64,000 nt of DNA from positions 2,336-66,335 of IMG/VR virus record IMGVR_UViG_3300031251_000017, one strand, 5' to 3'. The translations under genes were made by a program, and so were the position numbers. Below are positions 1 through 64,000 of the stretch, one piece after another; the stretch's first letter is position 1; the number at the start of each line of letters is the position of its first letter. The stretch is from a virus. The notes under the pieces were generated by a model. That model searched no databases. It had not been told where the DNA came from and saw nothing but the letters and a program-made list of their open reading frames with translations.

Positions 1-2
1 GC

Positions 3-1673
3 CTCGATTGGCAGCGTCGGATTCTCGAAGGCGAGTCGCTTGTCCCGAAGCTCCCGCTCTTTAAGGACGAAGCCGGGCGCGCGCTGCGCGTCTTCAAGCG
101 TATGCACATGCCCGATGTTATCGGGACGCCGAGGAACGAAGACGCGGCTGGCCCTTGGCTGTTCCCGATCGTCGAAGCCATCTTCGGCTCTTACGATCCT
201 TCGACGAACCGTCGAGAGATTTCCGAATTCTTCGTGCTTGTCCCGAAGAAGAACGGCAAGACCTCGACGAGCGCGGCGATCATGGTCGCAGCGCTGATCT
301 TGAACCGTCGCCCACAAGGCGAATTCGTTCTCGTCGCACCGACAAAAGAGATCGCCGATATATCGTTCAATCAAGCGGCCGGGATTATCCGCTGCGACCC
401 GGAATTGCAGAAGCTGTTCCACTTGCAGCAACACGTTCGACAGATCAAACACCGCCGAACCGGCGCGACGCTCAAAGTCAAAGCGGCAGACACGGACGTT
501 ATCACCGGCGGAAAGCAAGTCGGAACCTTAATCGACGAGCTGCATGTCCTCGGCGCGAAGAAGAACGCCTCGCAAGTCCTTCTGGAGCTGCGCGGATCGC
601 TCGCCGCGCGCCCCGATGGTTTCTTGATAACGATCACGACGCAATCGAAGGAACCGCCGCAGGGCGTCTTTAAGACAGAACTTGCGAAGGCTCGCGCGGT
701 GCGCGACGGCGAAATGAAATTGCCGCTCTTGCCGGTCCTTTACGAACTGCCGCCCGAGATCGCAAAAGACAACGGGTGGAAGAACCCGAACATCTGGCAC
801 CTGATCAATCCGAACCTCGGACGATCGGTCGATGTCGCGTTCCTTGAGCGAGAAGTTCAGACCGCCGAGACGCAAGGCAAAGAGCAACTGGCGCTGATCG
901 CGTCGCAGCACTTTAACGTCGAAGTCGGTCTATCGCTCCACATGGATCGATGGGGCGGCACGGACTTTTGGGAAGACGCAACCGAGCCGGGCCTCTCGCT
1001 CGAAGACATTATGTCGCGTTGCGACGTAGTGACGTGCGGCGTGGACGGCGGCGGTAATGATGACCTTTACGGCTTCTGCGTGATCGGCCGCGAGCGAAGC
1101 ACGGAAGACGTTCGCTTCCGCCGCTGGCTCGTCTGGAACCACACTTGGGTCTCGAAGGCCGGCGCCGACAAGCGGAAGTCGGAGAACGCGAAATATGCCG
1201 ACTTCGTGAAGGCCGGCGAATTGACGATCGTCGATAACCTCGATGAGGCCGAGATCGCAATCGCGGACATTGTGGAGCGGCTCGATCGAGAGGGTCTTCT
1301 TCCCGACGACGCGATCGGGATCGACCAGATCGGGACGAAAATCCTGACCGACAAGCTCGAATGTATCGGGATCGGCAAGGAACGCCTCGCGGCGGTTCAG
1401 CAAGGGTTCCGAATGAACGGCGTCATCATCGACGTTGAGCGCCGACTCGAAAGCAAGACGCTGATTCACGGCGGTCAAGCGATTATGGCGTGGGCGGTCG
1501 GGAACGCGAAGGTCGAAACGCGGGGGAACGCGGTCCTGATAACGAAACAGATCAGCGGCCGCGCGAAAATCGACCCGCTTATGGCTCTACTCGATGCCGC
1601 GACCCTTATGGGCAACCACCCCGAAGCGACCGGGCGGTCGTTTTGGGACACCGACGAGGAAATCACGGCATGA
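3..1673 (+). CDS. terL: Terminase large subunit (5'-truncated by window edge)
   Basis: Frame is open from base 3 (LDWQRRILEGESLVP...). Walker A-like VPKKNGKT, Walker B TLIDELH, nuclease motif GVDGGGNDD and C-terminal KIDPLMA. Confidence 0.95.
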   Translation, partial: LDWQRRILEGESLVPKLPLFKDEAGRALRVFKRMHMPDVIGTPRNEDAAGPWLFPIVEAIFGSYDPSTNRREISEFFVLVPKKNGKTSTSAAIMVAALILNRRPQGEFVLVAPTKEIADISFNQAAGIIRCDPELQKLFHLQQHVRQIKHRRTGATLKVKAADTDVITGGKQVGTLIDELHVLGAKKNASQVLLELRGSLAARPDGFLITITTQSKEPPQGVFKTELAKARAVRDGEMKLPLLPVLYELPPEIAKDNGWKNPNIWHLINPNLGRSVDVAFLEREVQTAETQGKEQLALIASQHFNVEVGLSLHMDRWGGTDFWEDATEPGLSLEDIMSRCDVVTCGVDGGGNDDLYGFCVIGRERSTEDVRFRRWLVWNHTWVSKAGADKRKSENAKYADFVKAGELTIVDNLDEAEIAIADIVERLDREGLLPDDAIGIDQIGTKILTDKLECIGIGKERLAAVQQGFRMNGVIIDVERRLESKTLIHGGQAIMAWAVGNAKVETRGNAVLITKQISGRAKIDPLMALLDAATLMGNHPEATGRSFWDTDEEITA

Positions 1674-3133
1674 GTCTTTTTTCGTGGTTGAAAGGCTCTC
1701 CGAAAGCCGCGCCGGCGCCCGAGCCGCAGGTCTCGCAGCCGCAGAACATGGTCTTCGAGGAAGCCTTTTGGCGCGATCTCGCCATCGGGGCGAAGACAAC
1801 GGCCGGCGAGACGGTAAGCTGGACGACATCGCTCTCGAATCCGGCCGCGCTTCGTTGCGGTCTCGTCATTGCGGACGGCATTTCGACGGTTCCGCTCAAA
1901 TTGATGCGGAAAGACCCAAAGACCGGGCGTCGATCGGAAGCGACCGATCATCCGCTCTACTGGCTTTTTGCGCGCGCGCCGTCGCCGTTCCAGAACTCGC
2001 AAGAATTCCGCGAGTCGATGGCGCTGCATTGCGTCTTTACCGGGAACGCCTATGCGTTCATCAACCGAGTCGGCGGGAAGGTTCGGGAGCTTCTCCTGAT
2101 CCCGCCTCACGCCGTTTCTGTTGAGCAGAAGGCCGACTATTCGGTCGTCTATTCGGTGACGGGGATCGACGGCAAGGTCGAGGAATTCCCGGCCGAAACG
2201 ATTTGGCATCTTCGCGGGCCTTCGTGGAACGGTTTTACCGGTATCGACACGATCTTCCATCTTCGGAACGCGATTGGACTCGCGATGGCGACCGAGCGCG
2301 CGCACGCCGCGCGCTTTGTTAACGGAATCCAGACGACCGGCGTTTATACGGTGAAGACGCGCCTCGACGATGCTGGCTATAAGCGCCTCGCGGCGTGGGT
2401 AAAGTCGCATTTCATCGGCGGGGCGAACTCCGGCAAGCCGATCATCCTCGATAACGACGCGAGCTTCTCGCCGACAGATATGACCGGAGTCGACGCCGAG
2501 CATGTTGCGACGCGCGAGCATCAGATCGAGGAAATCTGCACCGGCTTTGGCGTTAAGCCGATTATGATCGGCCACGCCGACAAGTCAGCGACCTATGCGT
2601 CGGCCGAACAGATGTTCTTGGCTCACGCGGTCCATACGATTCGCCCTTGGCACCGGAGGATCGAGAACTCGCTCGAAGCCGCGCTTCTCTCGATCGACGA
2701 GGCGAAGCAGGGTTATTATTTTAAGTTCTTCGACACCGAACTCCTTCGCACCGACGCGACGACGCGCGCGACCTATCTCCGACAGATGGTCGAGATCGGC
2801 CTCACGCCGAACCAAGTCTGCGAATTCGAGGATATGGACGGATTCCCCGAGGGCGACGTTCACTTCCGCCCGGCGAACCTTGTCCCGATCACGAAGGAAA
2901 CGAACAACCCGCCCGCACCGGCCGCAAAGCCGGCTGCGGACCCGAACGCGCCGCCGGAAAGCCAGCCGGCTTCGCCCGATCAGACGGCCGCGAACGTCTT
3001 CCGCGTCAACGTTGGTCGAATCCTCTCTGCGCACAACGAAAACCTGATCCGCGACGCTTCCGGCAAGCTCTCCGAAGTCTTGTCGAAGCTCGACGCGCAG
3101 CAACCAGAAGAACCCGACGAGGGGGCGCAATGA
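1670..3133 (+). CDS. HK97-family portal protein
   Basis: ATGA overlap with terL. Motifs IADGISTVPLKL, GNAYAFI, IWHLRGPSWNG, ATYASAEQ and TPNQVCEFED. Confidence 0.95.
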   Translation: MSLFSWLKGSPKAAPAPEPQVSQPQNMVFEEAFWRDLAIGAKTTAGETVSWTTSLSNPAALRCGLVIADGISTVPLKLMRKDPKTGRRSEATDHPLYWLFARAPSPFQNSQEFRESMALHCVFTGNAYAFINRVGGKVRELLLIPPHAVSVEQKADYSVVYSVTGIDGKVEEFPAETIWHLRGPSWNGFTGIDTIFHLRNAIGLAMATERAHAARFVNGIQTTGVYTVKTRLDDAGYKRLAAWVKSHFIGGANSGKPIILDNDASFSPTDMTGVDAEHVATREHQIEEICTGFGVKPIMIGHADKSATYASAEQMFLAHAVHTIRPWHRRIENSLEAALLSIDEAKQGYYFKFFDTELLRTDATTRATYLRQMVEIGLTPNQVCEFEDMDGFPEGDVHFRPANLVPITKETNNPPAPAAKPAADPNAPPESQPASPDQTAANVFRVNVGRILSAHNENLIRDASGKLSEVLSKLDAQQPEEPDEGAQ

Positions 3134-4026
3134 AGAATCTTAAGCCGATGTTTTTTGATCTCGCCAAGTTCGGCGAGCCGATCAAGTGCGAGAAGTCGAA
3201 GGAGCCTTCGCGCCTCGCGCTCTCGACCGACACGGAATCCCCCGAGCTTATGATTTACGGCGACATCGGCGGCTGGTGGGACGGCCCCGACACGCTCGAA
3301 GTCGTCAAGGAACTCGCTTCGATCAGCGCCGACGAGATCAGCGTGCGGATCAACTCTCCGGGTGGGTCGGTCTTCGATGGCGTCGCGATCTATAATGCGC
3401 TCGCGATCCATTCCGCGAAGGTTAACGTGAAGATCGAGGGCGCGGCTTGTTCGATCGCCTCCGTGATCGCGATGGCCGGCGACGAGATTTCGATCGGCGC
3501 TGCCGCCGACATGATGATCCACAAGCCTTGGTCCTATGTCCAAGGCGACGCGGAAGCGATGCGGAAAGAAGCCGAGATTCTCGACATGCTCGAAGGCGGT
3601 CTCGTCGATATTTACGCCGCCCGCACCGGGAACGATCCGAAGGAGATCGGGAAGATGCTCGCCGCCGAAACTTGGTTTCGCGGTCAGGCTGCGGTCGACG
3701 CCGGCTTCGCCGATGTCTGCGTTCCAGCGAAGAAGAAGGCGCAAGCCGCGCGCTCGCAGATTTACGCGCTTTTCAAAAATGCGCCGGCTGAACTTGCCGC
3801 GCTGGCCGACGACGACGACATCCCCGGCGTTCGTCAATTCGAACAGTTTCTTCGCAACGCGATCGGCATGAGCGCCGACCATGCGAAGGCCGTGGCTTCG
3901 GCTGCAAAGAAATTCGCACCGGTGCGAGAGGCGCCGGCGATAGCAGATCGCGACGATCCTGCGCCCACTGTGGATGCAAGCGACCTATGGAAGCTCGCGA
4001 ACCACATTCGCAAATTGAGCAAGTAA
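3130..4026 (+). CDS. ClpP-like (S14) prohead protease
   Basis: INSPGGSVFDG, GAACSIASVIAMAGD, MMIHKPW and ETWF motifs; lies between portal and capsid. Confidence 0.95.
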   Translation: MKNLKPMFFDLAKFGEPIKCEKSKEPSRLALSTDTESPELMIYGDIGGWWDGPDTLEVVKELASISADEISVRINSPGGSVFDGVAIYNALAIHSAKVNVKIEGAACSIASVIAMAGDEISIGAAADMMIHKPWSYVQGDAEAMRKEAEILDMLEGGLVDIYAARTGNDPKEIGKMLAAETWFRGQAAVDAGFADVCVPAKKKAQAARSQIYALFKNAPAELAALADDDDIPGVRQFEQFLRNAIGMSADHAKAVASAAKKFAPVREAPAIADRDDPAPTVDASDLWKLANHIRKLSK

Positions 4027-4037
4027 GGAGCCATAAG

Positions 4038-5276
4038 ATGGCCGACGAAATTGACAACCCCGTCAAAGGGGTGATGGTCGCCTTCGAGGAATTCAAGGCG
4101 GCGAACGACGAGAACCTTCGCAAGCGCGATGTCGTCATCGAGGAAAAGGTCGCTCGGATTAACAACACCCTCGACCGCTTCGAGGATATGAACAAGAAGC
4201 TCGTCGACTCCGAGAATGCCACGAAGGCGCTTCAGGAGAATTTTGATCGCCTTGAGACGGTGCTGAACCGTAAGGCGTTCAATAAGGGTGGCGATCTCCC
4301 CGAGGCGACGAAGGATGAAGCGGAATATCGCGACGCCTTCCGCCGCGCGATCCGCAAGCCCGAAGGCGAGCGCCGTCCCGAGGACTCCGCGCTTCTTCAC
4401 AAGCGCAAGGCCGCGCTCATCAAGGGCGACGACACCGCTGCGGGCTATCTGCTGGCCCCGGCCGAGATGGAAGCCGCGATCATCAAGGATGTGGTCGAGA
4501 TTTCCCCGATCCGTGGTCTCGCGTCGGTTCGCGCGATCGGTTCGGCGACCCTCAAGATGCCGAAGCGCACCGGCACGGCCGGCGCTGCGACGCGCGTCGG
4601 CGAACAGACGACTCGCGCAAACACGGGCGATCCGGCTTATGGCATGATCGAGATTCCGGCGCCGGAAATGTTCGCTCGCGCGGAGATTTCGGCCCAGATG
4701 ATCGAGGACTCGGCCTATGACCTCGAAAAGGAGCTTCGCGGCGAATTCGCCGAGCAGTTCGCCCTCAAGGAAGGCATCGAGTTCGTTTCCGGCACCGGCG
4801 TAAACAATCAGGCCGAGGGTCTTCTGACGAACTCGGGCGTCGGTTCGGTTGCGGCCGGCTCGACCACGAACATCACGGCCGATGGTCTGATCGCGCTCTA
4901 CTATGCGCCGAAGACCGTCTATCTCGCGGGTTCGTCCTTCATCCTCAATCGCGCTTCGATCCGCGAGGTTCGTAAGCTCAAGGATGGTGAGGGTGGCTAC
5001 CTGTGGACGCCGGGAATTCCGGGCGCTGTTCCGAATACGATCCTCGGCGCGGGTTACACCGAAGTCCCGGCGATGCCGGACATCGCTTCGGGCGCTTTCC
5101 CGGTCATGTTCGGCAACTATGCGCGCGGCTATGTGATCGTCGATCGCGTCGCCATTCAGGTGCAGGTCGACTACATCACCGGCGCCGACTCCGGCATCGT
5201 CGTGTTCCGCGCTCGCAAGCGCGTCGGCGGCGGCGTTCGTCAGGCGGATTGCCTCAAGAAGCTGGTCATCTCGTAA
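4038..5276 (+). CDS. HK97-fold major capsid protein
   Basis: SD AAGGAG. N-terminal coiled-coil delta domain, GYLLAP, LKDGEGGYLW, ILG and FRARKRVGGGV motifs. Confidence 0.95.
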   Translation: MADEIDNPVKGVMVAFEEFKAANDENLRKRDVVIEEKVARINNTLDRFEDMNKKLVDSENATKALQENFDRLETVLNRKAFNKGGDLPEATKDEAEYRDAFRRAIRKPEGERRPEDSALLHKRKAALIKGDDTAAGYLLAPAEMEAAIIKDVVEISPIRGLASVRAIGSATLKMPKRTGTAGAATRVGEQTTRANTGDPAYGMIEIPAPEMFARAEISAQMIEDSAYDLEKELRGEFAEQFALKEGIEFVSGTGVNNQAEGLLTNSGVGSVAAGSTTNITADGLIALYYAPKTVYLAGSSFILNRASIREVRKLKDGEGGYLWTPGIPGAVPNTILGAGYTEVPAMPDIASGAFPVMFGNYARGYVIVDRVAIQVQVDYITGADSGIVVFRARKRVGGGVRQADCLKKLVIS

Positions 5277-5353
5277 GAGCCACCCGATAAGCGACGGCGC
5301 GCGCGCGACGCGCGCCGTTTTCCCCGTCCTTCAAATTCAAAAAGGAGTGGAAG

Positions 5354-5782
5354 ATGGCCTTCCGCGATCTTCACCACAATATCCATGTCGCGCGCGGCAT
5401 TTCGCCCGCCGCCGCGACGACCGACAACACCGCGTGGGTGTCGCAGATCGTCGACACGCAGGGTTACGACTCGGTCGAGTTCCTCGCGCTGATCGGCAAT
5501 CTCGCCGACGCCGATGCGACCTTCGCGGTCCTCGTCGAAGACGGCAACGCTGCGAACCTCTCGGACGCCGCGACTGTCGCCTCGAAGTTCCTTCTCGGCG
5601 GCACCGCGAACGCGAATTTCGTCTTCTCTGACGACGATAAGGTTCGCAAGATCGGCTATATCGGCGACAAGCGTTATGTTCGCGTGACGATCACCCCCGC
5701 GAACAACACCGGCAACGCCTTTGTGGCCGGCGTGTGGGTGCTTGGCCATCCCCGCTCGATGCCGACCCCGAACGTCCCGTAA
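5354..5782 (+). CDS. Putative head decoration/structural protein
   Basis: SD AGGAG; directly after MCP; beta-rich, with DTQGYDSVEF and GYIGDKRYVRV motifs common in post-capsid genes. Confidence 0.7.
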   Translation: MAFRDLHHNIHVARGISPAAATTDNTAWVSQIVDTQGYDSVEFLALIGNLADADATFAVLVEDGNAANLSDAATVASKFLLGGTANANFVFSDDDKVRKIGYIGDKRYVRVTITPANNTGNAFVAGVWVLGHPRSMPTPNVP

Positions 5783-5797
5783 GGGCAGACTGATAAC

Positions 5798-5826
5798 GCC
5801 CCGGCGGGTCTTCCGCCGGGGCTTTT
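5798..5826 (+). terminator. Intrinsic terminator
   Basis: gccccggcgg-gtctt-ccgccggggc followed by TTTT. Confidence 0.7.
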
Positions 5827-5840
5827 CATAGGGGAACGCA

Positions 5841-6302
5841 ATGCGCGGCACCGTTTTGAGAGATTTCCACTATTCGCACGACGGTATTCGGTCGGAGCGA
5901 CTTCTTGCGGGCGACGAGCATGTCTTCCGCCCCGAGCTATTCGACGGCCTTGTCCGAGACGGCCTCATCAAGGCCCCGAAGGTCGAAAAATCCCGCAAGG
6001 GATCGCCGGAACCGGCCCCCGTATCGACGAAAGAGGTCGAGGGCGACAATCCTCCCTCTAAACCGGAAACGCCCACCAGCGACGCCCCTGCGGGGGAAGG
6101 AAGCGAGGAAGTCGTGACCGATCCGCTCGACACTCTCGCCGCGCTCGAAGAAGTCGAGGACGCGGGAGACGAGAATCCGCTCGTCGTGCGGCATGTCTCG
6201 CGCGGCAAGTATGACGTTTTCCGGGGTTCTGTGAGGATCACGAACGATCTCACAACCAAGGAAGAAGCCGAGGCGAAGCGAGCCGCGCTGGCCGGCGCCT
6301 AA
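5841..6302 (+). CDS. Hypothetical protein (head-tail region)
   Basis: SD GGGG; co-oriented ORF with a low-complexity middle. Confidence 0.65.
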   Translation: MRGTVLRDFHYSHDGIRSERLLAGDEHVFRPELFDGLVRDGLIKAPKVEKSRKGSPEPAPVSTKEVEGDNPPSKPETPTSDAPAGEGSEEVVTDPLDTLAALEEVEDAGDENPLVVRHVSRGKYDVFRGSVRITNDLTTKEEAEAKRAALAGA

Positions 6303-6332
6303 TCAAAAACCAAGTGAAAAAGGAGCCGGGCA

Positions 6333-6740
6333 ATGGCTGATGGAACTTATCAGACGAAAGTCTACACGAAACAGGGCGGCGACGAACTTCATGTCGCGGC
6401 CGGCGGCAAGATCCAGCACGAAGGACAGGTCTCGGTCACGCAGTCGACCTCGATCGCCACCGCCGTCACCGCTAACGCGCTGTCGGGCCAGATCACGACC
6501 GTCTCGCAGACGATCGCGGCCGGCGCCGAAGCGACCTTCGTCGTCAATAACTCGCTTGTGGAAGCCACGGACGTTGTGGTCGTCTGCATCGCGACCCACA
6601 CTTCCGCCGGCAACTTCGAGGCGTCTGTTCGCGCGGTCGCGGCGGGTCAGTTCACGATCCAGTTGACGAACCTCGACGCGTCGGTCGCCGGCAATAACGT
6701 GCTGGTGCTCAACTTCCACGTCATCAAAACGAAGGCTTAA
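6333..6740 (+). CDS. Putative virion structural protein
   Basis: SD AGGAG; YQTKVYTKQGGDEL N-terminus; beta-rich. Confidence 0.65.
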   Translation: MADGTYQTKVYTKQGGDELHVAAGGKIQHEGQVSVTQSTSIATAVTANALSGQITTVSQTIAAGAEATFVVNNSLVEATDVVVVCIATHTSAGNFEASVRAVAAGQFTIQLTNLDASVAGNNVLVLNFHVIKTKA

Positions 6741-6744
6741 TCGA

Positions 6745-7119
6745 ATGTCCTTCGTCCGCAGAATCCCCGTCCCGGTCGTCTGCGACGGCTCCGGGAACGC
6801 GACGGTTTACTCGGACCCGATCAGCGCCGGTCAGATTTCGCATATCGTCTACCAGAAGGGGACGATGGGCGCGACGCCGACCTTCACGCTGACGGCCGAG
6901 GCGACGGGCGAGACCATCTGGTCGGAGTCCAACGTCGCCGCTAACGCTGTGCGCGCCCCGCGACAGCCGACGCACAACTCTGCTGGCGCCGCCGCGCTAT
7001 TCGCGGCGGGCGGCACCGGCGTGAACGACAAGATCGCCCTCGCCAATGATCGCGTGAAGATCGTGATCAGCGGCGGCGGCGCGGGCGGCACCGCCACCTT
7101 CCACATCGTTCTCGTCTAA
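6745..7119 (+). CDS. Putative virion structural protein
   Basis: Tightly packed ORF in the morphogenesis operon; beta-rich. Confidence 0.6.
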   Translation: MSFVRRIPVPVVCDGSGNATVYSDPISAGQISHIVYQKGTMGATPTFTLTAEATGETIWSESNVAANAVRAPRQPTHNSAGAAALFAAGGTGVNDKIALANDRVKIVISGGGAGGTATFHIVLV

Positions 7120-7130
7120 AGGGGCGGCGC

Positions 7131-7814
7131 ATGTTCTCGATCACGGTCCCGGCGTCCTCGCGGGCGCTTCTCTCCCTCGCGGAAATCAAGGCTGCGGTGG
7201 GCGAGACCGGATCGACGAACGATGCCGCCCTAACGGCGCTCGGGGCGCAACTCTCCGACGCTATCGTTCTGGCCTGCGGCGTCCCGTCCGATGGCGTGAC
7301 GCCGCCGACCCTATTGCGCGAGACGATCGTCGAGACGGTTCGGCATGTCTCGCACTTCTCGGCGTGGGGTTTCCCGAATAATGGGCAGCGCCACGGCGAT
7401 ATGATCGACGATCGCCTCGATGGCCTTCTTCTCTCGCGGCGCTTCGTCTCCTCCGTGGACTCCGTAATCGTCAACGGCGACACGCTTGACCCCTCGGCCT
7501 ATGAGATCGACCGATCGCCCGCGATCCTTCGCTCGATCTCGTCGTCTTCCGGCGGATATTCGCAATGGCCGAGCGGAGTCTCGGTCGTGACCTATCAGGC
7601 CGGCTTTGTAACGCCTCCCGAGCCGTTGAAGCTCGCCGCGACGCTTCTGATTCGCGAGGCGTGGGCGATTATGAAGGCCGATCCGCTGGTTCGCGGCGAG
7701 ACCTTCGAGGGCCTCGGCGCGGTTCAATACGGACTCGGCTCGCTCATGTCGCAGAACGGCGGTATGCCGCCGGGGATCGCCGACATCATCGCGACCTATA
7801 GGCACTCGATCTAA
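7131..7814 (+). CDS. Head-tail adaptor (gp6/gp15-like)
   Basis: LLSLAEIKAAVG N-terminus and VTYQAGF..PEPLKLAA motif; position. Confidence 0.8.
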   Translation: MFSITVPASSRALLSLAEIKAAVGETGSTNDAALTALGAQLSDAIVLACGVPSDGVTPPTLLRETIVETVRHVSHFSAWGFPNNGQRHGDMIDDRLDGLLLSRRFVSSVDSVIVNGDTLDPSAYEIDRSPAILRSISSSSGGYSQWPSGVSVVTYQAGFVTPPEPLKLAATLLIREAWAIMKADPLVRGETFEGLGAVQYGLGSLMSQNGGMPPGIADIIATYRHSI

Positions 7815-8167
7815 TGGGAGCGCGCGAATCCTACGCGGCGATGCTTACTCGCCGATACGCTCGCTTCGGCGCGGACGCGACCTTCACAAGCCCGGCGACG
7901 AAGCAGCCGGCAACCCTTCGCGTGATCGACCTATCGAAGACGAAGATGGCCGGGAGCGACTTCACGCAAGTCCCGACGATCTTCCCGACCGTTACGGCGC
8001 GAGCCGACGACATCATCGCGCTCGGCTTCGATCCGGCCGATCTCGTCGGAACGGCGATCACTTACAACGGCGAGGAATGGGTTGTCGTGACCTATCAACG
8101 GCACCCCGGCGTCTTCGATCCGGCGCTCGATCAGTTCTATTTTACCCTTGAGGCCCCGACACAATGA
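7814..8167 (+). CDS. Putative head closure/head-tail joining protein
   Basis: TAATG coupling; size and position after the adaptor. Confidence 0.6.
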   Translation: MGARESYAAMLTRRYARFGADATFTSPATKQPATLRVIDLSKTKMAGSDFTQVPTIFPTVTARADDIIALGFDPADLVGTAITYNGEEWVVVTYQRHPGVFDPALDQFYFTLEAPTQ

Positions 8168-8622
8168 TCGACCGTCGAGAAGGAATCATCGCGCGCCTCG
8201 TCGAGCTAATGGATTCGGTCGATGGCGTCGAAGTCGTTTACCGGAACAACCCGAACCCGAACGAAGGCAAGATGCCGGCGATCGTCGTCTTCGACGCCGA
8301 CGAGGAACAGAGTCCGGTTCCTGAGAATATGAGGAACAAGGGGGCGACCGCTCCTGTCTTCCTGACGATGAAGCCGGAAATCTTCATCGTGCTTTCCGAT
8401 CGCGCGGCGAACGCCGGATCGCGATTGAACGAACTTCGCGCTCGCGTCCTCAAGGCGATTGCAAACGATCAGACGCTCGTCGATCTCGCGACGACGAACG
8501 GCCGGATCAATCTTCACTCGACCCGAACCGGCTTCGCGGTCGGGCGGTCTCTCGCGGCGGAAATGAAGATCGAGATCGGCTTCACTTATCCGCTTCTCTT
8601 TTCGGACCTAGCGGACGCTTAA
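8164..8622 (+). CDS. Putative tail terminator/completion protein
   Basis: REGIIARL...PAIVVFDADEE; directly before the major tail gene. Confidence 0.6.
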   Translation: MIDRREGIIARLVELMDSVDGVEVVYRNNPNPNEGKMPAIVVFDADEEQSPVPENMRNKGATAPVFLTMKPEIFIVLSDRAANAGSRLNELRARVLKAIANDQTLVDLATTNGRINLHSTRTGFAVGRSLAAEMKIEIGFTYPLLFSDLADA

Positions 8623-8727
8623 CGAATTCGGCCGCGCCTCGCGCTCGCCGTAGCCAGAAACGACCCTTCGGCAAGGTCGCCCAGCCCGTCGTGATGACGC
8701 GCTAATCCCTCAGATGGAGCCTCTATC

Positions 8728-9393
8728 ATGTTGCACGACGTTGGAAACTATCAGGTCGGCAAGGGCATTGCCTACTTCCGCAAGTGGACAAGCGCCCCGC
8801 AGAAATGGGTCGCTGGCATGACCGTTTCGCCCGGCGCTTACGTCGACAACGGCGATTACCTGTGGACGACCGCGAGCGGCGGAACGGCGACCGGCGCGGG
8901 CGTCGGCCCGACCGGAGTGACCGGAACTTTCACGGACGGCACCATCGTTTGGTCCGCTGTTACGTGGGACGATCTCGGCAACTGCCCGAAATTCAGCTTC
9001 AAGCCCGAACTTGAAACGCTTGAGCACTTCTCGTCTCGCGGCGGCGTCAAGACGCGCGACCAGAAGATCGTCACCGCGCTCAAGGGTTCGCTGACCGTTG
9101 AACTCGACGAGATCACGGCCGAGAACCTGACCTTCGCGCTTCTCGGCTCGATCACCGGCGCCACCGGCTCGCGCGTCGTGCAGGTGTTCGCGAACTCGCA
9201 GGTGACCGGAGAAGTCAAGCTCGTTCAGGCGAACGCGGTCGGCAAGCGTTTCCAGCTAAAGTTCGGCTCGGTGCAAATCTTCCCCGATCAAGAGATCAGC
9301 TTCATCGGCGACGACTACGGCGTCATTCAGACCACGATCGAGGTCAATCTCGACGCTCAGGGTGTGTTCTGGACGGCGACCGAAATTCCGTAA
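8728..9393 (+). CDS. Major tail (tube) protein with inserted small Trp-containing module
   Basis: NYQVGKGIAYF, DLGNCPKFSF, LEHFSSRGG and LDEITAENL motifs; SD GGAG. Confidence 0.85.
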   Translation: MLHDVGNYQVGKGIAYFRKWTSAPQKWVAGMTVSPGAYVDNGDYLWTTASGGTATGAGVGPTGVTGTFTDGTIVWSAVTWDDLGNCPKFSFKPELETLEHFSSRGGVKTRDQKIVTALKGSLTVELDEITAENLTFALLGSITGATGSRVVQVFANSQVTGEVKLVQANAVGKRFQLKFGSVQIFPDQEISFIGDDYGVIQTTIEVNLDAQGVFWTATEIP

Positions 9394-9408
9394 GAGAAAG
9401 GGTGAGTC

Positions 9409-9828
9409 ATGTCGGGAATTGTGGATATTGTTCTGCCTAAGCGGTCTGTGACGCTTTACGGCGTCGAGATCGAGATCACCGGAGTCAAAAACAAGGCGAT
9501 CGGTGAACTTTGGGATCGCTTCCCGCAGATTTCCGACATGGCCGAAGCCGGCAAATTCGGGTTGAAGGAGCTTCTCTCCCTCGACGAGGAAGTGGTGGCG
9601 GCGTTCATCGCCGCCGGCACAGGAAGGCCGGGCGATCCGATCGCCGAGGCTTTCGCGCGCGAGCTTCCGCTCGGCGATCAAGCCGAATTGATCGCGGCAA
9701 TCCTAGAAAGGACGCTCCCGCGAAGCTCCGGCCCTTTCGTCGAAAGCTGGCTCCAGATTCTCACGCTACTTGGGATGATACGCCCGGCGCAAAAGAACGC
9801 TGGCGCTGGCGCCGCAACTGGGAACTAG
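9409..9828 (+). CDS. Tail assembly chaperone (gpG-like)
   Basis: Between the tube gene and TMP; LPLGDQAELIAAILERT. Confidence 0.75.
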   Translation: MSGIVDIVLPKRSVTLYGVEIEITGVKNKAIGELWDRFPQISDMAEAGKFGLKELLSLDEEVVAAFIAAGTGRPGDPIAEAFARELPLGDQAELIAAILERTLPRSSGPFVESWLQILTLLGMIRPAQKNAGAGAATGN

Positions 9829-10037
9829 CCCACGCGATCGACGCACTCGTTGGCGCGAACTACTCCCTCGCGGAAATCCTCGACTTCACGCCGCGTCAAA
9901 CACACGCGGCGCTCCATCACGCACAGATACGGGAGAAGAAGCATCTCGCCGACTTGGCGAAGATCGTCTTCGCCGGGTCGAAGTGCGACCAGCGCGGTCT
10001 TGAACGATTCACGGATGGATTGACGCGCGATGGGTGA
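9790..10037 (+). CDS. gpT-like extension of tail chaperone, probably reached by -1 frameshift
   Basis: The -1 frame is open across the gpG stop (ELAHAIDALVGANYSLAEILDFTPRQ) and has no usable start codon of its own; start is approximate. Confidence 0.55.
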
Positions 10038-10683
10038 GCCGTTCCTTCGAGTCAACGTCAATGAGGCTCAGGTCGCCGAGCTTTCGACGCTATTCGAGAA
10101 GAACGAACGCGCGGCCGCACTTGCCGCGACAGAGACGATTAAGACGACGACCGCTAACGTCTTGCTTCGCGGTCGTCTCAATATCCAATCGAGCGGCAAG
10201 TTCACCGGGCCTTGGCTAAAGGGCCTACAGTCCCGTCAATATCCGAAGGGCAAGAACAGCACGAACGCGCGATCGTTCATCAATCACAAGTTCGGCGGTC
10301 TTGCTTCGGTCTTCGAGTTCGGCGCTTCGATCCGACCGAAGCGCGGGAAGTATTTATGGATTCTTGCGCCCGGCGCTCCGAAGCGAATGACGATCGGCGC
10401 CGACTTCGGCAAGGGGTGGATCAATCAAGTCCGAGGGCGCACTTCCGCGAAAATGTTCGCTCGCGCTGCCGGCGAAAAGCTCGCTTACAAGCTCTCGGCG
10501 GAAGGTTTCCCGATGCTTGGCCTCTCGATCAAGAGCGGCAAGCGGTCCCGGTTCAAGCCTTATGTTATCGGAATCCCGTTCGCGAATATCCACAAACGCT
10601 GGTCGATCATACCGATCGCGGAAGCCGAGGGCGACAAGATGGTTTCGCGATTCCTGTCAATCTTCGATAAGGCGGCAGACTAA
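10030..10683 (+). CDS. Putative neck/tail component (HK97 gp10-like, basic)
   Basis: Basic protein with VFEFGASIRPKRGKYLWI motif, immediately before TMP. Confidence 0.55.
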   Translation: MGEPFLRVNVNEAQVAELSTLFEKNERAAALAATETIKTTTANVLLRGRLNIQSSGKFTGPWLKGLQSRQYPKGKNSTNARSFINHKFGGLASVFEFGASIRPKRGKYLWILAPGAPKRMTIGADFGKGWINQVRGRTSAKMFARAAGEKLAYKLSAEGFPMLGLSIKSGKRSRFKPYVIGIPFANIHKRWSIIPIAEAEGDKMVSRFLSIFDKAAD

Positions 10684-12836
10684 TGGCTGACGGGAGGAAG
10701 ATTGCGATCGAGCTTCTCTTTTCGTCGAAGGGCGCGAAGGAAGCTGCTGGATATAATCGGGAGGTCACGAAGTCCGTCGAGGACATGACGAAGAAGCTCA
10801 AGAGCGCCGATTTCTCGTCGCTCGACACGGCTCTTTCGAAGTTCAATCGCGGCAGCTATTCGATCTCCGACGCGCCGATGAAGAAGCTCGGCGAGGCGAC
10901 GAAGCTGACGCGCATGGAAGCTCTGACGCTTCAATACACGTTCAACGATGTGACCGCCTCGCTCGCTTCCGGCATTTCGCCGATGACGATCCTCCTGCAA
11001 CAGGGAGGACAGGTCACGCAGGCGTTCGGAGGTCTCAAGGGAACGATCACGACGCTTACGCCCCTTCTCCTTCGGTGGGCGCCCGCTATCGCCGCCGCCG
11101 CAGTAGCAGGCGGCGCACTATTCGCTGTCTTGAAGGCCCCGGCGATCGGCGCGGAAGCGGCGAAGAAGATCACCGACATTGGCGACGCCGCCGACAAGGC
11201 GGGAGTCCCTCTTAATCGTCTCCAGACGATCATGAAGGAGCTTGTCGCGGAAGGTAACACGCCGGCCGACGCCGCGAAGGACGAAGCCGTAAAGGCGATT
11301 GATACGCTACGCAGTCTCATTGCCGAGTCGAAGAAGTCGCAGAAGGACTCGCAGAAGGGTAAGAAGGAATTCGCGAAGCGCCTGTCGGTTCCCGGAGAGG
11401 GCGAAAACCCCTTCGATAAAGCCGATGGGATGAATGACGGTCACAAGTATAAGACCGTCAGGGCGCCGCAGACCGATAAGACCGGCGCGCGCCATGTCGA
11501 CAAGGGCGGGCGAGAGGGCACGGACAATGCTCCCGGCCTCGGCAAGATCGAGGAAAACGTCCTCGACATTCCGAAGAAGGGCGCGAAGAAGGAAGCGCCG
11601 AACAAGCCGATCGACGACGCCGCGACGCATATCGGGAAGGACTTCCCCGGCGCGACCGATGTCGCGTCGAAGCTCAAAGTCGATACGCGCGACCTCGATC
11701 CGAACAAGCTCGAAGATAAGGTAAAAATCCTAGAGCGGCTCGCGACCGCATATAAGGCTCTACCGGACGGCTCAAAGAAGCTGGAGGTGAAGGTCGATCT
11801 CGATAAGGAACTCGGGAAGACGCTCGCCGATATTGTGACTAAGAACCTCGTCGATCAATTCAAGGCGGCGGCGCTCGGCCCGATCAATCCGAAGGAGACG
11901 ATCTCGCCGGAAGGCGCGGCCAAGTCGAAAGCGATCACCACTCAAGAGGAACAGAACAAACTTCGCGAGTCCGATCTCGAATTGAAAAACAAGGAGCCGC
12001 TGCTCAACACGGCGCAGCAGGCCGGACTCGATAAAAACAAGGAACTCGACAAGAGCGCCCAAGGAGGCGACTTCACGACGCAGTTCTTCAAGGCCCTTGG
12101 CGCCCTAACCGATACGATCGACAAGATCAGGACGGGAGACAAGCAAGCCGTCGCCGATCACCCGATCGTCGCGGACGCCTTCAAGGCTGGTCGCGCGATG
12201 GTTGGCGTCGCGGATAATGCCGGCGACGCTGCCGGCGCGGCTCTTGCCGCTGCGGCGACCGACAAGACGGCGAAGAACGCCGAAGCGGCGCGAGACGGCC
12301 TCGCGGCGGGCGAAGCCATCGCGAAAGCTCTCGCCGAGGACTCGGAGAGGGCGGCGAACGCTCTTGAGCGAGCGGCGGCGGCTTCAAAGGAAATCAAGCC
12401 CCCCGGAAATGGAAACGACGCGATCGACCCTTCGGGGGGAAGCGGGAATTCCGGCTTCGCCGATGGCGGCTTCGTCTCGGGACCGGGAACCACGACGAGC
12501 GACTCGATCCCGGCGATGCTGTCAAACAGCGAATTCGTGGTTAAGGCGGCGTCGGTTCAGAAGCCGGGAGTCCTCGGTCTCCTTCATGCGATCAACGGCG
12601 GCGCGAGTGTTCCTTCGCTGTTCGGTCGTCGGCGCGGCTACGCGGACGGCGGCATCGTCGGGTCGGTTCCCGATATTGGAGGCGCCGGAGGCGGTGGGAC
12701 TCCTATTCACGTTCACTTCGACGGCGTTTCGATCGGGCCGATGTCGGCCTCGAAGGGCGTCGTCGACCAGCTACTTCGAGAAGAAGCGAAGCGCCGCGTG
12801 TCGAGCGCCGGCAAAGCGCCGAGTCGGGTGGGATAA
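10683..12836 (+). CDS. Tail tape measure protein
   Basis: Lambda-type N-terminal motif FNDVTASLASGISPMTILLQQGGQV; C-terminal FADGGFVSGPGTTTSDSIPAMLSNSEFVV; Ala-rich. Confidence 0.9.
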   Translation: MADGRKIAIELLFSSKGAKEAAGYNREVTKSVEDMTKKLKSADFSSLDTALSKFNRGSYSISDAPMKKLGEATKLTRMEALTLQYTFNDVTASLASGISPMTILLQQGGQVTQAFGGLKGTITTLTPLLLRWAPAIAAAAVAGGALFAVLKAPAIGAEAAKKITDIGDAADKAGVPLNRLQTIMKELVAEGNTPADAAKDEAVKAIDTLRSLIAESKKSQKDSQKGKKEFAKRLSVPGEGENPFDKADGMNDGHKYKTVRAPQTDKTGARHVDKGGREGTDNAPGLGKIEENVLDIPKKGAKKEAPNKPIDDAATHIGKDFPGATDVASKLKVDTRDLDPNKLEDKVKILERLATAYKALPDGSKKLEVKVDLDKELGKTLADIVTKNLVDQFKAAALGPINPKETISPEGAAKSKAITTQEEQNKLRESDLELKNKEPLLNTAQQAGLDKNKELDKSAQGGDFTTQFFKALGALTDTIDKIRTGDKQAVADHPIVADAFKAGRAMVGVADNAGDAAGAALAAAATDKTAKNAEAARDGLAAGEAIAKALAEDSERAANALERAAAASKEIKPPGNGNDAIDPSGGSGNSGFADGGFVSGPGTTTSDSIPAMLSNSEFVVKAASVQKPGVLGLLHAINGGASVPSLFGRRRGYADGGIVGSVPDIGGAGGGGTPIHVHFDGVSIGPMSASKGVVDQLLREEAKRRVSSAGKAPSRVG

Positions 12837-12839
12837 GAG

Positions 12840-13256
12840 ATGGCCGGGAAAGTCACAGACCTTATCTTCTCGGGCCTCGGCTTCCCGACCTTTTGCGCGC
12901 GTGGCGTCGAGGTCGAAGTGACGCCGATCCCGGCCTCAAAACAGTTCCGCCGCGATGTGAACGGAACGCTGCGCGATGTCTCCGATCCGGTCTTCCGCAA
13001 ATATCAAGTGAAGGTGAACTTCCGAGATCAGCAGTTCCCCGACTTAGGGGGCGTTTGGCCGGGGAAGCAAGTCACCGTTACGACTCCGATCGTTTGGGGA
13101 TCGAGCGCGACCGGCGCGACCGGCGCGACCGCTTCGACCGGATATGGCTATACAGGCCTCGCGGTTCAAATAACCGGGAGGATTACCGACTTCTCGGCTT
13201 CCCGCGACGAGTGGGCGGCGGATAATTCCGGCTTCATCGTCATCGAGGAACAGTAA
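12840..13256 (+). CDS. Putative distal tail protein
   Basis: First gene after TMP; RRDVNGTLRDVS..FRKY motif. Confidence 0.65.
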   Translation: MAGKVTDLIFSGLGFPTFCARGVEVEVTPIPASKQFRRDVNGTLRDVSDPVFRKYQVKVNFRDQQFPDLGGVWPGKQVTVTTPIVWGSSATGATGATASTGYGYTGLAVQITGRITDFSASRDEWAADNSGFIVIEEQ

Positions 13257-15761
13257 ATGAGCGGTCCCGGTCCCGGCTCGGGCGGTCCGATCTATTTCGC
13301 GTGGGTCGACAAGACCGAGACGACCTTCTCGTCGGCGACGCATTGTCGCCTCGACGAGCCGGTGTGGTCTTACCGATTCACCCACGACGAGGGACAGATT
13401 CCGACGATCGAGATCGAGATCACGAACCCTTGCTTCGGGACGCCATATGTCGGCCTGCTCGCCGCGAGCCGGAAACAATGGGCGTGGGTTTCGGTTTGGG
13501 ATTATGACTCATCGTCGGTGAAGGCCCTGATCTTCGGCCGGATCGTCGGCATCCCTTCCGACCTATCGTCGAAGTTCATCAAGTTCCTGTTGATCGCGCG
13601 AGCCGACGACTACATCGTGCGCAAGCAAACGCTCGCCGACTCGTTGAAGGTCGCGCCGTATTATGACCCGATCTTCTTCGACGATCGCGCTCGGAACGAT
13701 CCAGATGCGATCCTCGAAGGGTATTCGGCCTCTTACCATGTCGACCGCACGACGCTCGCGTGGACGATCTCCGACATCCTCGAAGCCGAGGACGGGAACG
13801 TGCCGATCGGGCAGGATGAAATCTTCTCGGAGCTTTCCTTCAACGTAAAGGGACCGCCGCTGCGCGCGGTCCGAGCCGAGGCAACCGTTCAATGGTCGCA
13901 GAACTTTCGCGGCGTCGTTATTCCGGTGATGAACGGCGTCGTCGAAACACTAACCGGCGGCGATCTAATATCGGGATGGCCGAAGCCGGGAGATGATCTC
14001 GGCGGCGGATGGAAAGCCGCTTATGGGACCGCCGCTGTTGATCTAAAAGGCACGATGCACGCCGAGGCCCATCAAGAGTCCGGCTCTTTCCATGATACGA
14101 ACACGACACACCAAGAAGGCGACGTTATTTCCGCGTCGTGGAATTCCTCGACGCCGCCTAATGGGATCACAGTCGATTACAAGACCGATAGCAACTATGC
14201 GAATATCGGATCACTCGGAGGCGACACAGGTAAGGGTTTCGGAAGTAGCGGCGCGGGTTCCTCGGGAGACGATACTTCGTTCGGCGTTTCTGCGTCTTGG
14301 CAGTCGATACAGGTCTGGAAGGTCGCCACGACCCTCTACATTATGCCTGACGGCGCTCCGAACCCCTTCACCGAGCTTTTGACGCTTACGCTCGAAGCTG
14401 ACGTTCAGCCGGTCTTGACCGACGCCACTTCCGGCGCCGACACCGAAGTGATCACGCTCAACTCGATCGACGTTGGCGAAGCTTATGTCGACATTCGAGC
14501 GTGGTCGTCGCTCAAGGCGGCTGGCGGGTCGATCTCGATCGGCCAAGTCATGCAGCCGAACATTCCGGTCGGCCCCGGTGGAATGTCTCCACAGGTCGCC
14601 CTCAATAGCGGATCGATGGGGTCGAGCGCCCCGGCCTTCTCGGACATTGCCGGTGAGACGACGAGCGACAACAGCGTGGTTTGGGCTTCGCTCGGATCGA
14701 GCGCGACGACGATCGGCGATTGGACTGGCTCGACGTTCGTCCGCAAGGGAACGATCATCTGCTATGAGACGGGTGGTGGCTATTTCTTCCTATGCACTAC
14801 GGACGGCTACACCGCGACGAAATCGCCCTTCTACCTTTACGATGCGTTTAGCAACCCGATCCTAGACTTTTACGGGAATCAGGTTCGCAATCCGAACATA
14901 GCGACTCCGGGAACCACGTTCGGCGACAACGGCGTAACGTGGACCGCGCTCGGAGCGGGAGGCCCTTCTCTTATCGTTCCGATCGGAGGACAGCCGGGGA
15001 ATATCCAGCAGGCCGACTTCTATTCGGGAGCGCGCGGCACGAACGCGATCGAGTTCATCATCAATAAGTGCGTCGCGAGGATGAAGGACCGCTGTCGCGC
15101 GGTCGAGATCGGTTGCGAGATTCCATTCTCGCTCGCGCTCGATCTATCGCTTCGCAAGTCCGCGACGATCACGCACAAATATCTTCCGGGTGGCGTTGCG
15201 ACCGGGAAGATCATCTCCTATTCGATCGCTGGAGATGGGGAAGGCAGGAAAAGCGCGACGATCAAGATCGGCTGCGCGGTCGGACGGGGCGGATCGGTCA
15301 GCGCCAGCGCCGGAACGGACGATTGGTCGGATGCGATCGCACATGAAGCGCAGACGCAAACCGGCGGAACGGTTTCGCTCGGCCCTGTAACCTATACGCC
15401 GCCGCCTCCGAATATGACCTATAATGGCCTCCAGCCCCCGTTGACTCGCGATCAGGTCGTTATTTTCGCGTCGTGGTTGGGTTCGCTTAGTTCACAAACG
15501 CACGCGGCTCTATTGGCTTATTCCTCGCAGGGCTACGTTCCCTACACTGTCGGATGGGCGTCGAACGTCTTCAACGTCGCGGCGCGCGCGCAAGCGGCGC
15601 GCTTCGCGGCGATGTCTGATCTCTCTCGCCTTGAAAATTCGGTCTACTTCGAGTGCCATCTCCGACCTATATCGGGGAACGAAGTCACAACCCCATACTA
15701 TGTCGAGGTCTCCGACCTCAAGATTCCGAAGCAGATTGACCTAGAAGCGGAGCCGCTATGA
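13257..15761 (+). CDS. Tail tip/baseplate hub protein
   Basis: 834 aa after the distal tail gene; internal ...DNSVVW/DNGVTW modules; ATGKIISYSI...IKIGCAVG hub-like C-terminal part. Confidence 0.7.
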   Translation: MSGPGPGSGGPIYFAWVDKTETTFSSATHCRLDEPVWSYRFTHDEGQIPTIEIEITNPCFGTPYVGLLAASRKQWAWVSVWDYDSSSVKALIFGRIVGIPSDLSSKFIKFLLIARADDYIVRKQTLADSLKVAPYYDPIFFDDRARNDPDAILEGYSASYHVDRTTLAWTISDILEAEDGNVPIGQDEIFSELSFNVKGPPLRAVRAEATVQWSQNFRGVVIPVMNGVVETLTGGDLISGWPKPGDDLGGGWKAAYGTAAVDLKGTMHAEAHQESGSFHDTNTTHQEGDVISASWNSSTPPNGITVDYKTDSNYANIGSLGGDTGKGFGSSGAGSSGDDTSFGVSASWQSIQVWKVATTLYIMPDGAPNPFTELLTLTLEADVQPVLTDATSGADTEVITLNSIDVGEAYVDIRAWSSLKAAGGSISIGQVMQPNIPVGPGGMSPQVALNSGSMGSSAPAFSDIAGETTSDNSVVWASLGSSATTIGDWTGSTFVRKGTIICYETGGGYFFLCTTDGYTATKSPFYLYDAFSNPILDFYGNQVRNPNIATPGTTFGDNGVTWTALGAGGPSLIVPIGGQPGNIQQADFYSGARGTNAIEFIINKCVARMKDRCRAVEIGCEIPFSLALDLSLRKSATITHKYLPGGVATGKIISYSIAGDGEGRKSATIKIGCAVGRGGSVSASAGTDDWSDAIAHEAQTQTGGTVSLGPVTYTPPPPNMTYNGLQPPLTRDQVVIFASWLGSLSSQTHAALLAYSSQGYVPYTVGWASNVFNVAARAQAARFAAMSDLSRLENSVYFECHLRPISGNEVTTPYYVEVSDLKIPKQIDLEAEPL

Positions 15762-15997
15762 GCCTCGAAAGGATCGTTCGCCCGGCGCTACCGAACGACA
15801 TATCGCCGCCGAAGCAGCAGAGCCGTAATCGAACAGCGCAAAACTGGAACGCCGTCATTCTTCGGTATGGTGTCGGTGGTTCGATCAAGGCGATCTCGGG
15901 AAGCTATTCGATGAACGGGAGCCTCTACAACATCAAGAAGCCGAAGGAAGATAAATCCGGCGGCGGCGGTTCGTTCCTCGGGATCACGTTCCCCTAA
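15758..15997 (+). CDS. Small tail-region protein
   Basis: ATGA overlap; MSLERIVRP N-terminus. Confidence 0.6.
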   Translation: MSLERIVRPALPNDISPPKQQSRNRTAQNWNAVILRYGVGGSIKAISGSYSMNGSLYNIKKPKEDKSGGGGSFLGITFP

Positions 15998-17997
15998 TGT
16001 CGACCGAAGTGTCTCGCGAAACATCTGTTCGGCGGATCACCGCGCCGGATAACGACGCGACCTATGTCGACCTCAAGGTTAACGACAAGATTCGCTTCAT
16101 CGACCCGAAGCAGAATTATCAAGAGTGGGAGCTTTCCTTCTCGAATAACGACAACGCCGACCGAAGGGTTCATGTCGTCGAGGTCGGAGACGACAAGCTG
16201 AAAGTCGAGAGGATCGACTGGCTACAAACAATCCATTCCGATAGCGGGCACTTTCAAGAGTGGCAGTCGTCTTACGAGAACTCGGACGATCCGCCGGTCC
16301 ACTTTCAAACCCACAAGCGAAAAATCTACTCGCTTAATGACGATAAGACGAAGAACGAGTCGATTTGGATCGAGGTTCAAAGGATAGACGCGATTTGGTT
16401 CAAAGACGTGCGCGGTCAAGAGCGCGTGTGGTATCTCGACTGGCCCGATCTTCAAGACGATGAATGGGATTACAAAGACCTGTCGCAACCCGATAAGAGG
16501 TGGGACGGGACTGAGATAAATCCTCCGTGGCGTCTCGATCCATTCCAGACGATTGTCGATTGTTCCTTCGGCGCGCTATCGATGATGGTCCTCTATGGGC
16601 GGGATCAGATCGCCGCGATCCCGATGGCAAGCCTTACGAAGCCGAAGCCATCGTTCAAAACCCGATCGAAGGTAGTCTTCGACCCGCCGCAGCATTGGTT
16701 CCCTTCTATCGGGCCGGGCTATTTTCAAGTCGCGCAAATCAAGACGGCGAAGAACATTCATGCAATGTCAACGCAGATTGATTTTAGCGGCCAGTCCGCT
16801 CAACCCGCTTCGGATTGGTTCAAACAATACGTTTATAATACCGCTGTTTCACTTTTCTCTAATGCGAAGGCTTGCACGCCGCTCACAAGAACCGGCGTGA
16901 CTCTTGATTGGGAACAAGCCGAAATAAGTCTGCATATGGAATTCGGAAATCACTTAGCGACCATCTCGGCCGCAGAGGGATTTGGATATTTGAGGTATAG
17001 CGACGGCGACATTGGCTATGGTGACGGTTCAACGTCATCATGGGACGGGTTCGGTTATGGGGTTTTTTGGAAAAGGGAGCATAGGACCGGCACTAACTTT
17101 CCGACTCCTTGGTCCGCTTGGGAATATGGATTTGGGCCTTATACCGATGCCCCTTGGTGGGTCTATACCGGCCCCGTCATAAACGCCTCGGCGGATGGAA
17201 AAATATATAATGAGCGCGGCGATGTTTTCGCAACCGACAAAAACGGAGTGCGCCTTGTAACGGCGGGAGACACGACAAGCAGGTTGCCGGTTTATCGTCT
17301 TACTCCAGACGCGGCTGAGCAGGTTGGTGAAATCCCCATGAAGCCGGCTGCGGACCCGATTACCTATGCGCCATTGGATGGCGCGTGGACAACTTATTTG
17401 CTGGCCTCAACTGTAGATGTAAACGGGAAGATTTCGGATGGCTGGAATAACTATGACCCATATTTCGGAACCGGAGATGTTCGGCGCGCCGTTCTAAAGC
17501 AAAACAATAAATTGGATGTTTTCAAGTCGGAGGTTAAGTCCATCACCGGAACCGACTTCGGTCTAGGAGTCGACACGCCCCCCGTTCGCATATTCAATTT
17601 TCCTTACAATATCAGCGACGACATATCGAAGACATGGGCATTTGCTGATGACGGGACCGATACAAACGAGTTCGGTCAAACCGAGTGGACTCTGGTTCAA
17701 GGGAGTCAAGCGTCCTTTCCACTAAAGGGCGGTCATATCCTTACGCCTTACGGGAAGTTCGATGCGCCCGCCGGGAATTTCGCTTTTCAAGGATGGCTGT
17801 CTTTACATAATGGCGAGCATAATCTTCAAGCATTCATCCTGAGAAGTTCGCCATCGACGTTCAAGCGATACATCTATCTCGACGGGAAGGACTACGGCGC
17901 GAAGCTCGCCGCCGCGCTCGGATGCTCGATTGACGAAATCCGCGCCATCTATTTCGACATAAAATCGAGCGACATCCAAAAGCTCGGGACGCGATAA
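15997..17997 (+). CDS. Putative tail/receptor-binding protein
   Basis: TAATG coupling; aromatic-rich; the 3' two-thirds is visibly more AT-rich. Confidence 0.6.
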   Translation: MSTEVSRETSVRRITAPDNDATYVDLKVNDKIRFIDPKQNYQEWELSFSNNDNADRRVHVVEVGDDKLKVERIDWLQTIHSDSGHFQEWQSSYENSDDPPVHFQTHKRKIYSLNDDKTKNESIWIEVQRIDAIWFKDVRGQERVWYLDWPDLQDDEWDYKDLSQPDKRWDGTEINPPWRLDPFQTIVDCSFGALSMMVLYGRDQIAAIPMASLTKPKPSFKTRSKVVFDPPQHWFPSIGPGYFQVAQIKTAKNIHAMSTQIDFSGQSAQPASDWFKQYVYNTAVSLFSNAKACTPLTRTGVTLDWEQAEISLHMEFGNHLATISAAEGFGYLRYSDGDIGYGDGSTSSWDGFGYGVFWKREHRTGTNFPTPWSAWEYGFGPYTDAPWWVYTGPVINASADGKIYNERGDVFATDKNGVRLVTAGDTTSRLPVYRLTPDAAEQVGEIPMKPAADPITYAPLDGAWTTYLLASTVDVNGKISDGWNNYDPYFGTGDVRRAVLKQNNKLDVFKSEVKSITGTDFGLGVDTPPVRIFNFPYNISDDISKTWAFADDGTDTNEFGQTEWTLVQGSQASFPLKGGHILTPYGKFDAPAGNFAFQGWLSLHNGEHNLQAFILRSSPSTFKRYIYLDGKDYGAKLAAALGCSIDEIRAIYFDIKSSDIQKLGTR

Positions 17998-18009
17998 GAA
18001 GGGCAAGCG

Positions 18010-19278
18010 ATGACAATTCTCTTTGTCGGGAGCGACGGGGCGAAGTGGGGTTCCGGCCTCGGCCGGCGCCTGACTGTCACCGAACACGACAATAACAACT
18101 GGCAATTTCTCGAACGCCTTGTCGCGCTTGAAGGCGCGACGGCTTACGCGGGGATAACCGGGTTCTCAATCACCGGCACGACCGGCGCGCCCGGCTCTAA
18201 GTTCAACGTGGATATGTCTGACGGTTCTCACTTCGGCCCGTTCGATCTCCCGGTCGCGAAGTTCAAATCGCGCGGAGCCTATGCCGGCGGCGCTTCATTT
18301 GCGGTCAACGATGTATTCACGATCAACGGGTCGCTCTATCTCGTCAACGTCCCGCACGTTTCTCCGACAGGGTTCAATCCATCTCTAAACGATGGCGCGG
18401 GCCACGACTATTATTCGGAACTCATCCCTACGCCGACCGGATCGCTCCCGACAGGTGGATCGACCGGCTACAATCTGCGCAAGCTCTCGTCGAGCAATTT
18501 TGACGTTGGATGGGCGCCGCCGCTCCCGGTCGGAGGTGCGACCGGGCAATATCTGGCGAAGAACTCAAGCACCTATTTCGACGCCGGCTGGATCACCCCG
18601 CCGAAGCATTCCCCGCCAACCGGACCCGCCGGCTATGTCCTCGGCCTTCTATCGACCGGGATCGACGACTTCGATTGGATTCCGCCTGTCCCTCTTGGCG
18701 GTGGGACGGGCTTCGCGCTCATCAAAAACTCCGACGCTGATCTCGATTATTCGTGGGCGCTAGCTGTTCCCGCTGGCGGCGCGACAGGCTATGTGCTGAC
18801 GAAGAATTCCGGCGCTGATTTCGACTACGCGTGGGCGGCGCTTCCAACTGGCGGCGGATCGGCGACCGGGACAGTTCCTTCTGGCGGCGTGACAGGCGCT
18901 TATCTTCGTAAGTCCGATTCAGCCGATTATGCGATGGTGTGGTCAACGGACGGCGAACCGGCCCGTATCGAATCTATGTATGCGACAGGCGTTTGGATCG
19001 AGCCGCAAGATCGGGCGAAGATCATCCAATATGTCGCTGGCGATCTCACTCTCAACTTCACCGGGCCGACCGGATTCAAGGGGAACTTCGAGATTCTTTT
19101 CGCGGCTGTCGACACAACTCCCTTCAATATCCTGATGGGGACAGGCTACAAGCATTGCGGCACGGGCTTCGACACCGGGACCGTCTTCGGCGCTACCTTC
19201 ATCAGTCAATTCGCTGGCGATGGCGTCTATATCTATGAGATCAACCGATACGGCCCGATCGTCGTCTTGAGCGGCTAA
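18010..19278 (+). CDS. Tail fibre-like protein with repeated P.GG.TG..L.K.S..D.D..W units
   Basis: About 6 copies of the repeat, plus a CBM5/12-like segment (AYAGGASFAVNDVFTINGSLY). Confidence 0.75.
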   Translation: MTILFVGSDGAKWGSGLGRRLTVTEHDNNNWQFLERLVALEGATAYAGITGFSITGTTGAPGSKFNVDMSDGSHFGPFDLPVAKFKSRGAYAGGASFAVNDVFTINGSLYLVNVPHVSPTGFNPSLNDGAGHDYYSELIPTPTGSLPTGGSTGYNLRKLSSSNFDVGWAPPLPVGGATGQYLAKNSSTYFDAGWITPPKHSPPTGPAGYVLGLLSTGIDDFDWIPPVPLGGGTGFALIKNSDADLDYSWALAVPAGGATGYVLTKNSGADFDYAWAALPTGGGSATGTVPSGGVTGAYLRKSDSADYAMVWSTDGEPARIESMYATGVWIEPQDRAKIIQYVAGDLTLNFTGPTGFKGNFEILFAAVDTTPFNILMGTGYKHCGTGFDTGTVFGATFISQFAGDGVYIYEINRYGPIVVLSG

Positions 19279-19304
19279 TCTCCTTTCATATCTCTGATCT
19301 TTCA

Positions 19305-19339
19305 GCCCCGCGCGGCTTTGCTGCGCGGGGTTTTCGTTT
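19305..19339 (+). terminator. Intrinsic terminator
   Basis: gccccgcgcggc-ttt-gctgcgcggggt followed by TTTCGTTT. Confidence 0.7.
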
Positions 19340-19384
19340 GTGGCCGGGGGTGCCGGGGGGCGCAACCAGCAAAAGAGAGTGCCA

Positions 19385-21388
19385 ATGGCTCGCGTCTGTC
19401 TGAACATGATCGTCAAAAACGAAAGCGCGATCATCGAGCGCTGTCTTTCTTCGGTCGTCGGGTTCGTCGATTGCTTCGTGATCGCCGACACCGGGTCGAC
19501 CGACGACACAAAGGAGAAGATCACGGCCTTCTTCGAGGCGCGCGGGATTCCGGGTGAGATCGTCGATCTCCCCTTCGAGAACTTCGAGCAGGCGCGGAAC
19601 GGCGCGATCGAAGCGGCTGAGGCTTCCCTGTTCGCGTTCGATTATCTGCTCTTTATCGATGCAGATATGGAACTCGTCGTCTCCGATCCTTCCTTGAAGG
19701 AGAAGCTCTCGCACAACTGCTATTTGGCGAAGCAGCGCAATGTGGGCGGGCTTGTCTATGACAACGCCAGAATCGTTAAGGCGTTCGTCGGCGCGCGCTA
19801 TATCGGCGTCACTCACGAATATCTCAACAGCACCGGCGAGATCGCCCGACTCCCCGAGCAGATGATCTATTTCCGCGACTACGAAGTCGGATCGAATCGG
19901 AAGGACAAGAGCGAGCGCGACATTCGCCTCTTGAAGGCAGACCTCGCAAAGAACCCGGAGAATGGGCGGTCGCACTTCTATCTGGCTCAGACCTATTTCG
20001 AAGCCGAGAACTTCGGCAAGGCTCGCCATCACTACCAGAAGCGTCAAAAGCTCGGGGGCTTCGACGAAGAAGTCTGGTTCGCGCAAATGTGTGAGGCGCT
20101 TTGCGACTTGAATCTTGGAGACGAAGACGCCTTCGAGATTAAGATCAAGCGTGCGTTTCAGGCGCGCCCGACGCGCGCCGAACCGCTTTGCTATCTGGCT
20201 AGGTTCTATCAGGCGAAGGGCCTAAACGATCTCGCTGCGATGGTCTGCGACGAAGGGATGTCGATCCCGATTCCGAACGACATCCTGTTCGTCGATACGA
20301 ACGTCTATGAGCGGAGCTTCAAGGAAATCTTTTCGATCGTCGGATATTATGCGCGCGATCGGAAGGGCCGGGCCTTCGATATGAACAACTGGCTCGCGCT
20401 CTCGCGTAAGGCTTCCCCGCAAGCCGCGAAGCTCGCGGGAATGAATATGCCGCCGTATCTCGCGCCGCTTTCGATCTATCTCGACTCGTGGGAAGCGAAG
20501 AAGATCGACTTCACGCCAGAAGAAGGATGGTTCGCTCTGAACCCCTCGATCGCGCGCGTCGGCGGTTATCTCGATTGCATCGTTCGCACGGTCAACTATC
20601 AAGTCGTGTGGTGCGAGAACGGCGCGGCGTATGAGACGAAAGACGATGCGCCGATCACGACGCGCAACTTCTATCTGCGCCTCGGCGACGACCTCTCGAC
20701 GATCGACTGGCACGAGATTCTTCCGCCGCTCAATATGCCGGCGCGGACCGAGGCCGACCGGATTCTCGGGTTTGAAGACCTTCGCCTCGTCGAGTGGAAG
20801 GGCGAAGTCTATGTGAACGGCACTTGCCTTGAACTCGAAGAAGGCGGTCACCCGAACATGGTCCGCGCTCGCCTCAATCGAGACGGGTGGCGGCTCGAAG
20901 AACTCGCCGGCCTCATCCCCGACACGACGCCGCGCCAAGTCGAGAAGAACTGGTCGCCGTTTGTCGACGAGGGGGAGCTTCGTTACCTCTATTCCTACGG
21001 CCCGACGAAGATCGTCAACTCGGAAGGCGACACGATCGCCGTAAACGAGCCACCGATCCGCGCTTCGAGCTTCCGGGGAGGGTCGCAGCTTATTCCCTTC
21101 GAGGACGGCTGGCTGTGCTGCGTTCACGAAGTCGCGCCGAACCCGGCGACGAGATCGCGAATCTATTCGCACCGCTTCGTTTGGTTCGATCGCGACATGG
21201 TTCTGCGTCGCGTCTCGATCCCGTTCGTCTTCGAGAAGCCGCGCTTCGAGTTCGCGGCTGGTCTCGCGTGGTCGAAGGACGGGAAAAAGCTGATCGTTTC
21301 CTACGGCGTGGACGATCGCGAGGCGTGGGTCGGATCGTTCGATGCGGCCGAGATCAGCGCCTTCCTTCTCGACGCGCTTTCATTCTAG
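19385..21388 (+). CDS. GT2 glycosyltransferase with TPR repeats and C-terminal GH130/GH43-like beta-propeller
   Basis: CLNMIVKNE, DTGSTDDT, NFEQARN, IDAD and HE are GT-A motifs; FYLAQTY and RPTRAEPL are TPR-like; NPSI, FEDLRL, EKNWSPF, RGGSQL and VSYG are propeller motifs. Confidence 0.85.
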   Translation: MARVCLNMIVKNESAIIERCLSSVVGFVDCFVIADTGSTDDTKEKITAFFEARGIPGEIVDLPFENFEQARNGAIEAAEASLFAFDYLLFIDADMELVVSDPSLKEKLSHNCYLAKQRNVGGLVYDNARIVKAFVGARYIGVTHEYLNSTGEIARLPEQMIYFRDYEVGSNRKDKSERDIRLLKADLAKNPENGRSHFYLAQTYFEAENFGKARHHYQKRQKLGGFDEEVWFAQMCEALCDLNLGDEDAFEIKIKRAFQARPTRAEPLCYLARFYQAKGLNDLAAMVCDEGMSIPIPNDILFVDTNVYERSFKEIFSIVGYYARDRKGRAFDMNNWLALSRKASPQAAKLAGMNMPPYLAPLSIYLDSWEAKKIDFTPEEGWFALNPSIARVGGYLDCIVRTVNYQVVWCENGAAYETKDDAPITTRNFYLRLGDDLSTIDWHEILPPLNMPARTEADRILGFEDLRLVEWKGEVYVNGTCLELEEGGHPNMVRARLNRDGWRLEELAGLIPDTTPRQVEKNWSPFVDEGELRYLYSYGPTKIVNSEGDTIAVNEPPIRASSFRGGSQLIPFEDGWLCCVHEVAPNPATRSRIYSHRFVWFDRDMVLRRVSIPFVFEKPRFEFAAGLAWSKDGKKLIVSYGVDDREAWVGSFDAAEISAFLLDALSF

Positions 21389-21397
21389 GGGGATTGA

Positions 21398-21736
21398 ATG
21401 GAGATCGACCTTCGCAACGGCGCCAAGTGGGAATTCCCCCTCGAAATGGTCGATGATGTCGGCCCGGTCGTCATGACCGGGCGGGCGCTCGAATTCGAAA
21501 TCTTCGACCGGAGTAATACGCTGATCGGCTTCGCGGCGACGACCGGAGCGACCGGCGGGACGCTCACGATCAATGGATCCACGGTCGACGTTCTTATCCC
21601 GGCGGCGGTTCGCCCGGCTTTGGCGATCAATGGCCCTTTCCTGATCGCATACGGCGATCTTTTCGACATCAGCGTGGCCGAGCGGGAATGGCTCGGGCGC
21701 GCCGAGTTCCGAATCCTTTCCGGCCCGACTCCTTAA
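21398..21736 (+). CDS. Small beta-rich virion protein (BppU N-domain-like adaptor)
   Basis: Size, beta pattern and position before the collagen-like fibre. Confidence 0.5.
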
Positions 21737-21749
21737 AGCGAGGTTCGCA

Positions 21750-22847
21750 ATGGCGACTTTCCGAATCCCGTCTCGAAAGGTCACGATCGGCGGGGCCGGG
21801 CTTCGGGGTTTTACTGGTGCGACCGGCCCGCAAGGGCTGGCTTCCACCGGCCCGACAGGCGCTCAAGGGCTATCAATCACAGGGCCGACCGGGGCGCCCT
21901 CGACTATTCCGGGGCCGACAGGATCGCCGGGAACCTCGATCGTCGGGCCGACAGGATCACCGGGCGCGACGGGGGCCTCATTCACAGGGCCTACGGGGGC
22001 CGCTGGTAGCCTTGGGCCGACAGGCGCAACGGGTATAGCGGGCCAGTCCTTTACCGGCCCCACGGGCGCTGCTGGCGCGTCTGTGACCGGGCCGACAGGG
22101 GCGCAGGGCAATTCGATCACCGGGCCGACCGGCGCGCCAACGGCGGTCATTATCTCGGCGACGATGCCGACCGGGATCGGCGCGGGTCAGGAATGGTGGA
22201 ACACCAGCGACGGCAAGAAATATATCTACTTCAATGACGGCGACTCTTCGCAATGGGTAGAAGACTGCTATCCGCTGATCGGTCCCACCGGCCCGACCGG
22301 GGGAGGCGGGGGAGGCGGCGCGATCTACGCGACGGGCGCCGCCCCTACCGGAGCGGCCGACAATTCGCTTTGGTTTAACACCGTCGATGGCGTCCTCTAT
22401 GTCCGATATAACGATGGCGACTCGACCCAGTGGGTTCAGAGCGATTTCTATGCGGGGATCGGGCCGACCGGACCTTCTGGAGGGCCGACCGGACCGACAG
22501 GATTTGGCTTCACCGGCCCTACTGGCGCGGCTTCCACCGTGCCGGGGCCGACAGGCCCGGCGGGATCAGTCGGCGGCGCGACGGGATCGGTTCAACTCGA
22601 CTTCGGATCGACGCCGACCGACTTCGCTTCCCTCGCGGTAACGGACACCGGAGTCGCTACGGGGTCGCAGCTTTCGGCTTGGCTCGTCGCGACTCCGACC
22701 GCCGATCACTCAGCCGACGAACACGTCGTCGAGAATCTCAAGGTCATGGCCGGAAATATCGCTTCCGGCACCGGCTTCACGATCTACGGACTCGCGACGC
22801 TCGGCCGCGTGTCGGGCAAGTTCTCCGTGCAATGGAAAAGGGTTTAA
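21750..22847 (+). CDS. Collagen-like fibre protein (G-x-T / GPT repeats)
   Basis: Long TGPTGA repeats and two W.NT.DG..Y...NDGDS.QWV modules. Confidence 0.85.
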
Positions 22848-22850
22848 GAC

Positions 22851-24275
22851 ATGGGCATCCAAGTTCAAGGCGGAACTTCCGGCCAGACGGCAGACGTTGA
22901 CTCGACCTCGAAGGGCCTAATCGTCCAGCAGCCGAAGACGCTCGCGCAAGCTGGCTTCGGCCTTATGGCCGGCCAGATCGACGCCGGCTCGATAACCGGT
23001 AACGCGCTCAACCGAAACGTGATGATCTCGCCCGGCAACCGACTTGAGATGTCGATGGTCTCGCCGCTGTTCTCGGACACGTTCAACTACGCGGCGCAAG
23101 ACTCGGGTCGATGGAACGTCGCACTCACGACCTTTACGGCTTCCTACGCCGCCGGCTTCTTGACGCTCAACAGTGGATCGGTGACGACCGCTTCGGCGAC
23201 GGCGATGATGCGCTCTTATTGGCAGCATCCGATCCCGACCGAAGGCGCTCTCGTCTTCCGCATGTTCGGATTCCAGACGCAAGTCGCGCAAGCGAACTGC
23301 ACGACAGAGTTCGGCTTCTTCTTCGCGACCGGCACAGCGGCGCCGACCGATGGCGTCTTCTTCCGCTTTGACGCGACCGGCACTCTCAAAGCGGTCATCA
23401 ACTATAACGGCACGGAAGTGACGAGCGCGGCGCTGACCGCTCCGGCAAACGGCGTCATCTCGCGCTGGAATATCGTCCTCGACGAGACCCACGCCGAGTT
23501 CTGGATCAACGGCGTCCTCTATGCCTCGATCTCGGCTCCGACCTCGACCGGCCAGCCGCTCATGCACGCCTCGGTTCAGGCCGCCGCGCGCATGTATCAC
23601 GCCGGCTCGGTGCCTTCGGTCGCTAACCAGTTGAAGATTTCCGACATCGACGTTTGGTCTACGGACGGCAATCTGAACAAGCCCTTCAATATCCAGCGCG
23701 CCGAGCAGGGCCTTATGGCCTATCAAGGCGTCGCCGGCATGACGATGGGGTCGACGGCGCTTTATGCGAACTCGGCGAACCCGAGCGCCGCTGTCCCGAC
23801 GAACACGACCGCCGCGCTCGGCTCGGGCCTTGGCGGGCAGTTCTGGGAGACGGCTTCCCTCGCGGTCAATACGGACGGCGTGATTTCGTCTTACCAAGTC
23901 CCGGCCGACACCGTGAACATTTCCGGTCGCAAGCTCGTCATTACCGGCGTCCGCTGGAGTAGCATCGTCCAGACGGTCCTCGCAGGCGGGCCTTTCGTCT
24001 ACCAGCATGGCCTCGCGTTCGGTCACACGGCGGTCTCTCTGGCGACGGCCGAAGCGGCGGCTGCAAAGGCCCCGCGTCGTCTCGCGCTCGGCGTCTCGAC
24101 GTTCGCGGCGGCGGCGGCTGTTGGATCGCTCGGCGCGAATATCACCGCGCAGTTCGCCTCGCCGATTGTCGTCAACCCCGGCGAGTTCATCGCGACCTTC
24201 GTCAAAAATATGGGCACGGTCGGCACTTCCGGCACGATCCACCACTCGATCAACTTCGAGGGCTACTGGTCTTAA
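22851..24275 (+). CDS. Putative virion protein with lectin/ConA-like beta-sandwich
   Basis: Thr/Ala/Gly-rich beta protein with DGVFFRF and AEFWING segments; follows the fibre gene. Confidence 0.55.
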   Translation: MGIQVQGGTSGQTADVDSTSKGLIVQQPKTLAQAGFGLMAGQIDAGSITGNALNRNVMISPGNRLEMSMVSPLFSDTFNYAAQDSGRWNVALTTFTASYAAGFLTLNSGSVTTASATAMMRSYWQHPIPTEGALVFRMFGFQTQVAQANCTTEFGFFFATGTAAPTDGVFFRFDATGTLKAVINYNGTEVTSAALTAPANGVISRWNIVLDETHAEFWINGVLYASISAPTSTGQPLMHASVQAAARMYHAGSVPSVANQLKISDIDVWSTDGNLNKPFNIQRAEQGLMAYQGVAGMTMGSTALYANSANPSAAVPTNTTAALGSGLGGQFWETASLAVNTDGVISSYQVPADTVNISGRKLVITGVRWSSIVQTVLAGGPFVYQHGLAFGHTAVSLATAEAAAAKAPRRLALGVSTFAAAAAVGSLGANITAQFASPIVVNPGEFIATFVKNMGTVGTSGTIHHSINFEGYWS

Positions 24276-24278
24276 TCG

Positions 24279-24308
24279 AAGCGGCGCGCGGCTTCGGCCG
24301 CGCGCTTC
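24279..24308 (+). terminator. Hairpin (cUUCGg loop), possible terminator or stabiliser
   Basis: gcgcgcggc-ttcg-gccgcgcgc; weak U-tract. Confidence 0.4.
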
Positions 24309-24336
24309 CCCCGTCGCATGAATCGGAGATTAAAAG

Positions 24337-24984
24337 ATGGCGATCAATTTCCCCTCGTCGCCCTCGGATGGGCAAATCTACACCGACACGACGAGCGGGA
24401 ACGCCTATCGCTATAATGCGGCTATTGGCGCATGGAAGATCAGCGCGGCGGCGATTTCTGGCGCTCTTGTTTTGCTAGAGCAGCACACCGCGTCTAATTC
24501 GGCTTCCCTTGATTTCACTTCGTGCTTCACGTCGGCCTATGACAGATACGTGATCGAGTTGATCTCGATGGTGGTCGGGACTAACGCCGCCTCATTAGGT
24601 ATACAGGTATCAACGGATGGTGGAGCGAGCTTCATCGCCGGGACAAATTATTTTTGGAGTTACTACGCCACCTTAGTGGGGGGCGCCTCGTCGGGCGGCG
24701 GAGGCGCTGGATCTACGTCAAGGATGCAGCTATTCGAGCCGCTCCTAAGTTCAGCAACTCCGAACTTCTCTGCAACATTGGAATTCTTCGACCCGCTGAA
24801 CGCAAGCGTGAAGAAAATTCTTACTGGTAGAGGACAAGGGATATTCTCCACCGACCTCGGCCTTTACGGCTTCCAAATCTACGGGTTTTACAATGCCGCA
24901 GCGGCGGTAAACGCCATAAGGATTGCGCCATCGAGCGGCGTCATCGCGTCTGGAGTCGCGCGCGTTTACGGCGTCGCTAAGTAA
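24337..24984 (+). CDS. Accessory fibre/receptor-binding protein
   Basis: N-terminal INFPSSPSDGQIYTD anchor module; LVLLEQHTASNSASLDF head; lower GC. Confidence 0.65.
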   Translation: MAINFPSSPSDGQIYTDTTSGNAYRYNAAIGAWKISAAAISGALVLLEQHTASNSASLDFTSCFTSAYDRYVIELISMVVGTNAASLGIQVSTDGGASFIAGTNYFWSYYATLVGGASSGGGGAGSTSRMQLFEPLLSSATPNFSATLEFFDPLNASVKKILTGRGQGIFSTDLGLYGFQIYGFYNAAAAVNAIRIAPSSGVIASGVARVYGVAK

Positions 24985-24995
24985 AGGGGCCAAGA

Positions 24996-25988
24996 ATGAA
25001 TTTTCCCTCGTCGCCCACTAACGGCCAGACTTACACCGATCCGACCTCGGGGAATGTCTATCAGTTCGCCTCGACTCCCGGCGTCTGGAGATCGCTTGGT
25101 CAGACGCCTTCTGTGGGGCCGACCGGGTGGACCGGGCCAACTGGCCCCGGAGGTGGGCCAACGGGACCGACAGGAGCGGCGGCGAGCAATCTGATCGTTC
25201 TTTCGGCTGACACCACCTATTATGTCCGGCAAGACGGCAGCAATTCGAATAGCGGCCTTGCGAATAATTCCGGCGGCGCGTTTCAGACTCTCGCCTATGC
25301 AATGCTGTATATGTATAAGATCAACGCTAATAATTACGCGGTGCAGATCAAAGTCGCAGACGGGCATTGGACAGAGAAGACGGTTACTCAGACATACTTT
25401 TCCGGGGTTATCGCGCCGCCCGTTCGGCCGATCAATGCGTCCAAGTTCGAGATCGTCGGAAACGAAGCCACGCCAGACAATTGCTTCCTAGACGCCACGA
25501 CCGCTGGCGCGGACGCCGGTCTCACTATCGCCGGCAATGTCATCGTGGACAGGTTCTCCGGGTTCAAGGTTTCTTCGGGGTATGCCGGGATAGAGATGCA
25601 CCTTTATGCGTCTCTCAACGTGATCGAGAATATCAACTTCATTGATTGCCCGATTGTGCTAGTGGCGGATCACTACTGCTATATCGAGGCGTTCTATAAT
25701 AATATCTATGTCGGAGGGACGATCAGTCGCTTTGCGTGGATCGACTTCTATTCGACCGTCTGGAACTTCTTCCCCACGGCTTTGCCGGGGCTGGTCATGA
25801 CCGACAAATCACTCCTACTTCGCTTCTGGTCTCAGACGAATTTCTATCTCTACAGTCCCGAGAATTGCACGCCTGATCCGGCGTCAACGAAATACACCGT
25901 CCAGAAGTTCTCGTGGTTTAACAGCTATGGGCAAGGCGGGATCGGGACTAACGCCGGGTCGGCTGACGCGACTTGTCTCATCACGTAG
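24996..25988 (+). CDS. Accessory fibre/tailspike-like protein
   Basis: Same NFPSSPTNGQTYTD anchor, a short GPTG collagen stretch, then TYYVRQDGSNSNSGL..AFQTL (typical beta-helix N-cap). Confidence 0.7.
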   Translation: MNFPSSPTNGQTYTDPTSGNVYQFASTPGVWRSLGQTPSVGPTGWTGPTGPGGGPTGPTGAAASNLIVLSADTTYYVRQDGSNSNSGLANNSGGAFQTLAYAMLYMYKINANNYAVQIKVADGHWTEKTVTQTYFSGVIAPPVRPINASKFEIVGNEATPDNCFLDATTAGADAGLTIAGNVIVDRFSGFKVSSGYAGIEMHLYASLNVIENINFIDCPIVLVADHYCYIEAFYNNIYVGGTISRFAWIDFYSTVWNFFPTALPGLVMTDKSLLLRFWSQTNFYLYSPENCTPDPASTKYTVQKFSWFNSYGQGGIGTNAGSADATCLIT

Positions 25989-26003
25989 TAGGAGCGACCG
26001 AAG

Positions 26004-26282
26004 ATGCCACCGACCATACTCTCATCAAGAGCCGAGACGAAGATCGAGGTCGTCGCGCTATGGCAGGCGCGAGAAGTCATCAAGCGGCATGGCCTTTTTG
26101 CCGATGTGGAGACTTACGCCAACACGCATATAGACGATCTTCCGGCGCTCTACCAGTTGTGGAATTTCGGGAATAATGTCGTCCGCCACTCACCTATAAT
26201 CGACACTATGAAGGTGCTTCTAAATCTAACAGATGCGGGGATCGACGCGATGTTCGATGAAGCATCGAGGCTGAGGCAATGA
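26004..26282 (+). CDS. Small fibre-associated protein (chaperone-like)
   Basis: SD AGGAG; V.LWQAR...LNLTDAGIDAMFDEA pattern seen after fibre genes. Confidence 0.55.
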   Translation: MPPTILSSRAETKIEVVALWQAREVIKRHGLFADVETYANTHIDDLPALYQLWNFGNNVVRHSPIIDTMKVLLNLTDAGIDAMFDEASRLRQ

Positions 26283-26857
26283 GGCCCGCGCACGAGTTCG
26301 CCGATTGCCGCAATCGCTCGCAAGCCGGCCAAGATGTCTTCGTGCTCTCGGCGCTCAAGTGGAAGCGCGAGGGCGTCTTCGTCGAGATCGGCGCGAGCGA
26401 TCCCGTTCTTTCGAGCAACACCGCGCTACTCTCCGACGAGTTCGGATGGCGTGGACTCTCGGTCGAGATCGACGGCTCGCTCGCTCCGAAGTGGGCGAAG
26501 CGTCGACCGAAGGACATCTTCCTCGTCGATGACGCGACGACGAAAAACTGGCGCGGCTTGCTCGGCTTCACCGAGCGAGTCGATTATCTGTCGCTAGACA
26601 TCGACCCTCCCGAGGCGACGCTAGCCGTTCTCGAAGCTCTCCCGCTCGATGTCGTCCGCTTCTCGGTTATAACTTACGAGCACGACGCATGGCGGGGCGA
26701 CTTCCGCCCGCGCGAGCGCAGCCGAGAGATTCTCCGGTCGCACGGTTACAAGCTCGCCGTCCCGGATGTTAGGACTCATGTCTTCTGGCCGTATCAAGGG
26801 CCGGAACCTCAACCCTTCGAGGATTGGTGGATAGACCCCGAAGTGGTCGATCTCTGA
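26279..26857 (+). CDS. FkbM-family SAM-dependent O-methyltransferase
   Basis: SQAGQD, FVEIGASD...SNT, GWRGLSVE, VDYLSLDID, ITYEH and EDWW motifs. Confidence 0.85.
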   Translation: MRPAHEFADCRNRSQAGQDVFVLSALKWKREGVFVEIGASDPVLSSNTALLSDEFGWRGLSVEIDGSLAPKWAKRRPKDIFLVDDATTKNWRGLLGFTERVDYLSLDIDPPEATLAVLEALPLDVVRFSVITYEHDAWRGDFRPRERSREILRSHGYKLAVPDVRTHVFWPYQGPEPQPFEDWWIDPEVVDL

Positions 26858-26862
26858 AACGC

Positions 26863-26887
26863 AAGCGCCCTCCGGGGCGCTTTTTTT
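26863..26887 (+). terminator. Intrinsic terminator
   Basis: aagcgccc-tccg-gggcgc followed by T7. Confidence 0.75.
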
Positions 26888-26901
26888 ATGGGGTGAAGGC
26901 A

Positions 26902-27084
26902 ATGAAGGACGCGCACATCATCGTCTTTATAGTCGTCGTGCTTTTGGTGGGCGCACTATCCGGCTGCGCGGCCGGGCGCTTAGTGCAAAGTGAGGGCGAC
27001 GGCTATTCGAACGGCGGCAAAGCAAGACCGCCGGCGTGCGTTATACGGCGGGAAGGAAATGTCGAGGAATGGGGCGATTGCTGA
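26902..27084 (+). CDS. Small putative lipoprotein
   Basis: Hydrophobic signal ending LSGC. Confidence 0.55.
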   Translation: MKDAHIIVFIVVVLLVGALSGCAAGRLVQSEGDGYSNGGKARPPACVIRREGNVEEWGDC

Positions 27085-27096
27085 GAGGCGACGACC

Positions 27097-27339
27097 ATGT
27101 TCGATCTCATACCTTGCGACGAGCTTCCCTTCTTGATGCTGACGGTCGCGATCCTCGGTTCGGCTTATCTGATCTTCTGGTGGGCTAGGTTCGATCCGAG
27201 TCCGCTTCCCTCTTGGCGGTGGGGAGATACGCCTCGCCGCGAGCCGAAGGTGAGGCTCGATCTCGTCGCGCACATCATCGGCGGGTTCTTCGCGGCGCTC
27301 GCCGTCGACTACGCAATCAATCATCCGATATGCGGCTGA
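27097..27339 (+). CDS. Small membrane protein
   Basis: SD GAGG; two hydrophobic segments. Confidence 0.5.
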   Translation: MFDLIPCDELPFLMLTVAILGSAYLIFWWARFDPSPLPSWRWGDTPRREPKVRLDLVAHIIGGFFAALAVDYAINHPICG

Positions 27340-27505
27340 TCGCGCGGCTCGTCTTCGTGGCGCTTGTTCACGGCGGCGCTTACGTGTGGGTCGCCTTAAA
27401 CGGCGGGCTTTTCATGTCTGATCCCGAAGCACGTTTATTCAAGGTCGCGATCACTCTCTTAGCCGCGATGCTCGGCGGGGCCTTCCTTCTCGACTGGCTT
27501 CTCTA

Positions 27506-27745
27506 ATGGCGCCGAGGATCGACCGAAAGCGAGCTTCGGCGATCATCGTCGAGAGTTGGATCGAAGGGTCGTCTCCGAACGAAATCCAGAAACACATGCG
27601 GACTCTCGGCTTGCTCGTCGAGATTTCCGCGATCCGCGCTTGCGTCCGCGAATACATCGGAGCGGTGGACGAAGCGAGATTTTATGGAAGGAAAGACCGC
27701 AATGAAGATGAGCGCAAACGGCCGCGCGCTACTGATCCAGCGTGA
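27506..27745 (+). CDS. Hypothetical protein
   Basis: TAATG coupling; overlaps the endolysin start. Confidence 0.45.
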   Translation: MAPRIDRKRASAIIVESWIEGSSPNEIQKHMRTLGLLVEISAIRACVREYIGAVDEARFYGRKDRNEDERKRPRATDPA

Positions 27746-28517
27746 GGGATTTAAGCTCAAGGCTTATCAGGATTCGGTCGGGGTCTGGACGATTGGCGTC
27801 GGACATACCAGCATGGCCGGCCCGCCGCATGTCTCTCCCGGCTTGGCGATCTCGAAGGCCGAGGTCGATGCGATTCTCTCGCGCGATCTCGTCAAGTATG
27901 AGAACATCGTCACTCGCGCCATCCACGTTCCGTTGACGCAGGGCCAGTTCGATGCCCTCGTCTCGATATGCTTCAACGTCGAGTCTGCTCTGTCGTCGAG
28001 GTCGTCGATCGTTCGCGCGCTCAACTCCGGCAACTATCGCGCGGCCGGCGACGCCTTCCTTCTCTACAATCACCCGAGCGAGATCATCGGCCGTCGCAAG
28101 GGTGAGCGGAAGCAGTTCCTGTCCGCGACGAACGGATCGGCCGGGAAGCCGGTCCGCTATATGCCCGCGTCCGATCTCCACGAAGACGAGAAGGTCACGC
28201 CCGACTATCTGCGCGCGGCTGGCTCTCGGACGATCAAGGCTGCGGACTCGATCAAGAAGACCGCCGCGACGATCGGCGTCGGCGACATGCTCGCGACGGC
28301 TTCGCAGATCAAAGACTACGCCAATCAGGCGAACGACATCGCGACGGGCTTCCAGCACGGCGCGCCGGCTCGCGAGCTTCTCGATAACTATTGGCCGATC
28401 TTCCTCGGGGTCGGCGCGACGATGATCGTCGCGCTCCTTGCCTTCCTGATCTGGACTTACGCGCGCCAGATCGTGAAAGCCCGAGTCGATGACGCCGTTT
28501 TCACACCGGGAGAATGA
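27702..28517 (+). CDS. Endolysin, GH24 lysozyme with C-terminal transmembrane segment
   Basis: REG.KLKAYQDSVGVWTIGVGHT (E-D-T triad), QGQFDALVS and RRKGE; hydrophobic IFLGVGATMIVALLAFLIW near the C-terminus. Confidence 0.9.
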   Translation: MKMSANGRALLIQREGFKLKAYQDSVGVWTIGVGHTSMAGPPHVSPGLAISKAEVDAILSRDLVKYENIVTRAIHVPLTQGQFDALVSICFNVESALSSRSSIVRALNSGNYRAAGDAFLLYNHPSEIIGRRKGERKQFLSATNGSAGKPVRYMPASDLHEDEKVTPDYLRAAGSRTIKAADSIKKTAATIGVGDMLATASQIKDYANQANDIATGFQHGAPARELLDNYWPIFLGVGATMIVALLAFLIWTYARQIVKARVDDAVFTPGE

Positions 28518-28518
28518 T

Positions 28519-28968
28519 ATGCCCGCCTTCCTTCTCACCTTCGGTCAAATGTTCCTTAGCTTCGCGTCGTCGCGGGTCGGAAATATCGTTTTCGCTGCGT
28601 TGATCGCCTTCGTGTGGGGTCATCATCGCGCGGACGTTGCGTGTCGCGAGGAAGCGGCCGACGCACAAGTGAAACTTGAGCGCGCTTTCTGGGCAGAAGT
28701 CGATCGCCAGCGGAAGGTCGCGAAGGAGATCGAGGACCGGGCGCGCCAGCGCGAGGGCGAGAACGCGGTGGTCGCCCGCGCCATGCAAGCCAAGATCGAC
28801 GAATACGCCAAGAAGGAGTCAAAAGATGTCTCGTCGGAACCGCCACTATCGCCTGTCTCGGGCGCCACGCCGCGCGCGCCTCGGTCTTGTGTTGTCGATG
28901 ATGATTTTGCTCGCGTCGTGCGCTCACTCGATGCCGCCGGTCGTCGTCGGGGCGCACCTTCCCGATAG
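28519..28968 (+). CDS. Inner-membrane spanin (Rz-like)
   Basis: N-terminal TM segment, coiled coil and C-terminal Cys; follows the lysin. Confidence 0.7.
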   Translation: MPAFLLTFGQMFLSFASSRVGNIVFAALIAFVWGHHRADVACREEAADAQVKLERAFWAEVDRQRKVAKEIEDRARQREGENAVVARAMQAKIDEYAKKESKDVSSEPPLSPVSGATPRAPRSCVVDDDFARVVRSLDAAGRRRGAPSR

Positions 28969-29137
28969 GCCGGCGACCCTCGGAAAGAAGGTCGATCTGC
29001 CGCCGGTCATCATCGGCGAGTCGACGAAGGTCTTCGCCTTGAAGAACCGCGCCGTCGCGATCGAAGCGAACAATCGGATCGAAGCCGGCGCGGCTTATGA
29101 CGACGAGCTTCGAGCCGGCTACGGCGCCAAGGAATAA
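28826..29137 (+). CDS. Outer-membrane spanin (Rz1-like lipoprotein)
   Basis: Overlaps the Rz-like gene in another frame; lipobox LASC followed by a Pro-rich segment. Confidence 0.7.
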   Translation: MSRRNRHYRLSRAPRRARLGLVLSMMILLASCAHSMPPVVVGAHLPDRPATLGKKVDLPPVIIGESTKVFALKNRAVAIEANNRIEAGAAYDDELRAGYGAKE

Positions 29138-29194
29138 GCGCCGGGGCGATAGCGCCCCGGCTTCACCCGACACCGGCCGAAGGGGGAAAGACCG

Positions 29195-29428
29195 ATGCCG
29201 ACGACTCAATATCATTTAGGGGAACTACTCGGGAATCTTTTTGAGACGACCTCGGAGCGTCTACAGGCCGTAGCTGCGGCGTCGGCGATCACGCTTCCTT
29301 GGTGGCTTCCTGATCTTCATTCGATCTCGGCCGAAGCCGCTCTCATCGCGCCGATCCTCGGCTGCATTTGGTTCGTCGTGCAGATCGCTTTGCGGATTAT
29401 CGAGTTCGAACGAAAAATGAAGAAGTAA
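29195..29428 (+). CDS. Putative holin
   Basis: 77 aa with hydrophobic segments and a basic C-terminus, in the lysis cluster. Confidence 0.55.
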   Translation: MPTTQYHLGELLGNLFETTSERLQAVAAASAITLPWWLPDLHSISAEAALIAPILGCIWFVVQIALRIIEFERKMKK

Positions 29429-29462
29429 CCTTCCGCGATCGTATCGTCCGCAAGGGGGCCAC

Positions 29463-30539
29463 ATGAAGAAGCCAGCCAAAAACAAAGAGCAGGAATTTCT
29501 AGCGGCGGTCGAAAGGAACCGGAACCCTGATGGAACGATAAATCGGAGCGCAGTGGCGCGCGATCTCGGCGTCGTGCGCCAAGCCGTTCAACCCCGAATT
29601 AAATTGTTAGAAGTCGAGGAACGGGTGGCTCGGAACAGACGCTTCGAGGCCCCTGATCTCCCCCACCGAACCCGACAGCTCGACGAGCTGATCGCCGATC
29701 GTATCAAGGAAAGCGATCGGGTGATCTCGGCCGACGAGGCGCGCGACCTTATCCCGATCAAGGTCAACATCGCCGGCCCCTTCGGGCTTCTCGTCTTCGG
29801 CGATCCCCATGTCGACGATCCGGGTTGTGCCTTCGCCCTTCTCAAGAAGCACATCGAGCTTGCCGCGAGCCACGAACACATCTTGGCGGCGAACATCGGC
29901 GATCTCGCGAATAACTGGGTCGGCCGGCTGGCTCGGCTCTACTCGTCGCAATCGACGACCGACCGCGAGTCGTGGACTCTCGTCGAGTGGATGGTGAAGG
30001 CCGTGAACTGGCTTTTCATTATCGCCGGCAACCATGACCTATGGACCGGCGCGGGCGATCCCGTCGCATGGTTCGCGAAGCAGTCCGGTTCGATGTATGA
30101 GGAACACGGAGTCCGTCTCGAATTGCAGCACCCTTGCGGCGCTCGGACCCGAGTTCATGCCAGACACGACTTCCCCGGCCACAGCATTTGGAATTCTATG
30201 CACGGCCCGAAGCGCGAACTCGTCGCCGGGTTCCGCGACCATATCCTCGTCGCTGGCCACAAGCATATCGGCGGCGACGAAGGGACGGTCTCGCCGGATG
30301 GGATATGTGCGCAGCTTGTTCGCGTGAGCGGTTACAAGCTCGCCGACACTTACGCGCGCCAACTCGGCTTGAAGAAGATGCCGATCCACCCCGCCGCGCT
30401 CATAATTATCGACCCCCGCGAACCCGACAACTCGCGAGCGCGCGCATGGTGCGCGCCGACAGTGGATCTCGGGGTGAAGCTCTTGGACTCGATCCGCCGC
30501 GACTTTGACGCGGGACAGAAGCGGAAAGGTCGCGCCTGA
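29463..30539 (+). CDS. Calcineurin-like metallophosphoesterase with N-terminal HTH
   Basis: GDPH, GDLANN, GNHD and GHKH motifs; NRSAVARDLGV HTH. Confidence 0.85.
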   Translation: MKKPAKNKEQEFLAAVERNRNPDGTINRSAVARDLGVVRQAVQPRIKLLEVEERVARNRRFEAPDLPHRTRQLDELIADRIKESDRVISADEARDLIPIKVNIAGPFGLLVFGDPHVDDPGCAFALLKKHIELAASHEHILAANIGDLANNWVGRLARLYSSQSTTDRESWTLVEWMVKAVNWLFIIAGNHDLWTGAGDPVAWFAKQSGSMYEEHGVRLELQHPCGARTRVHARHDFPGHSIWNSMHGPKRELVAGFRDHILVAGHKHIGGDEGTVSPDGICAQLVRVSGYKLADTYARQLGLKKMPIHPAALIIIDPREPDNSRARAWCAPTVDLGVKLLDSIRRDFDAGQKRKGRA

Positions 30540-31069
30540 TGTTGATAGCGTTCTCAGGTCGGGCGGGCGCCGGTAAGACGACCGCCGCGTGGTTCTTCGA
30601 GCGCCACGGCTTTGTTCGGACCCGGTTCGCCGGCCCTCTCAAGGATATGATCCGCGCTCTCGGATTGAGCGAGCAAGAGATCGACGGCGATCTGAAAGAG
30701 AAGCCTTGCGCGCTTCTCGGTGGCGCGACGCCGCGCCACGCGATGCAAACGCTCGGAACCGAGTGGGGGCGCGAGCTAATCCATCCCGAGCTATGGGCCG
30801 TGATCTGGCAGGACCGCGCGCGCCGGCTGCTCGATATGGGGAGGTCTGTCGTCGTGGACGATTGCCGCTTCCCGAACGAAGTCGTCGCGATCAAGGCCCT
30901 CGGGGGGAAGATCGTCCGAATCCACACCACGGACCCCGCCAGCCCCGGCGCGGCACATTGTAGCGAGACGCAGAACCTCCCCTTCGACGCAACGGTTCTC
31001 AACGAAGGGACCGATCTCGAAGTCTTCGAGTCGAGGCTTCGGGGATTGATCGACCAGCTATGGGGATGA
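30539..31069 (+). CDS. Deoxynucleoside monophosphate kinase
   Basis: GRAGAGKT, FAGPLK, PRHAMQTLGTEWGR, DDCRFPNE and HCSE motifs. Confidence 0.9.
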   Translation: MLIAFSGRAGAGKTTAAWFFERHGFVRTRFAGPLKDMIRALGLSEQEIDGDLKEKPCALLGGATPRHAMQTLGTEWGRELIHPELWAVIWQDRARRLLDMGRSVVVDDCRFPNEVVAIKALGGKIVRIHTTDPASPGAAHCSETQNLPFDATVLNEGTDLEVFESRLRGLIDQLWG

Positions 31070-31317
31070 CGATGGCCGAGGAAGAAGACGACTTCGACCC
31101 CGATCTCGATGGCGCCGGCGGTCCCGAAGACCACATCGCCGCGAGGGCGATCGCTCACACAAAGGAACTCGAAGCCGCAGCGAAATTAAAAGAGGCTGGC
31201 CACGAAGACCTTTACAAGGAAGCCGTCCTAATGGCCGAGGCGCTTCGGCACTCGTTCCGAACGCGGAAGATCGGTCAACTCGAAACGATCAAGGGCGACA
31301 AACAGGAGACGAGCTAA
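31066..31317 (+). CDS. Hypothetical acidic protein
   Basis: ATGA overlap with the kinase. Confidence 0.55.
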   Translation: MTMAEEEDDFDPDLDGAGGPEDHIAARAIAHTKELEAAAKLKEAGHEDLYKEAVLMAEALRHSFRTRKIGQLETIKGDKQETS

Positions 31318-31514
31318 TGCTTCAAATCATCGTGCTTGTCTGCGCGATCGGAACCGCGAAGTGCGATCAATCGACCGCGCGGGCCTATCACGTTTACCGG
31401 GCGCCACCCGGCTTCGCTACTTGCGGCTGGCAGTCGATATTCGTTCACGACGAGGCGCTCGCGCCCGCCGCCGACGAGGAACAACACGCGCGCTGCGCAT
31501 GGAGGCCGCAATGA
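31317..31514 (+). CDS. Small Cys-containing hypothetical protein
   Basis: TAATG coupling; SD AGGAG. Confidence 0.5.
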   Translation: MLQIIVLVCAIGTAKCDQSTARAYHVYRAPPGFATCGWQSIFVHDEALAPAADEEQHARCAWRPQ

Positions 31515-32275
31515 TGAACTTCCTAGCGCCGCTGCTGGCGTGGTTCGTCAAGCCGAACTGGACGATTTACCGAGATTCGCCATACGGCTCGGACCCTCAA
31601 CAGGTCGGCGACTTCTATATGCTCAACGGGGGCGTGAGGCCCGCCGTGATCTTTATCCACGGCGGCGGCTGGTCGGCCGGCGACAAAAGCGTCTATGAGG
31701 GCCGGGCGCGCAGATACGCGCTCGCCGGGTTCCATGTGATCGCGATCAACTATCGCCTCGCCAAGTTCGAAGACAAGTCGACGCAATGGCCGGCGCAACT
31801 CAATGACGTTCGGCTCGCTCTCAAATGGGTGCGAGATAGAGCGGGCGCCCTTCGGGTCGATCCGGGTCGGATATGCGTCGCCGGGGATAGCGCGGGCGGT
31901 CACTTGTCGCTGATGCTCGGCCTAACGGATAAGCCCGTCTGCATCCTCAATATGTTCGGGCCGTGCGACCTTCGCCCGATGTCGGACTTGCTCTGCAAGC
32001 TCCCCGTCTTCGGCGGTGGGCCGGCGACAGAGGACGCTTGCCCGATTGAGCGGATCGGCCCCGACTTCCCGCCGACGCTGACAATCCACGGCACGCGGGA
32101 TTCGACCGTCGCTTATGAGCAGGCGCTAACGCTCGATCGCAAGCTCGAAGCACTCGGCGTCGACCATTCGTTGATCTCCTATGACGGGGGCCACGAATTT
32201 ACGGATTTGCCTTGGTGGAAAGAGGCGTGGCTCGAAGCGCGCGGTCTTTGGTGGATTATGCGGAGGATCAAATGA
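31511..32275 (+). CDS. Alpha/beta hydrolase (HSL-family esterase)
   Basis: HGGGW oxyanion motif, NYRLA, GDSAGG nucleophile, HG..D and GGHEF. Confidence 0.9.
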   Translation: MMNFLAPLLAWFVKPNWTIYRDSPYGSDPQQVGDFYMLNGGVRPAVIFIHGGGWSAGDKSVYEGRARRYALAGFHVIAINYRLAKFEDKSTQWPAQLNDVRLALKWVRDRAGALRVDPGRICVAGDSAGGHLSLMLGLTDKPVCILNMFGPCDLRPMSDLLCKLPVFGGGPATEDACPIERIGPDFPPTLTIHGTRDSTVAYEQALTLDRKLEALGVDHSLISYDGGHEFTDLPWWKEAWLEARGLWWIMRRIK

Positions 32276-32874
32276 ACTGGCTCAAGACGATTTGGACGGC
32301 CTTCCTCGCCCTGCTCGGGATAAAGGCCCGCAGAGTGTGGACGGCCTTGAACGATGTGCCGATCTACTATGACGATCAAGGGCGGGCCTTCTTCGTCTTC
32401 CCGACGACGAAGCCGGGCGCGAACTATCTCCTGACCCCGGCCGGCGGCCCGATCAAAGGGAAGTCGATCACGATCCGCTACACGATCGATGTGACGGGCG
32501 CGCCCGTCTTCGATTATCGGACGCACGATGACAATCAAGTCGAGCCGGGCTTTCCGGGGATCGCGCGCTTGATGATCCAGCGCAAGGGCGACGACTGGTC
32601 AGCCGCTGGCGAAATGCAGTTTTACCGATTCTGGTCGGTCGAGGGTTGCAAGGAACTCGCCCCCGGAACCTTCGAGATCACGGCGACGCTCGATCCTTAT
32701 CTCTGGACCTCGGTTTATGGGGTGAGGGGATCGGACGCGCCGGCCGAATTCGCGGCGGCATTGGCGGAAGCCGAGTCGATCGTCCTGACCTTTGGCGGCG
32801 GCTACTTTTACGGCCACGGCGTTTACGTTCACGACGGCGCCGCCCGGTTCACGATCGAGTCGATTTCCTACTGA
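32272..32874 (+). CDS. Hypothetical protein (N-terminal amphipathic segment, beta-rich)
   Basis: SD GGAGG; ATGA overlap. Confidence 0.65.
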   Translation: MNWLKTIWTAFLALLGIKARRVWTALNDVPIYYDDQGRAFFVFPTTKPGANYLLTPAGGPIKGKSITIRYTIDVTGAPVFDYRTHDDNQVEPGFPGIARLMIQRKGDDWSAAGEMQFYRFWSVEGCKELAPGTFEITATLDPYLWTSVYGVRGSDAPAEFAAALAEAESIVLTFGGGYFYGHGVYVHDGAARFTIESISY

Positions 32875-32916
32875 TCGAGATGCGAACGGCGCCAATATAA
32901 GCGCCGACGCTCAACT

Positions 32917-32957
32917 GGCCCCCGCTTCCGGCTTCGGCCGGGGCGGGGGCCTTTTTT
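32917..32957 (+). terminator. Intrinsic terminator ending the late operon
   Basis: ggcccccgcttccggc-ttcg-gccggggcgggggcc followed by T6, between convergent genes. Confidence 0.8.
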
Positions 32958-32962
32958 GCGTT

Positions 32963-33262
32963 CTAGCCCCTCCACCAACTCGGCAAGATGCTTGTGGACC
33001 CCCTCGGTTTCTCGACCGGGATCGCCCTGACGACGCTTTCCTTGCGCTGGCGCTCGGCCCATTCCTCGTGCTTCTTGTTCCACTCGGCGACCTTTTTGGC
33101 GAACTCGGTCGGCCCGATCCCGGCGAGGATCATCGTCTGGAGCGCCGCTTCGACTTCGAGGGGTGTTCCCTGATAGCCGGAGGATATTCGCGGGCCGACA
33201 AAGACCCAATGCCGGCGAAGGTCGTCGCGGGCGTCTTTCAACTGCTCAACCGTCCACTTCAT
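32963..33262 (-). CDS. Hypothetical protein downstream of integrase
   Basis: ATGA overlap with the integrase stop (MKWTVEQLKDAR...). Confidence 0.55.
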   Translation of the reverse strand: MKWTVEQLKDARDDLRRHWVFVGPRISSGYQGTPLEVEAALQTMILAGIGPTEFAKKVAEWNKKHEEWAERQRKESVVRAIPVEKPRGSTSILPSWWRG

Positions 33263-34329
33263 AGTTCCGTCTCCTTCCACCAATCCCCCGCCCACTTGTC
33301 GCCCGTTTGGCGAATGTGGGTGTAGCGTTTCAAAGATTTCCAATCGCGATGTCCCGAGACCGTTGCAACGTGCGGGATGTTCCAGCCGAGTTCGAATAGC
33401 CGGCTGATCCCTTCGTGGCGCAAGTCGTGGAAGTGGAGGTCTTCGATCCCGAGGATCGCGCAAGCGCGTGCCCACGCCGAGCTAATCGAGCCGGCGGTGT
33501 AGGGGAAGATTTCCTTCTCGACGCGCGGCATCGAATTGATGATCTCGACCGCTTCCGGCGGGAGGTCGACGCGGACATCGTTCCCGGCCTTGTCTCCGGG
33601 GTTCTTCATGTCTCGGACGATAACCCGATCGAGATCGAGGTCGGCCCATTCGATCCGTGTTATTTCCTCCTGCCGCCGGGTCGAATAGAGGGCGAAGGGG
33701 ATAATCCTGTGCATCGGGATCGTCGATGGCCGGCGCCGGGTCCGGTCCCGGAAGAACGCCATCAGGCGCTCGACTTCCTCGACGGTCGGCCGGCGTTCCC
33801 TCTCCCTGCCCTTGGCGGTCAGCCCGAGGCGCTTCGTCACCTTGGCGGCGTCTTGCATAGCGGACGGGTCGAGAGGTAGCCCCCACGCCGCCCTAGCCAG
33901 CGAGAAGACGGCCCCGAGGTGCGATAGATAGTTCGCGACCGTTGCAGGCGATCGGCCCTTGCTCATGGATTGCGCGAAGGCGACGAGATCGGGGCTTCCT
34001 ATCTCGCCGCAGGGGAGAGCGGCGATCGGGTGACGCTTGATCGCTTCGAGGCATTGCGCCTTAGTCTTCCCCATCGCCTTCCGGGAGTCGGCGATATATC
34101 GGTCGATTGCGTCGGCCAGCGTCGCGCCCCTAACGGCGCGCCGGGCGATCTCGATCCCGGTCTTCTCGATCTCGGCGTTCCGCTTCTCGATCCAGACGGC
34201 GGCGGCTTGCTTCCGATCGAAGGTCTTCGTCTCCCGGAAGGCGAGCTTCCCGCCTTCTCGAATTAGAACATCGGCCCGATAAGCCGTTGTGCCATCTTTG
34301 CGCTTCCGCGCTATGATTCTTCCGCCCAT
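33259..34329 (-). CDS. int: Tyrosine integrase (dusA-associated type)
   Basis: RQEEI, MKNP, HFHDLRHEGISRLFE and SGHRDWKSLKRY catalytic motifs; N-terminus IIARKRKDGTTAYRA; adjacent dusA-like att core. Confidence 0.95.
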   Translation of the reverse strand: MGGRIIARKRKDGTTAYRADVLIREGGKLAFRETKTFDRKQAAAVWIEKRNAEIEKTGIEIARRAVRGATLADAIDRYIADSRKAMGKTKAQCLEAIKRHPIAALPCGEIGSPDLVAFAQSMSKGRSPATVANYLSHLGAVFSLARAAWGLPLDPSAMQDAAKVTKRLGLTAKGRERERRPTVEEVERLMAFFRDRTRRRPSTIPMHRIIPFALYSTRRQEEITRIEWADLDLDRVIVRDMKNPGDKAGNDVRVDLPPEAVEIINSMPRVEKEIFPYTAGSISSAWARACAILGIEDLHFHDLRHEGISRLFELGWNIPHVATVSGHRDWKSLKRYTHIRQTGDKWAGDWWKETEL

Positions 34330-34343
34330 CGGCCCATCCTTTG

Positions 34344-34601
34344 TTGCGCCACGGCGGGGCGGAACTTGCGCCAATGGAGCAGTATTGGCAAGGAATAGCC
34401 ACCAAAGACCCGGAAAGGCCGGGAATTCGACAAGGGATGGAGAGGCGCAAGTGGTTGGCATCGAAGGAAAAACCTTACAGGCCAGTGACATACGTTTCTG
34501 CGTCGCCCCTATGATGGAGGGGAAGGACAAAAACGAGCAGCCCCAGATAATTCAATCGCTTGAAAAACAGCGCCGGGGCTATGGCGCAAGGAATGGCGCA
34601 A
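34344..34601. mobile_element. attP: dusA-like core with flanking arm-type repeats
   Basis: 34493-34519 encodes RFCVAPMME, matching the DusA N-terminal RF.VAPM motif. TTGCGCCA occurs at 34344 and 34366, and inverted TGGCGCAA at 34582 and 34594. Confidence 0.8.
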
Positions 34602-34605
34602 GCGA

Positions 34606-34866
34606 TCACCCTGTTATTTGGTTGAGTTCCTTCCGAGCAGCTTCGCGCCGCGCGTCGATCCATTCCGCAAGATCGTCAACGTGGACTCCCTTCGCGCTCT
34701 TTTGAGACCCACCATCCATGCGAACAAGCGGCAGCTTTATTTCGCCGTGAACGATCTTCCTCGCGAGCTTGTCGGTGGTCATGCTGAAATAGTCGCGCGC
34801 TACATCGTCGAGCGGGATAATCGCCCGCGCGCCGTATTGAGCCATGAGAAGAAAGCGCGTGTTCAT
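34606..34866 (-). CDS. PrtN-family (pyocin activator-like) protein, probable excisionase
   Basis: MNTRFLLMAQYG..IIPLDDVARDYF...SQKSAKGVHVDDLAEWID; next to attP. Confidence 0.85.
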   Translation of the reverse strand: MNTRFLLMAQYGARAIIPLDDVARDYFSMTTDKLARKIVHGEIKLPLVRMDGGSQKSAKGVHVDDLAEWIDARREAARKELNQITG

Positions 34867-34996
34867 CAATCTTCCTCCGACCAATGCTTGTGCCGTCCCG
34901 AGTTCCCGGTTCGGTTTCCGAACAAGATGCGCGCGCCGTCGCAAAGCCAGCACCAGACGCACCAAAGGCCGATGAGCGCGAGTAAGTCCTTCCCGG

Positions 34997-35662
34997 TCAT
35001 TTGCCGATCTCCCCCTCGATCTTCTCGAAGCGGCCATCGTGGAATTCGTCAACGCTGCGAACCCACAAGCGCCGGTCTTCCTTGCCGCGATAGACGACCA
35101 TCGGTTCGTTATCCCGAAGGTGTCGGGTCACTTGCAGGACCGCATGACTGAGGACCGTATAAGTCGATCCGCGCTTCTTGTGGCGATAGGTCTCGCCCGT
35201 CCATCCGAGCGTGAGAGCGCGCGCTTCCCACTCGTCGCGCTCGTCTTCGAGAGCCTTTGTGCGTTGCTGCTCGGCGGCGAGTTCGGCGCGGAGGGCGTCG
35301 CGCTCGGTCTCATGTTGGAATCGCGCCTTGTCAGCCACATCGTCTTTCGCTTTGCAAGCCCACTTGAGACGGTCGCTTTCTGCTTTAGAGGCGGCGAGTT
35401 CGGCGCGGAGTGTATTGACAATCTTCTCCAGCTTTCCCCGCTCAGTCTCGCCCCACTCACGGGCGGCTTTTTCGGCGGCGAGTTCGGCGCGGAGAGCGTC
35501 GCGCTCGGCCCGCGCGTCCTCTGCCTCGCTTTGCGCGCGGCCACAGGCGCGAACTTCCCTAATCCTGATCCTGTCCGCCGTCTCCCGGCGCTCCTTCTCG
35601 GCGGCGAGTTCGGAGGTCAGGCGCTCGATTCGGGCGCGAGCATCTATTTCCCATTCACTCAT
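34997..35662 (-). CDS. Coiled-coil protein with C-terminal DUF1653-like domain
   Basis: RAELAA repeats; YRHKKRGSTY...VVYR...LWVR..EF.DGRF. Confidence 0.75.
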   Translation of the reverse strand: MSEWEIDARARIERLTSELAAEKERRETADRIRIREVRACGRAQSEAEDARAERDALRAELAAEKAAREWGETERGKLEKIVNTLRAELAASKAESDRLKWACKAKDDVADKARFQHETERDALRAELAAEQQRTKALEDERDEWEARALTLGWTGETYRHKKRGSTYTVLSHAVLQVTRHLRDNEPMVVYRGKEDRRLWVRSVDEFHDGRFEKIEGEIGK

Positions 35663-36569
35663 TGTCGACTCCCTTGAGCGCGGCGAGTTCGCGCTCTGCC
35701 TTCCTCGCCCTTTCCAGATAGCGATTATTCGCTTCGAGCAATTCGTTCACGCGGCGCTCTTGATGATCGACAAGCATCGCGACCCCTCCCCCGGCGCGCG
35801 CCATATCCTTCTTGAGCGCGGCGAGTTCCTTCTTTGCTTCGTCGCGCTCATGCTCGGCGCGATAGGCGCGCGCCATAAAATCAGCGGACCCCTCGGTCCA
35901 TAGCGCGAGTCGCTTCTCGGCTTCCTCGGCCCGGCGAAGATGCCGCGAAGCTGCTTCGTTCATCAGCTTCGCGTTATCGACAGCCGCGTCGCGCTCGGCC
36001 TTTATGGTCTCGACGACCACTTCGACCATCTCGATCTTCTTCCCGGCTTCATCGTCGATGCGACGCCATTCCTCGACTTCGGCGCGGAGGGTGTCGCGCT
36101 CGGCTTCGGCCTTCTGGCGCGCTATGCCTAAATTCCTAATGTCGCGTATGTCAGCCTCACGCGCCTCGAATTGTATTCTGGCTTCTTCCCTCTCGGCGGC
36201 GAGTTCGGCGCAGGCTTTGTCTGCGCGTTCTTTCTCTATTTGCCAGTGGCATTGAAACTCGGCGTGCTGGCTGCGTTCATAATCCGCGTCGCTCTTGGCG
36301 GCGGCGAGTTCGGCGCGGGCCTCATGAAGGATTGCTTCAATAGACGCAAAGTCACCCTGCGCCTTGGCGAGTTCGGCGCTGGCCTTGATCGCCTCGTCTT
36401 TCATCGCCTCGTATTGCGACTGCCAGTTTTTATTGCCGATCCGAAGGGCGCCGATTTCACTCGCCGCCTTCCGAAGCAACCACCCGAGAGTAACGCGCGC
36501 TTCGTGAACGCGCTGGTGTTCCGCGCCGCTCTCGGTCACGAGTTCAAGAAGGACATCGACCTCAGGCAT
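35655..36569 (-). CDS. Coiled-coil protein
   Basis: AELAA repeats; coupled to its neighbours. Confidence 0.7.
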   Translation of the reverse strand: MPEVDVLLELVTESGAEHQRVHEARVTLGWLLRKAASEIGALRIGNKNWQSQYEAMKDEAIKASAELAKAQGDFASIEAILHEARAELAAAKSDADYERSQHAEFQCHWQIEKERADKACAELAAEREEARIQFEAREADIRDIRNLGIARQKAEAERDTLRAEVEEWRRIDDEAGKKIEMVEVVVETIKAERDAAVDNAKLMNEAASRHLRRAEEAEKRLALWTEGSADFMARAYRAEHERDEAKKELAALKKDMARAGGGVAMLVDHQERRVNELLEANNRYLERARKAERELAALKGVDNE

Positions 36570-38340
36570 CGTAAGTCTCCTTATAAGACGCGATGACGAT
36601 CTTCTCGCCGCGAAGCTGCGGGGGAAGCCAGCCGTGAACGGCGGCGGCGGTAGCAGAGAACAGGGCGAGGTCGCCCTTCTTCGAGGGCCGGGGCTTCTTG
36701 TCGACCCCCATCTCGTCGAGCGCCGCGTGGCAGAGATCGGCCTTCACCGCCTTGAAGTAATGCGTGGCGTCGAAGACCTCGCGGGAAGCTCTTTCGAGTT
36801 CGGCGGGATCGAGCGCGCGCAGGAGCGCGGCTCGCACGTCCTTCGTGCAGAACCCGGTCCGAAGGTCGAGGCTCTGAGCGATCAATTCCGCAAGCCGCTC
36901 GCCGGCCTCGACCGGACCCTCGGGGGATTGAGCGAGGATCGTCTCGAAGCGATCGGTCGGCCCCTCGCCGAGTCCCGGCGCTCCGTTCGATCTGATCTTC
37001 GCCGGGGTGTCGCCGTAGGACTCAAGGGTGGCGATCAAGACGCTGACGGCGAGAGCCGGGTCTTTCCGCAGGGTGAGATACGCCGCCTTCGTCAACTGCT
37101 CGGACAGGGCAAGCTCAAGAGCCGCGCTGATCTTCTCGGAAGGCGCTGCGCTACTATCCTCCATCCCTTCTTCTTCCGGCTCTCCAGCGGCCGGTTTGCC
37201 GGCCGTGGCGGAGGCTTTCGCGGTCTTCGGGTCGAGGACGCCGCGCTCGATGACGATCTTCCCATCCCAGTCAACCGAGACGAAGCACCCCGACTTCGCC
37301 CTCTCGGCCGGCTTCCAGCGCCGGGCGTCGATCGCAGCCTCGATTTCCTGCTTCCTCTCGACGAGCGCCTCGATCTCGGCATCGTCCTCGGCGCCGAACG
37401 GGTCTTCGCTGTCCTCCGGGGAGAGGACGGCGATCCGTTCCTCGATCTTCTTGTGTTCCGCTCGCTCGGACGGCGACGGGTTCCGCTTCCCGGTCTGAGG
37501 AAGCCGAGGCCAGTTCCACGGGGATTGCACCGAGTCCTTCGTAACAGCGAATGACCAGCCGTCCGCGATCAGGTCGGCGCAAGTCTTTTCGAGCTTCTCG
37601 GCGAGAAGACGCTTCGCGAGATCGGGATCAGAGAGAACATTCTCGTCTCCGAATAGGTCTTCGATGATCGACCCGCCGGCCGCGAGATAGGCTTCGAGGC
37701 CGATCGCCTCGAAAGCCCGGTTCGCGTCGTGATCGAAGCCGAGCGCCGCCTTTACATCGTGAGGATAGACGCCGCCCTTCTTGGCGAGCTTGTCGAAGAC
37801 TTCTTTCTGAACTTCTTGGTTCGGGGCGATCGTAAAGGCTTTCGCCGTCTCGTCGCTGATCTGTAGGTTCCGCCACGCCTCGCGAATATCCGGGTGGAGC
37901 TTTCCGAGGGCGAGTGCCGCCTTCACCTCTTTCTCGGTCTTGCCGAACCTTTCCGCTATGTCCCTCGGCGCGAGGCTTGATGTCAAAGCCGCATAAGCCT
38001 CGAATTCGTCGATCGGGTGAAGGCCCTCGCGCTGAACGTTGGCGACGAGCGAAAGCTCGCGGGCTTCGTCGTCTGTAGCGTCCGCGTAGACGATCGCCTT
38101 TGTAACGTCGATGGGGAGTTCTACTCCCTCTTTCTCATGGAGGAAGCGGATCGCGGCGAGGCGTCGATTGCCGTCGATCACTTCTGCTTTCCCGTCTTCC
38201 CGGAGCCGAACAATGATCGGCTGCAAGAGGCCGTGCGCTTTGATCGAAGCCGCGAGCGACTCGATCCCGATGTCGCGATCGGTCTTGCGGCAGTTGATGT
38301 CCTCCCGCGTCAAGAGGTCTGTTAGATTAAGCGTCGTCAT
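36562..38340 (-). CDS. parB: ParB/RepB/Spo0J-domain protein with long C-terminal extension
   Basis: IESLAASIKAHGLLQPIIV, IDGNRRLAA, ANVQREGLHPIDE and HTH DIAERFG. Confidence 0.9.
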   Translation of the reverse strand: MTTLNLTDLLTREDINCRKTDRDIGIESLAASIKAHGLLQPIIVRLREDGKAEVIDGNRRLAAIRFLHEKEGVELPIDVTKAIVYADATDDEARELSLVANVQREGLHPIDEFEAYAALTSSLAPRDIAERFGKTEKEVKAALALGKLHPDIREAWRNLQISDETAKAFTIAPNQEVQKEVFDKLAKKGGVYPHDVKAALGFDHDANRAFEAIGLEAYLAAGGSIIEDLFGDENVLSDPDLAKRLLAEKLEKTCADLIADGWSFAVTKDSVQSPWNWPRLPQTGKRNPSPSERAEHKKIEERIAVLSPEDSEDPFGAEDDAEIEALVERKQEIEAAIDARRWKPAERAKSGCFVSVDWDGKIVIERGVLDPKTAKASATAGKPAAGEPEEEGMEDSSAAPSEKISAALELALSEQLTKAAYLTLRKDPALAVSVLIATLESYGDTPAKIRSNGAPGLGEGPTDRFETILAQSPEGPVEAGERLAELIAQSLDLRTGFCTKDVRAALLRALDPAELERASREVFDATHYFKAVKADLCHAALDEMGVDKKPRPSKKGDLALFSATAAAVHGWLPPQLRGEKIVIASYKETYDA

Positions 38341-38537
38341 TCCTTTTTCCTTTTCTAGGTTCGAAAGTGTCGGGTCACTTGAGAAACGCGAACTAACGCC
38401 GCAAGCGCAGGAACGTCCGAGTCATTCGGCCGCACCACACAAGGGAACCAATTCGCGCCGAGGACCGGCGCCAATGCACTCGCCGTCAAGCCCCGACTGC
38501 CGGTGTTACGATGCCACTTCCCGGCTTGGCGGTTCGA

Positions 38538-38648
38538 TCAATGAGCGGCTCGGATGACGATCTCGATCCCGAGCAATTTCGTCGCGGTGAAGACGACTAG
38601 AACCCATCCGAGGCCCTCGCCGACTCCCAAGTAAAAACTCTGTTTCAT
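38538..38648 (-). CDS. Possible 36-aa membrane peptide (not in ORF track)
   Basis: SD AAGGAG, then MKQSFYLGVGEGLGWVLVVFTATKLLGIEIVIRAAH*, translated by hand. Confidence 0.4.
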   Translation of the reverse strand: MKQSFYLGVGEGLGWVLVVFTATKLLGIEIVIRAAH

Positions 38649-38659
38649 CTCGGTCTCCT

Positions 38660-39121
38660 TTAAGTCTCGAAGCGCGCTTCTTGCGGGCCTCGCTCTTGGT
38701 CTTGATATTTCCCGGTGTAGGGTTGATCGGTCGGCTCATAGAGCAAATGGAAAACGATCTGCGCGATCGGCGAGCCGTCCGCGATCGTCAACGTCTCGGG
38801 GCCGTGGTTCGTCAATTCGAGGGTGAGGAATCCCTTCCATCCCGGCTCGATGATCGTGTTCTGAACCGCGAGACCTTGGCGCGCCCATGAACTCTTGTCG
38901 GCGACTTGGGCGAGCAAGAAGTCGGGCATCTTGAATTCCTCTAGCGTCGAGGCGAGCCGGAACTCGCCGCTGCGCAAGACGCGACCCTTGTCGATCCTCA
39001 CATCGTAACCTGCCGAGGAAAGCCCGAACGACATGCCGAAGGCTTTCCCACGCTCGACGAACGGCTTGATGAGGCGGTGGTTGATACAATGATCGCGGAT
39101 ATGTTGAGCCGGCAGGATCAT
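38660..39121 (-). CDS. dcd: dCTP deaminase / trimeric dUTPase family
   Basis: SFGLSSAGYDVR, KSSWARQG, IEPGWKGFLTLE, IAQIVF and YTGKYQDQ. Confidence 0.9.
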   Translation of the reverse strand: MILPAQHIRDHCINHRLIKPFVERGKAFGMSFGLSSAGYDVRIDKGRVLRSGEFRLASTLEEFKMPDFLLAQVADKSSWARQGLAVQNTIIEPGWKGFLTLELTNHGPETLTIADGSPIAQIVFHLLYEPTDQPYTGKYQDQERGPQEARFET

Positions 39122-39125
39122 CTGC

Positions 39126-39347
39126 TTATTCCTCCATGACCGTGGGAACGTCGCGCCATTCGAAGGTGTTCGAAACCAAGCAGCCGTGCTTGTAAATCTT
39201 GACATTGAAGCGGTGCTGCAGCCGCTTATCGATACGAACGTCGAATGGGTTCGGTCCGAAGACGCGAGAGGCAAGCCATCGGATTTCGTCGACTTCCTTC
39301 TCGACTCGCATGGTGCTCGTAGCGGGATCGAAATCTGTTGTCTTCAT
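39126..39347 (-). CDS. Hypothetical protein
   Basis: SD GAGG; ATGA overlap; RLQHRF...EWRDVPTV. Confidence 0.55.
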   Translation of the reverse strand: MKTTDFDPATSTMRVEKEVDEIRWLASRVFGPNPFDVRIDKRLQHRFNVKIYKHGCLVSNTFEWRDVPTVMEE

Positions 39348-39775
39348 TTGATGTCCTCGAAGATTGGACGGGGCGGGAGGGACTGCTTCTGAATCCGCGT
39401 CGGCTTCGCGCTCGTCTCGAAGCCGCGCGACTGTATCTTCGTCTTCGACTCGACGAGGCCGTGCGCCTTCTTCGCCATGCGATCGGCCTTCGCTTGCCGC
39501 TTGCGTTCGGCGGCGGTCTTTAGTTCGTGGGGGAGCCTCAAGACGGTGGCGAGGTTCGACTCTCGGTTCTCGCCCCCTTCTTCGAGCGGCTTGATGTGCT
39601 CCAAGTCGAAGGTCTGCCCGTCCGCGATCAAGATGCCGGTCAGGTAGCACTTCGACCCACCGCGTCGCAGGATGCGAAGGCGAACGGTCGGCGGCGGCTT
39701 TGAGTCGGGGTTCTTCCCGATCCATTCCTTGACGGCGCGCCCATGCGCTTTCTCGATCTTTGGTGCCTTCGTCAT
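39344..39775 (-). CDS. HNH endonuclease-like protein
   Basis: EWIGKNPD, KCYLTG, EHIKPLEEGGENRESNL and HELKT. Confidence 0.8.
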   Translation of the reverse strand: MTKAPKIEKAHGRAVKEWIGKNPDSKPPPTVRLRILRRGGSKCYLTGILIADGQTFDLEHIKPLEEGGENRESNLATVLRLPHELKTAAERKRQAKADRMAKKAHGLVESKTKIQSRGFETSAKPTRIQKQSLPPRPIFEDIK

Positions 39776-39803
39776 TCTCTGTTCGCGTCTATGGGTTGTC
39801 GGG

Positions 39804-39866
39804 TCGTTGCGTTGCGATGCGGCGCGGCGCGGTGCGCAGCGGAGCGCGGGGTTGCGCGGCGGTGGA
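39804..39866 (-). ncRNA. Pentamer-periodic array A (CGC+NN), putative guide RNA
   Basis: Sense (-): TCC ac CGC cg CGC aa CCC cg CGC tc CGC tg CGC ac CGC gc CGC gc CGC at CGC aa CGC aa CGA; intergenic. Confidence 0.7.
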
Positions 39867-39868
39867 AC

Positions 39869-40351
39869 CTATTTCCCAATCCTGCGGAAATCCTCGCGCG
39901 GATCGGGGTTGACCGTCTCGACATTCGCCACCAGACCCTTGTTGCTCTTGGGGCGAGGGTGGGAGGTCGATTCAAGAAGGCGGTAACGGGAAAGCTGCTC
40001 GGTGGCGGCGATCATGTCGTCGCGCGTCAGGTTTTGCGAAATGGCGATCTCTTGGACGCGCGCCTCGCGCCGGCTGATCCGACGAATTTTCTTGAACCCC
40101 TTCGGGGCGCGCTCAACCATGCTCCTGCCGTCGAGTCGCATGAAGCCGAAGCCGCGAACCCCGTCGATCACAACTCCGAAATCGCGCTCGGCGGCTTTCT
40201 TCGCGGATTGATAAGCAGGAAGATTGCTCGTCACTTTGAAGCCGACCGTATCGGAAGCGGCCTCGAAGCTCATGTTCGACATGACCGGCATCTGCCGGAA
40301 CAAGTTCACAAGGGCCTCGGTTTCCTTGCTCTGATTGAAAATCGGTTTCAT
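39869..40351 (-). CDS. Accessory protein between arrays (putative winged-helix)
   Basis: SD GGAG; helix-rich start then VIDGVRGFGFMRL wing-like hairpin; basic. Confidence 0.7.
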   Translation of the reverse strand: MKPIFNQSKETEALVNLFRQMPVMSNMSFEAASDTVGFKVTSNLPAYQSAKKAAERDFGVVIDGVRGFGFMRLDGRSMVERAPKGFKKIRRISRREARVQEIAISQNLTRDDMIAATEQLSRYRLLESTSHPRPKSNKGLVANVETVNPDPREDFRRIGK

Positions 40352-40371
40352 TGCTTTCTCCGTTGTCAGGT

Positions 40372-40441
40372 TCGTTGCGTTGCGTTGCGGTTCAGATCAC
40401 GGCGCTGCGAAGCGTTGCGTGGCGGAGCGGGGCGCGGCGTT
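40372..40441 (-). ncRNA. Pentamer-periodic array B (CGC+NN), putative guide RNA
   Basis: Sense (-): aa CGC cg CGC cc CGC tc CGC ca CGC aa CGC tt CGC ag CGC cg TGA tc TGA ac CGC aa CGC aa CGC aa CGA. Confidence 0.7.
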
Positions 40442-40515
40442 GATTTGGTGGTTCCCCACCGGGAAGCCGACCGTGATCGGCTCTCCGTTGGGGTGGGGAA
40501 GCCCGAAGGCTCCCC

Positions 40516-40580
40516 CCGTTGCGTTGCGTTGCGGTGCGAAGCGCCGCATAGCGCAGCGTCGCGGAGCGGTGCCGCGCGTC
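40516..40580 (-). ncRNA. Pentamer-periodic array C (CGC+NN), putative guide RNA
   Basis: Sense (-): ga CGC gc GGC ac CGC tc CGC ga CGC tg CGC ta TGC gg CGC tt CGC ac CGC aa CGC aa CGC aa CGG; begins right after the RAMP-like stop codon. Confidence 0.7.
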
Positions 40581-40581
40581 G

Positions 40582-41151
40582 TCATCCGTTCCCCCAAGTG
40601 AACTTGGTGGGGCGGAATCTCCCATTTCCGGCCGGGCTTTTCGTGATCGGGCGACCGCGCCCGACCCCGGCCAGCAGACCGGCTTGCTCGAAGAACCTCT
40701 CGAAGATTTCCTCGGGCAGCGTGTCGTTAAAAATCCGCATTTCGAGTTCGCCGCGCCAAGTCGGAACAATCGGGAAGAACCGAGTGACGCGGGAACCCGG
40801 CCCGCGCTTTCCGTTCGCGTGGGCGTAAATCTCGATAGCCTTCACCTCGTTGATATGGACGCCGAGGCTAACGTCGCTCATGGCGACGACGCCCGTCGCA
40901 AATTGGCCGGCCCAAGTCTGATTTCCCTTGCCCTTAATCTTCTCGTTCAAGAGAGATGCAGTTTCATCAAGCGCACATTTGAAGGCAACGCCGGGAATGA
41001 AGACGATTCCATTATCGTCAACGTGCGCCTTCTCTCTCCATCGGCGCTTCTCGTGGGCGTCTTCGTCCTCACCCTTTTGAAGCGCCTTAACGAAGTGCTT
41101 TGATGCGGAATAGGGGGTCATTCCTTCGATCTGGATGGTCACGGTTCTCAT
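40582..41151 (-). CDS. Stand-alone Cas7/RAMP-like RNA-binding protein
   Basis: RAMP-type pattern: N-terminal strand VTIQIEGMTPY, IPGVAFKCAL, W.GELEM strand and C-terminal Gly-rich loop AGLLAGVGRGRP...GNGRF. Confidence 0.75.
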   Translation of the reverse strand: MRTVTIQIEGMTPYSASKHFVKALQKGEDEDAHEKRRWREKAHVDDNGIVFIPGVAFKCALDETASLLNEKIKGKGNQTWAGQFATGVVAMSDVSLGVHINEVKAIEIYAHANGKRGPGSRVTRFFPIVPTWRGELEMRIFNDTLPEEIFERFFEQAGLLAGVGRGRPITKSPAGNGRFRPTKFTWGNG

Positions 41152-41176
41152 TTTCGTTTCCTTCTTGCGTTGAGGT

Positions 41177-41231
41177 TCGTTGCGTTGTGCGGCGAAGCGC
41201 GGCGTAGCGGGGTGTCGCGTGGCGAGGGGTT
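41177..41231 (-). ncRNA. Pentamer-periodic array D (CGC+NN), putative guide RNA
   Basis: Sense (-): aa CCC ct CGC ca CGC ga CAC cc CGC ta CGC cg CGC tt CGC cg CAC aa CGC aa CGA. Confidence 0.7.
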
Positions 41232-41232
41232 C

Positions 41233-41610
41233 TTATTCGACTTGCGCCGAAACCTTGGGGTGCTGCGACAGGAATCTCTCAAGGCGACCCCGCATATGGG
41301 CGGCTTCGTTGTGGGTGATCTTCCCGTCTTCCTTCCCTTCGAGATTAAACCGTGGCGCGCCCTCGATCGACGCCGGCTCGCAGTAGCGCGCGCCGTGCGT
41401 ATAATCGAGAAGCGCGACTCCGATCTCATAGGAACCGAGTTCCGGGATCGCGTGGGCGATGTCCTGCCCGATCCCGATCTTGAGCGGCTTCTTCATCTCC
41501 CCGGAGGGAACGAAGCAAGCCGGGAAGCGATCGACGAGGATCGCGCGAACGCGCGCGACCATCGCCTTGTTCGTCTTCGTCTTGAAGCTGTTGTGGGCTT
41601 GCTGCATCAC
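41233..41610 (-). CDS. proQ: ProQ/FinO-domain RNA chaperone
   Basis: RFPACF...KPLKIGIGQDI, ALLDYT...Y and GAPRFNLEG..G.IT..EA.H match the FinO/ProQ consensus. Confidence 0.85.
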   Translation of the reverse strand: MMQQAHNSFKTKTNKAMVARVRAILVDRFPACFVPSGEMKKPLKIGIGQDIAHAIPELGSYEIGVALLDYTHGARYCEPASIEGAPRFNLEGKEDGKITHNEAAHMRGRLERFLSQHPKVSAQVE

Positions 41611-42641
41611 TTCCCCCCGTTTACGGAGTCATAGCCGGAGAGCCAGCGGGCGGTTTGGTCTTCGTGCTTGCGGACTGGCAGCGGCACGTTCTTCCTCGAA
41701 GAACCTTGTCGCGCGGCCGTCGCGCCGTCCTCGAAGATAGGATCGGCCCCCGCCGGGTCCGCTACGCCCTTTGAGGCGTCGGCGGGGGCCTCGGACTGCG
41801 ACGACCCGCCAGCCGCGTCCTTCTCTTGCGCCGGCTCGTCGGCCAGCGCGTTCTTAACGACCGTGTGAGCCGCACCACTCGTCGGCTTGCCCGAGAAGAT
41901 TTCCTCGACGGTCGCCTCGCCATTCTTGATAGCCGAGAACATGCCGCGCAGGATCGGGATGTGGTCGAGGTTTATGTCGTCGTTACCGGCGACGCCGAGC
42001 GCGGCGAAGACTTGCTCGGGCTTAATGCCGAAGGCGGCAAACGCCGTGACCGCCTTCTCCCGGCGAACCGTGAGCGTCTGAACGTCTCCCGCGACGACCT
42101 TCCGCGCGGCTTCGTATGCTTGACGCCATACCGGCTTCGGGACACAGCCGAGGATCACGTTGCGCTTTGCGATAGCCATCGCAGCGTTGCCCGTCACGAT
42201 CCTCATGTCTTCGTTATAGAGCTTCCCATATTTGTCCGAGATACGGCGTGAGACTTGAACCGTCTGGCCGGAACCCGTTTCGAGATCGAGGAAGGAAGCC
42301 TCGGCGACGATCATCTTGTCCTCGATCCTCGTCTCGACGATCCGGGTCGACACGCGGCAATTCCCCCAACATTGGTGGATGATCTCGGCGAGCCGGATCG
42401 AGGGGCCGAGGATCGGCTTCCCGCCGCGCGGAAGCGCGAAGGAACACTCGGCGGCGGTTTCTTCGTCCATCGTCGCGAGGGTCAGGATCGCTCCGGTCGC
42501 GCGCTGTATCGAACGCGGATAACGCCGGGCGGTCTCGACTTGAATGTCGATCTCGGCTCGCGCGAGTCCGATCGCGAGCGGGAGAGAGTTCGGCGCGATC
42601 TGCTCGATCACCTCGCCGTCGTGCGTTACGATCTCATTCAT
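41607..42641 (-). CDS. Putative single-strand annealing/recombination protein
   Basis: AEIDIQVETARRYPRS and GPSIRLAE..CWGN; paired with the upstream exonuclease; acidic disordered tail. Confidence 0.6.
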   Translation of the reverse strand: MNEIVTHDGEVIEQIAPNSLPLAIGLARAEIDIQVETARRYPRSIQRATGAILTLATMDEETAAECSFALPRGGKPILGPSIRLAEIIHQCWGNCRVSTRIVETRIEDKMIVAEASFLDLETGSGQTVQVSRRISDKYGKLYNEDMRIVTGNAAMAIAKRNVILGCVPKPVWRQAYEAARKVVAGDVQTLTVRREKAVTAFAAFGIKPEQVFAALGVAGNDDINLDHIPILRGMFSAIKNGEATVEEIFSGKPTSGAAHTVVKNALADEPAQEKDAAGGSSQSEAPADASKGVADPAGADPIFEDGATAARQGSSRKNVPLPVRKHEDQTARWLSGYDSVNGGK

Positions 42642-42654
42642 TCGTTCGGTTCCT

Positions 42655-43620
42655 TTACTTGCGGAAAGCCCACGCGGGGATGTCGTTAATATCGAGTTCT
42701 TCGAGCGGGAGCGCCTCAACCCACGGCGTGTCGAGGCCGAACTTCTCGGAGAAGGCGAGCCAGTTCGCTTCGCCTTGTTCGATCACGGCGCGGCCGTGGT
42801 CGAAGATGCCGTTCTCGGGCGAGATTTGCGTCGCCCATGACAGGGGCGCGCTCTGTTTCTGAACGAAGACGAAGACGAAGGCGGCGGCGTCCTTTGCGGC
42901 AGCAGCGCGCAAGCGATCGACGGTCGTCGTGTCGCCATCTGGAAGACCGAAGACTTTCCCGGCTTCGACAAGCGCCGCCATCTGCCTCCAGCCGTCCATG
43001 TAATAGGCGGCTTGCACGAAATACTTGTAAGTGCCGATATGACGCCGGCAGAGTTCTACGAAGTCGATCCCGTCGCGGTTCGTTATCGACTTGAGATCGA
43101 CGCCAGCGATCGGCTTCAAGGCGTCAAAGCGGACCTTCTTCCGAATTCCGTTTTTCGGGTCGATCCAAAAGATCGAGACCTCTGTCCCGATAGTATTGTG
43201 GAAGGCGTCGCCATGTTCGGGATTCGATCGAACAAGCGAGCCGGCCTTCATGATTCGTTTATAGAACCGCCAGCGGATCGGAGTCTTTCCGGCTTCCTCG
43301 ATCGCCTTCCGCTCGGCCTTCCCTTCCTTGATATTTCCGGGGAGCATTGCGGGCGCATATAGCTTCTCGAAAAGTTCGCGCCCTTCGAGGATATTCTTGT
43401 GCATCGCCGTCCCGACGATCTTCGCTTCTTCCTTCTCACCTTCCTCGTCGTCGGGATCAGGGTTGAAGCGCGACTCCCACCACCAGTTCGGAGGGCAGAC
43501 GGCGAGCTTACGAATATCACTCGACCCGAGCGCCGGGTCGATGTGATAGCGATCTTCGGGCAGTCCGAAGTAAATTCCCGGCGCGAGCGGATTGGGCAGC
43601 TTTCTTTCTTCCTCGCTCAA
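42655..43620 (-). CDS. RecE/Exo VIII-like PD-(D/E)XK exonuclease (DUF3799-like)
   Basis: YH.DPALGSS, GTAMH, EVSIFW, KVRFD..VDLKS and Y.VQAAYY. Confidence 0.85.
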   Translation of the reverse strand: MSEEERKLPNPLAPGIYFGLPEDRYHIDPALGSSDIRKLAVCPPNWWWESRFNPDPDDEEGEKEEAKIVGTAMHKNILEGRELFEKLYAPAMLPGNIKEGKAERKAIEEAGKTPIRWRFYKRIMKAGSLVRSNPEHGDAFHNTIGTEVSIFWIDPKNGIRKKVRFDALKPIAGVDLKSITNRDGIDFVELCRRHIGTYKYFVQAAYYMDGWRQMAALVEAGKVFGLPDGDTTTVDRLRAAAAKDAAAFVFVFVQKQSAPLSWATQISPENGIFDHGRAVIEQGEANWLAFSEKFGLDTPWVEALPLEELDINDIPAWAFRK

Positions 43621-43934
43621 GAGCGCCTCCTGTGTCTATGGACGCGCCGGGTCGGCTCGTCTCCGTGTTCGGTGTCTTCTTCCGATTCCGGGATCGGCCA
43701 ATTCCAAGAGCGATCCGGTTCGGCCTTCGGCATTTCGAGCGAGCCGTTTACGAACGTCGACCGATCCGGCTCGCAAGCCGTCTCGACTTTCGTGCTTCCC
43801 GCCGCGAGAAGAATCCCTCCCGCGACAATGGCGCTAACCCCGATTATGATTCCGAGTTCGATCAACCCGCGCTTGTGGATTGCGAGAAAGTCGCGCGCGA
43901 TCTCGGCGCGCGAGGGGAGGTCGGGAAACTCCAT
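43617..43934 (-). CDS. Hypothetical membrane protein
   Basis: One TM segment; coupled to its neighbours. Confidence 0.5.
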   Translation of the reverse strand: MEFPDLPSRAEIARDFLAIHKRGLIELGIIIGVSAIVAGGILLAAGSTKVETACEPDRSTFVNGSLEMPKAEPDRSWNWPIPESEEDTEHGDEPTRRVHRHRRRS

Positions 43935-44158
43935 CACGCCGGTTCCTCCTGCATGATTGCGTTCCACGCCTCGACGCCGCGCTTGACGCGATCGGCTTGC
44001 TCGGGGCCGACCCACACCGAAACGTGGGAGACCTGTCCGGGATCGAGGGAGTCGTTCAAATAGACTCCGACCGATCCCCCTTCCTTTTCGATCGTCTTGA
44101 GCTTCGGAAGCCCGTCGAGCGCGAAGCAGAAGGAACCGTGGATAACCATTATAGCCAC
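43934..44158 (-). CDS. Hypothetical protein
   Basis: Packed ORF in the leftward operon. Confidence 0.5.
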   Translation of the reverse strand: MAIMVIHGSFCFALDGLPKLKTIEKEGGSVGVYLNDSLDPGQVSHVSVWVGPEQADRVKRGVEAWNAIMQEEPA

Positions 44159-44337
44159 CCCACGACGATGCCGATCGGCGGGAAGATTATCCCGACGAGG
44201 CGGAAAAGAATCTGCGCGGTGAATGGGCCTCCCATTGCGTTGTAGAGCGAAATGATGTTCAAGGCGTAGCCAGAACCGGCGAGGAAGAACATCGCGAAGG
44301 TTCCGAAGACGACAGCGGCGTCTTTAATCTTGCGCAT
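44149..44337 (-). CDS. Small membrane protein
   Basis: Two TM segments; RLVGIIFPPIGIVVGW. Confidence 0.55.
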   Translation of the reverse strand: MRKIKDAAVVFGTFAMFFLAGSGYALNIISLYNAMGGPFTAQILFRLVGIIFPPIGIVVGWL

Positions 44338-44347
44338 CGCGATCCCC

Positions 44348-44653
44348 TTAGTTCGCGAGAGAGAGGGCGAGGCGGATTCCCTCGACGACAAGGACGCAGA
44401 AGAAGAACGTCGCCCACGAAAGGTTCTTCTCGGCGCGCTTCTTCTCGGCGCGCGCTTCGGCGAGCGTCTCGATCGTCCTCTTGAGATAATACTCGGAGCT
44501 TCGCGCGTAGATTCCGGCGGCGCGGCACCATCCGGTTATCTCGCGATCCTTTTTCGCGATCAAAGCGGCGCGCTCGTCGTTATCGATGTCGCGCCCATTG
44601 TTATTGGCGCCGGAAACAATCGCGAGCGCCTTCTCGATCCAATTCTTCGTCAT
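44348..44653 (-). CDS. Hypothetical protein with C-terminal TM segment
   Basis: Packed ORF with SD-like AAGGG. Confidence 0.55.
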   Translation of the reverse strand: MTKNWIEKALAIVSGANNNGRDIDNDERAALIAKKDREITGWCRAAGIYARSSEYYLKRTIETLAEARAEKKRAEKNLSWATFFFCVLVVEGIRLALSLAN

Positions 44654-44747
44654 TGTCAGCCCTTAACTTGTGGGAGGATTAGAGGTCGCGCGGGGCCGGG
44701 ACAGGAGGAAACCGGCCCCGCGCTTTTCGCCGCTGGGAGTCGGCGAA

Positions 44748-44900
44748 TTAGGAAGGATCAGGCTCGCAATAGATCGGGCGGGGGTTCCCGCCCTGATCGA
44801 GATGCTTTGCGGAAGGAAGGACACCGCAACGTGCGCACTTACGGCGCCCGAGCTTGTCCCGTTTAATCTTCGCTTTTCCGCACTTCACGCACGAAGCCAT
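44748..44900 (-). CDS. 50-aa zinc-ribbon protein (not in ORF track)
   Basis: SD GGAG; MASCVKCGKAKIKRDKLGRRKCARCGVLP... has two CxxC motifs. Confidence 0.55.
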   Translation of the reverse strand: MASCVKCGKAKIKRDKLGRRKCARCGVLPSAKHLDQGGNPRPIYCEPDPS

Positions 44901-45084
44901 GATCGAATCTCCAAAGCCCGTTAAGAGGTCGAGACGCCGGCCTTTCCAACTCCCCTAGTCTCGACCCCTTCCCGGCTCGTCAGAGATCCATCTCTGACGA
45001 CATCCGAACGCGAATGCGTTCGGATGCGCTTGAACCCGTGGGAGTCCTGAAGGCTTAGGACGGGTCCAATGCAAGGGGGTTGAA

Positions 45085-45537
45085 CTAGAGTGGATCGAGG
45101 GCCGGCTCGATCGCCGGCTTCGACGATGCGGGAGCTTCGAGCTTGACGAGCTGCAATCCGTCGAGCATCGCTTCGTGGTGCTCGAAGATCGCGTCGCGCA
45201 TTGCCTTCTTCTTCTTCCGAATCTCGGCGGCTTTGATCGTCTCGATGGCCTCGCGCTCCATTTCGAGCAGGGCCTCGAAGTCGTGGCGCTCGACCTTGCC
45301 GATGATCCAAGCCATCTGCGTAGACGAGTCGAGATCAACGTCCTCGACAATCGCGGCGACTTTGACGACCGTCATCTTGTGGCGCGTATCGGTCGGAACG
45401 ATCACGAAGTCGTCGGGCTTGATCGTCTTGTCCATCGTCTTGAAGATCGTTCGCGTCGCGCGATCTCCTTCCTCGTAAGTGCAAGCGACGGCTCGCACGT
45501 CGTCGTTAATCAAGAACACAGCGGTCGAATAGTTCAT
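45085..45537 (-). CDS. Conserved phage hypothetical protein
   Basis: SD GGAG; MNYSTAVFLINDDVRAV...FKT.D...DDFVIVPT. Confidence 0.7.
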   Translation of the reverse strand: MNYSTAVFLINDDVRAVACTYEEGDRATRTIFKTMDKTIKPDDFVIVPTDTRHKMTVVKVAAIVEDVDLDSSTQMAWIIGKVERHDFEALLEMEREAIETIKAAEIRKKKKAMRDAIFEHHEAMLDGLQLVKLEAPASSKPAIEPALDPL

Positions 45538-45571
45538 CTTTCGTCTCCGAAGGTTTGGAGGTTAGAGGGAT

Positions 45572-45796
45572 TCAGCGGGTGAAGATCGAAGCCGTCTCGA
45601 CGCAATCGAGGATCGCGTTCGTGACGCCGTAGGAATCGCGCTCGGCTTTGGCGATCGAGATCACCTCGTCGAGATAGTCGGCAACGGCGGAGCCTCGGAA
45701 GCCGGCGGCGACGAGCGCAACAGCAACGGCCGAGGGATCGGAGAGGTCGACGCCGGAGGGAATCTTCGACGCCATATAGTGGGCGGTGGTGTCCAT
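45572..45796 (-). CDS. Hypothetical protein
   Basis: SD GAGG; packed ORF. Confidence 0.5.
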   Translation of the reverse strand: MDTTAHYMASKIPSGVDLSDPSAVAVALVAAGFRGSAVADYLDEVISIAKAERDSYGVTNAILDCVETASIFTR

Positions 45797-45961
45797 CAGA
45801 TCGTCCTCAGAAGTTCGTTGTAGAGATAGGCGGCGAGAAGCCCGGCGAAGACGCCGGCAATAGCGGCCATTGCGCAGTCGGCGATAAATTCAGCGTCCAT
45901 TGAAAAACCCCTTCCTTGGTCTCGGGGGAGCGCCCGGCGCGCTCGGCGCCGGGCAGTCCAA

Positions 45962-47164
45962 TCAAGCCACCTTGTCGAGGATTTTCCGCGCGGCCATTTC
46001 CTGCGCGACGCGATCGTCGTTATTCGGAATGTCCCGCGCGTTCGCGGTAAGAGCCTGAGCGAAATCCCAAGCCGAGCGAACCGGAACGCCTTCCTCGCGC
46101 TCGCCTTGCTCAAGGATTTCGAGGGCCTTCTTCTTCGAGAAGTCGCGGCTCTGGAGGAAGGCGAGGGCCTCGTCTTCGTCCTTCGCGACTTGAGCCTCTT
46201 TCGCCGCGCGAACGCCGTCGAGCAGCTTCTTTTCCGAACCGTTGGCGAAGGAAGCGAGCGCCGGGCGGGCTTGCTCAAGGAAGCGCGCGGGGGCGTATTT
46301 CGAGTGAACCATCCTGATTTCCTCGAAGCCTTCGACGCCCCACATGATGCGGTTGCAGCAAATTCCGCGAAGATAGAAACAGGCGATCTTGAGGGCGCCC
46401 GAGCCGACTTCCGAGTTCGTAACGTAGAAGCCCCGGAAGACGAGATCGGGAGAACCGTCCGGGAGCTTGCCGATCTCGATCGGGTTGCGATCGTCGACAA
46501 GGAAGACGAACACGTCGCGATCCGAAGCGAACAAGGTCGTCGTGTCGAGCGTGACGGGCGCCTCGGGATCGTAGTGGTGGGTGCGCCAATCGAGGACGCC
46601 GGGAACCTTCCAACGCTCGTCTCCGGTCCCGTTGCCCGCGATGATCTGGATCGCTTCGACGACTTCGGCGTCGAAGATTCGGCCGTAGTCGACTCCCGTA
46701 ACCGCGCGAAGCTCGTCTCCGGCCGAGTAGCTCTTGATTGTCTCGCCGGTCCGATTGTAGCGGAGCGAATAGGTCAGGTCGTCGGCGACGTTTTGGCTCG
46801 GGAGAGTCCGAAGCCAGCCGGCCGGGGCCTTCCCGAGCGAGCAGAGTTGATTGAACGACCAGTGGGTCGCGCCGAGTTCGGTCCCGTCCGGGAGGCCGAC
46901 CGAAAGAAGGTTCGTATCGGCCTTCGTCTTCGGGACCGGCGCGAGAATCTCGATCTTGCGAGTATCGAGGACGGTCTCCCGCGAAGAGTCGCGGCGAGCC
47001 TTAACCGAGTCGAACAGGTCGGAGAGGGAAAGGAACTTCTCGTCGGGCGAGCGGCGCGACCACTCGCGAGCAAGTTCCATCCGGGTGTCGCCCTTTTGAA
47101 AATTGCCAACTTTGAAGGGGGCGACCTTGGCGGTCGAGGTATTGATCGGGGAAAGCGCGTTCAT
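45962..47164 (-). CDS. DUF932-family protein
   Basis: EW.RR.PDEKFLSL, THWSFNQL, LRAVTG.DYGRI.D, TTLFASDRDVFVFLVD, NSEVG and C.NR..WG; SD GGAGG; first gene of the leftward operon. Confidence 0.8.
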   Translation of the reverse strand: MNALSPINTSTAKVAPFKVGNFQKGDTRMELAREWSRRSPDEKFLSLSDLFDSVKARRDSSRETVLDTRKIEILAPVPKTKADTNLLSVGLPDGTELGATHWSFNQLCSLGKAPAGWLRTLPSQNVADDLTYSLRYNRTGETIKSYSAGDELRAVTGVDYGRIFDAEVVEAIQIIAGNGTGDERWKVPGVLDWRTHHYDPEAPVTLDTTTLFASDRDVFVFLVDDRNPIEIGKLPDGSPDLVFRGFYVTNSEVGSGALKIACFYLRGICCNRIMWGVEGFEEIRMVHSKYAPARFLEQARPALASFANGSEKKLLDGVRAAKEAQVAKDEDEALAFLQSRDFSKKKALEILEQGEREEGVPVRSAWDFAQALTANARDIPNNDDRVAQEMAARKILDKVA

Positions 47165-47210
47165 CGGTAAGTCCTCCGTCGTGATTGACGAGGGAAGACT
47201 AGATCGACGG

Positions 47211-47279
47211 CTTACCGTTTGGCAAGCCCCCAAATCGAAAAAAAGTGCCTATTGGTAATTTTTCTTGACTCGCGGCAAG
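47211..47279. promoter_or_regulatory. Leftward operator cluster (O_L-like)
   Basis: CTTACC-N4-GGCAAG (47211), AGTGCC-N4-GGTAAT (47244) and CTTGAC-N4-GGCAAG (47264). Confidence 0.6.
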
Positions 47280-47465
47280 CCGGACCCCTACAACCCCGGA
47301 ACGGGAGTCGCGGGGGGAAGGGGAACCATCTGGCTCTGCTAGAGATCACGACATAGATAGCCGAAGGGGGGAAAGCCTAAAGGCTTCCCCCCCCTATCCT
47401 TAGCCTCTCAATTACTACGGGATTCTACTTAGCCGCGCGCGTTCTTAATACGTGCGCGCCTGGCC

Positions 47466-48167
47466 CTAGAGCGGCCGATATTTTCCGATCACAAGCCCGA
47501 TCAACTCGATCCGCTCCCCGCCTTCTTCGATCAGATCGAGATCGGCGACGACCCCATCTTCCCGATCTCGGCCCGGCCGGCTCGCGAATTCGATTCGCTT
47601 CCCGGAGGCCGAGACCTCCCGACAGGAGACCTCCCGGAGCGCCCCTCGCTTACGCTCGATCACGACAAGATCGCCGGTGACGATCTGATCCCGCGCTTCG
47701 AAATAGGGAACGCAGATCACGAAGTCTTCGTTCTTAATCTCCCGACCGGCCATTGAATCCCCGGAGACTTTATAGGCGAACTGCATGGCCGGATGGTGCC
47801 GACCCGGAACGGCCGGCGCTTCGACTATTTCCCCAAATCCACAAAAAGCGGCTCCTTCCTCAAACCACCGCCTTGCACAAACCTCCCCCATAATTGCTGC
47901 TCCCGTTATCAGTATCGCACCCGCGCGCGAGCCTTTACCGGAAGCGGTTCCGTTTGAAATGTGCGCTGGCGTATATCCCGAATCGTCGAGGAAGATTGAG
48001 GCCGACACACCGAGTTCCTGAGCGAGCCTTTCGAGTTCCTCGACCCTCGCCAGCCTCTTGCCGTTCTCAATCCGGGAGAGCTGCGCCTCGGACATACCGA
48101 TCGCGTCTGCTAATTCTTTGAGCGTAAATTTTTCTTCCCTAACGGCTTTCAATAAATCGTTTCTCAT
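47466..48167 (-). CDS. cI: CI-like repressor (XRE HTH + S24 peptidase domain)
   Basis: TLKELADAIGMSEAQLSRIENG HTH; FAYKVSGDSM...IGLVIG; divergent from cro. Confidence 0.85.
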   Translation of the reverse strand: MRNDLLKAVREEKFTLKELADAIGMSEAQLSRIENGKRLARVEELERLAQELGVSASIFLDDSGYTPAHISNGTASGKGSRAGAILITGAAIMGEVCARRWFEEGAAFCGFGEIVEAPAVPGRHHPAMQFAYKVSGDSMAGREIKNEDFVICVPYFEARDQIVTGDLVVIERKRGALREVSCREVSASGKRIEFASRPGRDREDGVVADLDLIEEGGERIELIGLVIGKYRPL

Positions 48168-48294
48168 GGGTCTGGCCCTTTCATGGCGCCCCCTCCATCG
48201 GATCAAAACATCACCGATCGCGCATAAATAAACGCTCTTGCAGAAATTAGCACCCCCGGAATCTACCCAAAGAGGGGCCATTTATCGCCACGTC

Positions 48295-48324
48295 TTGACT
48301 CGCGTCTTACCAATCGGCAAGAAT
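48295..48324 (+). promoter_or_regulatory. P_R-like promoter overlapping an operator
   Basis: TTGACT ... AAGAAT with CTTACC-aatc-GGCAAG (48306-48321) in the spacer, just upstream of the cro ATG. Confidence 0.6.
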
Positions 48325-48331
48325 GGCTGTT

Positions 48332-48553
48332 ATGAGACTTGCCGAATACCTCGAAGCAAAAAGCCTGACCGCCTCGGCGTTCGCCGAGTCCGTGGGCATC
48401 ACCCCGACCGCCCTAAGCCGCTACCTTGGCGGCCAGAGGACGCCCTGTCTTGAGGTCGCCGGCCGGATCGTCGTCGCCTCGAAGGGCGAGGTCGACTTCC
48501 ACGACCACCTCGACCCGACGCTCGCGAAGAAGATCAAGGCGGCTCGGAGATGA
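48332..48553 (+). CDS. cro: Cro-like HTH regulator
   Basis: MRLAEYL...TASAFAESVGITPTALSRYLGGQRTP...SKGEV..D. Confidence 0.85.
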   Translation: MRLAEYLEAKSLTASAFAESVGITPTALSRYLGGQRTPCLEVAGRIVVASKGEVDFHDHLDPTLAKKIKAARR

Positions 48554-48882
48554 GTGCGCGCGAACCTCTCAAGACGCGGCGCGCGCACGAACTCGCCTCA
48601 ACCGAATTCCGGGGAGCGCCTTACGAGGTCGGCTTCGGCCGCTTCGAGGACGGTCGGCTCGCCGAAGTCTTCATCGACTGTCAAGCGAAGGGTCTGACTG
48701 CGATCTCCGACGACGCGAAAGATGTCGCCGTGTTGATCTCGATCGCTCTGCAATTCGGCGCGCCCGTTGAAGTGATCCGCGATTCTCTTACGCGCACAAG
48801 CGACGGCGAAGCGACCGGGATCGGCGGTCACGTTCTCGATCTTTTGGAAAACTCGAATCCTTCGGCCTCCCCGAAGGCGTGA
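48550..48882 (+). CDS. Stand-alone TSCPD-like protein (class II RNR C-terminal domain-like)
   Basis: GRFEDGRLAEVFID and AVLISIALQFGAP. Confidence 0.65.
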   Translation: MSAREPLKTRRAHELASTEFRGAPYEVGFGRFEDGRLAEVFIDCQAKGLTAISDDAKDVAVLISIALQFGAPVEVIRDSLTRTSDGEATGIGGHVLDLLENSNPSASPKA

Positions 48883-48934
48883 CGGCGCTCGCCCCGGCGT
48901 CAATAGCGCGGGGCTTATTCACTCCTTGCAACTA

Positions 48935-48960
48935 GCCCCGGCTTCGGCCGGGGCGCTTTT
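48935..48960 (+). terminator. Intrinsic terminator (tR1-like)
   Basis: gccccggc-ttcg-gccggggc followed by gcTTTT. Confidence 0.6.
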
Positions 48961-48977
48961 CCAAAAGGGAAACGCCG

Positions 48978-49199
48978 ATGAAATGGATCGACCCACGCTT
49001 CGCCGGGAGCACTATTCACGAAGGCGTTCCGGTTCGTCTTCCTCCGAAAAAGGTGTTTCACACGCTCGCCGTTCATAACGATCCGCCGACGAAGAAGACG
49101 CGCCGCGAAGGCTTGCCTCGGCCGACTCACCTTGTCCCGATCTACGCCCTAATCCCGAAGCGGACAGGCAAGCTCTATTCCTACGCAGGGCGCTACTAA
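48978..49199 (+). CDS. Hypothetical basic protein
   Basis: SD AGGG; co-oriented. Confidence 0.45.
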   Translation: MKWIDPRFAGSTIHEGVPVRLPPKKVFHTLAVHNDPPTKKTRREGLPRPTHLVPIYALIPKRTGKLYSYAGRY

Positions 49200-49217
49200 C
49201 CAAAGAAAGGTGCGGCA

Positions 49218-49700
49218 ATGTCCGAACAAGGCCACAACGGCTTCAACGCCACGACCGTCAATCGCTTCCTCGGGGAAGTGTTGCGCGTTCACGACAAGCT
49301 CGACGAAGCAAAGATCGAGCACATGAATAATTGCCGCGAGATTCGCGAGCCGATCAAGAGGATCGAGAAGCAAGCGAAGGATGCTGGAATCCCGCTCGCT
49401 GCGTTCCGCGCTCTCATCAAGTCCGAACTCGCCGAGCGCGCTTACAAGCGCGCGATCGACAAGGCTCGGCCGAACGATGAAGACGACGCCGATGCGTGGG
49501 ACGCGCTTCGAGAGATCGCGGCCGAAGGAAAGCCCGACGATCTGTTCTCTCATGCCGTCAAGAAGCACGACGAGGAAGACGAGGATCGCGACCTTCGTCC
49601 TCGCACGTTGCGCGAGAAGGAAGACGACGCGGCGAAGAAGAACGCAAAACTGATCGAGGAAGGTATCTCCGAACTCGACGATGGACTCGGTGACGACTAA
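49218..49700 (+). CDS. GapR/DUF2312-like nucleoid-binding protein (tentative)
   Basis: GHN N-terminus, coiled coil and QAKDAGI..AFRALIK resemble the GapR pattern. Confidence 0.5.
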   Translation: MSEQGHNGFNATTVNRFLGEVLRVHDKLDEAKIEHMNNCREIREPIKRIEKQAKDAGIPLAAFRALIKSELAERAYKRAIDKARPNDEDDADAWDALREIAAEGKPDDLFSHAVKKHDEEDEDRDLRPRTLREKEDDAAKKNAKLIEEGISELDDGLGDD

Positions 49701-50272
49701 TGAAAATCCTCGCCCTCGACATAGCTCGGACCTCGGGGTTTTGCGTCGGCGTGGCCGGCGAAGCAAAGCCCCGTGTATGGGCCGAGCGGCTCGCCAAGAA
49801 GGGCGAGGGTTACGAAGAAGCGTGCGCCAATCTCGGGCGCACGCTACGCGACTGGCTTCGCGTCGAAAGCCCCGACTTGATTGCGATCGAAAGCTGGCTT
49901 CACCCGCTTGCTCAACCGAGCGGCGACGCCGCGATTATGCAACTACATTTGCACGGTGTAGTGCGCGGGATCGTCGCTTGTAAGAGCATCCCGATTCGGA
50001 TGCCGACGCCGGCCGATGTGCGAATTCACTTTTGCGGGAAGTCTTCCGCCTTCAAGAGGACGCGCGGACCGAAGACGCCTCAAGAGAAAGCCGAAGCGCG
50101 CAAAGCGACGAAGGCGATGGTCATCAATCGCGCCATCCTGCTCGGCTATCTCCCGCGCGATTGCAAAGACGACAACGCGGCCGACGCCGCCGCCCTATGG
50201 GATTTCGCTTGCGCGCACTACGCGCGCGCCACGCCGCCTTCCATTCACCTATTCAACGAGGCCGCGCCATGA
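49700..50272 (+). CDS. RuvC-like Holliday junction resolvase
   Basis: ILALDIA..SG, IAIES and DDNAADAAALW acidic motifs. Confidence 0.75.
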   Translation: MKILALDIARTSGFCVGVAGEAKPRVWAERLAKKGEGYEEACANLGRTLRDWLRVESPDLIAIESWLHPLAQPSGDAAIMQLHLHGVVRGIVACKSIPIRMPTPADVRIHFCGKSSAFKRTRGPKTPQEKAEARKATKAMVINRAILLGYLPRDCKDDNAADAAALWDFACAHYARATPPSIHLFNEAAP

Positions 50273-50649
50273 ACGCAATCGAAGAAGTGGTTCGCCTTCG
50301 CAATCGGGTCGAGGAACTCGAAGCCGAACGCAAATTCTTGAAGGAGGCCCTACGCCCGAGCGATCGGCGCTTCTCGTCGCTCAAATTGACGCCGAGCGAG
50401 CGGACCATCCTTCATCGGCTCTACGCCGTCGCGCCGCAAGCTGTCTCGAATTCATCCTTGATCGTCGCGCTTGATAACGAAGACGCGGGTGATCCATTGA
50501 ATACGCTTGCGGTCTTTATTCACAAGCTGCGGAAGAAGGTCTCGCCGATCGGCGTCGTCATCTTTAACGACTACACAGTCGGCTATTACATCGAGACGAG
50601 CGGGAAGAAGATTCTCGACGGCGTTATCGCGCGCGAGGTCGAGCAATGA
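50269..50649 (+). CDS. OmpR/CtrA-type winged-helix DNA-binding protein lacking a receiver domain
   Basis: LTPSERTIL, NTLAVFIHKLRKK and GYYI wing. Confidence 0.75.
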   Translation: MNAIEEVVRLRNRVEELEAERKFLKEALRPSDRRFSSLKLTPSERTILHRLYAVAPQAVSNSSLIVALDNEDAGDPLNTLAVFIHKLRKKVSPIGVVIFNDYTVGYYIETSGKKILDGVIAREVEQ

Positions 50650-51212
50650 ACTGGCCCTTCGGGAACCTCCCGCGCTTCGCTTACGATCTAATCGTCGTCG
50701 ATCCTCCGTGGAGCTTCGAGAACTGGAGCGACAAAGACCTTCGGAAGACGGCGAAGGGTCAATACTCTTGCATGACGCAGCAGGACATCCTTCGTCTCCC
50801 GATCGGGAACCTCGCGAAGCGCGACGCCATCTGTCTCTTGTGGGCGACGAATCCAATGCTCAAGCAGGGGATCGAGGCGCTCGAAGCGTGGGGATTTCAA
50901 TACAAGACAAGCGCCCACTGGGTTAAGCGCACGAAGAAAAAGAAGCTAGGCTTCGGAACCGGCTACATCCTTCGCTCGGCCGGCGAGCCGTTGCTAGTCG
51001 GAACGATGGGCAAGCCGGAAACAACGAATAGCGTCCGATCGGTCTTCGAGGGTCTTGTGCGACAACACTCCCGCAAGCCGGAAGAATCCTTCGCATGGGC
51101 CGAGCGGCTTATGCCGGGCGCGAAGCGCGTCGAAATCTTCTCCCGTCAATCGCGCCCCGGATGGGATGCGTGGGGGAATGAGACAAACCGTTTTGTGAGG
51201 GGGCCGAAATGA
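50646..51212 (+). CDS. MT-A70-family adenine methyltransferase
   Basis: DPPW, LWAT, WGFQYK, HSRKPE, EIFSR and GWDAWGNE. Confidence 0.9.
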   Translation: MNWPFGNLPRFAYDLIVVDPPWSFENWSDKDLRKTAKGQYSCMTQQDILRLPIGNLAKRDAICLLWATNPMLKQGIEALEAWGFQYKTSAHWVKRTKKKKLGFGTGYILRSAGEPLLVGTMGKPETTNSVRSVFEGLVRQHSRKPEESFAWAERLMPGAKRVEIFSRQSRPGWDAWGNETNRFVRGPK

Positions 51213-51706
51213 CCGGGAACTGGTGGAACGCGGAACGCGAGCAACAGGTTCGCGAGCTTTGGCCGACGCACTCGGCTTCGGAGATCGGGGCGAAGATCGG
51301 CGCTTCTCGAAATGCCGTGATCGGCAAGGCTTCCCGGCTCGGCCTTACCGGCGGGAAGCCGAAGCCCATTCAAACGAGGAAGCCTTCCGCTGATCCGAAG
51401 ACGGTTAGGGCGCGCGCCCTTCGTCGAGCGCGCGCCGCCGGTATATCCCCACCCCCGCTTCCGAAACGCGAACCAGCGACCACGGCTCCCCCGCCGCCGG
51501 TCGATTCAAAGCGCGTCCCGCTAATCGAACTCACATACCGATCTTGCCGCTGGCCGCTCGGCGATCCTCAAGACGACGACTTCTGCTTCTGTGGGGCCGA
51601 TCGCGAGTCGCTCGCCGTCAATCGCCCTTACTGCGCCGGCCACGAGGTGCTCGCCTATCGGCCGACGACTGGTCTGATTCTCAAGAAGCGTCGGGGGATG
51701 TTGTGA
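51209..51706 (+). CDS. gcrA: GcrA cell-cycle regulator homolog
   Basis: W..E....LW..HSASEIG..IG.SRNAVIGKASRLGL and C-terminal CRWPLGDP...FCFCG...PYC..H...AY. Confidence 0.9.
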   Translation: MTGNWWNAEREQQVRELWPTHSASEIGAKIGASRNAVIGKASRLGLTGGKPKPIQTRKPSADPKTVRARALRRARAAGISPPPLPKREPATTAPPPPVDSKRVPLIELTYRSCRWPLGDPQDDDFCFCGADRESLAVNRPYCAGHEVLAYRPTTGLILKKRRGML

Positions 51707-52173
51707 GCGCCGTGGGGTCGATCATCAAATATGAGGACTTCCTCGGCGTGCTTGAACGCTTCGCCTTCGAGCGCGAGGAAACCGCGCGGCGCACAGGCTT
51801 CGAGCATCACAAGCGCGATTGCGAAGTCCTCGATCGACTCGTCCTTCTATTCGCCGCCGGGAAGCCCGAGATCATGCAGGCCCTTCGCACGGCTTCCAAG
51901 CGTCTCGAACGAGGGGCCTAGTGGCGAAATGAAGAAGCGCAAGAGCAAAAACGACGACCCGCGCGATTGCGCCTGCGGACTCAACAAGGGGCGCGGCTAC
52001 ATCTGGCGCGATGATACCGGCGTCGATCATATCGAATGTGAGGCGTGTTCAACCGGGCCTAGGTTCCCATATTGGCGCCCGCACACAGTGCATTACCGGG
52101 GTAGCCTCGGCGAAAGCAATACCCCGGCGCAAGGGGACTTGTTCGGGAATATTGCATTTATGGGGCCTCTCTA

Positions 52174-52524
52174 ATGCCGCTCCCGTCTCGGCAACACCGC
52201 TATTCGCTCGCGGACATTGTGACCGCCGCGAAGATGGCTGGCTCGGGAGCGAGCGCCGACGAGATAGCGCGGGCGATCGGTCGGGGGATGAACGTAACAG
52301 ACGTTTACAAGCTCCTGACCCGTTACGGAATCTCATTAATCCCGAAGCACCACACGCAGGTTTGCCTCCCGCTCGTCGTCTCGCGCGCTTCTATGGAAGC
52401 CGCGAGCGCGATCGCAGAGAAGATGGGCGAAGACCCGCAATGGCTCGTCGCTCGAATTCTTGAGGCTTGTATAACCGACCGCGCGACCGTTGCGCGTGTT
52501 CTAGAATGGATCGACCCACGATGA
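52174..52524 (+). CDS. Hypothetical HTH-like protein
   Basis: SADEIARAIGR; TAATG coupling. Confidence 0.5.
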   Translation: MPLPSRQHRYSLADIVTAAKMAGSGASADEIARAIGRGMNVTDVYKLLTRYGISLIPKHHTQVCLPLVVSRASMEAASAIAEKMGEDPQWLVARILEACITDRATVARVLEWIDPR

Positions 52525-52841
52525 ACACTTACGACATAATGTTCGGTGCGTTCTTTGGTTCGGCTATTGCCCTGTTTATCAAGGCCACGAACGAACTCGC
52601 TCGCGCGCGAAAAGACGCGACGCCCGAAGTCAAAGAACCGGAGAACTGCCCGCATTGCCGCTATTGGTGGCGAACCTCCTTTTGTGATCTCGGGAAGGAC
52701 TTCGATGGGCGGGAGATCATCCTCGGGATTTGTCGTCGCAACGCTCCGAAGGAAGTCGCGAACTGCTCAACGAAGCAATGGCCCGAGGTCGCGCACGACG
52801 ATTGGTGCGGCGAATTCGAGACGAAGGAATGGAAGAAGTGA
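52521..52841 (+). CDS. Hypothetical protein with Cys motif
   Basis: CPHCRYW...GICRRNAP...WPEV...DWCGEF. Confidence 0.6.
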   Translation: MNTYDIMFGAFFGSAIALFIKATNELARARKDATPEVKEPENCPHCRYWWRTSFCDLGKDFDGREIILGICRRNAPKEVANCSTKQWPEVAHDDWCGEFETKEWKK

Positions 52842-54013
52842 CCGACGCCGACTTCGACGCGTGGGTCCAGAAGGCCCGAGACACAAAGATCGAACACGTC
52901 GCCGAGGCGCTCGGGATTCGCGTCCCGGCGCGCGGAGAATATCAAGGCCCCTGCCCTATCTGCGGCGGCACCGATCGCTTCTCGATCAACGTCAAGAAGC
53001 AAGTCTTCAACTGTCGCGGCGGCGAAGGCGGCGACGCGATCAAGATGGTTCAGCATGTGAACGCCTGCGAATTCGTCCCGGCTTGCGAGTTCATCAACGA
53101 AGAACCGGCGCCGCGCTCGTCGAGCGGCTATCGCGAGCGCGATCCGGCGATCGACAAAGAGCGGAAGGAAGAACGGAAGGACGCCGCGATCGAGCGCGAG
53201 GAAAAGGAGAAGGCCGAGATCGACGATGCGATCGTTATCGCGACTCGCTTCTTTGACGAGGCGAAGCCGATCGAGGGAACGGTCGCCGAGGACTATCTGG
53301 AGCGACGTGGCCTTCCGGCCGGGTTCATCCCGCCGGGTTCCGATCTTCGCTTCGTCCCTCACCTCGCATACTGGGGATATGCCGACCGCGACTCCGGCGA
53401 GTTAATCGACCTCGGGCCGTTCCATTGCCTCGTCGGTGCGATCCGTGCGGTTGATGGGCGCATTATCGGCATCCATCGCACCTATCTCGGACCGGATGGC
53501 GGGAAGCTCCGACCGCCGGGAGACCCCGCTCGCAACCGGGCGAAGAAGATTTTCCGCAAGTCGCAAGGCGGTCTGATCCGCTTCGGCGAGATCGGCGAGA
53601 CGCTAGCCGTTGGTGAAGGCATCGAAAGCACCCTCTCCTTCCGCCGGCTTGCGCTGGAAGAAGCTGTCTCCGGGGTGCCGGGTGATGTTTCGTATGCGGC
53701 GGGAGTGTCGCTCGGGAACATTTCTGGTTCGTCGACCGGCACCATTCCCCATCCCAAGAAGAAGCGCGGCTCGATGCAAAACGGCGAACCCGATCCAGAC
53801 CATCCGGGAATGATCCTCCCCCCGCAAGTGAAGCGCCTGATCTTGATCGGCGACGGCGACTCCGATCCGGCTGAGACGGCGATGCGCCTTCGAACGGCGG
53901 GCGCGCGAGCGCGGCTAGCCGGGATCGAGGTCTCAATCTGGATGGCGCCCGAGGGGAAGGACGCAAACGATGTCCTGCTCGAAAACCTCAAGAACAGGAG
54001 CGCGGCGGAATGA
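52838..54013 (+). CDS. DNA primase (Zn-binding + Toprim)
   Basis: GPCPICGGTDRF, YLERRG, GIHRTYL, GEGIES, GDGD and GKDAND. Confidence 0.9.
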   Translation: MTDADFDAWVQKARDTKIEHVAEALGIRVPARGEYQGPCPICGGTDRFSINVKKQVFNCRGGEGGDAIKMVQHVNACEFVPACEFINEEPAPRSSSGYRERDPAIDKERKEERKDAAIEREEKEKAEIDDAIVIATRFFDEAKPIEGTVAEDYLERRGLPAGFIPPGSDLRFVPHLAYWGYADRDSGELIDLGPFHCLVGAIRAVDGRIIGIHRTYLGPDGGKLRPPGDPARNRAKKIFRKSQGGLIRFGEIGETLAVGEGIESTLSFRRLALEEAVSGVPGDVSYAAGVSLGNISGSSTGTIPHPKKKRGSMQNGEPDPDHPGMILPPQVKRLILIGDGDSDPAETAMRLRTAGARARLAGIEVSIWMAPEGKDANDVLLENLKNRSAAE

Positions 54014-54480
54014 ACCGGGTTGATCGAGTCGAGACTCACGCCGTTTTGGAAAAGAGGGGCGGCGTCGCGGTCCTCGCTATGCGCGAGGGGTCGGCGCCAA
54101 CGCTCGAAGACAAGCGCGAAAGGATTCTTCGACGAGAGGCGAAGGAACTCGATCGCCTGTTGAGGGTTCGCGCGCTTATATCGCCGCCGCCGGCTATGAC
54201 GATGACCGTGATCGCTTTGGCGGTCGGCCAGCACTTCCGAATAACGGGAGCCGAGATCAAATCTAAGAACAGATTTACAGGGCCGAGGTTCGCGCGCCTC
54301 GTCGCTTATTTCCTATCCCGCGAACTCACGACGGCTTCCTTCCCGACGATCGGTCGCTTCTTCGGGAAAGATCACACTTGCGCGCTCAAGGGGAATCGCC
54401 GGCTCGCCGATCGTCTAGCGGCTGGCGACAATCAACTCGCGTCCGATCTCGGCGCGATCAAGGAAAGGATCGGGCTATGA
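54010..54480 (+). CDS. DnaA C-terminal (domain IV)-like HTH protein
   Basis: EIKSKNR...ARLVAYFLSRELT.ASFPTIGRFFGKDHT. Confidence 0.85.
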   Translation: MNRVDRVETHAVLEKRGGVAVLAMREGSAPTLEDKRERILRREAKELDRLLRVRALISPPPAMTMTVIALAVGQHFRITGAEIKSKNRFTGPRFARLVAYFLSRELTTASFPTIGRFFGKDHTCALKGNRRLADRLAAGDNQLASDLGAIKERIGL

Positions 54481-54701
54481 GCCAATCGCGCAAGCACTCG
54501 GCCTTTGAGGCAGTAGCGAACACGGTCGTCGGGATCGCGCTTTCGTTCGCCTCCGTTCAATGGCTGTTTCCCCTGTTCGGCGTCGAGATGTCGCTCTCGC
54601 AGAACTTCGCGTCGACCGGGTTGATGACGATCCTCTCGCTTATCCGGTCTTACGCGCTTCGGCGGGTCTTCAACTGGCTACATCGGCGGGGGCTTAATTG
54701 A
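54477..54701 (+). CDS. Small two-TM phage membrane protein
   Basis: MSQSRKHSAFEA..N...SLIRSYALRRVFN. Confidence 0.7.
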   Translation: MSQSRKHSAFEAVANTVVGIALSFASVQWLFPLFGVEMSLSQNFASTGLMTILSLIRSYALRRVFNWLHRRGLN

Positions 54702-54831
54702 TCGAGCGCCTCCCCTATCGTTTCCGATCGACCGGCCGACTCGTCTTTATCATCGTCGTGCGGACCCCCTCCCGCATGATTAAGCGCGCTCGTAAGAAAG
54801 CGCGCGCCGCCCGACTTAACCCGAGGCCAGC

Positions 54832-56121
54832 ATGACCGCGATCCCGCCCATCCTCTCCTTCGACCAGTTCGTCGAGGTTAGCCGGCCGCTCACCGATCCA
54901 CCTCCCTATCAATCGCGCTTTTCGGCCGTCCGATGGAATGACCTCGATCTTCCCGGAGCGGAGCACGAATGGCTCGTAAAGAACGTGGTCACGCGGCGGG
55001 AGCGAACGATGATGGTCGGGGCTTCGCAATCCGGGAAGTCGTTTCTCGCGATCGACCTCGCCCTCTCGATCGCCAGAGGCGTGCCGTGGTTCGGAAACCG
55101 GGTGCTGAGAGGCGGCGTGGTCTATCAGGCGGGAGAGGGCGGGCGAGGGATTAAGAAGCGCCTACGGGCCTACAGGGCTGAACATAGCCTATCCCCCGAC
55201 GCCGACCTTCCCTTCGTCCTCCTGCCGGCGACCGTCGATCTCTTTTCCGGCGACGACGCCTGCGAGGCTTTGATCGCCGAGTCGATCCACTGGGGATCGA
55301 CCTTCGATTGTCCGCTTGAACTCGTCGTGATCGACACCCTCTCGACGGCGACGCCGGGAGCCGACGAGAATTCCTCGAAGGACATCGGCCCGGTCCTCGC
55401 CCGTTGCGAGAGGATCGCCCACAAGACGAACGCTGCCGTCATGCTGGTTCACCACATGAATTCCGGGGGCCAGAAGCCGCGCGGCCATACCTCGATCCTC
55501 GCTAACCTCGACTCGGTCCTCAAGGTCGAGAAGCTCGACGAGATGGACATCGACCGCCGGGCGATCCGCGAGATCGAGATCGCCAAAGAGAAGGACGGGG
55601 AGAGCGGCAAGAAGTGGCGCTTCGTGCTTCCCGCTGTAGAGATCGGGAGAGACGCCGAGGGCGAGCCGGTAACGTCCTGCGTCGTGCGTGGGCCGAACTC
55701 GGAGGGCGCGCCGGGCGAGACCTCGAAGGCGACCGACGCCGGCATCCGGCTAACCCCGCAAGCCGAGGTGTTCCTCCGTGCCGTCTATCGCGCACTCGCC
55801 GACCACGGCGAATCGCCGCCGCACGAACTCGGACTCCCCGGCGGGACGCGGGTCGTTAAATGGAAGACGCTCGGCGAGGTGTTCGCCTCGATGGCTTTCG
55901 ACGGCGCCGACGAGGCCGACCCGAAGAAGCGGCAAGACAAGCTGTCGCAAGCGATGAAGCGGCACGGCGAGCGCCTTATGCAGCTGAACGTGATAATGCG
56001 GGAGAACCCCTTCGTCTGGCTGACAGGCCGCAAGGTTCGCGGCTTCGCGAAGCGGGACGACAGCGCCGAGCGCCGGGCCGAGGAAGCGCCGCCGCCCATG
56101 CAAGACGACGAGGGGTTCTAA
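54832..56121 (+). CDS. RepA-like (AAA_25) replicative helicase
   Basis: GASQSGKSF, AGEG, VVIDTLS, DENS, LVHH, RGHTS and KEKDG. Confidence 0.9.
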   Translation: MTAIPPILSFDQFVEVSRPLTDPPPYQSRFSAVRWNDLDLPGAEHEWLVKNVVTRRERTMMVGASQSGKSFLAIDLALSIARGVPWFGNRVLRGGVVYQAGEGGRGIKKRLRAYRAEHSLSPDADLPFVLLPATVDLFSGDDACEALIAESIHWGSTFDCPLELVVIDTLSTATPGADENSSKDIGPVLARCERIAHKTNAAVMLVHHMNSGGQKPRGHTSILANLDSVLKVEKLDEMDIDRRAIREIEIAKEKDGESGKKWRFVLPAVEIGRDAEGEPVTSCVVRGPNSEGAPGETSKATDAGIRLTPQAEVFLRAVYRALADHGESPPHELGLPGGTRVVKWKTLGEVFASMAFDGADEADPKKRQDKLSQAMKRHGERLMQLNVIMRENPFVWLTGRKVRGFAKRDDSAERRAEEAPPPMQDDEGF

Positions 56122-56123
56122 CC

Positions 56124-56795
56124 ATGAGCAAATCTGACAGGCTTCGCCAGCGTCTTGTCACGATCGGGGAGGCGACGGCCTTCCTCGGAAATCGTGGAAA
56201 ATCAGCGACTCCTCGGAGAGCGCCCGACAATCTGACAAGCCTAGAGTCAGAAGCGGCGACATATATGTCAGAAAGCGCGGGCCGCTTCTCGGACGAACGG
56301 TCGGCCCGGTTGATCGCGAACGCCGCGCTCGGTTCGGTCGTCGCCGAGTGGTCGAAGGAACTGGTGCGCCAGCGCCTCAAGGAAGCGGCGCGCGGGGGCG
56401 AAAGGATCACAGGCCGGGTCGGGCCTTCCTCGAAGCTCGGGTTCTGGCCCGAGGTCGCGCTGTTCGCCGACATAACCGCCGCCGATCGCAACATCATCTA
56501 TCAGGCGGAACTAGACGGGACGCGCGCCCCGGCGCGCCCCTCGGGCGTCGGCGGCGATCGAGACGTTTCGCAGATTGAGGCGTCGATCTACTGGCCGGCG
56601 CTTTACCTCAAGGCGGAAGAACACGACGCGGCGCGCCGCGCTCTCCAATGTTGGGGATGGTGCGAGGCGCGCCGGCAATCGTTCTCAGGTCAATATCGGG
56701 AACTCGGCTGCTCGCTCCGAACGGCGAACCGCAGGGTCGACGAGGCGATCGAGACGATCCTCGCCGGCCTTATCCGTGACGGCGTGGATCCATAA
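56124..56795 (+). CDS. Hypothetical protein, possible late-gene regulator
   Basis: Last gene of the replication arm; WS.E.V..RL.EA start and C-terminal HTH-like segment. Confidence 0.5.
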   Translation: MSKSDRLRQRLVTIGEATAFLGNRGKSATPRRAPDNLTSLESEAATYMSESAGRFSDERSARLIANAALGSVVAEWSKELVRQRLKEAARGGERITGRVGPSSKLGFWPEVALFADITAADRNIIYQAELDGTRAPARPSGVGGDRDVSQIEASIYWPALYLKAEEHDAARRALQCWGWCEARRQSFSGQYRELGCSLRTANRRVDEAIETILAGLIRDGVDP

Positions 56796-57009
56796 GATCG
56801 AGTTCCTCGATAATCCTCCCGAGGTTCCCTCCGAGCCGCTCGCACAAGGCGATCAGTTCGGGCACGATCGAGACAGGAATCGGCGCTGTCCCGTTCAACC
56901 ATCGCCGGATCGTTCTCTCGGCGACGTTGAGGTCGACCTCGAAGTCGGCCGATCCCCACCGGGGTCCATAGAGGGTCTCGCCGATTCTCTTGAGAAGCTC
57001 CGGGGTCAT
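56770..57009 (-). CDS. HTH DNA-binding protein
   Basis: GETLYGPRW...DLNVAERTIRRWLNG..PIP. Confidence 0.7.
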   Translation of the reverse strand: MTPELLKRIGETLYGPRWGSADFEVDLNVAERTIRRWLNGTAPIPVSIVPELIALCERLGGNLGRIIEELDLMDPRRHG

Positions 57010-57014
57010 AGCGT

Positions 57015-57275
57015 TCAGTCCTTAGCCGTTGCATCAAGGCTATCGAGCCATAGATCATATTCGTCGTGCCCGACCAGCGCGCCCCCTATTATGAAGGCGC
57101 TGGGGTTGATCTTTTTGTATTCCCCGAGACGGGCCTTATTCCAAAGAACAAAGCCGCACATCGATCCGCCCGGCCATCGAATTCGGTCGTGCTGAATCTG
57201 TTCCTCGCAGCTCCGTCCGTGGACTCTGGCGTAATTGGCGAAGCGCGGGTTCCATTCCAAGGAAGGTGCTCTCAC
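57015..57275 (-). CDS. Hypothetical protein
   Basis: GTGA overlap with the upstream stop; WNPRFANYARVHG. Confidence 0.5.
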   Translation of the reverse strand: MRAPSLEWNPRFANYARVHGRSCEEQIQHDRIRWPGGSMCGFVLWNKARLGEYKKINPSAFIIGGALVGHDEYDLWLDSLDATAKD

Positions 57276-57532
57276 AGTCCTAGCTCCTTGATCGCTTGCC
57301 CGCGCGTTTCCGGCACGACGAGGACGCCGAAGCGATCGAGCAGCCGATCGAATTGAGCGTCCACCGTCTTGAAAAGTTCCGGCAGATCGGCGTCTTTCGC
57401 GCCGGGCGTCCGATCTCTCTTGACGAGATCGGCGTCGGGAAAATTCGCCATCGCCCAGAAGTCGAGCGTGTCGAGGATCGCACCCCGAAGCTGGTCGCGA
57501 AGCTGGTCTCTTTTGTCGGGGGTGATGCTCAT
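57272..57532 (-). CDS. Hypothetical protein
   Basis: SD AAGGA; ATGA overlap. Confidence 0.5.
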   Translation of the reverse strand: MSITPDKRDQLRDQLRGAILDTLDFWAMANFPDADLVKRDRTPGAKDADLPELFKTVDAQFDRLLDRFGVLVVPETRGQAIKELGL

Positions 57533-57750
57533 TTCTCGGTTCCTTTCGTCTTGGCGGCTTTCTTGAGGGCCTTGAGAATATCGTCGGCGACCTTCTTGAT
57601 CGAGACGCCGAACAAGTCGGCGACCAAGCAAGCGGTGACGCTCCAGAAAGGGTTCCCATCGAGATCGCGCTGATCCTCGTCGGTCACCCATTCGGTGTCG
57701 TCGTTGAAGGCGAGCCAGAAGATCGCTTCACGGTAGCCGGGGCGCTTCAT
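57529..57750 (-). CDS. Hypothetical protein
   Basis: YREAIFWLAFNDD...SVTACLVADLFG; ATGA overlap. Confidence 0.6.
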   Translation of the reverse strand: MKRPGYREAIFWLAFNDDTEWVTDEDQRDLDGNPFWSVTACLVADLFGVSIKKVADDILKALKKAAKTKGTEK

Positions 57751-58031
57751 CGTCCTTCCTCCCGATCTTCGACGATCGCCACGCGGTCGAGAATCTCGTC
57801 GATCGCGTCGATCGCGACCGAATGAACGATGTCGTCGAGCCAGTCGGGGATCGGAAGGCCGGTCTCGGCGAAGGCCCGGTTCGCCGCCTTGCGCACCTTG
57901 TCCACAAGCGCGCTGCGTTGGTTGTCGAAGGGAATATCGCCGAGGCGCTTCGGCTTCGGCTCGGTCGGCTTCTCTTGATCGCCCCAGATGATCGTGTTTC
58001 GGCAATAAGGGCGGGGGGAATTGCTGGTCAT
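57747..58031 (-). CDS. Hypothetical protein
   Basis: SD AAGGA; packed ORF. Confidence 0.5.
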   Translation of the reverse strand: MTSNSPRPYCRNTIIWGDQEKPTEPKPKRLGDIPFDNQRSALVDKVRKAANRAFAETGLPIPDWLDDIVHSVAIDAIDEILDRVAIVEDREEGR

Positions 58032-58124
58032 CGTTTCGTTCCTTGATCGGGAGGGGAGGAAGCCGTGGCCAAAGCCAACGGAATTTATGCAGATTGTATG
58101 CAGACGGGGCCGAAGCCCCGTCGA

Positions 58125-58409
58125 TTAGATGTGGCGAAGCGATCCGCCGCCGACGCCGAAATCGCGCATACGAACGAAGTCGGGTTTCCCGGATCGAGCG
58201 GCGGCGTCGGGGTTGAGGGGATAAGCGTCCCATCTCCCGAGCCGCTCGATCGAGTCGGGATTAACCTTGACGTTCGTTCCGGTTCGATCGCGCTCGATCG
58301 CGATAATCGTCCCGGCTACCCATCCGGCCGATCCGGCGTAAACCTCAACACGCTCGCCGACCCGGTAGATCGACCCATCGTAAAAGTGAACCTCGTCTTG
58401 CTTCGTCAT
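58125..58409 (-). CDS. Hypothetical protein (SH3/Tudor-like beta)
   Basis: Preceded by the repeated GCAGGAGGCCC leader. Confidence 0.6.
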   Translation of the reverse strand: MTKQDEVHFYDGSIYRVGERVEVYAGSAGWVAGTIIAIERDRTGTNVKVNPDSIERLGRWDAYPLNPDAAARSGKPDFVRMRDFGVGGGSLRHI

Positions 58410-58459
58410 AAGGGCCTCCTGCCCGGTTGAGGGCCGGGGCCGAAGCCCCGGCCGGTGGA

Positions 58460-58705
58460 TTAGCGCCAGCGGGTCGCGGTCTTTATCTCGACTTCGAGGC
58501 CGTCGATCATCTTCTCGACCTCGCGCTCGACCTTCGAGTCGATCTCGTCGTCGAGGCCGGCGATCTCGCCTTCGAGTCTTTCGACCTTCGCGGAGAGTTC
58601 CTCGATCTTCTCGATCGCGATCTTGAGGTCATGCGCGCGGACGGCGACGATCTTTTCGAGATCGACGAGACGGCGAGCGGTAGAGGGGAAAAAGAACTTG
58701 AACAT
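58460..58705 (-). CDS. Small coiled-coil protein
   Basis: MFKFFFPST... directly after a leader repeat. Confidence 0.6.
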   Translation of the reverse strand: MFKFFFPSTARRLVDLEKIVAVRAHDLKIAIEKIEELSAKVERLEGEIAGLDDEIDSKVEREVEKMIDGLEVEIKTATRWR

Positions 58706-58761
58706 TTGCGTGGGCCTCCTGCCCGGTGTTGAGGGGGAGGGCCATCCCTCCCCCGGTTGAG

Positions 58762-58911
58762 TTAGACGAGGACGCCGATCAGAAGCCACGAATGGGTGGT
58801 CTCGGCCTGCCCGTGATAAGCCGGGCCGGTGACGAAGCCGATCGCGTCGGCTTGCGAGGCGAGCCAATCGGAGAACGGGACGAAGACGGCTTTCGTTGCG
58901 AAGAAGTTCAT
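58762..58911 (-). CDS. 49-aa hypothetical protein (not in ORF track)
   Basis: MNFFATKAVFVPFSDWL... directly after a leader repeat. Confidence 0.5.
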   Translation of the reverse strand: MNFFATKAVFVPFSDWLASQADAIGFVTGPAYHGQAETTHSWLLIGVLV

Positions 58912-59005
58912 GGTCTAGGGCCTCCTGCCCGGTTTCGCGCCGGACCTCTTGCCCGGCGACGAAGACGATTAAACCGTGGAATTCGGAAAACAGCAAGCGC
59001 CGATT

Positions 59006-59266
59006 TCAGTCGTCGAATTCCTCGATGAAGTGGCGGGCGTCGTCGAGCGATTCGAGGATCGGCGCGGTCGGCTCGCCCTTCGGGGTGAAGACGAAGAAAG
59101 GCCCCTCGAAGCAGCCGTAAGCGCCGACTCGGGGCTTGTCCGAGTTCACGATCTTGAAGCCCCGATAATCGAGCGAGTCGATCGCGCCGGCTACGCGCGC
59201 GGCTTTGATGAACTTCGCCCACCGAGGGATTCGGGTCCGGTGTCCGTTGAAGTCTTTGATTGCCAT
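59006..59266 (-). CDS. Hypothetical protein
   Basis: MAIKDFNGH... after a variant leader repeat. Confidence 0.6.
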   Translation of the reverse strand: MAIKDFNGHRTRIPRWAKFIKAARVAGAIDSLDYRGFKIVNSDKPRVGAYGCFEGPFFVFTPKGEPTAPILESLDDARHFIEEFDD

Positions 59267-59325
59267 TTTAAGCGGGCCTCCATTGCCCGGTTGAGCGGAG
59301 CGGGACGATCCCACCCCGAATTCGT

Positions 59326-59733
59326 TTAGCAGCCGTAGGGTTCGCGATATTCGATCCGAACGAAGAAGCGATCTTCGCGCTCGACAACTTCCCAAGGATA
59401 GCCGAGCGATTGCGACTCGGCCCACTCGCGCGCCGCGACTTCGGTCGCGAAGCCGGTCTCGCCGCGATATTCGCGCTTGACGAGGACCGGGCAGAACCGC
59501 TTCGGGCGAGCGCCGCCGATATAGCGGGCCGTTACGATCTCGAAGCCCATCGAGCGGAAGTCGCGATCGTCGAGGCGCGAGACGTTGCGGAAGCCGGCCT
59601 CGATTAGCGCCTTGCGCGCGTCGCCGACCGTAGCGCCGACGATCTTGCGACCCTCGGCCGTTTCGTAAATTCCGCCGTTCCAGCGATCGGCGTGGATCGC
59701 GGCGACGAGCTTCTCGGCGATTTGTCTATCCAT
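59326..59733 (-). CDS. Hypothetical protein
   Basis: SD AGGGG; follows the 59745 gene. Confidence 0.6.
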   Translation of the reverse strand: MDRQIAEKLVAAIHADRWNGGIYETAEGRKIVGATVGDARKALIEAGFRNVSRLDDRDFRSMGFEIVTARYIGGARPKRFCPVLVKREYRGETGFATEVAAREWAESQSLGYPWEVVEREDRFFVRIEYREPYGC

Positions 59734-59744
59734 CTTCTTTCCCC

Positions 59745-59960
59745 TTAGCCTTCGTGCTTCGTGATGATAACGGAGTCGAGGCCGAGGACCGGGCGACCGT
59801 TGAAGTGGAGTCGGGTCTCGCCGATGTCTTGAAGCTCATACTCGATCTTCCCGAAGGCATCCCGGTGGCGGCAAAACAGGGCGCCGACGATCGCGAGCGG
59901 CGCGATCATGACGAGGTTCCCGTCCTTAGATTTTACTTCGTAAAGGGTCGGCTTTTTCAT
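59745..59960 (-). CDS. Hypothetical protein
   Basis: MKKPTLY... after a leader repeat. Confidence 0.55.
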   Translation of the reverse strand: MKKPTLYEVKSKDGNLVMIAPLAIVGALFCRHRDAFGKIEYELQDIGETRLHFNGRPVLGLDSVIITKHEG

Positions 59961-60051
59961 CTTCGTGGGCCTCCTGCCCGGTTCGCGACGGGCCGTTGCC
60001 CGTCGCAAGAGAGATTAGATAGTGAACCGGGAAAAACAGCAACACCCCTGT

Positions 60052-60696
60052 TCATCCCCACGCGAGGCCGTAGCGTTCCGCGCATTGAGGGCCATAGCCT
60101 ACCTGAGTCGATCTCTCGTCTTTCAGGCCCTTATTGCAGAAGCAGCAGCGGCCGGTCAGGCGACCGTGCTCGGCGGCGACCCCTGCGGGATCGGCGGCGA
60201 AGCGACGCAGGCCGTCGATCAATCCGGCCGGCGTATCGGCGCGGGGGGAAGCCTCGAAGTCGCCCGAGGCAAGGATGCGACCGAACCAGACCGGCTCGTC
60301 TCCCTCGGCGGCACGACGCGATTCGGCGACGTTGAGCGATCCGGGAACGCGGGCGCGCTCGCTGGCAACCGATAGGCGATATTCGTCGCCGTCGAAGCCG
60401 ATCACGATCGCCGGGGCCTTGAGGTGGGCGCGAGCCTTGTCGAAAAGAGCGGTGATCGCCGAGAGGTCGCCGACCGCCGTCTTCTTCCGCTCCGGGGCGG
60501 GCGTAGCAGCCCCCGTAGCGCGTTCGGCGAGCTTGACGAGGTAAGGGCGCTGCTTCTCGCTCGCCCGGCCGTAGCGGGTTACGCCGGCGACGAGAGAGGA
60601 CGCGAAGGAACGATCGCGGTCGGCGAGTTTCTCGACGTTGGCGGCGAGGATCGCGGCGAGATCGGCGTCGGTCATGTTCTGAAAGTTCGTGTTCAT
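60052..60696 (-). CDS. DUF6011-like Zn-finger-containing protein
   Basis: FASSL...SEKQ N-terminal part; C-terminal GRCCFCNKGLKDERSTQVGYGPQCA. Confidence 0.75.
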   Translation of the reverse strand: MNTNFQNMTDADLAAILAANVEKLADRDRSFASSLVAGVTRYGRASEKQRPYLVKLAERATGAATPAPERKKTAVGDLSAITALFDKARAHLKAPAIVIGFDGDEYRLSVASERARVPGSLNVAESRRAAEGDEPVWFGRILASGDFEASPRADTPAGLIDGLRRFAADPAGVAAEHGRLTGRCCFCNKGLKDERSTQVGYGPQCAERYGLAWG

Positions 60697-60793
60697 AGCG
60701 GCGGGCCTCCTGCCCGGTTCGGGGGCCGGCCGATGCCCGCCCCACGCCCCTCTTATACGCCTGCCGCATAAAACAGCAACACGAAATGCCGGA

Positions 60794-60991
60794 TCAGGCC
60801 CGGCGACCGATCTCGGCCTTGATCGCCCGAAGCGCGTTCTCCCGGATCGCCGACCGTTCCCAGACGTTCGGGGTTGCGGTTGCGCGCCTCTCGGCCTCGT
60901 CGATTATCGCCTCGACCCGAGCGCATTTGACGGCTTGAGCGAGCCTCGGGTTCGCCTCGGGGGCTTTGATGTCTCGAAGGAAGCGGTTCAT
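60794..60991 (-). CDS. Hypothetical protein
   Basis: SD AAGGAG; MNRFLRDIK... Confidence 0.5.
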   Translation of the reverse strand: MNRFLRDIKAPEANPRLAQAVKCARVEAIIDEAERRATATPNVWERSAIRENALRAIKAEIGRRA

Positions 60992-61056
60992 CTCAAAATC
61001 TCCTTGTCTGCAATGGGCGGCGCGCCGCGAGACGAATCTCTCGCGACTCGCGGTTT

Positions 61057-61299
61057 TCAGCAAGCGTCGCAGTCATCATCCTCGGGTTTCGAGAACTCGA
61101 AGACGGTCTTCGATTCGAGCGCCCACCCCTGATCGTTCAAGAGCGAGAGGACTAGATCGGCGCTCGGCTTCGGCGTGACGCAGCGGTCGATGTAGTATTG
61201 AGCCAGCCCCATCTCGTCGGCCCATTGCCGGGCCTCCCGCAGGGTGCGGAAGGCTTTCCGGCCTTCGCCGTAGTCGGCGATCACTTGATAGACGATCAT
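61057..61299 (-). CDS. Hypothetical protein
   Basis: After a variant leader repeat; FRTLREARQWA. Confidence 0.6.
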   Translation of the reverse strand: MIVYQVIADYGEGRKAFRTLREARQWADEMGLAQYYIDRCVTPKPSADLVLSLLNDQGWALESKTVFEFSKPEDDDCDAC

Positions 61300-61356
61300 C
61301 CTCGGGACTCCTTTGCCGGTTGAGAAGGGGAGGGCCTTAGCGCTCTCCCCGGTTGA

Positions 61357-61719
61357 TTAGGACGCGCTCGGATAGGTTTCCGGCTCGTAAACGATCGCGT
61401 TCAACTTATTGAACCGGCCCGAGCGGTCGTCGCGGCCGAAGTTCGCGGAAAGCCGACCCTCGACCGGGCGGAACATAACGCTCGCCTTCCAAGGGTTCTG
61501 GCTGGTGCGGTAGCGACCGACGAAGCCGATCAACGAAATGTCGCGACGGCCGGGCGAGAAGCTATCGCGAACCCACCGACGAGCCTCGACGACAAGGCGA
61601 CGGCCGCGAATCTCGATTTCGACGTTCCCGATCTCGACGAAGTAAATCGACGAGTCCGAATAAGAACGGGTTTCGATCGACGCTTGAACGAAGGTCTCGG
61701 GGAGAACTTTGATCGACAT
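61357..61719 (-). CDS. Hypothetical protein
   Basis: First gene after the promoter and leader repeats. Confidence 0.6.
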   Translation of the reverse strand: MSIKVLPETFVQASIETRSYSDSSIYFVEIGNVEIEIRGRRLVVEARRWVRDSFSPGRRDISLIGFVGRYRTSQNPWKASVMFRPVEGRLSANFGRDDRSGRFNKLNAIVYEPETYPSAS

Positions 61720-61959
61720 TTGAGGGCCTCCTGCCCGGTTACGGCGAGGGCCTATGCCCTGCGCCGAACCGAAGTAAAGACCGAATCGCAGAAAACAGCA
61801 ACACCCCTCCGAAAATAGTTTCCAGCTTGAGGCCGAGGCGGCGTCTGCCGTCAGGTCGAAGTCGATGGGGGGAAAGCCCGGTTTTCGGGGTTGTGCGATG
61901 GCACAAAAATCGGCAGTTTCACGCCCGAAGTAAACGCGGGCCTTTGCCCGAAGGATTTT

Positions 61960-62036
61960 AGCAGGGTGGGGAAGCGGTCCGTCCCGTCTGGTTCATACCC
62001 AGAAGATCGCCGGTTCAAATCCGGCCCCTGCTTCCA
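61960..62036 (+). tRNA. tRNA with CAT anticodon (Met or Ile2), CCA encoded
   Basis: Acceptor AGCAGGG/CCCTGCT, D-stem GGGA/TCCC, anticodon arm TCTGG-TTCATAC-CCAGA, T-arm GCCGG-TTCAAAT-CCGGC, 3' TCCA. Confidence 0.85.
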
Positions 62037-62817
62037 TAGATCGGGCCTGTTGGGGTCTCGGAAACGCAAGCCGGCCTTTCGCGCGAATGGGTCGGATAAG
62101 ACGCCCGAGGCTGGCTGGTTTAATTCCAGCCCCCGGAGGCTTTCGCTGATCGACCGCCGGCCTTAACCGGCAAGCGATCGCACCCCGGCATCAATTCCCC
62201 GGCCTTCGCTAAAGGGCCTACAGCCGCAAGCAAGGGGAAGCCGGGACAAACACCTTCGATCGGCGTTTCCCCCTGTGCCACCGCCGGCTGGCAGGGCAAC
62301 CACGCTCCGATCCTGACCGATCGAGGGGCGCTTCGGCGCGGCATATGACTCACAGGCAATCGGAGAGGCCGGCACCTATTCAGTTTCGATCGGCGCGCCG
62401 CGAGGCGCGGGGGATCGCACCGGGGCGTGGTAGCGGTCTGTTCACCGGAAGATAAGGGCGTCGTGGAAGCGGCGCGAACGTCGCCGGGTTCGAGCAGGAG
62501 GGACGGCCCCGCCGATCGAAAGCCTAAAGGAAGCGAGCAATGGGACACGGCTGGAACAAGACCGACTTTGCGCTCGCGTTCGGAACGCTGTGCCTTTATG
62601 CGCTCGCGTTCTATATCGCCGAGAGGTTCACGCCGTGACCTTCTTCGATTTCGCCCTAGCCGTCGCCCTTGTCCTTATCGCTTCGGCGAGTGCCTGGGCG
62701 ACGTGCCAGGCAGGAACGCCGGCCGGCGCGGCCGGCTCAATCGACCACGATCTCGTTTTGCTTGGGGTCGATTTTCGCGCCGCCATTCTTCGCCTTCGTC
62801 AAAAACTGGAGCTTGAT

Positions 62818-63039
62818 ATGTCCGCTGAATCCGACGCCCTGAAAGCCGCTCTCGACGCCTTCGAGCCGAAAGTCGATGCTTTCGTCGCCTCCCTTGCTTC
62901 CGCCAAGGGCGCAGCCGAGACGGCTATCGCCGACGCCGCCGCCGACAAGTCGGCCCTGACCGAAGCGAAGGATCGGATCGCCGCCCTCGAAGCGCAGATC
63001 GACGCCGCGATGGCGCCGCCGGCCGCTCCCGCCGCTTAA
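62818..63039 (+). CDS. Small Ala-rich coiled-coil protein (may start upstream at GTG ~62635)
   Basis: SD GGAG before MSAESDALKAAL. Confidence 0.55.
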   Translation: MSAESDALKAALDAFEPKVDAFVASLASAKGAAETAIADAAADKSALTEAKDRIAALEAQIDAAMAPPAAPAA

Positions 63040-63044
63040 TCGAA

Positions 63045-63359
63045 ATGGCGCTTCGGACGATCCCTTCGGGGATCAAGCCGGCAAAGCAATCACGCGGCAC
63101 CCCCCTCAAGAGCGAGGGGGGCGTCGCCCGTTCGATATACCGCAGCCCCGAGTGGGTCGCCTTCCGGGAAGCGATCGTCTCCGAGAGGGGTCGCCGTTGC
63201 GAGAAGTGTCTCGCGATCGGCCCGGTCGTCGCCGACCACATCGTCGAGATACGGGACGGGGGCGAGATATACGCCCGCCGCAATATCCAACTGCTCTGCC
63301 TCCCTTGCCACAATACGAAGACGGCCGAGGCGAGGCGAACCCGGAATGAAACGAGGTAG
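63045..63359 (+). CDS. Packaging-associated HNH endonuclease (HK97 gp74-like)
   Basis: Y.SPEW..FR, CEKC, DHIVEIRDGG and NIQLLCLPCHNTKT; at the genome end before the terminase. Confidence 0.9.
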   Translation: MALRTIPSGIKPAKQSRGTPLKSEGGVARSIYRSPEWVAFREAIVSERGRRCEKCLAIGPVVADHIVEIRDGGEIYARRNIQLLCLPCHNTKTAEARRTRNETR

Positions 63360-63363
63360 CGCC

Positions 63364-63810
63364 ATGACAGAGTGGAACCGAGGCGACCTCGATCAAGCCA
63401 CCCTCAACTCAACCCCTCCCCTTCTCCCCGAAGGAAGGGCAGACGACTACATCCACCCTTCCTACTGCCTCAAAGGCTTCGACCGTTGGGGAAAGCGCAT
63501 AGAGGGCGAGGACGCCTCGCCGAAGGCGGGGGTCTCCCCCGATCCTTACACCCGGCTACACGCTACACGCTTCTTGCACGAAGCTCTGGAGGATCGAGCC
63601 GCTATCTATCAAGCCGACCTCTACGAAGCAAAGGCCGAGAACGAAGACACCTCTGGCTACTACATCGGCGCCCTTCTCCGAGAGCGAGCCAAGGCGAAGC
63701 GCCTATCCAATCGCCTCGATCTCAAGGCAATGACCGACGCCTTCTTCCTAGCCCTCGGCCTAACCCTAGGCGTCCTGCTCTCTGTCCTCGCTGGTCGCCT
63801 CAACCACTAG
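63364..63810 (+). CDS. Hypothetical protein with C-terminal TM segment
   Basis: SD GAGG; hydrophobic C-terminus. Confidence 0.5.
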   Translation: MTEWNRGDLDQATLNSTPPLLPEGRADDYIHPSYCLKGFDRWGKRIEGEDASPKAGVSPDPYTRLHATRFLHEALEDRAAIYQADLYEAKAENEDTSGYYIGALLRERAKAKRLSNRLDLKAMTDAFFLALGLTLGVLLSVLAGRLNH

Positions 63811-64000
63811 GACGATCATCCTATTCGCTCGATCGAAGGGGCGCGCCTCAAAGCGCGACCCGATCAATCAATCAATAAACAATGGAATCAAATAGTTGGT
63901 CGATCGAGCGACCCCTCCCCCTCACCCACGGTCTTGCGACACGAACAGGCAGGCCGGGGGATAGGGGGGTCAATCTCTACAGTCCTGCGGGGCCTTGACA

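What the first reader, a model, noticed from the sequence alone, without database searches (positions are those of the whole stretch)
39344..41610. Candidate non-CRISPR RNA-guided system: lone Cas7/RAMP-like gene embedded among four pentamer-coded RNA arrays
Seen: on the - strand the order is proQ-like, array D, a 189-aa gene (40582-41151), array C, a hairpin linker, array B, a 160-aa gene, array A, then HNH. Each array fills an intergenic gap and has 11-14 units of constant CGC plus a variable dinucleotide. I saw this repeat nowhere else in the window. The 189-aa protein has the RAMP/Cas7 pattern (VTIQIEGMTP, IPGVAFKCAL, C-terminal Gly loop AGLLAGVGRGRP..GNGRF), yet there is no cas1/2/3/5/6/8/10 and no repeat-spacer CRISPR. 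Established: Cas7/Csm3-type RAMPs polymerise along guide RNA with a fixed nucleotide period. Inference: each subunit binds one 5-nt unit via CGC and presents NN for pairing, giving a programmable non-contiguous guide against competing phages, MGEs or host genes. From memory, and unverified here, a recently reported phage class called VIPR pairs such a protein with GGY/NN RNAs. This locus uses CGC/NN on the sense strand, so it may be a distinct subtype.
Basis: partly seen in the sequence, partly recalled or inferred. Interest (0 to 1): 0.96.

Follow-up and report, generated by a model that had tools for sequence, protein, structure and literature searches.

The report
Phage VIPR system with CGC-NN guides
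This temperate phage carries a copy of the VIPR RNA-guided DNA-silencing system first published in 2026, written with C-G-C instead of G-G-Y scaffold letters, and one guide spells a conserved capsid-gene motif of small rival elements.

Summary
Four 11-14-unit arrays of NN+CGC pentamers fill the gaps around a 189-aa gene, all on the - strand. They occur nowhere else in the 66-kb phage contig.

The 189-aa protein is a Vipr homolog:
- A 31-sequence profile hits PDB 36pp 'SUSP1 Vipr protein' at E 2e-7.

All 25 related loci have period-5 arrays on the gene's strand. The constant triplet changes with the protein clade: CGC, CAC, RAT.

The 160-aa gene is the conserved accessory partner, next to vipr in 15 of 25 loci. 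ProQ (0 of 25) and HNH (3 of 25) are only neighbours.

So this is a member of the VIPR class (bioRxiv 10.64898/2026.04.26.720920). Non-canonical triplets are already in print. 'CGC' is not named in the main text of the four papers I searched, and supplements were closed.

New lead: read with one skipped base, guide C exactly spells V-N-P-Y-H-S-D-V-A-S in the capsid gene of a tail-less, integrase-bearing 9-13-kb element family. This is suggestive, not proven.

RNA expression could not be tested.

This scan has noted VIPR loci before on other DNA, including a CGC-NN one.

The parts
40582..41151 (-). vipr: 189-aa stand-alone RAMP (Cas7-like) protein with G-loop GVGRGRP...GNGRF
41167..41229 (-). 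array D (putative vrRNA): 12 NN+CGC-type units between the ProQ gene and vipr, ending in the vipr ribosome-binding site
40516..40580 (-). array C (putative vrRNA): 12 units plus AACGG, starting right after the vipr stop codon. Its variable units are GA GC AC TC GA TG TA GG TT AC.
   Evidence: The 1-nt-skip pattern has an exact codon-phased match in a capsid gene.
40454..40516 (-). two GC-rich hairpins between arrays C and B; possibly a structured 3' tail or end of vrRNA C
   Evidence: The RNA fold of 40352-40581(-) has MFE -96.5 kcal/mol against a shuffle mean of -85.8, z -2.35. No Rfam family matched at E<=1. No T-tract terminator was found.
40372..40441 (-). array B (putative vrRNA): 13 units plus AACGA, upstream of the 160-aa gene
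39869..40351 (-). vap-like accessory gene (160 aa): predicted winged-helix-like domain (residues 9-72) plus two long helices (75-128)
   Evidence: It sits next to vipr in 15 of 25 related loci. The AF2 model has pLDDT 83.1. Foldseek gave no hit at E<=1e-3; the weak hits are nearly all winged-helix regulators. No Pfam or PHROG family. No sequence similarity to SUSP1 vap1. Its atlas cluster is viral and unnamed.
39799..39863 (-). array A (putative vrRNA): 11 units plus AACGA CCCGA, between the vap-like gene and the HNH gene

Best explanation
The locus is a VIPR (Viral Interference Programmable Repeat) system of a temperate tailed phage. It consists of vipr (189 aa), a vap-like accessory gene (160 aa) and four guide-RNA genes (vrRNAs A-D).

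SHOWN HERE:
- the protein's homology and fold;
- the arrays' statistics;
- their conserved association with the protein on its strand;
- hypervariable NN next to a fixed triplet.

INFERRED from the SUSP1 and P. fulva work:
- The arrays are transcribed with the operon on the - strand.
- One Vipr protomer binds each 5-nt unit. Neighbouring protomers clamp C-G-C (in place of G-G-Y) and expose the two variable bases.
- The filament pairs those bases with double-stranded DNA that reads NN-x-NN-x (one base skipped), and it blocks transcription of the target.

The CGC scaffold goes with a changed pocket. The SUSP1 residues that read G1 and G2 (H17, R138, D177, W178) are S17, F126, R165 and G166 here, while R179 (the pyrimidine pocket) is kept as R167.

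The most likely use is conflict with rival mobile elements. Guide C spells the conserved capsid motif V-N-P-Y-H-S-D-V-A-S of a family of tail-less, integrase-bearing 9-13-kb elements (satellite-like) of Alphaproteobacteria.
For: 1. Homology to a solved Vipr.
- The only PDB sequence hit of the single protein is 36pp 'SUSP1 Vipr protein' (E 1.1).
- With a 31-sequence profile it reaches E 2.1e-7 over residues 101-171.
- hhalign gives prob 93.9.

2. Fold.
- AF2 pLDDT is 94.4.
- 153 Foldseek matches at E<=1e-3, led by Csm3/Cas7.

3. Arrays.
- They are far beyond chance and unique in the contig.
- They have 11-14 units, within the published 9-16.

4. Co-occurrence with the protein.
- A strict detector finds same-strand period-5 arrays in 19 of 25 related loci.
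- The other 6 have degenerate or RAT/xxT arrays.
- Several of these loci are near-duplicates.

5. Fixed triplet, variable NN. In 36 non-redundant CGC-clade arrays (426 units) the triplet is C 96%, G 97%, C 96% (1.7-1.8 bits). The NN positions carry 0.05-0.07 bits.

6. Positive control. In phiSUSP1 my detector finds GGY/NN arrays only on the vipr strand, flanking vipr-vap1.

7. Strand grammar. On the sense strand every clade reads x-purine-pyrimidine + NN (GGY, RAT, CAC, CGC). This fits the pyrimidine-only pocket for base 3. The invariant part lies 3' of the variable part, as published.

8. The vap-like partner is conserved in 15 of 25 loci.

9. Phage context. The tool calls the contig a virus record. 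It encodes TerL, portal, protease, capsid, tape measure and integrase.

10. No self-targets beyond shuffled guides, as in the paper.

11. Guide C.
- It has an exact match in L029 at 4519-4547. NN falls on codon positions 1-2 and the skipped base on the wobble position, at the most conserved motif of the capsid gene.
- The same site is the best hit in 75 of 81 family members at >=15/20, and 50 of 81 reach >=17/20. 100 shuffled guides reached at most 17.
Against: - No RNA data. No listed run holding this DNA is RNA, so transcription, strand, ends and processing are unshown.
- Sequence similarity to SUSP1 Vipr is significant only over the C-terminal 60-71 residues. The H17-to-S17 mapping rests on a MAFFT alignment at 18% identity.
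- The canonical GGY scaffold is absent.
- There is no long conserved pseudoknot tail, only AACGCAACG(A/T). Only array C is followed by hairpins.
- Promoter and terminator scans gave nothing above shuffles.
- Guides A, B and D have no convincing target.
- The guide C lead is post hoc. With 20 fixed bases, I estimate roughly 1-2 exact chance hits in a collection of the order of 1e12 bases (size assumed). Two were found, and one (L028) is non-coding and looks like chance. The near-matches in homologs follow from protein conservation and are not independent evidence.
- The target family was not found in the one MAG (G001) that carries a related vipr.
- The skip rule itself is untested for this clade.
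Confidence: 0.86

Rival explanations
1. Same system, but the guide RNAs are made from the opposite (+) strand. They would read GCG+NN with a 5' handle CGTTGCGTT, from promoters of their own.
For: No expression data decide the strand. GCG/GTG read as G-Y-G keeps two guanines, like GGY. A gapped NN-x target pattern is the same for either strand, so the capsid match does not discriminate.
Against: - In the experimentally mapped SUSP1 locus the arrays lie on the vipr strand.
- On the + strand the third scaffold base would be a purine, against the purine-excluding pocket.
- The invariant part would lie 5' rather than 3' of the variable part.
- The gaps are only 81-230 nt and end in ribosome-binding sites. 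No + strand promoter-like site lies in them.
- The arrays sit on the gene's strand in every related locus.
Confidence: 0.07
2. The Vipr-vrRNA filament acts mainly on RNA (mRNA of rivals) rather than on double-stranded DNA. As written on the - strand, guide C is complementary to the capsid mRNA.
For: Guide C equals the antisense strand of the capsid gene in all 75 family members with a site. SUSP1 Vipr can pair its guide with ssRNA in vitro.
Against: In SUSP1, RNA targets give mostly incomplete filaments, and silencing works on either DNA strand. One guide with one orientation is no statistic. The basic residues that clamp the non-target DNA strand were not mapped here.
Confidence: 0.1
3. The arrays are DNA-level or translational features (iterons, protein-binding sites, leader or attenuator sequences of the operon) and not guide RNAs. 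The RAMP-like protein has another ligand.
For: The arrays lie in 5' untranslated gaps directly before ribosome-binding sites. Gene callers sometimes translate through them, as in the N-terminal extension of P0081.
Against: - Iterons would keep their sequence. Here two of five positions are at 0.05-0.07 bits while three are near-invariant.
- The triplet co-varies with the protein clade.
- The protein is homologous to one solved on exactly such RNA.
Confidence: 0.03

Closest known systems
Type II VIPR of Escherichia phage SUSP1 (and the Pseudomonas fulva prophage): Vipr + vap1 + four GGY/NN vrRNAs; bioRxiv 10.64898/2026.04.26.720920, .720927 and 10.64898/2026.10.15.759431; PDB 36pp
   Same: - A small stand-alone RAMP of about 190 aa with the G-loop GVGxxRP. 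R179 corresponds to R167 here.
- A two-gene core with a small accessory protein.
- Several 11-14-unit arrays of 3 fixed + 2 variable bases on the gene's strand, one upstream and the rest downstream.
- Phage-borne, with no self-targets.
- A guide in codon phase on a conserved gene of a small integrative element that lacks tail genes. This parallels SUSP1's satellite targeting.
   Different: - The scaffold is C-G-C, not G-G-Y.
- The residues reading G1 and G2 are all replaced: H17 to S, R138 to F, D177 to R, W178 to G.
- The G-loop is about 6 residues longer than SUSP1's, and 2 longer than in the CAC clade.
- The 3' end is a short AACGCAACG(A/T) handle instead of a ~40-60-nt pseudoknot tail.
- Arrays are interleaved with the genes.
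- The accessory protein has no detectable sequence similarity to vap1.
- Overall identity to SUSP1 Vipr is 18%.
- Nothing here is shown experimentally.
Non-canonical VIPR arrays: 'YNNNG, NNNGG, NNNNG' units (10.64898/2026.04.26.720920, methods) and 21 clusters with GAC/NN, CAC/NN, WGT/NN, TGH/NN (10.64898/2026.10.21.760802)
   Same: Period 5, an alternative fixed trinucleotide and a Vipr-like fold next door. Written as CNNCG, the unit here fits 'YNNNG'. The CAC/NN type is what I find in the 36-41%-identical relatives L014-L023.
   Different: 'CGC' occurs 0 times in the main text of all four papers. The figures and tables that list the motifs (fig. S17, data S4, Fig. S10A) were not visible to me, so CGC may or may not be listed there.
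CRISPR type III / type VII Cas7 backbone subunits (Csm3, Cmr4, Cas7 of type VII)
   Different: There is no repeat-spacer array in the window, and no Cas family among the 18 ORFs scanned. The period is 5 with 2 paired bases, rather than 6 with 5 paired. Identity is 10-14%.

Membership tests
VIPR system | Vipr protein: small single-RRM RAMP with thumb and glycine-rich loop | tested here: met
VIPR system | Sequence homology to an experimentally characterised Vipr | tested here: met
   Profile against PDB 36pp_D 'SUSP1 Vipr protein': E 2.1e-7. hhalign: prob 93.9, E 1.6e-7. Only the C-terminal 60-71 residues align significantly.
VIPR system | Tandem 5-nt units (3 conserved + 2 hypervariable), 9-16 per RNA, in intergenic regions flanking vipr on its strand | tested here: met
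   Four arrays of 11-14 units. The triplet carries 1.7-1.8 bits and NN 0.05-0.07 bits over 426 units. They sit on the same strand, as in the SUSP1 control.
VIPR system | Canonical GGY scaffold | tested here: not met
   The scaffold is CGC. The papers admit related consensus units (YNNNG and others; GAC/NN, CAC/NN), so this does not exclude membership.
VIPR system | Invariable structured 3' tail after the repeat tract | tested here: inconclusive
   There is a conserved short 3' end, AACGCAACG(A/T). Only array C is followed by hairpins. No Rfam match.
VIPR system | No CRISPR array at the locus | tested here: met
   No 23-mer occurs 3 or more times in the 64-kb window.
VIPR system | No other cas genes; minimal vipr + vap locus | tested here: inconclusive
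   The core of vipr plus the 160-aa partner is conserved in 15 of 25 loci. Only 18 window ORFs were scanned against Pfam/PHROGs, with no Cas family among them. No systematic cas search was done.
VIPR system | vrRNAs are expressed and co-purify with Vipr | not testable with these tools
   This needs small-RNA sequencing and a pull-down of the tagged protein, which these tools cannot supply.
VIPR system | Targets follow the 1-nt skip rule on DNA, often in codon phase | tested here: inconclusive
   One exact codon-phased match of guide C lies in a capsid gene. The count of exact hits equals my rough chance estimate. Guides A, B and D have no hit.
VIPR system | Carried by a virus or provirus (most, not all, VIPRs) | tested here: met
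   The tool calls the contig a virus record. It encodes TerL, portal, protease, capsid, tape measure and integrase. 24 homolog loci come from viral contigs.
VIPR system | Assignment to one of the seven published types | not testable with these tools
   Types are defined in fig. 5A, fig. S16-S17 and data S4, which are not held as text. Supplements are closed.
CRISPR-Cas class 1 effector | Repeat-spacer array and partner Cas subunits | tested here: not met
   No repeat array. The neighbours are ProQ, a winged-helix-like protein, HNH and recombination genes.
   ProQ is next to vipr in 0 of 25 loci and HNH in 3 of 25 (L003, L004, L014), by BLASTP at 1e-4.

The most novel reading that the evidence does not exclude
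The CGC clade may be a naturally orthogonal VIPR. All four residues that read G1 and G2 in SUSP1 Vipr are replaced, in step with the scaffold change G-G-Y to C-G-C. The related CAC clade keeps an aromatic residue at the W178 position. If this holds, the scaffold code is itself evolvable and clade-private, which would stop rivals' solo guides from hijacking the protein. In addition, guide C would be a real weapon against the invariant NPY..VAS capsid motif of a widespread family of tail-less, capsid-forming satellite-like elements of Alphaproteobacteria. That would extend phage-versus-satellite VIPR warfare beyond E. coli.
Probability: 0.4. Interest if true: 0.55.

Novelty: new member of a known kind. 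Interest (0 to 1): 0.36.

Why it matters
The class is published, so this locus does not open a new field. It is still useful in three ways.

1. It is a clean, compact example of a VIPR whose scaffold triplet differs at the first base, and whose protein has changed at exactly the positions that contact that part of the RNA in the solved structure. This is a natural experiment on how Vipr reads its scaffold. It is also a candidate for an orthogonal tool that would not cross-react with GGY guides.

2. Across one protein family the triplet shifts with the clade (CGC, CAC, RAT/xxT). That gives material for a scaffold-specificity code.

3. If the capsid-motif target is real, VIPR-mediated conflict between phages and capsid-forming satellites also occurs in soil Alphaproteobacteria.

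Tried and rejected
EXPRESSION. No RNA holder is listed for 39300-41700; only 2 DNA runs hold it. Laying those two runs on the L029 capsid gene gave only 35-40-nt fragments under 90% alike. Nothing can be said about whether the target element is in the same samples.

RFAM. 0 matches at E<=1 on 39000-42000, so no hammerhead or other known RNA.

PROMOTERS AND TERMINATORS. Counts in the window, L008 and L003 were at or below the shuffle means, and no site lay in the array gaps.

CULTURED PHAGES. tblastn of the 189-aa protein found no match at E<=0.01 in 50,697 phage records.

TARGETS.
- Within the phage's own contig and 25 related loci, skip 0, 1 or 2 gave nothing above shuffled guides. The skip-3 hits are the arrays themselves.
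- Exact NN-x patterns of guides B, A and C: 0 hits in viral contigs.
- Guide B: 0 hits in metagenome contigs, and 0 of 401 genomes of the order of G001 at up to 2 mismatches; the control was also 0.
- Guide D (16 variable bases) was not searched, because it is too short to be specific.
- 36 distinct guides of the CGC clade (the 4 of this window and 32 of related loci) were tested against L029-L031 and then against 81 capsid-family elements.
  - Only guide C stands out.
  - L003:3926-3970 scores 15/16, codon-phased, in an HTH-like ORF of L029. 2 of 5000 shuffles reach this on L029 alone and 3 of 100 on the 81-element set. I treat this as weak.
- The L028 exact match of guide C is non-coding and I treat it as chance.
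- G001, the MAG with a related vipr, has no match to the capsid family.

ACCESSORY PROTEIN.
- No Pfam or PHROG family.
- No significant similarity to SUSP1 vap1: BLASTP E 0.43, hhalign prob 0.7.
- Foldseek best E 0.09.
- The atlas gives only unnamed viral clusters.

REJECTED IDEAS.
- ProQ or HNH as system components: rejected.
- The capsid family as a classical gene transfer agent cluster: considered from recall, because of its spread in Rhodobacterales. Not supported, because L029 and L052 carry an integrase and no tail genes.

NOT RUN. Complex prediction was not run: I make no binding claim between vipr and vap.

Full report
WHAT IS THERE.

Read on the - strand, window 39344-41610 holds the following, in order:
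- a ProQ/FinO-domain gene (41233-41610; PF04352, E 4.6e-18);
- an 81-nt gap;
- a 189-aa ORF (40582-41151);
- a 230-nt gap;
- a 160-aa ORF (39869-40351);
- a 93-nt gap;
- an HNH gene (39344-39775).

Each gap is filled by runs of five-base units made of two variable bases plus CGC:
- D has 12 units.
- C has 12 units plus a partial one.
- B has 13 units plus a partial one.
- A has 11 units plus two degenerate ones.

C and B share one gap and are separated by two GC-rich hairpins.

The arrays are not chance:
- 24 eight-unit windows with at least six CGC in phase lie on the - strand and none on the + strand. In 100 Markov simulations the mean was 0.01.
- A detector that accepts any triplet finds only these four arrays in the whole 66,335-base contig.
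- The shared 3' end AACGCAACG occurs exactly four times, once at each array end.

THE PROTEIN.

The 189-aa protein has no Pfam family and only an unnamed PHROG.

By sequence:
- Against all PDB sequences its single weak hit is 36pp, 'SUSP1 Vipr protein' (E 1.1).
- A profile of 31 homologs (from 106 found) raises this to E 2.1e-7 over residues 101-171. This stretch includes the glycine-rich loop.
- hhalign against the phiSUSP1 translation gives probability 93.9.

By fold:
- The AlphaFold model is confident: pLDDT 94.4, pTM 0.89.
- Its best structural matches are Cas7-type backbone subunits: Csm3, type VII Cas7 and Cmr4. Foldseek gives E 1.6e-7, with 153 matches at E<=1e-3.

An exhaustive profile search finds 2,549 cluster representatives at E<=1e-3 and 517 at E<=1e-30. 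It is a large family.

WHAT IS KNOWN.

VIPR is in print.
- Of 10.64898/2026.04.26.720920 I read the Results, two methods sections and passages.
- Of 10.64898/2026.04.26.720927 I read the first part of the Results.
- Of 10.64898/2026.10.15.759431 I read the abstract, one methods section and passages.
- Of 10.64898/2026.10.21.760802 I read passages only.

According to these papers:
- Vipr is a ~20-kDa stand-alone RAMP of phages.
- vrRNAs carry 9-16 GGY/NN units followed by an invariant 3' tail.
- One protomer binds one unit. Two neighbours clamp GGY and expose NN.
- The filament recognises double-stranded DNA that reads NN-x (one skipped base) and silences transcription.
- Natural targets are rival phages and satellites, often in codon phase.
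- Alternative units (NNNGG, YNNNG, NNNNG) and alternative triplets (GAC/NN, CAC/NN, WGT/NN, TGH/NN) are reported.
- 'CGC' occurs in none of the four main texts. Supplements were closed, so I cannot say whether this clade is already typed.

DO HOMOLOGS KEEP ARRAYS?

I fetched 25 related loci: 1 from a bacterial MAG and 24 from viral contigs. Several are near-duplicates.
- A strict detector finds period-5 arrays beside the gene, on the gene's strand, in 19 of 25 (the output was partly cut).
- The remaining six have degenerate arrays that end in the same CAACGCAACG (L008-L010, L013), or arrays with RAT or xxT triplets (L024, L025).

The triplet follows the protein clade:
- CGC at 50% identity or more (L001-L013);
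- CAC at 36-41% identity (L014-L023);
- RAT or xxT at 29-33% identity.

In 36 non-redundant CGC arrays (426 units) the triplet is 96-97% conserved (1.7-1.8 bits). The two variable positions carry 0.05-0.07 bits, and all 16 dinucleotides occur.

As a positive control I fetched phiSUSP1. My detector finds its GGY/NN arrays only on the vipr strand: one upstream of vipr and the others after vap1.

WHICH STRAND?

There is no expression evidence. The sense strand is favoured for these reasons:
- The mapped SUSP1 vrRNAs lie on the vipr strand.
- Read on that strand, every clade has the grammar x-purine-pyrimidine + NN. This matches the purine-excluding pocket for the third scaffold base.
- The invariant part then lies 3' of the variable part, as published.
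- The short gaps offer no opposite-strand promoter-like site.

I put the opposite-strand reading at about 7%.

THE SCAFFOLD POCKET.

The alignment with SUSP1 Vipr (the C-terminal part is confirmed) places the residues as follows:

| SUSP1 residue | Role in SUSP1 | Residue here |
|---|---|---|
| H17 | hydrogen-bonds G1 | S17 |
| D177 | hydrogen-bonds G1 | R165 |
| R138 | holds G2 | F126 |
| W178 | holds G2 | G166 |
| R179 | pyrimidine pocket | R167 (invariant) |

- At the positions of D177 and W178, the CAC clade has Q/R/A followed by Y/F, and L024 has R-W.
- The change of scaffold base 1 from G to C therefore goes with replacement of both residues that contact it.
- This is correlation across a few clades. 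The N-terminal mapping rests on an alignment at 18% identity.

THE PARTNERS.

- The 160-aa protein is next to vipr in 15 of 25 loci. ProQ is there in 0 and HNH in 3.
- Its model (pLDDT 83) shows a helix-strand-helix-helix-strand-strand unit like a winged helix, followed by two long helices.
- Foldseek gives no significant hit. The weak ones are almost all winged-helix regulators.
- It has no sequence similarity to SUSP1 vap1.
- It fits the paper's description of vap genes as predicted DNA binders, but I cannot name the type.

CONTEXT.

The contig is a temperate tailed phage. It encodes terminase, portal, protease, HK97-type capsid, tape measure and integrase, and the tool calls it a virus record. 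VIPR sits in the early region, beside RecE-like and phrog_3657 genes and a dCTP deaminase.

TARGETS.

- No guide matches the phage's own contig or the related loci above shuffled guides.
- Exact NN-x patterns of guides B, A and C have no hit in the viral collection.
- Guide B has none in the metagenome collection, nor in 401 genomes of the order of G001 at up to two mismatches.
- Guide C has two exact hits in the metagenome collection.

By my rough estimate this count is what chance would give for 20 fixed bases in about 1e12 bases. The count alone therefore says nothing. One hit (L028) is non-coding.

The other hit (L029 4519-4547) lies in an HK97-type capsid gene.
- The paired bases fall on codon positions 1-2 and the skipped base on the wobble position.
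- Together they spell V-N-P-Y-H-S-D-V-A-S. This is the most conserved stretch of the protein: N, P, Y, V, A and S are invariant in 25 homologs.

L029, and a complete 10.4-kb relative L052, encode terminase, capsid, portal, integrase and adaptor or protease, but no tail genes.
- Contigs of this family cluster at 9-13 kb.
- Source names place it in Rhodobacterales and Rhizobiales.
- This gene content resembles capsid-forming phage satellites (cf-PICIs). I know that class from recall and from a search listing only.

Across 81 elements, the best guide C site is this same motif on the same strand:

| Score (of 20) | Elements (of 81) |
|---|---|
| >=15 | 75 |
| >=17 | 50 |
| >=18 | 35 |
| >=19 | 8 |
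| 20 | 1 |

Shuffled guides reach at most 17. This breadth follows from protein conservation and is not independent evidence.

- The phage's own capsid protein is only 27% identical over 160 residues and has no such site.
- A guide of the related locus L003 hits another ORF of L029 at 15/16 in codon phase. This is weak after multiple testing.

I rate the capsid target as likely real, perhaps 60%. The reasons are that a chance hit would rarely be codon-phased on the invariant motif of a mobile-element structural gene, and that this is the published habit of VIPR guides.

VERDICT.

This is a genuine, tidy VIPR system with a C-G-C scaffold. It is a new member of a kind published in 2026, not a new kind.

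This scan has noted many VIPR-like loci on other DNA (512 notes hold the search words). One is described as CGC-NN with a capsid-aimed guide. Those are unchecked AI notes and I did not test them.

Now the value lies in the scaffold-pocket covariation and the satellite-capsid lead.

Noticed in passing
window 41233-41610 (-): A phage-encoded ProQ/FinO-domain RNA chaperone gene lies directly upstream of array D (PF04352, E 4.6e-18). It is not found next to vipr in any of 25 related loci, so any link to vrRNA handling is specific to this phage or coincidental.
   Followed up: partly
L029 1-8789; L052 1-10413; L032-L111: A large family of 9-13-kb integrase-bearing elements of Alphaproteobacteria encodes terminase, portal, protease or adaptor and an HK97 capsid, but no tail genes. 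They look like capsid-forming satellites. 686 capsid homologs were found at E<=1e-20.
   Followed up: partly
L016-L023, e.g. L020 3897-4496: Relatives with CAC/NN units carry long multi-guide arrays, up to about 600 nt. Guides of about 8-10 units are separated by a fixed GACCCGACACGACAACC-GCTTTTCCG junction. This array architecture differs from the one in the window.
   Followed up: no
L015 3663-3864: Hybrid arrays: variable CAC/NN units run into a tail of up to seven AACGC repeats. This is the same handle that ends the CGC arrays, which hints that the AACGC handle is older than the split between the CGC and CAC scaffolds.
   Followed up: no
P0081 (278 aa), and ORF calls in L005, L012, L014 (alignments A1, A2): Gene callers and ORF finders read through the arrays and give vipr or vap false N-terminal extensions rich in R, A, S, T and Q. 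In the window, the 361-aa + strand ORF 39743-40828 across the arrays is likewise spurious.
   Followed up: partly
window 41607-43620 (-): A recombination module sits just upstream of the VIPR locus: a RecE-like PDDEXK exonuclease (phrog_412, 5e-45) and a phrog_3657 protein.
   Followed up: no
window 36562-38340 (-): A 592-aa ORF whose N-terminus looks ParB-like by eye. It was not scanned against any library.
   Followed up: no
L028 404-432: A second exact match of the guide C pattern lies in a non-coding stretch downstream of an ORF that looks like a YkoF/MTH1187-type protein by eye. It is probably a chance match.
   Followed up: partly

What the first reader, a model, noticed from the sequence alone, without database searches (positions are those of the whole stretch)
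39804..41231. The arrays carry information: fixed register, array-specific dinucleotides and a shared 3' handle
Seen, sense-strand NN strings: A = ac cg aa cg tc tg ac gc gc at aa aa; B = aa cg cc tc ca aa tt ag cg tc ac aa aa aa; C = ga gc ac tc ga tg ta gg tt ac aa aa aa; D = aa ct ca ga cc ta cg tt cg aa aa. The 5-nt phase holds without indels even where the triplet deviates (TGA twice in B; CCC, CAC, GGC and TGC elsewhere). The 5' NNs are diverse and differ between arrays. All four end aaCGCaaCG(A/G), and A, B and D continue with related tails (cccgacaac, acctgacaac, acctcaac). Slippage microsatellites tend to homogenise and drift in phase, and a period of 5 does not fit coding. Inference: about 8-11 variable dinucleotides (16-22 nt) per array make four different guides, each with a constant handle.
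Basis: partly seen in the sequence, partly recalled or inferred. Interest (0 to 1): 0.9.

Follow-up and report, generated by a model that had tools for sequence, protein, structure and literature searches.

The report
Phage VIPR guide-RNA arrays, CGC type
The four five-base repeat arrays are very probably guide-RNA genes of a phage VIPR system, a CRISPR-like RNA-guided weapon first described in 2026 preprints, here built on a CGC instead of a GGY scaffold.

Summary
Four phase-locked (NN-CGC)n arrays of 11-14 units lie on the minus (gene-sense) strand at 39804-41231. Each has its own NN string and all end aaCGCaaCG(A/G).

The guide reading is supported. The 189-aa gene between arrays D and C (40582-41151) folds as a Cas7/Csm3-like RAMP (pLDDT 92.8; Z 11.8). 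By profile comparison it is a homolog of the published Vipr protein of Escherichia phage phiSUSP1 (Prob 96.6%). Homologs sit beside co-oriented arrays in 63 of 120 viral loci found by the DNA pattern alone, and in 31 of 36 bacterial loci found by protein alone. In those loci the constant triplet is CGC, GGC, GAC, CAC, CTC, GTC or GTT.

The locus therefore matches VIPR (bioRxiv 10.64898/2026.04.26.720920 and .720927): a Vipr protein, pentanucleotide vrRNAs read with a 1-nt skip, and an accessory gene, here a 160-aa winged-helix-like protein.

Guide C matches 20 of 20 specified bases, with the skipped bases at codon wobble positions, inside the major capsid gene of a phage-like metagenome contig. 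Homologs of that capsid gene occur in 9 of 401 genomes of the order that holds the closest relative. No convincing target was found for A, B or D, and no RNA data exist.

The kind is known, and this scan has met it on other DNA, including a CGC type.

The parts
41177..41231 (-). Array D: 11 units (aaCCC, ctCGC ... aaCGC, aaCGA). It starts 1 nt after the stop of the ProQ-like gene. A short tail (acctcaac...) and the SD of the vipr gene follow. Candidate vrRNA gene.
40582..41151 (-). vipr: 189-aa stand-alone Cas7/Csm3-like RAMP with a C-terminal glycine-rich loop G-V-G-R-G-R-P...G-N-G-R-F.
   Evidence: AF2 pLDDT 92.8. Foldseek Csm3/Cas7 E 5.8e-7. VIA-align Z 11.8, with rows 1-22 all CRISPR RAMP entries. 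hhalign to phiSUSP1 ALH47069.1 Prob 96.6%. Homologs in 63 of 120 array loci. phrog_4652 is the only library hit; no Pfam, NCBIfam or PADLOC hit.
40516..40580 (-). Array C: 13 units, starting 1 nt after the vipr stop codon. Candidate vrRNA gene. Its 10 variable NN match a phage capsid gene 20/20 under the 1-nt skip rule.
40442..40515 (-). Structured linker between arrays C and B: two stable hairpins, then AACCACCAAATC. Candidate 3' cap of vrRNA C or a processing element.
   Evidence: MFE -46.5 kcal/mol, z -4.15, 0 of 200 shuffles fold as well. The closest relative L129 has the same two-hairpin build, z -3.64. No Rfam match.
40372..40441 (-). Array B: 14 units (8 perfect CGC units, two TGA deviants, then acCGC aaCGC aaCGC aaCGA), followed by the tail acctgacaac and the SD of the 160-aa gene. 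Candidate vrRNA gene.
39869..40351 (-). 160-aa candidate accessory (vap-like) gene: N-terminal winged-helix-like domain plus a long helical hairpin.
   Evidence: Homologs in 17 of 120 array loci and next to vipr in L129 (46% identity). AF2 pLDDT 86.3. Only weak Foldseek rows (E >= 0.04), mostly winged-helix regulators.
39804..39863 (-). Array A: 12 units, starting 5 nt after the stop of the 160-aa gene, followed by the tail cccgacaac and the start of the HNH gene. Candidate vrRNA gene.
39344..39775 (-). HNH endonuclease gene downstream of array A. It is a neighbour; whether it belongs to the system is uncertain.
   Evidence: phrog_333 2.5e-15. No homolog in the 120 array loci.
41233..41610 (-). 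ProQ/FinO-family gene upstream of array D. It is a neighbour; whether it belongs to the system is uncertain.
   Evidence: Pfam PF04352 4.6e-18. No homolog in the 120 array loci.

Best explanation
The region is a phage VIPR (Viral Interference Programmable Repeat) locus.

Inferred steps:
1. The operon transcript carries four vrRNA genes as its intergenic spacers.
2. Each (NN-CGC)n tract is bound by a filament of the 189-aa Vipr protein, one protomer per repeat. The protein holds the CGC triplets and presents the NN dinucleotides.
3. The 8-11 variable NN of each array pair with double-stranded DNA in the pattern NNxNNx..., skipping one target base per repeat.
4. The complex sits on, and silences, genes of competing phages or prophages.
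5. The constant aaCGC-aaCG(A/G) end and the short tail (for C, a double hairpin) mark the 3' end.
6. The 160-aa winged-helix-like protein is the accessory (Vap-like) factor.

Shown here: the anatomy of the arrays; the RAMP fold and its homology to a published Vipr; the family-wide linkage of protein and arrays; NN hypervariability against a constant scaffold; and one perfect skip-1 match of guide C in a prophage capsid gene.

Inferred from the two preprints and not tested here: RNA expression and processing, filament formation, DNA binding and silencing.
For: (1) Arrays. There are four phase-locked arrays of 11-14 units on the gene strand. The published vrRNAs have 9-16 units (paper).

(2) Protein fold. 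p189 folds as a Cas7/Csm3-like RAMP: pLDDT 92.8 and pTM 0.87. Foldseek gives 137 PDB matches at E <= 0.001, the top one a Csm chain at 5.8e-7. VIA-align gives Z 11.8, rmsd 2.7 over 145 residues to Csm3 6ae2_B, and rows 1-22 are all CRISPR RAMP entries.

(3) Homology to a published Vipr.
- Family members L010 and L136 hit the phiSUSP1-type gene by tblastn.
- The profile of 31 family members aligns to phiSUSP1 ALH47069.1 with Prob 96.6%, E 6.6e-10, over the thumb and G-loop.
- The SUSP1 locus has the published layout, with (NN-GGT)n on the gene strand.

(4) Linkage of protein and arrays.
- 227 of 238 arrays within 3 kb are co-oriented with the gene.
- Of 36 bacterial-genome loci found by protein alone, 31 carry sense-strand pentamer arrays: CGC 13, GAC 7, GGC 4, CTC 3, CAC 2, GTC 1, GTT 1.

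(5) Information content. In 232 arrays (3213 units) of 56 CGC-type loci, the NN positions carry 0.04 and 0.02 bits. NN entropy is 3.93 of 4 bits. The median array is 12 units. The last NN is AA in 116 of 232 arrays. The closest relatives (69%, 68% and 54% protein identity) have unrelated NN strings.

(6) Code, family-wide. The CGC-type guide L122:2222-2301 matches L050 at 28/30 under skip 1 (binomial E 7e-9). The lowest E in 20 shuffled sets of 371 guides was 1.6e-4.

(7) Target of guide C.
- There is a 20/20 match at L178:4519-4547, inside a Phage_capsid gene (2.7e-23) of a contig that also encodes TerL, portal and integrase. The skipped bases fall at codon position 3.
- Homologs of that gene occur in 9 of 401 genomes of the order of the closest relative's host.
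- 8 of these 9 match guide C at 16-19 of 20 at the same site.
- Other skip rules and 30 shuffles reach at most 16/20 in about 250 kb of these elements.

(8) RNA structure. The arrays are no more structured than shuffles (z 0.05, 1.95, -0.39, 1.43), as expected for protein-bound single strands.
Against: - No RNA run holds the stretch, so expression, ends and strand of the RNAs are untested.
- Exact skip-1 scans of the viral collection found nothing for A, C and B. For D they found a single hit in a 41%-GC contig that looks like chance.
- Guide B with up to 3 mismatches in 401 genomes gave 13 genomes with a match, against a similar number of mirror-control hits.
- A, B and D have no match above shuffles around the prophages hit by C.
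- The second exact hit of guide C (L177) lies in a chromosomal intergenic region next to glgB and RNase H genes. Chance hits at this stringency therefore occur. The size of the metagenome collection is not stated, so I could not compute an expectation.
- The family-wide excess of skip-1 hits at E < 0.01 (6, against 1, 0 and 1 for the other skips) is matched by shuffled guides (3-5), so it reflects codon periodicity and is not evidence.
- The constant triplet is CGC, not the published GGY. The string 'CGC' does not occur in the preprint's main text.
- No conserved tail structure is predicted for A, B and D.
- The winged-helix assignment of p160 rests on weak fold matches.
Confidence: 0.85

Rival explanations
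1. The arrays are cis-acting protein-binding leaders and nothing more. An oligomeric RNA-binding protein (p189 itself, or a host factor) coats the CGC triplets in the mRNA to control translation or stability of the downstream genes, as TRAP does on (G/U)AG repeats. On this reading the NN are mere spacers without target information.
For: Arrays A, B and D end 20-28 nt before the next start codon and fill the whole gap from the preceding stop codon. They are unstructured. No promoter or terminator above chance separates them from the genes. Three of the four guides have no target. The TRAP parallel is recalled, not tested.
Against: NN entropy is near maximal, and NN strings are unrelated even between 68-69% identical relatives. 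The protein is homologous to a Vipr whose NN code was shown experimentally (paper). Two skip-1 matches are far beyond the controls. Arrays also stand in tandem without a gene behind them (C in the window; many in L015 and L125). Autoregulation by binding to its own mRNA could still coexist with guiding.
Confidence: 0.08
2. The arrays are slippage-generated pentanucleotide microsatellites or compositional spacers (for example C-rich Rho-loading or unstructured linkers) without sequence-specific function.
For: They are short-period tandem repeats in a high-GC phage. Tandem Repeats Finder reports only weak, partial arrays there.
Against: There is no homogenisation of units. The register is kept through deviant triplets over as many as 54 units. 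The arrays are strictly co-oriented with, and linked to, one protein family across many phyla. The constant triplet changes with the protein clade.
Confidence: 0.02
3. It is a degenerate or miniature CRISPR-Cas system: a Cas7 with an unusual CRISPR array.
For: The best structural matches are Cas7/Csm3 chains.
Against: There are no repeat-spacer units of CRISPR size. The neighbours have no cas1, cas2 or other cas family hits. The repeat unit is 5 nt with 2 variable bases.
Confidence: 0.02

Closest known systems
VIPR systems, reference type II locus of Escherichia phage phiSUSP1 (Vipr ALH47069.1 + vrRNAs + Vap1); bioRxiv 10.64898/2026.04.26.720920 and 10.64898/2026.04.26.720927
   Same: - Phage-encoded, with a single stand-alone RAMP of about 190 aa that has a thumb and a G-loop.
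- Profile-level homology.
- A small second gene directly downstream.
- Arrays of 9-16 pentanucleotide repeats on the gene strand, both upstream and downstream of the gene.
- 3 constant and 2 hypervariable bases per unit, and a constant 3' end.
- A 1-nt-skip match of a guide in a gene of another phage, with the skip at the wobble position.
   Different: - The constant triplet is CGC rather than GGY. It fits the preprint's 'YNNNG' alternative class only if the extra C is ignored; the supplementary logos could not be seen.
- The G-loop reads G-V-G-R-G-R-P here against G-V-G-D-W-R-P in SUSP1. D and W are the residues the structure paper says read G1 and G2.
- The arrays serve as the complete intergenic spacers of an operon, abutting stop codons and ribosome-binding sites.
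- No pseudoknot tail is predicted. One array is followed by a double hairpin.
- Identity to SUSP1 Vipr is detectable only over the C-terminal 64 columns.
Class 1 CRISPR backbone subunits (Cas7/Csm3/Cmr4) on crRNA
   Same: The fold is shared (Z up to 11.8). According to the preprints, so is the mode of RNA binding, with a thumb that flips out bases periodically.
   Different: There are no CRISPR repeats, no spacers, no adaptation module and no other cas genes. The period is 5 nt with only 2 pairing bases, against 6 nt with 5 pairing bases. The guide is encoded in the repeats themselves.
TRAP-(G/U)AG repeat recognition in Bacillus (recalled, not tested)
   Same: A protein oligomer reads about 11 triplets separated by 2-3 spacer nucleotides in an mRNA leader.
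   Different: TRAP is an unrelated fold, forms a closed ring of fixed size, and its spacers carry no information. Here the spacers are the information and the array length varies from 6 to 54 units.

Membership tests
VIPR system | Stand-alone small RAMP protein (RRM core, thumb, glycine-rich loop) outside any CRISPR-Cas locus | tested here: met
   - Model pLDDT 92.8.
- Csm3/Cas7 top matches.
- Invariant G-x-G-R-x-R...G-R-F loop in 31 sequences.
- Neighbours are ProQ, HNH, dCTP deaminase, ParB-like and an exonuclease, not cas genes.
VIPR system | Sequence homology to a published Vipr protein | tested here: met
   - hhalign of the 31-sequence profile against phiSUSP1 ALH47069.1: Prob 96.6%, E 6.6e-10, but only 64 C-terminal columns.
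- tblastn bridges come through the family members L010 (E 9e-5 to KT454805.2) and L136.
- Direct tblastn of p189 against named phages found nothing.
VIPR system | Flanking tandem pentanucleotide repeats (9-16 units) on the gene strand, with 3 constant and 2 hypervariable positions | tested here: met
   - Four arrays of 11-14 units.
- NN positions carry 0.02-0.04 bits family-wide.
- 227 of 238 arrays are co-oriented with the gene.
VIPR system | Constant triplet GGY (or the published alternatives NNNGG, YNNNG, NNNNG) | tested here: inconclusive
   - The triplet is CGC (C 0.97, G 0.90, C 0.99). It keeps G2 and Y3 of GGY and can be written YNNNG.
- 'CGC' is absent from the preprint's main text.
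- Fig. S17 and data S4, which would settle the point, are closed.
VIPR system | Invariable 3' tail with conserved structure | tested here: inconclusive
   - All four arrays share the end aaCGCaaCG(A/G), and A, B and D have related short tails.
- No structure beyond shuffles is predicted for A, B and D.
- Array C is followed by two hairpins, as is one array in L129.
VIPR system | Accessory (vap) gene next to vipr with a predicted DNA-interacting domain | tested here: inconclusive
   - p160 recurs in 17 of 120 loci and in L129.
- The model shows a winged-helix-like N-terminal domain.
- The best Foldseek E is only 0.04.
VIPR system | NN dinucleotides specify DNA targets with a 1-nt skip, typically in other mobile elements | tested here: inconclusive
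   - Guide C matches 20/20 in a prophage-type capsid gene with the skip at the wobble position.
- A, B and D have no target.
- One chance-like hit exists at the same stringency (L177).
VIPR system | vrRNAs are expressed, processed and co-purify with Vipr | not testable with these tools
   No RNA holder is listed for this stretch. This needs sRNA-seq and a pull-down.
CRISPR-Cas | Repeat-spacer array with contiguous spacers, plus adaptation genes | tested here: not met
   No such repeats were found by Tandem Repeats Finder. There are no cas1 or cas2 hits among the neighbours.

The most novel reading that the evidence does not exclude
The constant triplet may be an evolvable address that co-evolves with the Vipr G-loop. 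It is CGC here. Sister clades use GAC, CAC, CTC and GTT, scaffolds that do not fit the published GGY, NNNGG, YNNNG or NNNNG list. This would give mutually orthogonal VIPR systems, so that co-infecting phages cannot load or jam each other's guides.

In this clade the guides are also built into the operon mRNA itself, as every intergenic spacer. In L122 and L050 an array even lies in frame inside a helicase gene. Guide supply, translation of vipr and vap, and possibly autoregulation by Vipr binding to its own leader would then be coupled.

The L122 guide targets the rival's helicase sequence right next to the array insertion site. This hints at allele-specific exclusion, or homing-like spread, of the array-bearing allele.
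Probability: 0.2. Interest if true: 0.7.

Novelty: new member of a known kind. Interest (0 to 1): 0.5.

Why it matters
VIPR was described only in 2026 and characterised on GGY-type systems of enterobacterial and Pseudomonas phages. This locus adds four things.

- The same machinery operates in a temperate phage from a soil-type community, probably with a Hyphomicrobiales host, on a CGC scaffold.
- One protein clade uses at least seven different constant triplets. That is raw material for working out how Vipr reads its scaffold, and for building orthogonal programmable DNA binders.
- There is a concrete, testable guide-target pair: array C against an HK97-type capsid gene of prophages found in the same bacterial order.
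- Arrays can double as operon spacers.

The finding also shows that the first-stage reader derived the noncontiguous-guide idea from sequence alone.

Tried and rejected
- **Rho, TRAP-like and iteron ideas.** I considered these first (after). I dropped them once the protein linkage and the fold were in.
- **Close relatives.** Single-protein scans of viral contigs for p189 and p160 found no relative. blastn of the region against named phages gave only one unrelated 358-base match. tblastn of p189 against named phages found nothing.
- **Libraries.** Rfam gave no match on 39000-42000 at E <= 1. ARAGORN found no tRNA-like gene in the linker, or in L150. NCBIfam and PADLOC gave no hit for p189 or p160.
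- **Promoter and terminator scan.** Nothing above shuffles.
- **Family-wide skip-rule test.** The apparent excess of skip-1 hits is reproduced by shuffled guides, so I rejected it as evidence. Only the L122-L050 pair stands out.
- **Other phages' guides matching this window** (L032 and L139, 19/22 each). These lie within the null range.
- **Guide B.** Its first 8 NN match a conserved methyltransferase-like gene in several genomes. By my own arithmetic about one such 16-base hit is expected by chance in the bases searched, so I rejected it.
- **Guide D.** The single exact hit lies in a 41%-GC contig, with the skip base at codon position 2 of the only long ORF. I treated it as chance.
- **Guide C's second hit (L177).** It lies in a chromosomal intergenic region. 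I treated it as chance.
- **All 371 family guides against about 274 kb of the prophage regions hit by guide C.** No further significant guide.
- **Two-sequence consensus fold of the linkers.** Uninformative.
- **Sequencing runs.** No RNA holder is listed. Two DNA runs hold the stretch, and one may be its source. Laying their contigs showed identical sequence, plus fragments of other arrays. It gave no usable comparison of orthologous arrays.
- **Supplements.** The supplementary figures and data of the VIPR preprint (Fig. S17 repeat logos, data S4 type table) are closed. They could show that the CGC type is already catalogued.
- **Not used.** Complex prediction was not run.
Full report
**What is there.**

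All genes around 39300-43700 run on the minus strand. On that strand the gaps between four consecutive genes are filled by arrays of five-base units, two variable bases followed by CGC:
- D: 41177-41231, 11 units
- C: 40516-40580, 13 units
- B: 40372-40441, 14 units
- A: 39804-39863, 12 units

The deviant triplets (CCC, CAC, GGC, TGC, TGA) stay in register. All four arrays end aaCGC-aaCG(A/G). A, B and D continue with related short tails that lead into the next ribosome-binding site. Each array starts 1-5 nt after a stop codon.

The periodic pattern is far beyond chance: 43 matches against 9.4 +/- 3.2 in 100 shuffles, and 31 of the 43 lie in these four places, all on the minus strand. In the whole 66,335-base virus record the arrays occur nowhere else (20 of 20 matches of a six-unit pattern).

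Between C and B lies a 74-nt linker that folds into two strong hairpins (z -4.15). Rfam knows none of this.

**The genes.**

In transcription order, the flanking genes are:
- a PDDEXK exonuclease
- a phrog_3657 protein
- a ProQ/FinO-family protein, followed by array D
- a 189-aa protein (phrog_4652, no Pfam hit), followed by array C, the linker and array B
- a 160-aa protein with no hit in any library, followed by array A
- an HNH endonuclease, a dCTP deaminase and a ParB-like protein

**Is it a one-off?**

I analysed all 120.

Many hold 3-14 co-oriented arrays with the same grammar. Deviants are mostly CTC or CAC. Arrays end aaCGC-aaCG(A/T). Arrays stand either in tandem, separated by about 20 T-rich bases, or directly before a gene.

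The 189-aa protein has a homolog in 47 of the 120 loci by phmmer and in 63 by a profile of 31 members. Of the arrays within 3 kb of that gene, 227 of 238 point the same way as it does. The 160-aa protein recurs in 17 of 120 loci. The ProQ and HNH proteins recur in none.

The link also holds in reverse. Of 36 loci found in bacterial genomes by protein similarity alone, 31 carry sense-strand pentamer arrays beside the gene. These come from many phyla. The closest is an Ancalomicrobiaceae MAG at 69% identity. The constant triplet differs by clade: CGC in 13, GAC in 7, GGC in 4, CTC in 3, CAC in 2, GTC in 1 and GTT in 1.

The profile finds 4160 representatives at E <= 0.001 and 597 at E <= 1e-30 among 1.84 billion cluster representatives. 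Nearly all of the best 150 are 185-210 aa long.

**What the protein is.**

With the 31-sequence alignment, AlphaFold2 gives a confident model (pLDDT 92.8, pTM 0.87).

Foldseek against the PDB gives 137 matches at E <= 0.001. They are headed by Csm3/Cas7 chains of type III and type VII effector complexes (best 5.8e-7, probability 1.00).

The Foldseek-independent aligner puts Csm3 (6ae2_B) first, with Z 11.8 and rmsd 2.7 over 145 residues. Its rows 1-22 are all CRISPR RAMP entries.

The alignment has the invariant C-terminal glycine-rich loop G-x-G-R-x-R-P...G-x-x-G-R-F.

**The literature.**

A full-text search for pentanucleotide repeats in phage intergenic regions led to bioRxiv 10.64898/2026.04.26.720920. 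I read its abstract, Results, Discussion, methods sections 18 and 20, and ran a term search.

It describes VIPR systems:
- a phage-encoded RAMP of about 20 kDa (Vipr)
- vrRNAs of 9-16 YNNGG repeats plus a 3' tail
- NN dinucleotides that recognise double-stranded DNA with one skipped base per repeat
- targets in competing phages, prophages and satellites
- seven types with accessory vap genes
- alternative repeat consensuses NNNGG, YNNNG and NNNNG

The companion structure paper is 10.64898/2026.04.26.720927 (abstract and sections 5 and 6 read). It shows one protomer per repeat. G1 is read by a G-loop Asp, G2 by a thumb Arg and a G-loop Trp, and Y3 sits in a pocket that excludes purines.

**Direct link to the published system.**

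Two GGC-type members of the family, L010 and L136, hit the same gene of Felixounavirus-type phages by tblastn. For L010 the listed hits include Escherichia phage phiSUSP1 (KT454805.2, E 9e-5).

That SUSP1 gene (ALH47069.1, 195 aa) is followed by a 146-aa gene and flanked by 450- and 530-nt noncoding gaps, as the preprint describes. The upstream gap holds (NN-GGT)n on the gene strand.

The profile of the window's family aligns to the SUSP1 protein with probability 96.6% (E 6.6e-10) over the thumb and G-loop. There G-V-G-D-W-R-P of SUSP1 stands against G-V-G-R-G-R-P of the window protein.

So p189 is a Vipr homolog. The arrays are on the strand that is the RNA in the characterised systems. On that strand CGC keeps G2 and Y3 of GGY, whereas the antisense GCG would put a purine in the Y3 pocket. 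This last point is inference.

**Do the NN carry information?**

Family-wide, in 56 CGC-type loci with 232 arrays and 3213 units, the two NN positions carry 0.04 and 0.02 bits, and their dinucleotide entropy is 3.93 of 4 bits. Arrays have a median of 12 units (interquartile range 10-16). The last NN is AA in 116 of 232 arrays. The high information at the CGC positions is partly by construction, since arrays were found through CGC.

The three closest relatives (L129, L044 and L087, at 69%, 68% and 54% protein identity) keep the grammar and the gene order but have unrelated NN strings.

The array RNAs are not more structured than shuffles.

**Targets.**

I first tested the code on the family. 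I scanned 371 guides under skips of 0-3 bases against 1.45 Mb of the fetched loci with the arrays masked.

One pair stands out. The CGC-type array L122:2222-2301 matches L050 at 28 of 30 bases under skip 1 (binomial E 7e-9). The lowest value in 20 shuffled sets was 1.6e-4. Its own genome's copy of the site matches only 23 of 30. The site lies in an SNF2-like helicase gene next to vipr.

The apparent general excess of skip-1 hits is not evidence, because shuffled guides show it too.

For the window's own guides:
- Exact skip-1 scans of the viral collection gave nothing for A, C and B, and one chance-like hit for D.
- Guide B with up to 3 mismatches in 401 genomes of the order of the closest relative's host did not exceed the mirror control.

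One hit, L177, is in a chromosomal intergenic region and is best read as chance.

The other, L178:4519-4547, lies inside a Phage_capsid gene (2.7e-23). The 8.8-kb contig has 63% GC and also encodes a large terminase, a portal and an integrase. The skipped bases fall on codon position 3. The element is not a close relative of this phage.

Homologs of this capsid segment occur in 9 of 401 genomes of that order. In 8 of the 9 the same site matches guide C at 16-19 of 20 bases, with the variation concentrated at the skipped positions. These homologs are not independent confirmations.

Around those prophages, other skip rules and 30 shuffles of guide C reach at most 16 of 20. Guides A, B and D find nothing. 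None of the other 370 family guides hits them significantly.

I rate this capsid site as a probable natural target (about 0.6). It is not a proven one.

**The accessory gene.**

p160 models with pLDDT 86.3 as a winged-helix-like domain followed by a long helical hairpin. Foldseek gives only weak rows (E >= 0.04), mostly winged-helix transcription factors. The fold, the position directly after vipr and the recurrence of the gene fit the DNA-binding Vap proteins of the preprint. The assignment is tentative.

**Verdict.**

The locus is a VIPR system whose vrRNAs use a CGC scaffold. The kind is known from two 2026 preprints.

This scan has already met VIPR loci on other DNA, including a CGC type. 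I found those notes after I had reached the reading independently.

What is particular here:
- the CGC triplet, with a changed G-loop
- the arrays acting as complete operon spacers
- the hairpin linker, shared with L129
- the candidate capsid target

What is missing is any RNA or biochemical evidence. No RNA run holds the stretch.

Noticed in passing
L122:2222-2301 and L050:3609-3641: CGC arrays lie in frame inside an SNF2-like helicase ORF directly downstream of the vipr gene, in a variable linker of the protein. [quoted passage not shown]
   Followed up: partly
L150:2330-2545: GGC-type arrays are separated by stretches that end in a tRNA T-arm-like GGTTCGAnTCC plus ...CACCACCAAAC. ARAGORN calls no tRNA. 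The window's C-B linker also ends AACCACCAAATC. These may be RNase P/Z-type processing signals between guides.
   Followed up: partly
window 40442-40515; L129:4852-4929: The two-hairpin linker between tandem arrays has the same build in the closest relative, with a different sequence (z -4.15 and -3.64). A two-sequence consensus fold was uninformative.
   Followed up: partly
family alignment, window protein residues 162-168: The G-loop residue after G-x-G varies with the constant triplet of the neighbouring arrays. It is D or E in the distant family members with GGC arrays (D in SUSP1 itself), R in CGC, GGC, GTC and GTT members of this clade, F, V, T or S in GAC members, and T or S in CTC members.
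   Followed up: partly
window 41233-41610 and 39344-39775: The ProQ/FinO-family gene and the HNH endonuclease gene that bracket the locus have no homolog in any of the 120 array-bearing viral loci. They are probably neighbours rather than parts of the system.
   Followed up: partly
window 25005-25036 and 30539-30570: Guides of two other phages (L032 and L139) match these coding sites at 19/22 under skip 1. At 25005 the skipped base is at the wobble position. Both matches lie within the range reached by shuffled guides, so no claim is made.
   Followed up: partly
L170:1501-1532 and homologous sites in L169, L171-L174: The first 8 NN of array B (the 8 perfect CGC units) match exactly, under skip 1, a methyltransferase-like gene conserved in several genomes of the order. 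By my own arithmetic about one 16-base hit is expected by chance in the bases searched.
   Followed up: partly
L010:6299-7008: A tract of about 142 GGC-type units lies beside a distant family member. It is probably one of the long or staggered vrRNA arrays mentioned in the preprint.
   Followed up: no
window 39804-39856 and 40517-40578: Run X1 (which may be the source of this DNA) holds short contigs of other arrays that align to arrays A and C without gaps, with 6-10 differences. VIPR-bearing relatives therefore coexist with this phage.
   Followed up: no
L178:1-8789: The contig targeted by guide C packs a large terminase, two unassigned ORFs, a capsid, a portal and an integrase into 8.8 kb, with the portal after the capsid. 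Whether it is a prophage fragment or a satellite-like element was not resolved.
   Followed up: no
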